NCBI GenBank assembly: GCA_963840855.1
Contig: CAWJBB010000022.1
Location: 1 to 27,891 of the forward strand
Reading direction: 5' to 3'
Length of the DNA: 27,891 nucleotides
Origin: an uncultured delta proteobacterium
GTDB taxonomy: Bacteria; Desulfobacterota; Binatia; UBA9968
Shown: one piece after another, positions 1-27,891 of the stretch
How the letters are laid out: every line of letters starts with the position of its first letter
Numbering within the stretch: the stretch's first letter is position 1
Made by a program: the position numbers and the translations under genes
The notes under the pieces: generated by a model
What the model was told of the DNA's origin: nothing
Database searches by the model: none
What the model saw: the letters and a program-made list of their open reading frames with translations, nothing else

Positions 1-2
1 GA

Positions 3-212
3 CAGGCAAAGACGGTTGAAAACTTTCTGGCCATGATGCCGCAATGGGTAAGCCACAACGGTGGCGAACGTCTGCAATTTATATGCAACCGCATCGCCGC
101 CACGCTCACTCCGGAGCTCAACGAGTGGCGGCGCGCCCTAGCCGCCGGGGAGCCGGACGGCACTTTCTTCATTGCCGAGCCGTTTCACTGCGCGGTGGGA
201 ACGAAGCCATAA
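3..212 (+). CDS. 3' end of a CDS truncated by the window edge, probably a class I SAM-dependent methyltransferase C-terminus
   Basis: Manual translation from base 3 is open to TAA 210-212 (...ELNEWRRALAAGEPDGTFFIAEPFHCAVGTKP*). The tail resembles UbiE-like methyltransferase C-termini, but no catalytic motif lies inside the window. Confidence 0.45.
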   Translation, partial: QAKTVENFLAMMPQWVSHNGGERLQFICNRIAATLTPELNEWRRALAAGEPDGTFFIAEPFHCAVGTKP

Positions 213-275
213 GGCTTCTTTCAAAGTTTGACCTTCAATGCTCAAGGTGCCGACTTGCCCCCCGAACATGGAGCT

Positions 276-1259
276 TTATCTCAGAACCGGGAGTACTTCT
301 TCGCCCAGGAGATCGATCTGCTCGTACCAGTCTGCGTACCGTAACCGGAGATCGTAGACGACATGCTCCGCGCCCGCCTCCTGGTAGGCGCGCGTCTCGC
401 GCGCAATGTCCTGCGGCGCGCCGGCCAAAAGCACGCCATGGATATCTTCCAGCGTGGAAAAGCTGCCGGACGGAGGCGTTACCCAGGTCGACGGTTGTGG
501 GCCTCATCGATCAGCGAACTGATTTCGATACCGCCAACGCCGCTTCTTTTGTTCTGGCCACGCTCGTAAATGGCATTACCGCTGCGGTAATCAACGGCTT
601 TGCCGCGGCCCCGCAAAGCTCGCGAATGTATTCGATACGCTTGCGATAGGTCGGAAGCGTGATCCGCGCCGGCATCCAGCCGTCTCCATACTGTACGGCG
701 CGGCGGCAAGCAGCGGGCGTGCCGCCGCCGACCCAAATTGGAATAGGCGTTACTGGGGTTGGTTTGAGCCGAACGTCTTCGAAGCTAAAATATTGGCCTT
801 CGCAAGAGACTTTTCTCCTGCCCATAGCCGGCGGCAGATGTCGATATTTGCCGCCGTCAGCTGGGCTCGGTCTTCGAGCTTGTGCGGCCGGCCGGCGGCG
901 GCGAACTCATGCGCGAAACCGCCCAAGCCCATCCCCATGATTACGCGGCCGTCTGAGATCACGCTGAGCCCGGCGAAGGATTGCGCCAGATGAATCGGGT
1001 GGCGATGGCAAATCGCCATTGCCGTGCCTAGATTTATTTTATTCGTCGCCGCCGCCACGGCGGCGAGCAGCAGCAGACTTTCGAGGTGCTGGTTGTCGCC
1101 GCCCTCCCCCGCGTGTGGTTTGAACACCAGATGATCTCGCACCCAGACGGAATCGAAACCGTACGCTTCAGCCCGGCGCGCGCCCTCGAGGCATTTTTCA
1201 ACGGATACATGCGCACCGAAATGGGGCAATAGTAAACCGACCTTCAATTTGGCGGACAT
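276..1259 (-). pseudogene. LLM-class (luciferase-like) flavin-dependent oxidoreductase with three single-base frameshifts (pseudogene or sequencing error)
   Basis: ATG 1259 gives MSAKLKVGLLLPHFG...AEAYGFDSVWVRDH...GRVIMGMGLG. It continues in other frames as EGQYFSFEDVRLKPTP..PIPIWVGG..GDGWMP, then GIEISSLIDEAHN, then TWVTPPSG...YEQIDLLGEEVLPVLR* (TAA 276-278). Frame changes occur near 812, 533 and 491. Confidence 0.85.
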
Positions 1260-1275
1260 GGGTTTTTGAGAACGA

Positions 1276-2784
1276 TTATTCGCCCATTTCAGCCGCGAGT
1301 TTCTCACGCTTCGACTTCAAGATGGGAACCAGCGCGGTTAGCAAGAATGCCGTGGCGAGAATCATCAGGACGCCGGAAACCGGCCGCGTAAAGAAGATCG
1401 CAAAGCTGCCCCGCGAAATCAAAAGCGCCTGCCTGAGCGAGCTTTCCATCATCGGCCCTAACACCAAGGCCAGCAGAAACGGCGCGCCGTCAAAACCCAA
1501 CCGGCGCAGTGCCAACCCGGCGACGCCGGCGATGACCATAATGAAGATCTCCACGATATTGTTATTGATGCTGTAGACGCCGATCAAACAGAAGAGCAAA
1601 ATGAGCGGATAGAGAATCACGTAAGGAACTCTTAACAACCGAACCCAGATGCCTATGAGCGGCAGATTGAGAACCAGCAGCATGGCATTGCCGACGTACA
1701 TGCTCGCCACCACGCCCCAAAACAACTCCGGATAGTTTTTCATGAACAACGGCCCCGGCTGCACGCCGTGGATCAGCAGCGCGCCGATGAAAAGCGCCAT
1801 CACGATATTGGACGGGAAACCCAGCGACAGCAATGGAATAAAAGCTCCAGCAGTGGCGGAGTTGTTGGCCGATTCCGGACCGGCGACTCCCTCGATGGCG
1901 CCTTTGCCGAATTTCTCCGGATGGCGCGAAAGGCGCTTCTCAATCGCGTAAGACGCAAATGAAGACATCGCGCCGCTCGGTCCGGGGAGAATACCGATGA
2001 AAAATCCCACTACCGATCCTCTGACGATGGGCCAAATGCTGTGCTTCCAATCATCAAGGCTTGGCAATAGACCCTTGATTTCCCGCTCGTAGACATCGCC
2101 GCGCAAGCTCTTGCCCAGGTTGTCTAGAATCTCCGCAACGCCGAACAACCCCATGGCGATCGGGACGAGCCCCAGGCCGTCAGCCAAAGTCAGGCTGCGG
2201 TAGCTAAATCGTTCTTGGCCTGAGATCGGGTCCGTGCCGATGGTTCCCATGAGCAGGCCGAGAACCGCCATCAGCAACGCCTTGAGTATCGAGCCGCGCG
2301 AGAGATACGACACCAAAGTGAGACCGAGGAATGTGATGGCGAAATACTCCGGCGGCCCGAAGCCGAGGGCAAAAGCGCCGAGCGGCGGCGCGAAAAACAC
2401 TAAACCAACAAGCCCCACCGTGCCGGCGATGAACGAGCCCAATGCGGCAATGCCCAAGGCCGGACCCGCGCGTCCCTGCCGCGCCATTTGATAGCCGTCG
2501 AGGCAAGTCACGACGGATGCCGCTTCGCCGGGAATATTGACTAAAATGGAAGTAGTGGAACCGCCGTACATGGCGCCGTAGTAAATCCCGGCCAGCATGA
2601 TGATCGCCGCGGCCGGGGCCATCTTAAAAGTCAACGGCAAAAGCAGAGCGATGGCGGCGATTGGGCCGAGGCCCGGCAAGACGCCAATGAAGGTTCCCAC
2701 GAGCACGCCTATGAAACAGAAGAGCAGATTCGTTGGTTGGAGAGCTACCGAAAACCCCAGCCCTAAGTTCGCCAGCGTTTCCAC
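1276..2784 (-). CDS. tctA: Tripartite tricarboxylate transporter large permease TctA
   Basis: 502 aa hydrophobic protein with TctA motifs GVLPGLG, YYGAMYGGSTTSILVNIPGE and GVAGPESANN. Confidence 0.95.
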   Translation of the reverse strand: METLANLGLGFSVALQPTNLLFCFIGVLVGTFIGVLPGLGPIAAIALLLPLTFKMAPAAAIIMLAGIYYGAMYGGSTTSILVNIPGEAASVVTCLDGYQMARQGRAGPALGIAALGSFIAGTVGLVGLVFFAPPLGAFALGFGPPEYFAITFLGLTLVSYLSRGSILKALLMAVLGLLMGTIGTDPISGQERFSYRSLTLADGLGLVPIAMGLFGVAEILDNLGKSLRGDVYEREIKGLLPSLDDWKHSIWPIVRGSVVGFFIGILPGPSGAMSSFASYAIEKRLSRHPEKFGKGAIEGVAGPESANNSATAGAFIPLLSLGFPSNIVMALFIGALLIHGVQPGPLFMKNYPELFWGVVASMYVGNAMLLVLNLPLIGIWVRLLRVPYVILYPLILLFCLIGVYSINNNIVEIFIMVIAGVAGLALRRLGFDGAPFLLALVLGPMMESSLRQALLISRGSFAIFFTRPVSGVLMILATAFLLTALVPILKSKREKLAAEMGE

Positions 2785-2790
2785 GATAGG

Positions 2791-3237
2791 TCAAATGAGC
2801 AGAAACCCAGCGGGCAGGGGCGCGCCGAGAAGCAGACCAAAGATGAAGTAGGAAACCAACGAAGCGGACAGTGCGACGGCGCCGGCTTGCGCCCAGCTTT
2901 TTCGTTCGACAATTCGCAACAGGAACGCGACAAACAGGAAGGTCGCCACAAGGTAGCCCACATATTCAAAAATGAACGCAAAGGCAAAAAGCGCCGTCAC
3001 GGTCAAGATGATTTTTTTCCAAACCAGCCGGCTGTCTTCCCCTTCCTGCCTGCCGCCGGCGCGAAGCGCGGCAATCAAGCCGCCGAGAGCCACCAAGGCC
3101 AACAACACCGCCAGGACGGCGGGAAAAAACCCCGCTCCCGGCGCGCTCGCTCTTCCAAAGGGGAGCTTCAGAGCCTCGTAAAAAGCTAATAAGGCGATCA
3201 AGACAAAGAACAGCCAGGCGACGGCGGCGCGCTTCAC
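2791..3237 (-). CDS. tctB: Tripartite tricarboxylate transporter small permease TctB
   Basis: ~150 aa with 4 TM segments, PGAGFFP motif and C-terminal LLGAPLPAG, located between tctC and tctA. Start is uncertain (GTG 3237 or GTG 3258). Confidence 0.9.
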   Translation of the reverse strand: MKRAAVAWLFFVLIALLAFYEALKLPFGRASAPGAGFFPAVLAVLLALVALGGLIAALRAGGRQEGEDSRLVWKKIILTVTALFAFAFIFEYVGYLVATFLFVAFLLRIVERKSWAQAGAVALSASLVSYFIFGLLLGAPLPAGFLLI

Positions 3238-3264
3238 AAGTCGCTTCTCGTAGCACACTCCTTG

Positions 3265-3474
3265 CAGGCAACCAATGGAGCGTTCGGCAGGTGCTCAGAA
3301 AAATCTCAGAGGCGAGGCGTGCATTTATCGTGTAAGTGCCGATGACAACGTGACCAGCGAAATCCGAAGCAGATCACGTACCAGCAACTACGAATTCAAG
3401 CGAGGCGATTGAGCGCGACGTCTATCGACGAATGCTCGAGGGCGTTCGGCATATGAGTCTTTTTCAGCAGCCTG
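3265..3474 (+). mobile_element. Degenerate non-autonomous MITE-like element (family A, CAGGCTGCTGAAAAAG-type ends)
   Basis: Colinear similarity to 18211-18397: GCAGG.TGCTCA..AAA.CTCAGAGGCGAGGCG.GC, CGAATTCA.GCGAGGCGATTGAGCGC and right end CTTTTTCAGCAGCCTG followed by CTA (the tctC stop). Confidence 0.7.
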
Positions 3475-4440
3475 CTAATCGAGCTTGGCGATTTTGGCTA
3501 CTTCGGACCAGCGTTTATGCTCGTCGGCGAGAAATTTCTTGGCCTCCTCCGGCCCGATATTCTCAACTGACACGCCGGCTTTTTCGATCTTCGCGGCCAG
3601 CTCTTTATCCGCAAAAGTCTCGCTCAAGACCTTGGCCAATCTATTTACGATTGCCGGCGGAGTGTTCGCCCGTACAAAGAAGACAAACCAGGGACTCGCT
3701 TCCACGGCGGGTAAACCTTTTTCAAACGTAGTCGGCACGGTGGGCAATTCCTTGATGCGCTTTTGCGTAGCTGTCACTAGCGCGCGCAAGCCGCCGGCTT
3801 CAAGATGCGGACGCGCGGTTCCCAGGCCGATGATGCTCGTGTGAATGTTCCCGCCCAAAACTCCCGTGGCAACCGGCGCCTCGCCACCCAGCGGAACGTG
3901 AATCAGATCGATACCGGTCTCTTTTTTGAATAACTCCATGGCGAAATGGCCGCTCGTGCCGCTGCCGGGCGTCCCGAACGTCAATTGTCCCGGCTTTTTC
4001 TTAGCCTCGGCAATAAAATCTTCAACGGTTTTCCACGGCGAGTCCGCTTTTACGATCATCACCGCGGGTGTACGGCCAAGAAAATTCAGCGGCGTGAAAT
4101 CCCCGAGCTCGAAGCCGATCCCTTTTCGCGCCAGCGGAATCAGCGCCACCGGTGGCGGTGCGATAAGAATTGTATAGCCGTCGGCGGGCGCGTCCTTGAC
4201 GGCCTTGATGCCGACCGCGCCGCCGCCCCCAGTCTTGTTCACCACGACGACGGGCTGACCGAGGGCCGCGGAAACCTTGTCCGTGATTAGCCGTGCGATG
4301 ATGTCGGTCACCGCGCCCGGCGGAAACGGATTGACGATCTGCACGGTCTTGGTCGGATACTCCGCCGCCTGAACCCCAAACCCAAGCAACAACGAAGCGA
4401 GAGTGACGGCAAAGAAATAAACTTTGAGGAATCTATTCAT
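3475..4440 (-). CDS. tctC: Tripartite tricarboxylate transporter substrate-binding protein (TctC/Bug family)
   Basis: Signal peptide, then YPTKTVQIVNPFPPGAVTDIIAR, LGQPVVVVNKTGGGG, ADGYT and TFGTPGSGTSGH. Confidence 0.95.
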   Translation of the reverse strand: MNRFLKVYFFAVTLASLLLGFGVQAAEYPTKTVQIVNPFPPGAVTDIIARLITDKVSAALGQPVVVVNKTGGGGAVGIKAVKDAPADGYTILIAPPPVALIPLARKGIGFELGDFTPLNFLGRTPAVMIVKADSPWKTVEDFIAEAKKKPGQLTFGTPGSGTSGHFAMELFKKETGIDLIHVPLGGEAPVATGVLGGNIHTSIIGLGTARPHLEAGGLRALVTATQKRIKELPTVPTTFEKGLPAVEASPWFVFFVRANTPPAIVNRLAKVLSETFADKELAAKIEKAGVSVENIGPEEAKKFLADEHKRWSEVAKIAKLD

Positions 4441-4472
4441 ATGCGTTCCTTTCAGAGCAGCTTACGTGGCGT

Positions 4473-4501
4473 TCTTTAACACGCGACTATGATACCGTCA
4501 A
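4473..4501 (-). promoter_or_regulatory. Candidate sigma70 promoter for tctC
   Basis: Minus strand reads TTGACG-N17-TAAAGA with TG upstream of the -10 box, ~33 nt before the tctC ATG. The -10 box is imperfect. Confidence 0.35.
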
Positions 4502-4570
4502 TCGCGTTTGCCGTCGTCTACGGATGTCGTACGCGGTCATCGGCGCAGAGCCGATAAGGTAGTAGCTACG

Positions 4571-4599
4571 TTGACATGCGCCGGACCCACCGCTAGAAT
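4571..4599 (+). promoter_or_regulatory. Sigma70-type promoter for the cupin/EthD-like pair
   Basis: TTGACA (4571-4576), 17-nt spacer, TAGAAT (4594-4599). AAGGAG RBS precedes ATG 4654. Confidence 0.7.
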
Positions 4600-4653
4600 C
4601 GCCTCACTGTCAGGCCGTACCCCAACACGCCAATTCGCTAAAAGGAGCGTTTC

Positions 4654-5016
4654 ATGATTCTCTCAAAAAATTCCGACGTGAAATCGATTGTCGTCAAAGC
4701 CATCGAGGGAAAGCCGATGTACGGCGGCGATCTGCTCGTCAAGCCGTTGATCAAGGGCGACCAGATGACGTTTCTGGAAATCCATTATACGCCGGGCGTC
4801 GGCGCGCCGCTCCATGTTCATACGCACGAGTCGCTCGCCTACGTCGTCAAGGGCAAAGTAAAAATGACCGTGGGGCAAGAAGAATACATACTCGGTCCAG
4901 GCGATGTCTGCCGCCATCCGGCGGGAGTGCCCCACGGTGTCGAGGGGATCGAAGAATCGGTGGTCGTCGAGATCAAGTCCCCGGCCCCGGATATCTCATC
5001 GTTCTTAGGAATGTAA
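4654..5016 (+). CDS. Cupin domain protein (Cupin_2-like)
   Basis: Metal-binding cupin motifs PLHVHTHESLAYVVKG and GDVCRHPAGVPHG; good RBS. Confidence 0.9.
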   Translation: MILSKNSDVKSIVVKAIEGKPMYGGDLLVKPLIKGDQMTFLEIHYTPGVGAPLHVHTHESLAYVVKGKVKMTVGQEEYILGPGDVCRHPAGVPHGVEGIEESVVVEIKSPAPDISSFLGM

Positions 5017-5059
5017 ATCCTCAGCGGCTTCCGGCAAGTCGCAAAAGGAGCAATAGAAA

Positions 5060-5413
5060 ATGGCAGTCAAAGCAAAGTATCTAATGATCGCCAGCATGGA
5101 TGTCGATCCGGAGCGTGACACGATTTTCAACGAAGTCTACGACAAGGAACATGTGCCGAACCTGATGAAAGTTCCGGGCGTCCTCGGCGTGACTCGTTAC
5201 AAACGGGAAACGTTGACGATGAACATCGGCGGCGAGCGCAAGACCATCGAGATCCCCAATGAGCCGGTTTACACCGCAATCTATGAGCTCGAGAGTCCCG
5301 ATGTATTAACCAGTCCGGCCTGGGACAAAGCCATCGAAGAAGGCCGCTGGCCGAGCCAAGTCAGGCCCTACACGAAGAACCGGCGGCATGTGCTGCTGAA
5401 AGTTATGGAGTAG
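5060..5413 (+). CDS. EthD/DUF4286-like dimeric alpha-beta barrel protein
   Basis: Pattern FNEVYDKEHVPNLMKVPGV...YTAIYELES is typical of EthD-like Dabb proteins; AAGGAG RBS. Confidence 0.7.
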   Translation: MAVKAKYLMIASMDVDPERDTIFNEVYDKEHVPNLMKVPGVLGVTRYKRETLTMNIGGERKTIEIPNEPVYTAIYELESPDVLTSPAWDKAIEEGRWPSQVRPYTKNRRHVLLKVME

Positions 5414-5536
5414 CCTCGCAGAACTCGTGACCGTGACACGTGCTCGTGTTCGAGTTACGAACACGAAGTACGAAAACGGCGCGGCTCGCCTCTGAGATCT
5501 TTTTGAGCAGCCTGCGAGTATTTTTTTACACGCTGC
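5414..5536 (-). mobile_element. Truncated copy of MITE family A in reverse orientation
   Basis: Reverse complement reads GCAGCGTGTAAAAAAATACTCGCAGGCTGCTCAAAAAGATCTCAGAGGCGAGCCGCGC...CGTGTTCG...CACGAGCACG...GCGAGGC, matching 18211-18355. The right end is missing and the copy abuts TAG 5411-5413. Confidence 0.7.
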
Positions 5537-5539
5537 CAC

Positions 5540-5586
5540 GGATGGATGAAGTGTGATTAATCTTTATCCTTCATCCCTTATCCCTT
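5540..5586. repeat. Inverted 7-nt tandem repeat (GGATGAA / TTCATCC)
   Basis: Left arm GGATGGATGAAG; right arm TTTATCC-TTCATCC-CTTATCC. Lies between convergent genes, next to the hemerythrin CTAG stop. Confidence 0.55.
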
Positions 5587-5588
5587 TT

Positions 5589-6053
5589 CTAGATCTGCCC
5601 GGTAGCCAGTATCTTGCTAATTTCCTGCCCCGCCGCCTCCGCTCGGGAACTTTCAACATACTGCTCAAACAGCGGAAACAGCTCCCGTTCTTCCCTACGG
5701 ATGTGACGTTCGAGTAAATCACCCAGATCGAAAATCAGTTTACTCACTCCCGTTCCTGCCGCTAGTGCTTTGACTCCTTGCCGAAAACTTTCGTGGTCGC
5801 GCAACAAGTCGTCCAGCAACGCCGCGCTTTCCGGCGCCGCCGCGCGCATCAACGGAAACAAGACTTCCTCTTCGGCGCGAAAATGTGGAATCAGCTGTTT
5901 ATCGAAAAACTCGCGCAACTCCGCAGCGCGGAGCCGGAGCCCCTCGGCGCCCATGGGCTTCAACTGTCCGAGAGACTGTTTACGGCAGCGCAGAGCGAGG
6001 GCCAAACCGTGATGATGATCGTGGGATAGTGGAGTGAGGCTCGGATGGCGCAT
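5589..6053 (-). CDS. Hemerythrin/HHE cation-binding domain protein (copy 1)
   Basis: Motifs SHDHHHGL, HFRAEEEVLFP, HESF and HIRREERELFP. ATG 6053 has a GAGG RBS and matches the copy 2 start. Confidence 0.85.
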   Translation of the reverse strand: MRHPSLTPLSHDHHHGLALALRCRKQSLGQLKPMGAEGLRLRAAELREFFDKQLIPHFRAEEEVLFPLMRAAAPESAALLDDLLRDHESFRQGVKALAAGTGVSKLIFDLGDLLERHIRREERELFPLFEQYVESSRAEAAGQEISKILATGQI

Positions 6054-6065
6054 GGACCTCAAAAC

Positions 6066-6133
6066 GGAGTGATGGAGTATTGGAGTGGTGGAGTGACGGG
6101 TTCCTGAGCATTACTCCATTACTCCAGCACTCC
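6066..6133. repeat. Inverted 8-nt tandem repeat (GGAGTRNT x4 / AKYACTCC x3)
   Basis: GGAGTGAT-GGAGTATT-GGAGTGGT-GGAGTGAC, spacer, ATTACTCC-ATTACTCC-AGCACTCC. Confidence 0.85.
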
Positions 6134-6147
6134 AAGGGTATTTTAGT

Positions 6148-7323
6148 TTATATCACTCCCTTGTTTCGCAGTGACGCCAACGCCGCCGCGTCGTATCCCA
6201 GCGAGTTTAGGATTTCGTCGGTGTGTTCGCCCAAAACCGGCGGTGGGCTGTCGATCGAAGGCGGCGTGCGGCTCATGTCGACGGCATTGCCCACCAGTTT
6301 CACCTTGCCCATCTTGGGATGCTCCACTTCGATGGGGAAGCCGTAGGTCTTCACCTGTGGATCGGCGAAAACCTCGTCAAGCGTATTGATGGGCGCAGCG
6401 GGCACGTCTTTTTCAATCAGCCGCTTCAACCATTCGTCGCGGCGGCCGCTGCGGAAAATCGGCGTTAGCCGCTCGACCAAAAGATCGTAATTTTCCACCC
6501 GGCCTTTGCGATTATTGAGTCGCGCGTCTTGCGCCCATTCGGGCTTGCCGACAACGTCAAAAAGCCCGAGCCAAAATTTATCCGGCGACGACATATGCAG
6601 CACGAAAGGCAAACCGTCCCGGTCTTCGAATGCGAAAACACCGGCGGTCGTTGTCCGATGCTTACGCCGCGGCACATGTCCGGTTTCGAAAAAGCGCGCC
6701 GCGTTCTCGCCTACGAACGACACCGAGGCGCGCAGCAGCGACGTTTCCACATGTTGCCCTTCGCCGGTCAACATGCGGTTCATCAACGCCGCCAACACGC
6801 CGTAGCAGGCGTACATGCCGGTGAGGTGATCGGAAAATGAGATGCCCATGCCCTGAGGTTTCCCGGGATCGGTCACGAGGCTGAGAATTCCGCTGCGCGC
6901 CTGCCCGATGGTGTCGTAGCCGGGCATATTACGATAGGGGCCCCTGGGTCCGAAACCGGAAATGGAGCAATAGACGATTTTCGGATTGATTGCCTTGACC
7001 CTCTCGTAGCCCAAACCGTACTTCTCCATGACGCCCGGCCGAAAGTTCTGAATCAGCGCGTCGGCATTTTTCGCCAGCTCGAGCACGACGTCTCTTCCCT
7101 CTTCGGTGCGAAGATCGAGCGTTACGCTTTTTTTGTTGCGGTTGAGGCTGCAAAAGGTCGCTGCGTAGTTGCGCTCGCCCCAGCCGCGAAACGGATCGCC
7201 GCGCTTGGGCTCCTCGATCTTGATGACCTCCGCGCCCATGTCCGCCAGCAACTGAGACGCGAAAGGGCCGGTGACGTAACTCGCCGTTTCTATTATTTTG
7301 ATTCCTGAAAGAGCGCCGCTCAT
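6148..7323 (-). CDS. Family III CoA-transferase (CaiB/BaiF/Frc) (copy 1)
   Basis: LSGIKII...GPFASQLLADMGAEVIKIEEP..GD, NRNKKSVTLDL, QNFRPG, YCSISGFG..GPY, GYD, and C-terminal PPVLGEHTDEIL. Confidence 0.95.
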   Translation of the reverse strand: MSGALSGIKIIETASYVTGPFASQLLADMGAEVIKIEEPKRGDPFRGWGERNYAATFCSLNRNKKSVTLDLRTEEGRDVVLELAKNADALIQNFRPGVMEKYGLGYERVKAINPKIVYCSISGFGPRGPYRNMPGYDTIGQARSGILSLVTDPGKPQGMGISFSDHLTGMYACYGVLAALMNRMLTGEGQHVETSLLRASVSFVGENAARFFETGHVPRRKHRTTTAGVFAFEDRDGLPFVLHMSSPDKFWLGLFDVVGKPEWAQDARLNNRKGRVENYDLLVERLTPIFRSGRRDEWLKRLIEKDVPAAPINTLDEVFADPQVKTYGFPIEVEHPKMGKVKLVGNAVDMSRTPPSIDSPPPVLGEHTDEILNSLGYDAAALASLRNKGVI

Positions 7324-7420
7324 GAAAACAACCCGCCGCGGCCCGCATTGACACGCGCCGCTAATTTTTTAGGCTCGTCTAGGTTTACCGAAAAGGGTAT
7401 TCACCACAGAACCACAATGG

Positions 7421-7524
7421 CCGCATTGCGCGAGTTCCAGTCGTTCAATATGTTCCAATCGTTCCAGACGTGCAAGATATCCGGAATCGATTTGAACGAC
7501 TTGAACGTTTGGAACGGCTGGAAC
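7421..7524. repeat. Inverted 9-nt tandem repeat (GTTCCAATC-type x4-5 / GnnTGGAAC-type x4)
   Basis: GTTCCAGTC-GTTCAATAT-GTTCCAATC-GTTCCAGAC, spacer, GATTTGAAC-GACTTGAAC-GTTTGGAAC-GGCTGGAAC. The leader CCGCATTGCGCGAG is shared with the element at 20041. Confidence 0.85.
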
Positions 7525-7594
7525 CAGCAGCTTCTTAGCCGCCGTTGCGCCATCCGCGGTTAGCCACAGCGAACTGAAAACCTATTCTTTATCC

Positions 7595-10500
7595 CTAACT
7601 GTTACGGGCTTGGGAAGTCAAGGCTTCGGGTTGCGGCGCCGCGTCCGTGGGAGGAAGTTCGACTGAGTAAGGAAGCCAAAATGTGAACCTAGAGCCTTTT
7701 CCCGGCGCGCTTTCGACGCGGACACCGCCTTGCATGAGTTCGAGATTTTTTTTCACGATACTCAGTCCGAGACCGACGCCGTCGTTTTTGCTCTTGCCGG
7801 GACTTTTAACCTGTTCGAACTTTTCAAAGATCCGATCCAGGTCGTGAGCGTCAATGCCGATGCCGGTGTCGGCGACGGAGAATTCTACCCTTTGGAGCTC
7901 CGGTCGATGACGCGCCGAGATGTCGATGCGCCCGGCGGTAGTAAACTTAAAGGCGTTGCCGATCAGGTTGTGCAAAACTTCTTCGAACTTCACCGGATCG
8001 GTGAAAAGCCGCGGCAGGCCATCGTCGACATGCCAGCCGATTTCAAGTTGGTTGTTGGGATTCAGTTGCGCGACGTGGTCGCGCCCATGCTGCAAGACTT
8101 CGGTGATATCCACTTCGGCGGGCTCCAGGGCCATGCGTTTGGCTTCGAGGCGCGAAAGCTTCAGCAGATCGTTGATCATTTTTAACAGCACATGGCCGTT
8201 GCGCGCGATTTTGCGCATGGCGCTCTTCTGTTCGTTATTGATTTCGCCGAAGATTCCATCGTGGGTGACATCGGCGTTGCCGATCATAATGTTCAGAGGC
8301 GTGCGCAGCTCGTGGGACATGGCGGCGATAAACTCCGACTTGGCCTGGGTGGCCGCGCGCAGTTCCTCATTGATTTTTTCCAGCTCGGCGGACTGCTTTT
8401 TGATCTCTGCGAACAGCTTGGCGTTTTCCACCGCGACGCCGATCTCTTGCGCCACCGACTCGAGGAGGCGGAGCTCATCCGCCGTATAGCTTCGGCTCTG
8501 CCAGTTGACCGCGTATAAGACACCGATGACCTTTTCCCTGGCCTTGATCGGTACCGCGATGCTGCCGCGATAACCCCGCCGGTGGACCCGGTTGAGCGAC
8601 AAGACCGCGCGGTAGCGCTCCAGCTCCGGCCCGTCCTCTAGAGCCAAGCGCCGCCCGCTCGACACCACCGTCTTGCCGATGCCGCTTCTGGCGCTTTGAG
8701 CAGCCAGCATTTGAGCCGTTTCACTGCTGAGGCCCTTGTAGGCTTTGAGGTGCAATTTCTGCTCTTGCTTCTCCATCATATACGCCCAAGCGGCGTCGAA
8801 CTTGAGAACGCTAACGACCCTGTCGAGGGCCTCACGTAACACCGTCTCCAAATCCAGGGAGCGGCTTACCGCCGCCGCCACTTCATTAAGAACCATCAAG
8901 TGCTCCGACTTGGAGCGTGCCTGGTGGTACAATGAGGAGTTTTCCACCGCCACGCCGAGTTGCTCCGCCATGGAGCCCAAAAGCCGAATTTCTTCTTGCT
9001 TGAGTGATCGGCTCAACTTGCCGCCAAAGACCAGCGCGCCATAGCAGGAATGTTTGGTCTTAACCGGAAAGGCTGCGAGAAAGCCCATGCCGGCCATGCC
9101 ACTGGCGCGGCTCTCGCTCATCTCGGGATAGTCTGCATTGTTCGCAACATCTTCAAAAATCTTGGGCTGGGCGGTTTCGACGACTTTTCCTACGATGCTT
9201 TGGCCGCGCCTGAAACTGGCGATATCGACCCACGGCTCCGGATTCACTTCAAAACAGCCGCGCAATGAGATGAGATCAGTGTCGGGATCGTAAAGATAAA
9301 CCCGGGTCGTATCGAAACCGAATAGCGCAGTGATTTTCTTAATTACCGCGTCCAAGACAGCCTCGACCTCAAGGCTCTGGCTCACCATGGCGGTGATTTC
9401 GTAGAGCGCCGAGATTTCCTGAGTGCGTTGTTCGACTCGCTGCTCCAGGGTTGCTCTGGACTGCTCCAACGCTATGGTCATGTGATTGAACTCTTTGGCG
9501 AGCTCCTCGATTTCGTCGCCGGTATTCACCTGGGCGCGGTGCGTCAAATCGCCCTGCCGGATGGTTTCGACGCTGTCCCGGAGTTCCTGAATCGGCCGGG
9601 AAATTCGGCGGCTCAACCAGACAATAACGGCCGCGCCCACGAGAAGCCCCGCGGCAAGCAGCGCCAGCGCGTGAACGTAGAGGTCCCGCAATTCGGCCAC
9701 GACAGCCTCCAGGGGTTCTTCCACGATGACACCCCAACCGAGATCCGGGATGCGCAAATAGGTGCTCAAGACTGCCTCGTCGGCGACGCCGACGACTTCC
9801 GTAGCGGGAGTAACGTCGGCGCTACTGCTGGCGAGAAACTGCCGCACTTTGGGCAGATCACGAAGATTGCGCTTGACCAGCGAATAAGAGGGATCGGGGT
9901 GGGCGATGAGCCAGCCAGAATCATCGATTACATAGGCGTTGCCGCGGCGGCCGAATCTCACATCTCTGATAGCCGGCCGCGAGAAAATCCAGTCTGGCTC
10001 GCGCCGTCAGCGCGCCGGCCAGTCGGCCTGCACCGTCTCTAAGAGGCACCGCCAATGTCACCCACGACGGCCCTGAGGGGCGCGCTCCGGGCGTTGTCTT
10101 GATATACGATTTTCCCGCGACGGCCGCGAGATATTCGGGCGCGTTAATAAAATCGCCGCGCGACGAGACTGTGTCGCAATTAGCCGTTCGCCCTTCGACC
10201 CTTCGAGGGGCCTCAGGGCGGGCCCCCTCGACAGCCTTTAGTCCCGAGCCTGTCGAGGGGTCAGAACGAACGGGTAAGTCTTTGAATTTCGGAGTGCCAC
10301 CATCCGTTCGTGGTGAGCCTTTCGAACCATGAACAGAATTTCGACACAGTCTCGGTGCGAGGGCACTAGCCTTGCGTGCAGAGAGCCGGAACAGAGCAAC
10401 TCCTTGTGCGTTAATGACCGCGACTTCCTCGATTGACCCATCGTTTTTCAGAAGCAGACTGGCCAAACGGCGCTGCTGTTCTCCGCCGGCGGAGAACACC

Positions 10501-10748
10501 ATCATGGCGGCGCCGGCGTTTTCCAGACGCTCGATCTCGCGGCGCAGGAAGGTTTGCATGCGAACCGCGGTGAACAACGCCACCTCGGCCTGCAGGCGCG
10601 CCGTCGACTCGCGCATGGCGTGGTGAGTATACAGCGATCCGGCGAAGGTATTGATGAGCAGTGCCAAGGCGAGAAGGCTTAGCCCCCACGCCATAAGTCG
10701 GCGTTCAATGCGCCCCCTGCGCGGATGTTGCGCTAGTGGATAGTGCAT
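7595..10748 (-). pseudogene. Membrane sensor histidine kinase (Cache-HAMP-GAF-GAF-HisKA-HATPase), copy 1, split by a +1 frameshift near 9980
   Basis: ORFs 9921-10808 and 7595-9961 together match intact copy 2. Copy 1 reads CCGGCCGCGAGAAAA versus CCGGCCGGAGAAAA in copy 2 (one extra C). H-box SHELRTPLN, N-box NLIGNAFKFT, DTGIGI and GVGLGL are present. Confidence 0.85.
10164..10354. mobile_element. MITE family B (191 bp) inserted in frame in the kinase sensor domain
   Basis: Terminal inverted repeats CGAGACTGTGTCGCAATT / AATTTCGACACAGTCTCG match 17/18. Internal palindromes are CCCCTCGACAG..CTGTCGAGGGG and CCGTTCG..CGAACGG. Confidence 0.8.
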
Positions 10749-10963
10749 TTCAACAAATTTTCGCGGCTTCCGCCGGACAAAGAGACATTGGCATTGAGAC
10801 GGAGCCACATGTGTAATCAGCGGCGGTCGAGCGATAGATAAAGCCCCCGTAGACGAGCTTTACCGCGCTATTCGAGTGTTGCGCTTTCCCCTCGCTCCCG
10901 GAAATGTCCCAATTGGCGACCTACCGCCGAGAAGTCTCGCGGCGTCGAGAGAATCCCGTCACT

Positions 10964-11161
10964 TCAAGAGTGCATTCGCGGCCCATTGGCCGCACCTTGC
11001 GGGTGAACCATGGCCAGTATTTCACTTCTGCTGAAACGCCAGCCACCGCCAAACTTTCTGCCTGGCAACGAACCCTGTTTTACAAGTTTGTAAACCGTGC
11101 GGGGATGAATCTGTAACAGGTCCGCCACCTGATTTGCTGTAAGAATTTCTTCAACCTGCAT
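10964..11161 (-). CDS. Helix-turn-helix domain protein, HTH_17/excisionase-like (copy 1)
   Basis: 65 aa, ILTANQVADLLQIHPRTVYKLVKQGSLPGRKFGGGWRF; GGAGGA RBS before ATG 11161. Confidence 0.9.
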   Translation of the reverse strand: MQVEEILTANQVADLLQIHPRTVYKLVKQGSLPGRKFGGGWRFSRSEILAMVHPQGAANGPRMHS

Positions 11162-11206
11162 ATGTCCTCCATAGAATACTTCGGAATTTAGCCCCTTACT
11201 CTTAAG

Positions 11207-11221
11207 GCAGGAGCCATGCCA
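11207..11221 (-). promoter_or_regulatory. Candidate sigma54 (-24/-12) promoter (copy 1)
   Basis: Minus strand TGGCATGGCTCCTGC has correct GG-N10-GC spacing, 45 nt upstream of the HTH ATG, and is identical in copy 2. Confidence 0.6.
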
Positions 11222-11259
11222 GCCGGCACCACGATACCCGCAAAGCGAAACTTTCGTGA

Positions 11260-11340
11260 TTACAATGACTTGAAAGTTTACGGAAGAGAGGAAATTTCCC
11301 GAGAGGTTAAAAAAACCGCCATGAGTGACGGAAATTGGCA
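11260..11340. promoter_or_regulatory. Candidate IHF site (11260-11272) and activator/enhancer site (11326-11340) upstream of the sigma54 promoter
   Basis: TTACAATGACTTG partly matches WATCAANNNNTTR. TGACGGAAATTGGCA is an imperfect TGNCA-N5-TGNCA-like palindrome ~110 bp upstream of the -24 box. Both are retained in copy 2. Confidence 0.35.
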
Positions 11341-11378
11341 ACGATGGGTGGCGGTTTCAAGGGAAATCATAAAACCGC

Positions 11379-11912
11379 TCATTGAGCGAGTCGGAGGATC
11401 ACTGCGACGGACTTCTGGCACAGTAGTAACTTCGTGGGACAATCAAGGAGCCAATCTCCAAGAGCCAGTATCTTGCTAATTTCCTGCCCCGCCGCCGCCG
11501 CTCGGGAACTTTCAACATACTGCTCAAACAGCGGAAACAGTTCCCGTTCTTCCCTACGGATGTGACGTTCGAGTAAATCACCCAGATCGAAAATCAGTTT
11601 ACTCACGCCCGTTCCGGCCGCTAGTGCTTCGACTCCTTGCCGGAAACTTTCGTGGTCGCGCAACAAGTCGTCCAGCAACCCCGCGCTTTGCGGCGCCGCC
11701 GCGCGCATCAACGGAAACAAAACTTCCTCTTCGGCGCGAAAATGTGGAATCAGCTGTTTATCGAAAAACTCGCGCAACTCCGCTGCGCGGAGCCGGAGTC
11801 CCTCGGCGCCCATGGGCTTCAACTGTCCGAGAGACTGTTTACGGCAGCGCAGAGCGAGGGCCAAACCGTGATGATGATCGTGGGATAATGGAGTGAGGCT
11901 CGGATGGCGCAT
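11379..11912 (-). CDS. Hemerythrin/HHE domain protein (copy 2) with a junction-derived C-terminal extension
   Basis: Nearly identical to copy 1 up to ...EISKILA, then reads across the duplication junction (LGDWLLDC...RLAQ*) instead of TGQI*. Confidence 0.8.
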   Translation of the reverse strand: MRHPSLTPLSHDHHHGLALALRCRKQSLGQLKPMGAEGLRLRAAELREFFDKQLIPHFRAEEEVLFPLMRAAAPQSAGLLDDLLRDHESFRQGVEALAAGTGVSKLIFDLGDLLERHIRREERELFPLFEQYVESSRAAAAGQEISKILALGDWLLDCPTKLLLCQKSVAVILRLAQ

Positions 11913-11924
11913 CGACCTTAAAAC

Positions 11925-11992
11925 GGAGTGATGAAGTATTGGAGTGGTGGAGTGATGGATTCCTCACCGTTACTCTGTTACTACAGCACTCC
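11925..11992. repeat. Inverted 8-nt tandem repeat (copy 2 of 6066-6133)
   Basis: GGAGTGAT-GAAGTATT-GGAGTGGT-GGAGTGAT ... GTTACTCT-GTTACTAC-AGCACTCC. Confidence 0.75.
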
Positions 11993-12006
11993 CAGGGTAT
12001 TTTAGT

Positions 12007-13182
12007 TTAAATCACGCCCTTGTTTCGCAGTGACGCCAACGCCGCCGCGTCGTATCCCAGCGAGTTTAGGATTTCGTCGGTGTGCTCGCCCAAAACCGGC
12101 GGTGGGCTGTCGATCGAAGGCGGTGTGCGGCTCATGTCGACGGCATTACCCACCAGTTTCACTTTGCCCATCTTGGGATGCTCTACTTCGATGGGGAAGC
12201 CGTAGCTCTTCACCTGTGGATCGGCGAAAACCTCGTCAAGCGTATTGATGGGCGCAGCGGGTACGTCTTTTTCAATCAGCCGCTTCAACCATTCGTCGCG
12301 ACGACCGGTGCGGAAAATCGGCGTTAGCCGCTCGACCAAAAGATCGTAATTTTCCACCCGGCCTTTGCGATTATTGAGTCGCGCGTCTTGCGCCCATTCG
12401 GGCTTGCCGACAACGTCAAAAAGCCCGAGCCAAAATTTATCCGGCGACGACATATGGAGCACGAAAGGCAAACCGTCCCGGTCTTCGAATGCGAAAACAC
12501 CGGCGGTCGTTGTCCGATGCTTACGCCGCGGCACATGTCCGGTTTCGAAAAAGCGCGCCGCGTTCTCGCCTACGAACGACACCGAGGCGCGCAGCAGCGA
12601 CGTTTCCACAAGTTGCCCTTCGCCGGTCAACATGCGGTTCATCAACGCCGCCAACACGCCGTAGCAGGCGTACATGCCGGTGAGGTGATCGGAAAATGAG
12701 ATGCCCATGCCCTGAGGTTTCCCGGGATCGGTCACGAGGCTGAGAATTCCACTGCGCGCCTGCCCAATGGTGTCGTAGCCGGGCATATTACGATAGGGGC
12801 CCCTGGGTCCGAAACCGGAAATGGAACAATAGACGATTCTCGGATTGATTGCCTTGACCCTCTCGTAGCCCAAACCGTATTTCTCCATGACACCGGGCCG
12901 AAAGTTCTGAATTAGCGCGTCGGCATTTTTCGCCAGCTCGAGCGCGACGTCTCTTCCCTCTTCGGTGCGAAGATCGAGAGTGACGCTTTTTTTGTTGCGA
13001 TTGAGGCTGCAAAAGGTCGCTGCGTAGTTGCGCTCGCCCCAGCCGCGAAACGGATCGCCGCGCTTGGGCTCCTCGATCTTGATGACCTCCGCTCCCATGT
13101 CCGCCAGCAACTGAGCCGCGAAAGGGCCGGTGACGTAACTCGCCGTTTCTATTATTTTGATTCCTGAAAGAGCGCCGCTCAT
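12007..13182 (-). CDS. Family III CoA-transferase (copy 2)
   Basis: 391 aa with 6 amino-acid differences from copy 1. Confidence 0.95.
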   Translation of the reverse strand: MSGALSGIKIIETASYVTGPFAAQLLADMGAEVIKIEEPKRGDPFRGWGERNYAATFCSLNRNKKSVTLDLRTEEGRDVALELAKNADALIQNFRPGVMEKYGLGYERVKAINPRIVYCSISGFGPRGPYRNMPGYDTIGQARSGILSLVTDPGKPQGMGISFSDHLTGMYACYGVLAALMNRMLTGEGQLVETSLLRASVSFVGENAARFFETGHVPRRKHRTTTAGVFAFEDRDGLPFVLHMSSPDKFWLGLFDVVGKPEWAQDARLNNRKGRVENYDLLVERLTPIFRTGRRDEWLKRLIEKDVPAAPINTLDEVFADPQVKSYGFPIEVEHPKMGKVKLVGNAVDMSRTPPSIDSPPPVLGEHTDEILNSLGYDAAALASLRNKGVI

Positions 13183-13296
13183 GAAAACAACCCGCCGCGG
13201 CCCGTATTGAACGTGCCGAAAGATTTTTAGCGCTCGTCAAGGTTTACCGCAAAAGGGAATTGACCCCAGAAGACAACAATTGGCCACAAGGCGCGA

Positions 13297-13395
13297 GTTC
13301 CAGTCGTTCAATATGTTCGAATGGTTCCAGACGTGCAGAGATATCCGGATTCGGTCTTAAACGACTTGAACGTTTGTGACCGTCGCGGTGGATCC
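13297..13395. repeat. Degraded copy of the 9-nt inverted tandem repeat
   Basis: GTTCCAGTC-GTTCAATAT-GTTCGAATG-GTTCCAGAC ... GACTTGAAC-GTTTGTGAC, with many indels relative to 7434-7524. Confidence 0.65.
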
Positions 13396-13498
13396 AGCAT
13401 CTTCTCTAGCCGACCTTTGCGCCATCCGTGGTTAGCCACTGAGAAACTTCGATAACCTAGGCTCTATCGCGCTAGACTGTTACGGGCTTGGGAATTGC

Positions 13499-16400
13499 TC
13501 AAGGCTCGGGTTGCGGCGCCGCGTCCCTGGGAGGAAATCCGACCGAGTAAGGAAGCCAAAATGTGAATCTAGAGCCTTTTCCCGGCGCGCTGTCGACGCG
13601 GACACCGCCTTGCATGAGTTCGAGATTTTTTTTCACGATACTCAGGCCGAGACCGACGCCGTCGTTTTTGCTCTTGCCGGGACTCTTAACCTGTTCGAAC
13701 TTTTCAAAGATCCGATCCAGGTCCTGAGCGTCAATGCCAATGCCGGTGTCGGCGACGGAGAATTCTACCCTTTGGAGCTCCGGTCGATGACGCGCCGAGA
13801 TGTCGATGCGCCCGGCGGTAGTAAACTTAAAGGCGTTGCCGATCAGGTTGTGCAAAACTTCTTCGAACTTCACCGGATCGGTGAAAAGGCGCGGTAGGCT
13901 ATCGTCGACATGCCAGCCGATTTCAAGTTGGTTGTTGGGATTCAGTTGCGCGACATGGTCGTGCCCATGCTGTAAAACTTCGATGATATCCACCTCGGCG
14001 GGCTCCAGGGCCATGCGCTTGGCTTCGAGGCGCGAAAGCTTCAGCAGATCGTTGATCATTTTCAACAGCACATGGCCGTTGCGCGCGATTTTGCGCATGG
14101 CGATCTTCTGTTCGTTATTGATTTCGCCGAAGATCCCATCGTGGGTGACATCGGCGTTGCCGATCATAATGTTCAGAGGCGTGCGCAGCTCGTGGGACAT
14201 GGCGGCGATAAACTCCGACTTGGCCTGCGTGGCCGCGCGCAGTTCCTCATTGATTTTTTCCAGCTCGGCGGACTGCTTTTTGATCTCTGCGAACAGCTTG
14301 GCGTTTTCCACCGCGACGCCGATCTCTTGCGCCACCGACTCGAGGAGGCGGAGCTCATCCGCCGTGTAGCTTCGGCTCTGCCAGTTGACCGCGTATAAGA
14401 CACCGATGACCTTTTCCCTGGCCTTGATCGGTGCCGCGATGCTGCCGCGATAACCCCGCCGGTGGACCCGGTTGAGTGACAAGACCGCGCGGTAGCGCTC
14501 CAGCTCCGGCCCGTCCTCTAAAGCCAACCGCCGCCCGCTCGACACCACCGTCTTGCCGATGCCGCTTCTGGCGCTTTGAGCAGCCAGCATTTGAGCCATT
14601 TCACTGCTGAGGCCCTTGTAGGCTTTGAGATGCAATTTCTGCTCTTGCTTTTCCATCATATACGCCCAAGCGGCGTCGAACTTGAGCACGCCAACGACCC
14701 TGTCGAGGGCCTCGCGTAACACCGTCTCCAAATCCAGGGAGCGGCTTACCGCCGCCGCCACTTCATTAAGAACCATCAAGTGCTCCGACTTGGAGCGTGC
14801 CTGGTGGTACAGTGAAGAGTTTTCCACCGCCACCCCGAGTTGCTCCGCCATAGAGCCCAATAGCCGAATTTCTTCTTGCTTGAGCGATCGGCTCAACTTG
14901 CCGCCAAAGACCAGCGCGCCATAACAGGAATGTTTGGTCTTAACCGGAAAGGCTGCCAGAAAGCCCATGCCAGCCATGCCACTGGCGCGGCTCTCGCTCA
15001 TCTCGGGATAGTCTGTATTGTTCGCGACATCTTCAAAAATCTTGGGCTGCGCGGTTTCGACGACTTTTCCTACGATGCTCTGGCCGCGCCTGAAACTGGC
15101 GATATTGACCCACGGCTCCGGATTCACTTCAAAACAGCCGCGCAATGAGATGAGATCACTGTCGGGATCGTAAAGATAAACCCGGGTCGTATCGAAACCG
15201 AATAGCGCAGTGATTCTCTTAATTACCGCGTCCAAGACAGCCTCGACCTCGAGGCTCTGGCTCACCATGGCGGTGATTTCGTAGAGCGCCGAGATTTCCT
15301 GAGTTCGTTGTTCGACTCGTTGCTCCAGAGTTGCTCTGGACTGCTCCAACTCTGTGGTCATGTGATTGAACTCTTTGGCGAGCTCTTCGATTTCGTCGCC
15401 GGTATTCACCTGGGCACGGTGCGTCAAATCGCCCTGCCGAATAGTTTCGACGCTGTCCCGGAGTTTCTGAATCGGCCGGGAAATTCGTCGGCTCAACCAG
15501 ACGATAACGGCCGCGCCCACGAGAAGCCCGGCGGCAAGCAGCGCCAGCGCATGAACGTAGAGGTCCCGCAATTCGGCCACGACAGCCTCCAGGGGTTCTT
15601 CCACGATGACGCCCCAACCGAGATCCGGGATGCGCAAATAGGTGCTCAAGACCGCCTCGTCGGCGACGCCGACGACTTCCGTAGCGGGAGTGGCGTCGGC
15701 GCTACTGGTGGCGAGAAACTGCCGCACTTTGGGCAGATCACGAAGATTGAGTCTGACTAGCGAATAAGAGGGATCGGGGTGGGCGATGAGCCAGCCAGAA
15801 TCATCGATTATATAGGCGGTGCCGCGCCGGCCGAATCTCACATCGCTGATAGCCGGCCGGAGAAAATCCAGTCTGGCTCGCACCGTCAGCGCGCCGGCCA
15901 GCCGGCCTGCACCGTCTCTAAGAGGCACCGCCAATGTCACCCGCGACGGGCCTGAGGGGCGCTCTCCGGGCGTTGCCTTGACATACGACTTTCCCGCGAC
16001 GGCCGCGAGATATTCGGGCGCGTTGATAAAATCGCCGCGCGACGAGACTCTGTCGCAATTACTCGTTATCCCTTCCACCGTTCGAGGGGCCTCAGGGCGG
16101 GCCCCCTCGACAGCCTTTAATCCCGAGCCTGTCGAGGGGTTAGAACGAACGGGTAACTTATAGAATTTCGGAGTGCCAACATCCGTTCGTGGCGAGTCTG
16201 TCGGACCATGAACAGAGTTTTGACACAGTTTCGGTGCGCGGAAATTAGCCTTGTCTGCGGAAAGCCGAAACAGAGCAACTCCTTGTGCGTTAGTGACCGC
16301 GATTTCCTCGATTGACCCATCGTTTTTTAGAAGCAGACTGGCCAAACGGCGCTGCTGTTCTCCGCCAGCGGAGAACACCATCATAGCGGCGCCGGCGTTT

Positions 16401-16627
16401 TCTAGACGCTCAATTTCGCGGCGCAGGAAGGTTTGCATGCGAACCGCGGTGAACAACGCCACCTCGGCCTGCAGGCGCGCCGTCGACTCGCGCATGGCGT
16501 GGTGAGTATACAGCGATCCAGCGAAGGTATTGACGAGCAGTGCCAAGGCGAGAAGGCTTAGCCCCCACGCCATGAGTCGGCGTTCAATGTGCCTGCTGCC
16601 CAGATGTTGGGCTAATGAATAGCGCAT
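13499..16627 (-). CDS. Membrane sensor histidine kinase (TM-dCache-TM-HAMP-GAF-GAF-HisKA-HATPase_c), copy 2, intact
   Basis: Two TM helices, Cache motif AYIIDDSGWLIAHPD, HAMP (ISRPIQKL..GDL...DEIEELAKEFNHM), two GAF domains ending QLGVAVEN and EIGVAVEN, and H/N/G1/F/G2 boxes. No receiver domain. Start taken at ATG 16627. Confidence 0.92.
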   Translation of the reverse strand: MRYSLAQHLGSRHIERRLMAWGLSLLALALLVNTFAGSLYTHHAMRESTARLQAEVALFTAVRMQTFLRREIERLENAGAAMMVFSAGGEQQRRLASLLLKNDGSIEEIAVTNAQGVALFRLSADKANFRAPKLCQNSVHGPTDSPRTDVGTPKFYKLPVRSNPSTGSGLKAVEGARPEAPRTVEGITSNCDRVSSRGDFINAPEYLAAVAGKSYVKATPGERPSGPSRVTLAVPLRDGAGRLAGALTVRARLDFLRPAISDVRFGRRGTAYIIDDSGWLIAHPDPSYSLVRLNLRDLPKVRQFLATSSADATPATEVVGVADEAVLSTYLRIPDLGWGVIVEEPLEAVVAELRDLYVHALALLAAGLLVGAAVIVWLSRRISRPIQKLRDSVETIRQGDLTHRAQVNTGDEIEELAKEFNHMTTELEQSRATLEQRVEQRTQEISALYEITAMVSQSLEVEAVLDAVIKRITALFGFDTTRVYLYDPDSDLISLRGCFEVNPEPWVNIASFRRGQSIVGKVVETAQPKIFEDVANNTDYPEMSESRASGMAGMGFLAAFPVKTKHSCYGALVFGGKLSRSLKQEEIRLLGSMAEQLGVAVENSSLYHQARSKSEHLMVLNEVAAAVSRSLDLETVLREALDRVVGVLKFDAAWAYMMEKQEQKLHLKAYKGLSSEMAQMLAAQSARSGIGKTVVSSGRRLALEDGPELERYRAVLSLNRVHRRGYRGSIAAPIKAREKVIGVLYAVNWQSRSYTADELRLLESVAQEIGVAVENAKLFAEIKKQSAELEKINEELRAATQAKSEFIAAMSHELRTPLNIMIGNADVTHDGIFGEINNEQKIAMRKIARNGHVLLKMINDLLKLSRLEAKRMALEPAEVDIIEVLQHGHDHVAQLNPNNQLEIGWHVDDSLPRLFTDPVKFEEVLHNLIGNAFKFTTAGRIDISARHRPELQRVEFSVADTGIGIDAQDLDRIFEKFEQVKSPGKSKNDGVGLGLSIVKKNLELMQGGVRVDSAPGKGSRFTFWLPYSVGFPPRDAAPQPEP
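16043..16233. mobile_element. MITE family B, in-frame copy within kinase copy 2
   Basis: Ends CGAGACTCTGTCGCAATT / AGTTTTGACACAGTTTCG; same length and position as in copy 1. Confidence 0.75.
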
Positions 16628-16633
16628 TTCAAC

Positions 16634-16805
16634 AAATTTTCGCGGCTTCCGCAAATTTTACCGGAGGTCTGTGCCCTTATAGGCGCTTAGGATTTTTCTC
16701 CCGCCAAGTCGCCAAGAACGCCAAGTTCGGATTCATTTTTTCCTTGGCGGCCTTTGCGCCTTTGCGCGAGATATCCCGGCTTTTGGTTGTGGCGGAGCCC
16801 GCTAG
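16634..16805. repeat. Family C element: CGCMAAG x3 / CTTKGCG x3 inverted repeat with a left AAATTTTCGCGG hairpin and a tail ending GCTAG
   Basis: CTCCCGCCAAG-TCGCCAAG-AACGCCAAG-TTCGGA ... CTTGGCG-GC-CTTTGCG-C-CTTTGCGCGAG-ATATCCCG..GGTTGTGGCGGAGCCCGCTAG. Homologous to 20523-20726 and mostly absent from duplication copy 1. Confidence 0.8.
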
Positions 16806-16958
16806 GTGATCAGCGGCGGTCGAGCGATAGATAAAGCCCCCATAGACGAGCTTTACCGCGCTGTTCGAGTGTCGCGCTTTCCCCTTCCGCTCCCGGATAT
16901 GGCCCAATTGGCGACCTACCGCCGAGAAGTCTCGCGGCGTCGAGAGAATCCGGTCACT

Positions 16959-17156
16959 TCAAGAGAGCATTCGCGGCCCATTGGAGGCACCTTGCGGATG
17001 AACCATGGCCAGTATTTCACTTTTGCTGAAACGCCAGCCGCCGCCAAACTTTCTGCCTGGCAACGAACCCTGTTTTACAAGTTTGTAAACCGTGCGGGGA
17101 TGAATCTGTAACAGGTCCGCCACCTGGTTTGCTGTAAGAATTTCTTCAACCTGCAT
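16959..17156 (-). CDS. HTH_17/excisionase-like DNA-binding protein (copy 2)
   Basis: 65 aa, near-identical to copy 1; GGAGGA RBS. Confidence 0.9.
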   Translation of the reverse strand: MQVEEILTANQVADLLQIHPRTVYKLVKQGSLPGRKFGGGWRFSKSEILAMVHPQGASNGPRMLS

Positions 17157-17201
17157 ATGTCCTCCATAGAATACTTCGGAATTTAGCCCCTTACTCTTAA
17201 G

Positions 17202-17216
17202 GCAGGAGCCATGCCA
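17202..17216 (-). promoter_or_regulatory. Candidate sigma54 promoter (copy 2)
   Basis: TGGCATGGCTCCTGC on the minus strand, GG-N10-GC spacing. Confidence 0.6.
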
Positions 17217-17471
17217 GCCGGCGCCACGATACCCGCAAAGCGAAACTTTTGTGATTACAATGACTTGAAAGTCTTCGGAAGATAGGAAATCTCCCGAGAG
17301 GTTAAAAAAACCGCCATGAGTGACGGAAATTGGTAACGATGGGCGGCGGTTTCAGGGCAAATCCTGAGACCGCCTTTGATCTTCGTCCTGGGGATACTGC
17401 GGTGGCACCGTTCTTCCCCGAAATAACAAACTCGCCTGCCTCATGTTGATCTAAACCCTGGACATTCTAGT

Positions 17472-18185
17472 TTAACCACCCAAATAGGCTTCGATTACCC
17501 TAGGGTTATGCAGAAGTTCTTGGCTGGGTCCGGATAGCGCGATTACGCCATTCTCCATGACGTAGGCGCGATGGGCAATTCTAAGCGCTTGGCGCACGTT
17601 TTGTTCGACCAAGAAAATTGTCAGGCCACCTTCATTCAACTGGCTAAGAGTCTTAAAAATTTCCTGCACCAGAACCGGAGCCAAGCCCATTGACGGCTCG
17701 TCTAAAAGCAGCAGCTTCGGTCTCGCCATGAGCGCGCGGGCAATCGCCAGCATCTGTTGCTCGCCGCCAGAAAGATTGCCAGCGGTGCCATCAAGTCGTT
17801 CTCTCAACCGCGGGAACAGCGTCAGCAGGTTTGCTAAATCCTCGCCGGTCTCCGCGCTTTGTTTACGCCGGTAAGCGCCCAAGAGCAAATTTTCTCTAAC
17901 GGTCAACGTGGTGAGAATTTCCCGGCCTTCGGGGACTTGCACCAGGCCTCGTGCGACGATGCGGTGGGGCGCAGCGCCGCGCAGCTCGGCGCCGTCGAAG
18001 ATAATGGAGCCCGCGCTCGCACCCAGCAAACCCGAAAGCGCCAGCAGTGTCGTCGATTTTCCTGCCCCATTGGCTCCCAACACTGTCGTAATCTGGCCGC
18101 GAAACAGTTCTAGATCGATCCCCTTCACCGCCTCAATAGCGCCATAATGGACCCTGAGGCCGCTTACCTTAAGTAAGGCGCTCAT
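17472..18185 (-). CDS. livF: Branched-chain amino acid ABC transporter ATP-binding protein LivF
   Basis: Walker A GANGAGKST, VPEGRE, LSGGEQQMLAIARALM, LLDEPSMGLAP and AYLGG. Start taken at ATG 18185. Confidence 0.95.
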   Translation of the reverse strand: MSALLKVSGLRVHYGAIEAVKGIDLELFRGQITTVLGANGAGKSTTLLALSGLLGASAGSIIFDGAELRGAAPHRIVARGLVQVPEGREILTTLTVRENLLLGAYRRKQSAETGEDLANLLTLFPRLRERLDGTAGNLSGGEQQMLAIARALMARPKLLLLDEPSMGLAPVLVQEIFKTLSQLNEGGLTIFLVEQNVRQALRIAHRAYVMENGVIALSGPSQELLHNPRVIEAYLGG

Positions 18186-18210
18186 GGTTTCACCTTCCAC
18201 CCTCACCTAG

Positions 18211-18397
18211 CAGAGTACTGAAGAACGTTCCGTGCAGGCTACTCAAAAAGACCTCAGAAGCGAGGCGCGCACCTATCGTGATCGTGTTCGTGAAACGTGA
18301 CCGTGAAATCCGCACGAGCACGACCACGCACCACGAACACGAATTCACGCGAGGCGATTGAGCGCAACGAAGCTTATGGGGCTTTTTCAGCAGCCTG
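18211..18397 (+). mobile_element. MITE family A, most complete copy, flanked by a CTAG direct repeat
   Basis: CTAG at 18207-18210 and 18398-18401. Ends CAGAGTACTGAAGAAC / CTTTTTCAGCAGCCTG form an 11/16 inverted match. An internal second end GCAGGCTACTCAAAAAG and 6-nt repeats CGTGAT/CACGAG are present. Confidence 0.8.
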
Positions 18398-19159
18398 CTA
18401 GAGCTCATGCTCGCGTCCCAAATAGGCTTCTATCACATCAGGGTTGGCGCGAACCTCGTCTGGCTTGCCTTGAGCGATGACTTGGCCAAAATTTAGAACG
18501 GTAATCTGCCCGCACAAGCTCATGATAAACCGCATATCATGCTCAATGATCAGAATACCAATACCGCTCTCCTCAAGCTTGAGGATTTCATCCATCAACT
18601 GCTGCTTTTCGACACCGTTCATGCCGGCCGCCGGCTCGTCGAGCAACAAGAGTTTGGGACCGGTGGCCAGCGCTCGCGCGATCTCCAGACGGCGCTGCTC
18701 GCCGTAGGACAAATTGCCGGCGGCAAAAGCGGCCTTATGCGCCAATCCAACTCTTGCCAAAAGCTCGTGAGCGGCCTCCCGTTCACGCCTCTCGGCGGCG
18801 TGATAACCCGGTGAGACGAGCAACAAACCGAGCAGACCGTAGTGATTCTTGCCCTCCATCGCCACGAGGACGTTTTCCAAGAGAGACATTTCTTTGAATA
18901 CGCGAATATTTTGAAAAGTCCGCGCCACGCCCGCCCGCGTGATCTCGTAGGGCGCCATGCCATTTAGTCGCCGCCCGGAAAATTCAATGAAGCCGGCGCT
19001 GGGCGTTAACAGGCCCGTCACGAGATTGAATACGGTGGTCTTACCCGCACCGTTGGGACCGATCAAGCCGAAGATGCTCCGATCCGGCACCATGAGACTC
19101 ACATCGTCAAGTACGCGCAGACCGCCGAAATTTTTTGACAGCGACGATAGAGTCAGCAT
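18398..19159 (-). CDS. livG: Branched-chain amino acid ABC transporter ATP-binding protein LivG
   Basis: GPNGAGKTT, RTFQNIR, LSYGEQRRLEIARALA, LLLDEPAAGMN, IEHDM and VIEAYLG. Confidence 0.95.
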   Translation of the reverse strand: MLTLSSLSKNFGGLRVLDDVSLMVPDRSIFGLIGPNGAGKTTVFNLVTGLLTPSAGFIEFSGRRLNGMAPYEITRAGVARTFQNIRVFKEMSLLENVLVAMEGKNHYGLLGLLLVSPGYHAAERREREAAHELLARVGLAHKAAFAAGNLSYGEQRRLEIARALATGPKLLLLDEPAAGMNGVEKQQLMDEILKLEESGIGILIIEHDMRFIMSLCGQITVLNFGQVIAQGKPDEVRANPDVIEAYLGREHEL

Positions 19160-19162
19160 CTT

Positions 19163-20026
19163 TCAATTGATAGCCCGATGCGGCGCGCGCCGGCGCAAAA
19201 ACCGCGTGAGGTCCCAGAGGCCCCTGGGAGAATAAAGTATTATGACGATGAGAATCACGCCGTTGAGCAGCGGTCGATAGTGCCCCAGGCCGCGCAAGAG
19301 CTCGGGCAACAACGTAATGAGTACGCCACCGATTACCGCGCCCCAGGGACTTCCCGTGCCGCCGAGAACTCCCATGGCGAGAATCTCCACGCCGCGCTCA
19401 AAGCCGTATTCATTGGGACTTATGAAAAATGTGAAATGGGCATTGAGCCCGCCCGCCAGCCCTGCCAGGGCCGAGCCCGCGACAAAGGCAAACAATTTAT
19501 AGGCGTGCACGTTCAGTCCCATGACCTCGGTGGCGGTCTCGTCCTGGCAAATCGCCGCCATCGCGCGCCCGATATGCGCATGAGCGCAGCGCAGCAAAAC
19601 GTAAAGCGTAATTCCGAGCGCTATGACCACATGAACCCATCCAGTCAACTGGGGAATCCCGTTCAGTCCGAGAGCGCCGCCGGTGAGGTTCTCGGTGTTG
19701 AGGATGGCGATGCGCACGACTTCACCGAACGCCAAAGTCGCCATCGCCAGATAGACTCCCGAAAGGCGCAGCGTTGGCCGGCCGATGAGCATGGCGACGC
19801 CCGCGGGCACTAGCGCGCCGAGCAGCAACGCGGCTGGAAACGGCGTGCCGGTGTGCATGGTGAGAAGCGCCGCGGTATAAGCGCCCATCCCCATAAACGC
19901 GGCGTTGGCCACGGTGAGCAAACCGCAAGCCAGAGTTAAATAAATGGACAAGGCCAGCAACGCATTGGTGCCCAGGGACAGCACCAGGGTGCTGTAGGTT
20001 GCCCAAAAGGTTTCGAACCAGTTCAT
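19163..20026 (-). CDS. livM: Branched-chain amino acid ABC transporter permease LivM
   Basis: LRLSGVYLAMATLAFGE, LTGGALG, GRAMAAI, VLGGTGS..GAVIG and LPELLR. Confidence 0.92.
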   Translation of the reverse strand: MNWFETFWATYSTLVLSLGTNALLALSIYLTLACGLLTVANAAFMGMGAYTAALLTMHTGTPFPAALLLGALVPAGVAMLIGRPTLRLSGVYLAMATLAFGEVVRIAILNTENLTGGALGLNGIPQLTGWVHVVIALGITLYVLLRCAHAHIGRAMAAICQDETATEVMGLNVHAYKLFAFVAGSALAGLAGGLNAHFTFFISPNEYGFERGVEILAMGVLGGTGSPWGAVIGGVLITLLPELLRGLGHYRPLLNGVILIVIILYSPRGLWDLTRFLRRRAPHRAIN

Positions 20027-20040
20027 GGGATCTTGGGTCG

Positions 20041-20100
20041 CCGCGTTGCGCGGGTTCCAATCGTTCCAAACGTTCCGGTCGTTTCAATCGTTAAGACTAG
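20041..20100. repeat. Left arm only of the 9-nt GTTCCAATC inverted repeat family, cut off at CTAG
   Basis: CCGCGTTGCGCGG-GTTCCAATC-GTTCCAAAC-GTTCCGGTC-GTTTCAATC-GTTAAGA-CTAG; leader matches 7421. Confidence 0.75.
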
Positions 20101-20104
20101 GACT

Positions 20105-20188
20105 CACCACGAAGTAACGAAGAACACGAAGCGAAGAATTTTTGATTAAAAAATACTCCGGACTCTGTGAACTCTGTGCCTCTATGGT
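20105..20188. repeat. Chimeric 8/9-nt inverted repeat (CACGAAG x3 left, CTCTGTG x3 right)
   Basis: CACCACGAAG-TAACGAAG-AACACGAAG ... CTCTGTG-AA-CTCTGTG-C-CTCTATGGT. Confidence 0.65.
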
Positions 20189-20321
20189 ATATAGCAAATT
20201 CGAAATGCGAAATTTTACTTTGCGCTCTTTGTATTACTATCCAAAAACTAACACCAACATGTTTGTCATAACATGCCGCTGAAATATTGCGGAAGTTTAA
20301 GGTTCTCGGATTCGGAAATTC

Positions 20322-20463
20322 CTCCCGCCAAGGCGCAAAGGCGCCAAGTTCGGAGGGGAAGGAAAAATATTCTCGCAAATGGTTTTCACCATTTTTCTCC
20401 CACCTTTGCGGCCTTTGCGTCTTTGCGGGAGCCATTCCGAGTTTCCGTCGCGGCTGTTCGCCG
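20322..20463. repeat. Family C element (CGCMAAG x3 / CTTTGCG x3) with tail
   Basis: CTCCCGCCAAG-GCGCAAAG-GCGCCAAG-TTCGGAGGG ... CTTTGCG-GC-CTTTGCG-T-CTTTGCGGGAG-CCATTCCGAG..GCGGCTGTTCGCCG. Confidence 0.8.
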
Positions 20464-20522
20464 ACAAGGCGAACCTCTTTTTCCCAGCGCAGTCTGGGAA
20501 AAAGCGTGTACTACTATAGTTC

Positions 20523-20726
20523 AAAATTTTCGCGGCTCGCGAAAATTTTTCGCTGACCTGAACTCGGACAAGGGGATTTACTCGCGCCAAGGCGCAAAGT
20601 ACGCCAAGTTCGGAGGGAAAAGATGAATTGTCTATCAGAAACGTGTCACCGTTATCGTCCGACCTTTGCGGCCTTGGCGTCTTTGCGCGAGATATTCCGA
20701 ATTTTGCTTGCGGCGTAGCCGCGCTA
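20523..20726. repeat. Family C element with a perfect 12-bp left hairpin and a tail ending in the livH stop codon
   Basis: AAAATTTTCGCG-GCT-CGCGAAAATTTT (20523-20549). Then CTCGCGCCAAG-GCGCAAAG-TACGCCAAG ... CTTTGCG-GC-CTTGGCG-T-CTTTGCGCGAG-ATATTCCGAA..TTGCGGCGTAGCCGCGCTA. Confidence 0.85.
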
Positions 20727-21605
20727 TGCGCGCCGCTCCGCGGCTTTGCCGAACAGGCCCTCGGGCCGGAGCAGCAAGATCGCGAACAAAAGTCCGAAAG
20801 CCACGGCGTCGCGCATAGTCGAGCCGATGTAAGCAACCGAAAAGACTTCGGCGAAGCCGAGAAAAAAACCGCCCACCAGCGCGCCGCGGATATCACCCAT
20901 GCCTCCGAGGATCACCACGGCGATGCCTTTGTGCAGCATGGGCTGGCCCATGAGCGGAAACATGGCGTTGGTGTAGAGAGCGATCAGTACTCCAGCCATA
21001 CCGCCGAGCATTGAAGCGATGACCGAGGTCAAGCGGAAAAGCCCCTCGACGTCGATGCCCAAAAGCTCCGCGGCCTTGGTGGATTCTGCGACGCCGCGCA
21101 GGGCGCTGCCGACGCGAGTGTGCTTGAGGCCCCAAAGCAGCACCGCCATCAGCAGGAAAGCCAGGAAAATAATTTCCAACTCAAGCCAGGTAATCCTGAC
21201 CTCGCCCACGCTCAGGGCATCGTCCGGCAACAGGCCCGCGGGAAAACGCAAATTTTCCGCGCCAAAAAATCCTTCGATGGCGCTAGTGCAACAAATCGAC
21301 ACGCCGATGGTGGCAATCATGGGCGCTAGGTGGGGCGCATGACGCGCTCGCAGCGGCGCGAAAATCAATTTATCGAGGAGCCAGCCGGCCGCGCCCGTGG
21401 CAAGCATCGAAACGACAATGGCGCCGCCGAGCGGCAGCTTTACGAGCGTCACGGCGTGCAACGAAACATAAGCGCCGAGCATGAATATCGCCCCATGGGC
21501 TAGGTTCACCACACCCAGCACGCCGAACACCAACGTAAAGCCGAGGGCGAAGAGGGCATAAACGCCGCCCAGCGAAACTGCGTTGACGAGTTGCTGTTCG
21601 AGCAT
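20724..21605 (-). CDS. livH: Branched-chain amino acid ABC transporter permease LivH
   Basis: QQLVNAVSLGGVYALFALGFTLVFGVLGVVNLAHG, ILGGMGDIRGA and RPEGLFG. Confidence 0.95.
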   Translation of the reverse strand: MLEQQLVNAVSLGGVYALFALGFTLVFGVLGVVNLAHGAIFMLGAYVSLHAVTLVKLPLGGAIVVSMLATGAAGWLLDKLIFAPLRARHAPHLAPMIATIGVSICCTSAIEGFFGAENLRFPAGLLPDDALSVGEVRITWLELEIIFLAFLLMAVLLWGLKHTRVGSALRGVAESTKAAELLGIDVEGLFRLTSVIASMLGGMAGVLIALYTNAMFPLMGQPMLHKGIAVVILGGMGDIRGALVGGFFLGFAEVFSVAYIGSTMRDAVAFGLLFAILLLRPEGLFGKAAERRA

Positions 21606-21608
21606 CCG

Positions 21609-22760
21609 CTACTTTTGAATCACGTATTGGTTGGCTTTGGTCATCATGACGATGGCGGTCTGCACTGCGTCATAACCGGCGGGTTTGCCGTCGCGGCCGA
21701 TGACCTGGCGGAACTTGAAGGGGCCGGTGGCGCCGGTCCATTGAATCGCGGGCAAAGCATCGCGCAGCGCCTTGCGGTCGGCCTCCAGTTTACCCATGAC
21801 TTTGATTTTTTTTAGCGCCTGCGCGGCGATATACATCGCGTCATGGGCCTGCGCCGCGAACTGGTCCGGCAGCCCGCCATAGGCTTTCTGGTAGGCGGCA
21901 ATGAAACGCTGGTTTTCCGGCGCGGGATTTTCCACGGACCAGGGGCTGCCGACCCAGAGATTATCGGAATTGTCTTTAGCCAGCTCGAATATCCGGGACG
22001 AGTTCATGCCGTTGCCGCCGATAAACGGTGCTGTGATGGCTAATTGGCGCGCTTGGACCATGATCGGCGCGCCTTCGGCGACCAGCGCCGAGAGCACCAC
22101 CGCGTCGGGATTGCTCGCCTTGATCTTGGTCAGTTGTGGTTTAAAGTCCACGTCGCCCTTGGCAAAAGTCTCCGTGGTCGTGACGGGAATTTTAAGAGCA
22201 CGCAGAGCCTTGGCAAAATTATCGTAGCCGCTCTTGGTGAAGATATCGTCATTGCCGTAGAGCACCGCTACTTTTTTCAATCCCGTTTTTTGCGCCGCGA
22301 CCTTGAGCGTCACCGGCAAGATATCGGCCTCGGTGACGGAATTGCGAAAGACATAATTGCCGATGGAGGTAATGCCATCGGCGGTATTCGAAGTGCCAAA
22401 CACGACCACCTTGGCGCCCTGCGCCACCGGGTCGGAGGCCTGCGCGGAATTGGACAGAGTCGGACCGAACAACATCAGCACCTTGTCTTGAAAAATGAGC
22501 TTCTTAAAAACGTTGATGGCCTCTTCTTTCTTGCCTTGCTCGTCTTCGATGACCAACTCTATTTTATGGCCGTTGACACCGCCGCTGGCATTGATCTCAC
22601 CTGCTGCAAGCTCGAAGCCCTTGCGGATCGGCACGCCATACTGCGCGGCGTTGCCCGTCAAGGCTTCGGCGACGCCGATCTTAATTTCCGCCGCGACATC
22701 GATGGCGGATGCGCCGAGAATTCCTAGTATCGCTCCGAGGATCAACAGTCTCAGTTTCAT
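21609..22760 (-). CDS. livK: Branched-chain amino acid ABC transporter substrate-binding protein (LivK/LivJ family)
   Basis: ATG 22760 with GAGGAG RBS, signal peptide, IKIGVAEALTGNAAQYG, INASGGVNG and DFKPQLTKIK. Confidence 0.9.
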   Translation of the reverse strand: MKLRLLILGAILGILGASAIDVAAEIKIGVAEALTGNAAQYGVPIRKGFELAAGEINASGGVNGHKIELVIEDEQGKKEEAINVFKKLIFQDKVLMLFGPTLSNSAQASDPVAQGAKVVVFGTSNTADGITSIGNYVFRNSVTEADILPVTLKVAAQKTGLKKVAVLYGNDDIFTKSGYDNFAKALRALKIPVTTTETFAKGDVDFKPQLTKIKASNPDAVVLSALVAEGAPIMVQARQLAITAPFIGGNGMNSSRIFELAKDNSDNLWVGSPWSVENPAPENQRFIAAYQKAYGGLPDQFAAQAHDAMYIAAQALKKIKVMGKLEADRKALRDALPAIQWTGATGPFKFRQVIGRDGKPAGYDAVQTAIVMMTKANQYVIQK

Positions 22761-22788
22761 GGTTTTCTCCTCAGGTGATGTGGCCGCG

Positions 22789-23358
22789 CTATTTCTTTCC
22801 CGCCTCCACATGCCAGAGATAAAGCGTATGATCCCAGCTATGTCCGTCTTTAATGTGTTCGGTTTTGAGCGGTTTCCATTCGGCCATGTCGAAGTCATGC
22901 GAAACCACCCGGGAGCCAGGCTTCATCTGTTTCCAGATGTTGGGACGGATCATCAAATTCACTTCGGGCAGCAGATACATGGTCAATACCGACGCCGGCG
23001 CAAGATCCACCGTGCGGATATCTTGCTGGCGGATTTCTACCAGATTGCCGACGCCGGCTTTCTTGATGTTCTCCCGTGACTCCTTGATCCGCTCCGGATC
23101 GATTTCAAAGCCGATGGCGCGTACGCCGTATTTTTGCGCCGCGGTAATCACGATCCTGCCGTCGCCGGAGCCGAGATCGTAAACTACGTCGCCCTTCTTC
23201 ACCTGCGCCATTTCGAGCATCCGCTCCACCACTTCCTGTGGCGTGGGAACGTAGGGAACGATCTTGCCTTCTTGCGCTTGGACGAGCGTTAGATTTGCCG
23301 CCAGCGGCAGCGCGTTTATTAACGCCACCGCCAAAGTCATCCGCCATGATTTTTTCAT
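22789..23358 (-). CDS. Class I SAM-dependent methyltransferase, FAM173/ATPSCKMT-like, with a predicted signal peptide
   Basis: VPYVPTP, motif I VYDLGSGDGRIVITAA, GFEID and PGSRVVSHDF. N-terminus MKKSWR, hydrophobic stretch, VQA|QE. GGAGG RBS. Confidence 0.85.
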   Translation of the reverse strand: MKKSWRMTLAVALINALPLAANLTLVQAQEGKIVPYVPTPQEVVERMLEMAQVKKGDVVYDLGSGDGRIVITAAQKYGVRAIGFEIDPERIKESRENIKKAGVGNLVEIRQQDIRTVDLAPASVLTMYLLPEVNLMIRPNIWKQMKPGSRVVSHDFDMAEWKPLKTEHIKDGHSWDHTLYLWHVEAGKK

Positions 23359-23379
23359 ATCCGCCTCCGTGATGCGGGG

Positions 23380-23452
23380 GTTCATCGTTCAAAGTTCAAG
23401 GTTCAAGGCGGGGATAGGTCGTTGAACTTTGAACCCGGAACTTTGAACCGCG
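23380..23452. repeat. Inverted 7-nt tandem repeat (GTTCAAG x4 / YTTGAAC x4)
   Basis: GTTCATC-GTTCAAA-GTTCAAG-GTTCAAG, spacer GCGGGGATAGGTC, GTTGAAC-TTTGAAC-CCGGAAC-TTTGAAC-CGCG. Confidence 0.85.
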
Positions 23453-23456
23453 CATG

Positions 23457-23762
23457 CTAGCCGTTTTTCTGCCAAAATTTTCCGAGCCAGCCGCCGCTTT
23501 CCTTCTCCGCCACCTGCTCCAACTCGCCGGCATCGAGCCAGATACCCTGGCAGCTGGTGCATTGATCGATCGCAATCTTCTGGAAGCTGCGCTCTTTCAG
23601 CGGCCCGCCGCACTTGGGACACCTCATAGAGCTAGCTTCCTTCGCGGCACTCTTGGTTTCGGCCTCGTGCTTCGCTCGTAGCTTCGCCAGCTGTTCCTGT
23701 TCCTTCTTCACGAAGTATTCGTCTTCCTGCGCCTTCTTTCGCTCATCCCATTTGTTTGCCAT
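23457..23762 (-). CDS. Zinc-ribbon (zf-TFIIB-type) protein with an IF1-like N-terminal helix
   Basis: CPKC...IDQCTSCQGIWLDAGELE is the zf-TFIIB pattern. N-terminal WDERKKAQEDEYF..EQLAKL..HE. GGAGGA RBS. Confidence 0.85.
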   Translation of the reverse strand: MANKWDERKKAQEDEYFVKKEQEQLAKLRAKHEAETKSAAKEASSMRCPKCGGPLKERSFQKIAIDQCTSCQGIWLDAGELEQVAEKESGGWLGKFWQKNG

Positions 23763-23864
23763 CGCTGTCCTCCAAAAACCTAGAAATTCGGTTGCGGTTT
23801 CGAAGCCAAAATTTTTTAGGCACTTACGCTTAAAATGCTCGACTGAACGACTTCAGAAAGTTTA

Positions 23865-23943
23865 TCGCGCCAAGACGCCAAGCACGCAAAGAAAGACTCT
23901 TACCTATACTCCAAACCTTGGCGGCCTTTGCGCCTTTGCGCGA
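23865..23943. repeat. Family C inverted repeat core (CGCMAAG x3 / CTTKGCG x3)
   Basis: TCGCGCCAAG-ACGCCAAG-CACGCAAAG, 25-nt spacer, CTTGGCG-GC-CTTTGCG-C-CTTTGCGCGA. Confidence 0.85.
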
Positions 23944-24102
23944 GTCATGGTTTTTCCGATTTCTTCGCCAATATTCTGTTCAAAATTTCAAACGTCTTTG
24001 GTTAGCTATTTGCTCTTGGGCGCCGAGATTTTGCTCCTGCGCCGTGGTCCGCCTCGTTCGCGATGCGCAGATTGTTAAGAAACCAAGGCCGGCCCTTTAG
24101 AT

Positions 24103-24717
24103 TCAGCCAGGGAAATCATTGATATAGGGGAGTTTCGCCGCGGTTTTCTTTACCTGTTCAAGATTGGCCCGCAGCAGCGCCGTCGAGTCCCAAGAGCCGC
24201 TGGTGAGCGCGCTGCGGTAGGTCTCCGGCAGGTCGATGGCAATCCTGTGGCCGCCATAGGTAATCGTTTTCGCTTCGAGGTCGATGGTGAATTCAGTTCG
24301 AGGCTGCTCATCCACGCTCTTCATCAGCTGGTCAATCTCTTTCGCACCGACGGTCACCGTGGGCACACCCATGATCGTGCAGTTACCGGCAAAAATCGCT
24401 GCGAAAGATTCGCCGACAATGGCCTTGAGGCCAAAGCGGTAAAGCGCCTGGGGCGCGTGTTCCCGCGAAGAGCCGCAGCCGAAGTTCTTGTTGACGAACA
24501 GTATCGATGCGCCGCGGTATTCCGGGTCATTGAATGGGTGGTCTTTCTGCTTTCTCGCGGCGTCGAATCGCTCGTCGAAAAACGGATACTCGCCCATGCG
24601 CGCGAAGGTCACTTCCTTTAAATAACGCGCCGGAATGATCCGGTCGGTATCGATATCGTTTCCTCTCATCGGAAGCGCCGTGCCGGAAATTTTGGCGATC
24701 TTAACGATTTCGCTCAT
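24103..24717 (-). CDS. leuD: 3-isopropylmalate dehydratase small subunit
   Basis: DIDTDRIIPARYLK, NFGCGSSREHAPQAL and SFAAIFAGN. Confidence 0.96.
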   Translation of the reverse strand: MSEIVKIAKISGTALPMRGNDIDTDRIIPARYLKEVTFARMGEYPFFDERFDAARKQKDHPFNDPEYRGASILFVNKNFGCGSSREHAPQALYRFGLKAIVGESFAAIFAGNCTIMGVPTVTVGAKEIDQLMKSVDEQPRTEFTIDLEAKTITYGGHRIAIDLPETYRSALTSGSWDSTALLRANLEQVKKTAAKLPYINDFPG

Positions 24718-24727
24718 GGTTCCTCGC

Positions 24728-26125
24728 TTACCGATACTCCCGCACGTCCACGACTTTGCCGTTGAGCGCCGCGGCAGCGACCATCGCCGGGCTCATCAAC
24801 AAAGTCCGTCCCGTCGGACTCCCCTGGCGCCCGATGAAATTACGGTTGGACGATGACGCTGAAATCTCGCGCCCATTAAGCTTGTCGGGATTCATCGCGA
24901 GACACATAGAGCAGCCCGCTGCGCGCCACTCAAAGCCCGCCGCCGTGAAGATCTCGTGCAGTCCTTCCGCTTCCGCCAGTTTCTTAACCTCGGCGGAACC
25001 GGGAACTACCAATGCCCGAATACCCGAGTGCACCTTGCGCCCCTTGGCGATTTCAGCCGCCGCGCGCAGATCGGTAAGCCGCGAGTTGGTGCAGGAGCCG
25101 ATGAACGCGACATTAATGGGCGTGCCCAGTATCGGCGCGCCGGGTTGCCAGCCCATATGTTCATAGGCTTTTTTCGCTCCTTCCGGGTCGGCATACTGCG
25201 CCGGCGTGGGCAGCTTTTCCGAGATACCCACCGCCTGGCCCGGATTGATACCCCAGGTCACAGTCGGCTCGATGTCCGTTCCCGCCATCTCAACGACATC
25301 GTCATACTGGGCATCCGCATCGGAGGCCACCGACTTCCAGTAATTAACGGCGCGGTCGAAGGCCGCTCCCGTTGGCACATAATGCCGGCCGTTAAGATAA
25401 TCGAAAGTGGTCTGATCGGGATTGACATAACCGACCAGCGCGCCGCCCTCGATGCTCATGTTGCACACGGTCATGCGTTCTTCCATGTTCATGATGTCAA
25501 TGACCGAACCGCCATATTCATAGGCGAACCCTTTGCCACCGCCCACGCCCAGGCGGCGGATGATGCTCAAGATCACGTCTTTGGCGTAAACTCCGATGCC
25601 CAGTGCGCCGTTTACGTTGATGCGGCGCACTTTGAGCTTGTCCATCGCCAGCGTTTGTGTCGCCAACACGTCGCGCACCTGGCTGGTGCCGATGCCGAAA
25701 GCCAGAGTGCCAAAGGCGCCATGGGTGCTCGTGTGGCTGTCGCCGCAGGCGAGCGTCATCCCGGGCTGGGTGAGACCGAGTTGTGGCCCAATCACATGAA
25801 CGATACCCTGGTTGGGACTGTCAAGGCCAAAAAATTCCACCCCGAACTGCTGCACGTTCTTTTCCAACGCCTTGGTTAGATCTTCGGCTTCCTGGTCGAG
25901 AAACGGCCGGCTGCGCACATCGGTCGGCACGATATGGTCCAGCGTCGCGAAGGTGCGCTCGCGAAACGCCACATCCATGCCCTTCTCACGCAGCATGTCG
26001 AACGCCGGCGCCGTGGTGATTTCATGGATTAGATGAAGCCCAATAAATAGTTGCGTCTGTCCAGTTGGCAAAATCCCCACCGTGTGGGATTCCCAAATCT
26101 TGTCATAGAGCGTCCGGCCGGCCAT
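24728..26125 (-). CDS. leuC: 3-isopropylmalate dehydratase large subunit
   Basis: ATG 26125 with [58 protein letters not shown] and [10 protein letters not shown]. Confidence 0.97.
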
Positions 26126-26146
26126 GCTCAATTCTCCTTCGCTCGG

Positions 26147-26175
26147 ATCATATCTACGGCTACCTTCGACTTCAA
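26147..26175 (-). promoter_or_regulatory. Sigma70-type promoter for leuCD
   Basis: Minus strand TTGAAG-N17-TATGAT, ~21 nt upstream of the leuC ATG. Confidence 0.6.
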
Positions 26176-26180
26176 GAGCA

Positions 26181-26210
26181 GCGAAGCGGGAATGGACATG
26201 CCCGCTTCGC
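26181..26210. other. Perfect 10-bp GC-rich hairpin just upstream of the leuC promoter
   Basis: GCGAAGCGGG-AATGGACATG-CCCGCTTCGC; no U-tract. Confidence 0.6.
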
Positions 26211-26211
26211 G

Positions 26212-26346
26212 GTTCAAGGTTCAATGGCGGTTCGAAGTTCAAGGTGGGGATGGGTCGTTGAACCTTGAACGCGAAACCTTGAACCGCGCTGAAGGCGCCA
26301 CATTGAACATTGAACGTTGAACATTGAACGGCGCCCCTCAGGGCGC
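26212..26346. repeat. Inverted 7-nt tandem repeat (GTTCAAG/TTGAAC family) with an extra right-arm block
   Basis: GTTCAAG-GTTCAAT..GTTCGAA-GTTCAAG, spacer GTGGGGATGGGTC, GTTGAAC-CTTGAAC-GCGAAAC-CTTGAAC-CGCG. Then ATTGAAC-ATTGAAC-GTTGAAC-ATTGAAC and the hairpin GCGCCC-CTCA-GGGCGC. Confidence 0.85.
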
Positions 26347-26394
26347 TGTTGTTATTGCCTATGGCGTTTGCTAGCTTAACCGGGCTGCTAGGTT

Positions 26395-27891
<1,497 letters not shown>

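Follow-up and report, generated by a model that had tools for sequence, protein, structure and literature searches.

The occurrence side by side of a gene for an IF1-like protein and a gene for a methyltransferase resembling ATPSCKMT/FAM173 in an uncultured bacterium raises the question of whether the two constitute a module regulating F1Fo (as the original prediction held) or whether the small protein alone should be considered as a possible inhibitor of F1. The window (the whole stretch of DNA that was analysed, 27,891 nt) carries the following features:

23457..23762, minus strand: 101-aa ORF with an IF1-like helix, a TFIIB-type zinc ribbon and a short C-terminal helix (ORF list, Pfam, AlphaFold)
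23658..23756, minus strand: IF1-like helix, residues 3-35 of the 101-aa protein (Pfam IATP, ungapped alignment with bovine IF1)
23505..23624, minus strand: zf-TFIIB (PF13453) zinc ribbon, CPKC...CTSC-G-WLD-GELE (Pfam; closest solved structure ZifS, 8yoz)
23379..23453, no strand assigned: dispersed hairpin-forming repeat, most of the 98-nt gap (repeat search and folding)
22789..23358, minus strand: aKMT/FAM173-like class I SAM methyltransferase, 189 aa (ORF, NCBIfam, PDB matches)
23275..23358, minus strand: predicted Sec-type signal peptide of the methyltransferase (sequence; heuristic only)
24103..26125, minus strand: leuC-leuD, upstream members of the same conserved gene block (leuD from Pfam; leuC from sequence and position)
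21609..22760, minus strand: livJ-like periplasmic binding protein directly downstream of the methyltransferase (PF13458, E 3.3e-65)

The layout is as originally described: both genes lie on the minus strand and the 98 nt between the two ORFs are rich in repeat, with about 75 nt occupied by the repeat itself (23379-23453) and the remainder mostly by the ribosome-binding region. The methyltransferase starts at the ATG at 23358 with a GGAGG ribosome site, and a hairpin of -33.6 kcal/mol is predicted over 23371-23460. The gap repeat has a second copy in the window (at about 26230-26289) and 146 matches genome-wide (nhmmer, E ≤ 0.01). Dispersed intergenic repeats of at least two families occur in the window, comprising these two copies as well as 16687-16799, 20311-20720 and 23853-23973. 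A scan of the minus strand for promoters and terminators found none, and the ribosome site is the only common motif in the upstream regions of 27 orthologues inspected by eye. Metatranscriptome contigs from 4 of 24 runs give patchy, low cover.

The 101-aa protein is a fusion of a helix with a zinc ribbon. Residues 47-86 match the zf-TFIIB family (E 2.2e-17, 62.6 bits against a cut-off of 22), as do all 40 examined members of the family to which the protein belongs, and the AlphaFold model (mean pLDDT 72) shows a helix at 3-44, the ribbon at 54-68 and helices at 78-87 and 92-99. The likeness to IF1 that had been claimed for the protein applies only to residues 3-35; the rest includes a ribbon that had escaped the earlier description. 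In Foldseek, for which a lone helix is uninformative, the zinc ribbon of ZifS (TTHA0897, 8yoz) is the sole match to the model; it shares the fold and the G-x-W-L-D-x-G-E-L motif, but the match starts at ZifS residue 4, i.e., ZifS is devoid of the N-terminal IF1-like helix. No literature on ZifS was found, and a search of the ESM Atlas with residues 1-45 gave no usable match. The protein has three paralogues in the same genome and 648 close homologues, those named by NCBI being mostly labelled Candidatus Binatia. A helix profile detects the family in 42 of the 201 genomes of the phylum, among them all five genomes from other families of the class; related loci (80 of 586 kept) come under further labels such as Acidobacteriota, Nitrospirae and Gemmatimonadota. 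The 120 helix carriers listed of 280, from a crowded search, are all about 85-155 aa long with no fusions to other domains, and a whole-protein search for longer forms was dominated by ribbon repeats. Four proteins (P0144, P0146, P0161 and P0250) contain two tandem helix-plus-ribbon units each and would, by analogy with the IF1 dimer, present two helices.

The resemblance of the N-terminal helix to IF1 (PF04568; bovine 2v7q_J, yeast 3zia_J) is weak in any single match and specific under genome-wide and PDB-wide controls, under which the original claim of an IF1-like protein holds. The Pfam IATP model matches residues 3-35 at E 2.8e-4 and 21.7 bits against a gathering cut-off of 25; the score is 24.1 bits in the genome-wide scan and lies above the cut-off in 0 of 201 genomes. 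By formal tests, the protein is not a member of the IF1 family. Bovine IF1 22-60 aligns with it without gaps (W5=F22, E13=E30, Y16=Y33, F17=F34, Q24=Q41, L25=L42 and L28=L45), the likeness proper being to the inhibitory helix (IF1 22-52), and the IF1 residues R25, A28, E30, Y33, F34, Q41, L42, L45 and H49 are kept. In a six-frame IATP scan of the 7.1-Mb genome, the four best of five matches (E ≤ 10) are the 101-aa ORF and its three paralogues. Across the 201 genomes of the phylum, 47 contain a match at E ≤ 0.5, and all seven matches at E < 0.01 belong to the small-protein family. A helix-only profile of 42 columns, built from 35 sequences chosen out of 46 candidates by the E-x-x-aromatic pattern, yielded 11 matches at E ≤ 10 among 177,635 PDB sequences: eight are named IF1, two are the plant protein At2g27730 and one is ‘PSK’ with an IF1-like stretch, with no unrelated coiled coil among the 11. 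The E-values of these matches are weak (0.011-0.78; 0.0016-1.4 in the other PDB comparison). Among 47 dereplicated members, Glu is found in 100%, Y/F in 98%, F in 89%, I/L in 77% and L/M in 72%, the conservation at E30/Y33/F34 being partly built into this set and into the profile by the selection of rows by pattern. A 40-row whole-protein alignment, with rows picked by eye for N-terminal coverage, still shows conservation of 90% or more at E13 and F17. IATP matches at E ≤ 0.05 are present in 16 of 40 family members, and a subfamily starting K-P-S-E-x-E-E-E-Y-F is without the F22-R25 part and the L42/L45 pattern.

According to a review, prokaryotes have no IF1 except in two presumed cases of transfer (PMC9317440), and a literature search covering few subscription journals retrieved no paper describing a zinc-ribbon protein with IF1 likeness from bacteria. 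From its sequence, the 101-aa protein can be put forward, tentatively and as a nearly even call, as a candidate F1 inhibitor. Acting alone, it would be a dissociable brake on ATP hydrolysis by F1Fo: the helix (residues about 5-35) would insert at the catalytic alpha/beta interface, where E13, Y16, F17, L25 and L28 would clamp the C-terminal domain of beta, like IF1 residues 22-46, such that hydrolysis would be blocked. E30 and Y33 are given as key contacts of IF1 with beta in PMC10066207. Both proteins are small and soluble, with genes away from the atp genes; in contrast, the dimerising coiled coil of IF1 is replaced here by the zinc ribbon, which might serve as an anchor or as a metal/redox switch, and the putative IF1-like inhibitor is bacterial and scores below the Pfam cut-off. 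A further difference concerns gamma, which is wrapped by residues 1-20 of IF1: this segment, including the gamma-contacting stretch 8-20, is missing in the 101-aa protein and its orthologues, where only four residues precede the F22 equivalent. IF1 minus residues 1-22 still inhibits, incompletely (PMC10066207). A conserved bacterial family with the binding residues of IF1 would make the origin of IF1 testable by a 45-residue peptide and an ATPase assay.

On the side of the target, the Arg partner of the inhibitory helix (R408 of bovine beta) is kept in 29 of 29 beta sequences. Five beta residues confer sensitivity of F1 to bovine IF1, namely S405, D471, L473, A474 and H477 (PMC10949317). A474 is the sole one shared by beta of the source genome, which has A398 for S405, K464 for D471, M466 for L473 and, ending before position 477, none for H477. 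A native inhibitor of this F1 would need co-adaptation, as is the case for zeta. Epsilon keeps its C-terminal helices, so that a built-in brake on F1 may already be present in the source organism. A complex prediction for the helix (residues 1-50) with alpha (92-503) and beta (76-469), gamma omitted and controls not folded, scored 0.14 against a mark of 0.32, a value that counts neither for nor against binding. The atp genes of the genome are located on another contig (C62), and no small-protein gene was found near atp genes in any locus examined; the zeta gene likewise lies outside atp operons (PMC9317440).

Lack of linkage to atp genes, together with a beta C-terminus that is mostly of the bacterial type, would also suit a helix that is a real, selected motif (related to or converging on IF1) with a partner other than F1, such as another ATPase, an FtsH-like protease or some other complex, the methyltransferase being unrelated. 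Certain paralogues do adjoin FtsH-type AAA proteases (C32:46311-46661, C32:53149-53499, L030 and L052), although this linkage is restricted to some of them, and a survey of 97 flanking ORFs around small-protein genes revealed no neighbour conserved across phyla. The conserved columns, moreover, are those that IF1 uses on beta, which argues for F1 as the partner. The two At2g27730 entries among the PDB matches of the helix are named P2/NDUP2 there, an accessory subunit of complex I, so IF1-like helices may serve other complexes. Nevertheless, At2g27730 is included as IF1 in the accession list of one preprint (10.1101/2021.02.02.429459). On balance, a partner other than F1 is a possible, if somewhat doubtful, reading.

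Apart from IF1, the candidate inhibitory helix invites comparison with zeta (PF07345), the first 14 residues of which hold the inhibitory domain (PMC10469736). A similar N-terminal spacing (aromatic-D-D/E-R-x-K-A-x-E-x-x-Y/F) is seen in both at the same distance from the start, while the four-helix bundle of zeta is missing in the 101-aa protein. This comparison is post hoc and was prompted by a zeta N-terminus among the matches of the helix profile in the class of a Sphingomonas record, where 201 genomes gave three matches at E ≤ 0.01 (one from a degenerate family member, one in a frame interrupted by a stop and one at the N-terminus of a zeta subunit). In that class, L302:1486-1827 is a family member with a degenerate zinc ribbon (IATP E 0.046); L304:1249-1557 is a divergent zeta (PF07345, E 3.8e-15) with an N-terminus that reads like the helix of the small-protein family. 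When an ungapped matrix of 29 zeta N-termini was applied, residues 5 onward of the 101-aa ORF ranked first in the genome (6.0-6.7 million windows, all five widths tried), with 0.008-0.35 matches at such a score expected per genome; the score is restricted to the W/F-D-D/E-R subfamily. Profile methods gave less: the helix profile (HMMER) scored 30 zeta proteins at a median of 0.2 bits, as compared with -1.0 for shuffled sequences (95th percentile 2.9), 17 of the 30 in the same register, and hhalign assigned a probability of 1-3% to the pairing of zeta with the small-protein helix. A zeta N-terminal profile (HMMER) had no match at E ≤ 1 in the source genome, and none of its 22 matches in 61 relatives and 61 genomes of another class is the small-protein family; PF07345 itself is without a match at E ≤ 10 in the source genome. 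The apparent likeness to zeta is weak and method-dependent, and is best treated as a lead. Zeta and IF1 are held to be convergent (PMC9317440; PMC10469736). A single helix carrying both the zeta motif (first 12 positions) and the IF1 motif (through L45) would represent a third class of helix-type F1 inhibitor, a bridge with the zinc ribbon as a metal/redox switch, which we consider unlikely; if true, such a bridge family would point to descent of zeta and IF1 from one bacterial inhibitory helix and not to convergence.

An invariant Glu together with a buried-type Tyr-Phe pair is unusual for a spacer, other charged helices (in 201 genomes and 177,635 PDB sequences) score below the small-protein family and 9 of 20,000 shuffles of the helix reach the zeta-matrix score. 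These observations render it quite improbable that the helix is an ordinary charged coiled coil or spacer of a zinc-ribbon protein with a match to IF1 by compositional chance, even though the stretch is short and E/K-rich (about 30 charged helical residues), scores below the Pfam cut-off with weak E-values, and although 3 of 14 control genomes also contain IATP matches at E ≤ 0.5.

As regards the second gene, the motifs VPYVPT...DLGSGDGRIVITAA...GFEID are present in the methyltransferase as had been noted, and the protein contains a seven-beta-strand methyltransferase domain of the aKMT type, i.e., of the same family as aKMT (5fa8), ATPSCKMT/FAM173B and ANTKMT/FAM173A. The best matches are to archaeal aKMT (NCBIfam NF041081 at E 1.7e-45, below its 200-bit cut-off; PDB entries 5fa8 at E 1.4e-44 and 5bxy at E 1.3e-49), and the 10 ESM Atlas clusters listed are all bacterial. 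According to PMC9006661, FAM173A/B are distantly homologous to aKMT and have relatives in bacteria. The FAM173-like assignment stands for the domain, and has to be supplemented by a signal-peptide-like segment at the N-terminus (a basic n-region, a hydrophobic core and V-Q-A before Q) that it did not take into account. This layout recurs in 29 of 30 orthologues, the remaining one being cut by the contig end, and most orthologues have an A-x-A-type site before Gln. The genome harbours 13 copies of the methyltransferase family at E ≤ 1e-30 (most relatives in the family hold 2-12), distributed over contigs C22, C59, C85, C62, C53, C77, C75, C79 (two), C55 (two), C33 and C76. The hydrophobic core reaches 2.2-3.4 in each of the 13 paralogues as compared to at most 1.74 in seven cytoplasmic controls, the signal-peptide call being a hydropathy heuristic and not SignalP. 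Export from the cytoplasm is hence predicted for the methyltransferase, whose target would then lie beyond it; such a location would separate the enzyme from F1, from the loop of the c-ring and from the IF1-like protein. FAM173B, in comparison, has a non-cleaved anchor and a pre-MTase domain instead of a predicted cleavable signal peptide, and the 13 paralogues and a local AtpE without Lys43 are further departures from the ATPSCKMT/FAM173B system. A separate question is raised regarding the role outside the cytoplasm of many apparently exported SAM-dependent methyltransferases, and their source of SAM.

The c-subunit lacks the loop lysine that is the substrate of ATPSCKMT/FAM173B, Lys43: all 31 sequences have Ala at the equivalent position, with the register taken from the alignment to bovine c and Ala there whichever way the gap is placed. 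The loop reads R-N-P-N-A/S-A-D/E/P-K/R, and of the 31 sequences 21 have Lys and 10 have Arg at position 45, with Arg in six of the eight pair-carrying genomes for which AtpE was retrieved (second c-subunit matches in two of these genomes excluded). In the order (L031, L176-L205), all 31 AtpE sequences carry an N-terminal extension resembling a signal peptide, together with a penultimate Lys. This Lys, which from the topology should presumably face the periplasm, is a leftover route for an exported enzyme, but it is also present in family f3, where the methyltransferase was not found.

An orthologue of the small gene occurs in 27 family genomes, which served to examine the conservation of the pair: in 18 of them the methyltransferase orthologue lies next to it in the same orientation, in two it is within 5 kb and in seven on a separate contig (one at a contig break). 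Both genes occur in the majority of genomes of family f1 and not in any of the 19 genomes of f3. The flanks in the window (leuC-leuD upstream, a livJ-type transporter cluster downstream) conform to a conserved block with the order leuC-leuD-IF1-like-methyltransferase-cstA/livJ. Of 30 methyltransferase loci viewed with 1.5 kb on each side, 19 contain cstA, 18 the small gene, 15 leuD and seven livJ. After the methyltransferase orthologue, a transport gene is present by count in 28 of 30 loci (L206-L235; cstA 19, livJ-type seven, other ABC binding protein two). Outside the family, neither the methyltransferase nor an atp gene was found at L037-L078 (up to 6 kb on each side) or at 37 further loci (1.5 kb on each side). 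The exception is L036, labelled Chloroflexota, which is 79-89% identical with the same gene order and is probably a mis-binned contig. Apart from it, the adjacency was seen in a single family among the loci examined, as part of a longer block that in no case lies close to atp genes. The pair thus forms one segment of a block passed on by inheritance.

The proposal of a two-gene module, in which the c-ring or the IF1-like protein would be the substrate of the methyltransferase and both genes would regulate F1Fo, is hardly credible despite the shared orientation, the common distribution across f1 and f3 and the penultimate Lys of AtpE, given the signal-peptide layout, the Ala at the Lys43 position and the frequent Arg at position 45, a synteny limited to one family in which cstA accompanies the methyltransferase as often as the IF1-like gene does (19 against 18 of 30 loci), the occurrence of the helix gene elsewhere with no such neighbour, the presence of the same Lys in f3 and the 13 copies per genome that make chance adjacency easy. 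Two of the three refuting conditions named in the original prediction, on the AtpE loop and on synteny, turn out against it. The two genes are likely neighbours by inheritance and not a module, and no support should be drawn from the FAM173-like neighbour.

Elsewhere in the window, a tandem duplication of about 5.9 kb (93-97% identity) is located at 5589-17156, and contig C32 holds a similar duplicate of 6.8 kb. Genome contamination is 8.27%, so strain mixing is possible. As named from sequence, the 5.9-kb unit contains a CoA-transferase-like gene, a large sensor-kinase-like gene and small genes, with the sensor-kinase-like gene encoding 1051 aa in one copy and being represented by two ORFs in the other.
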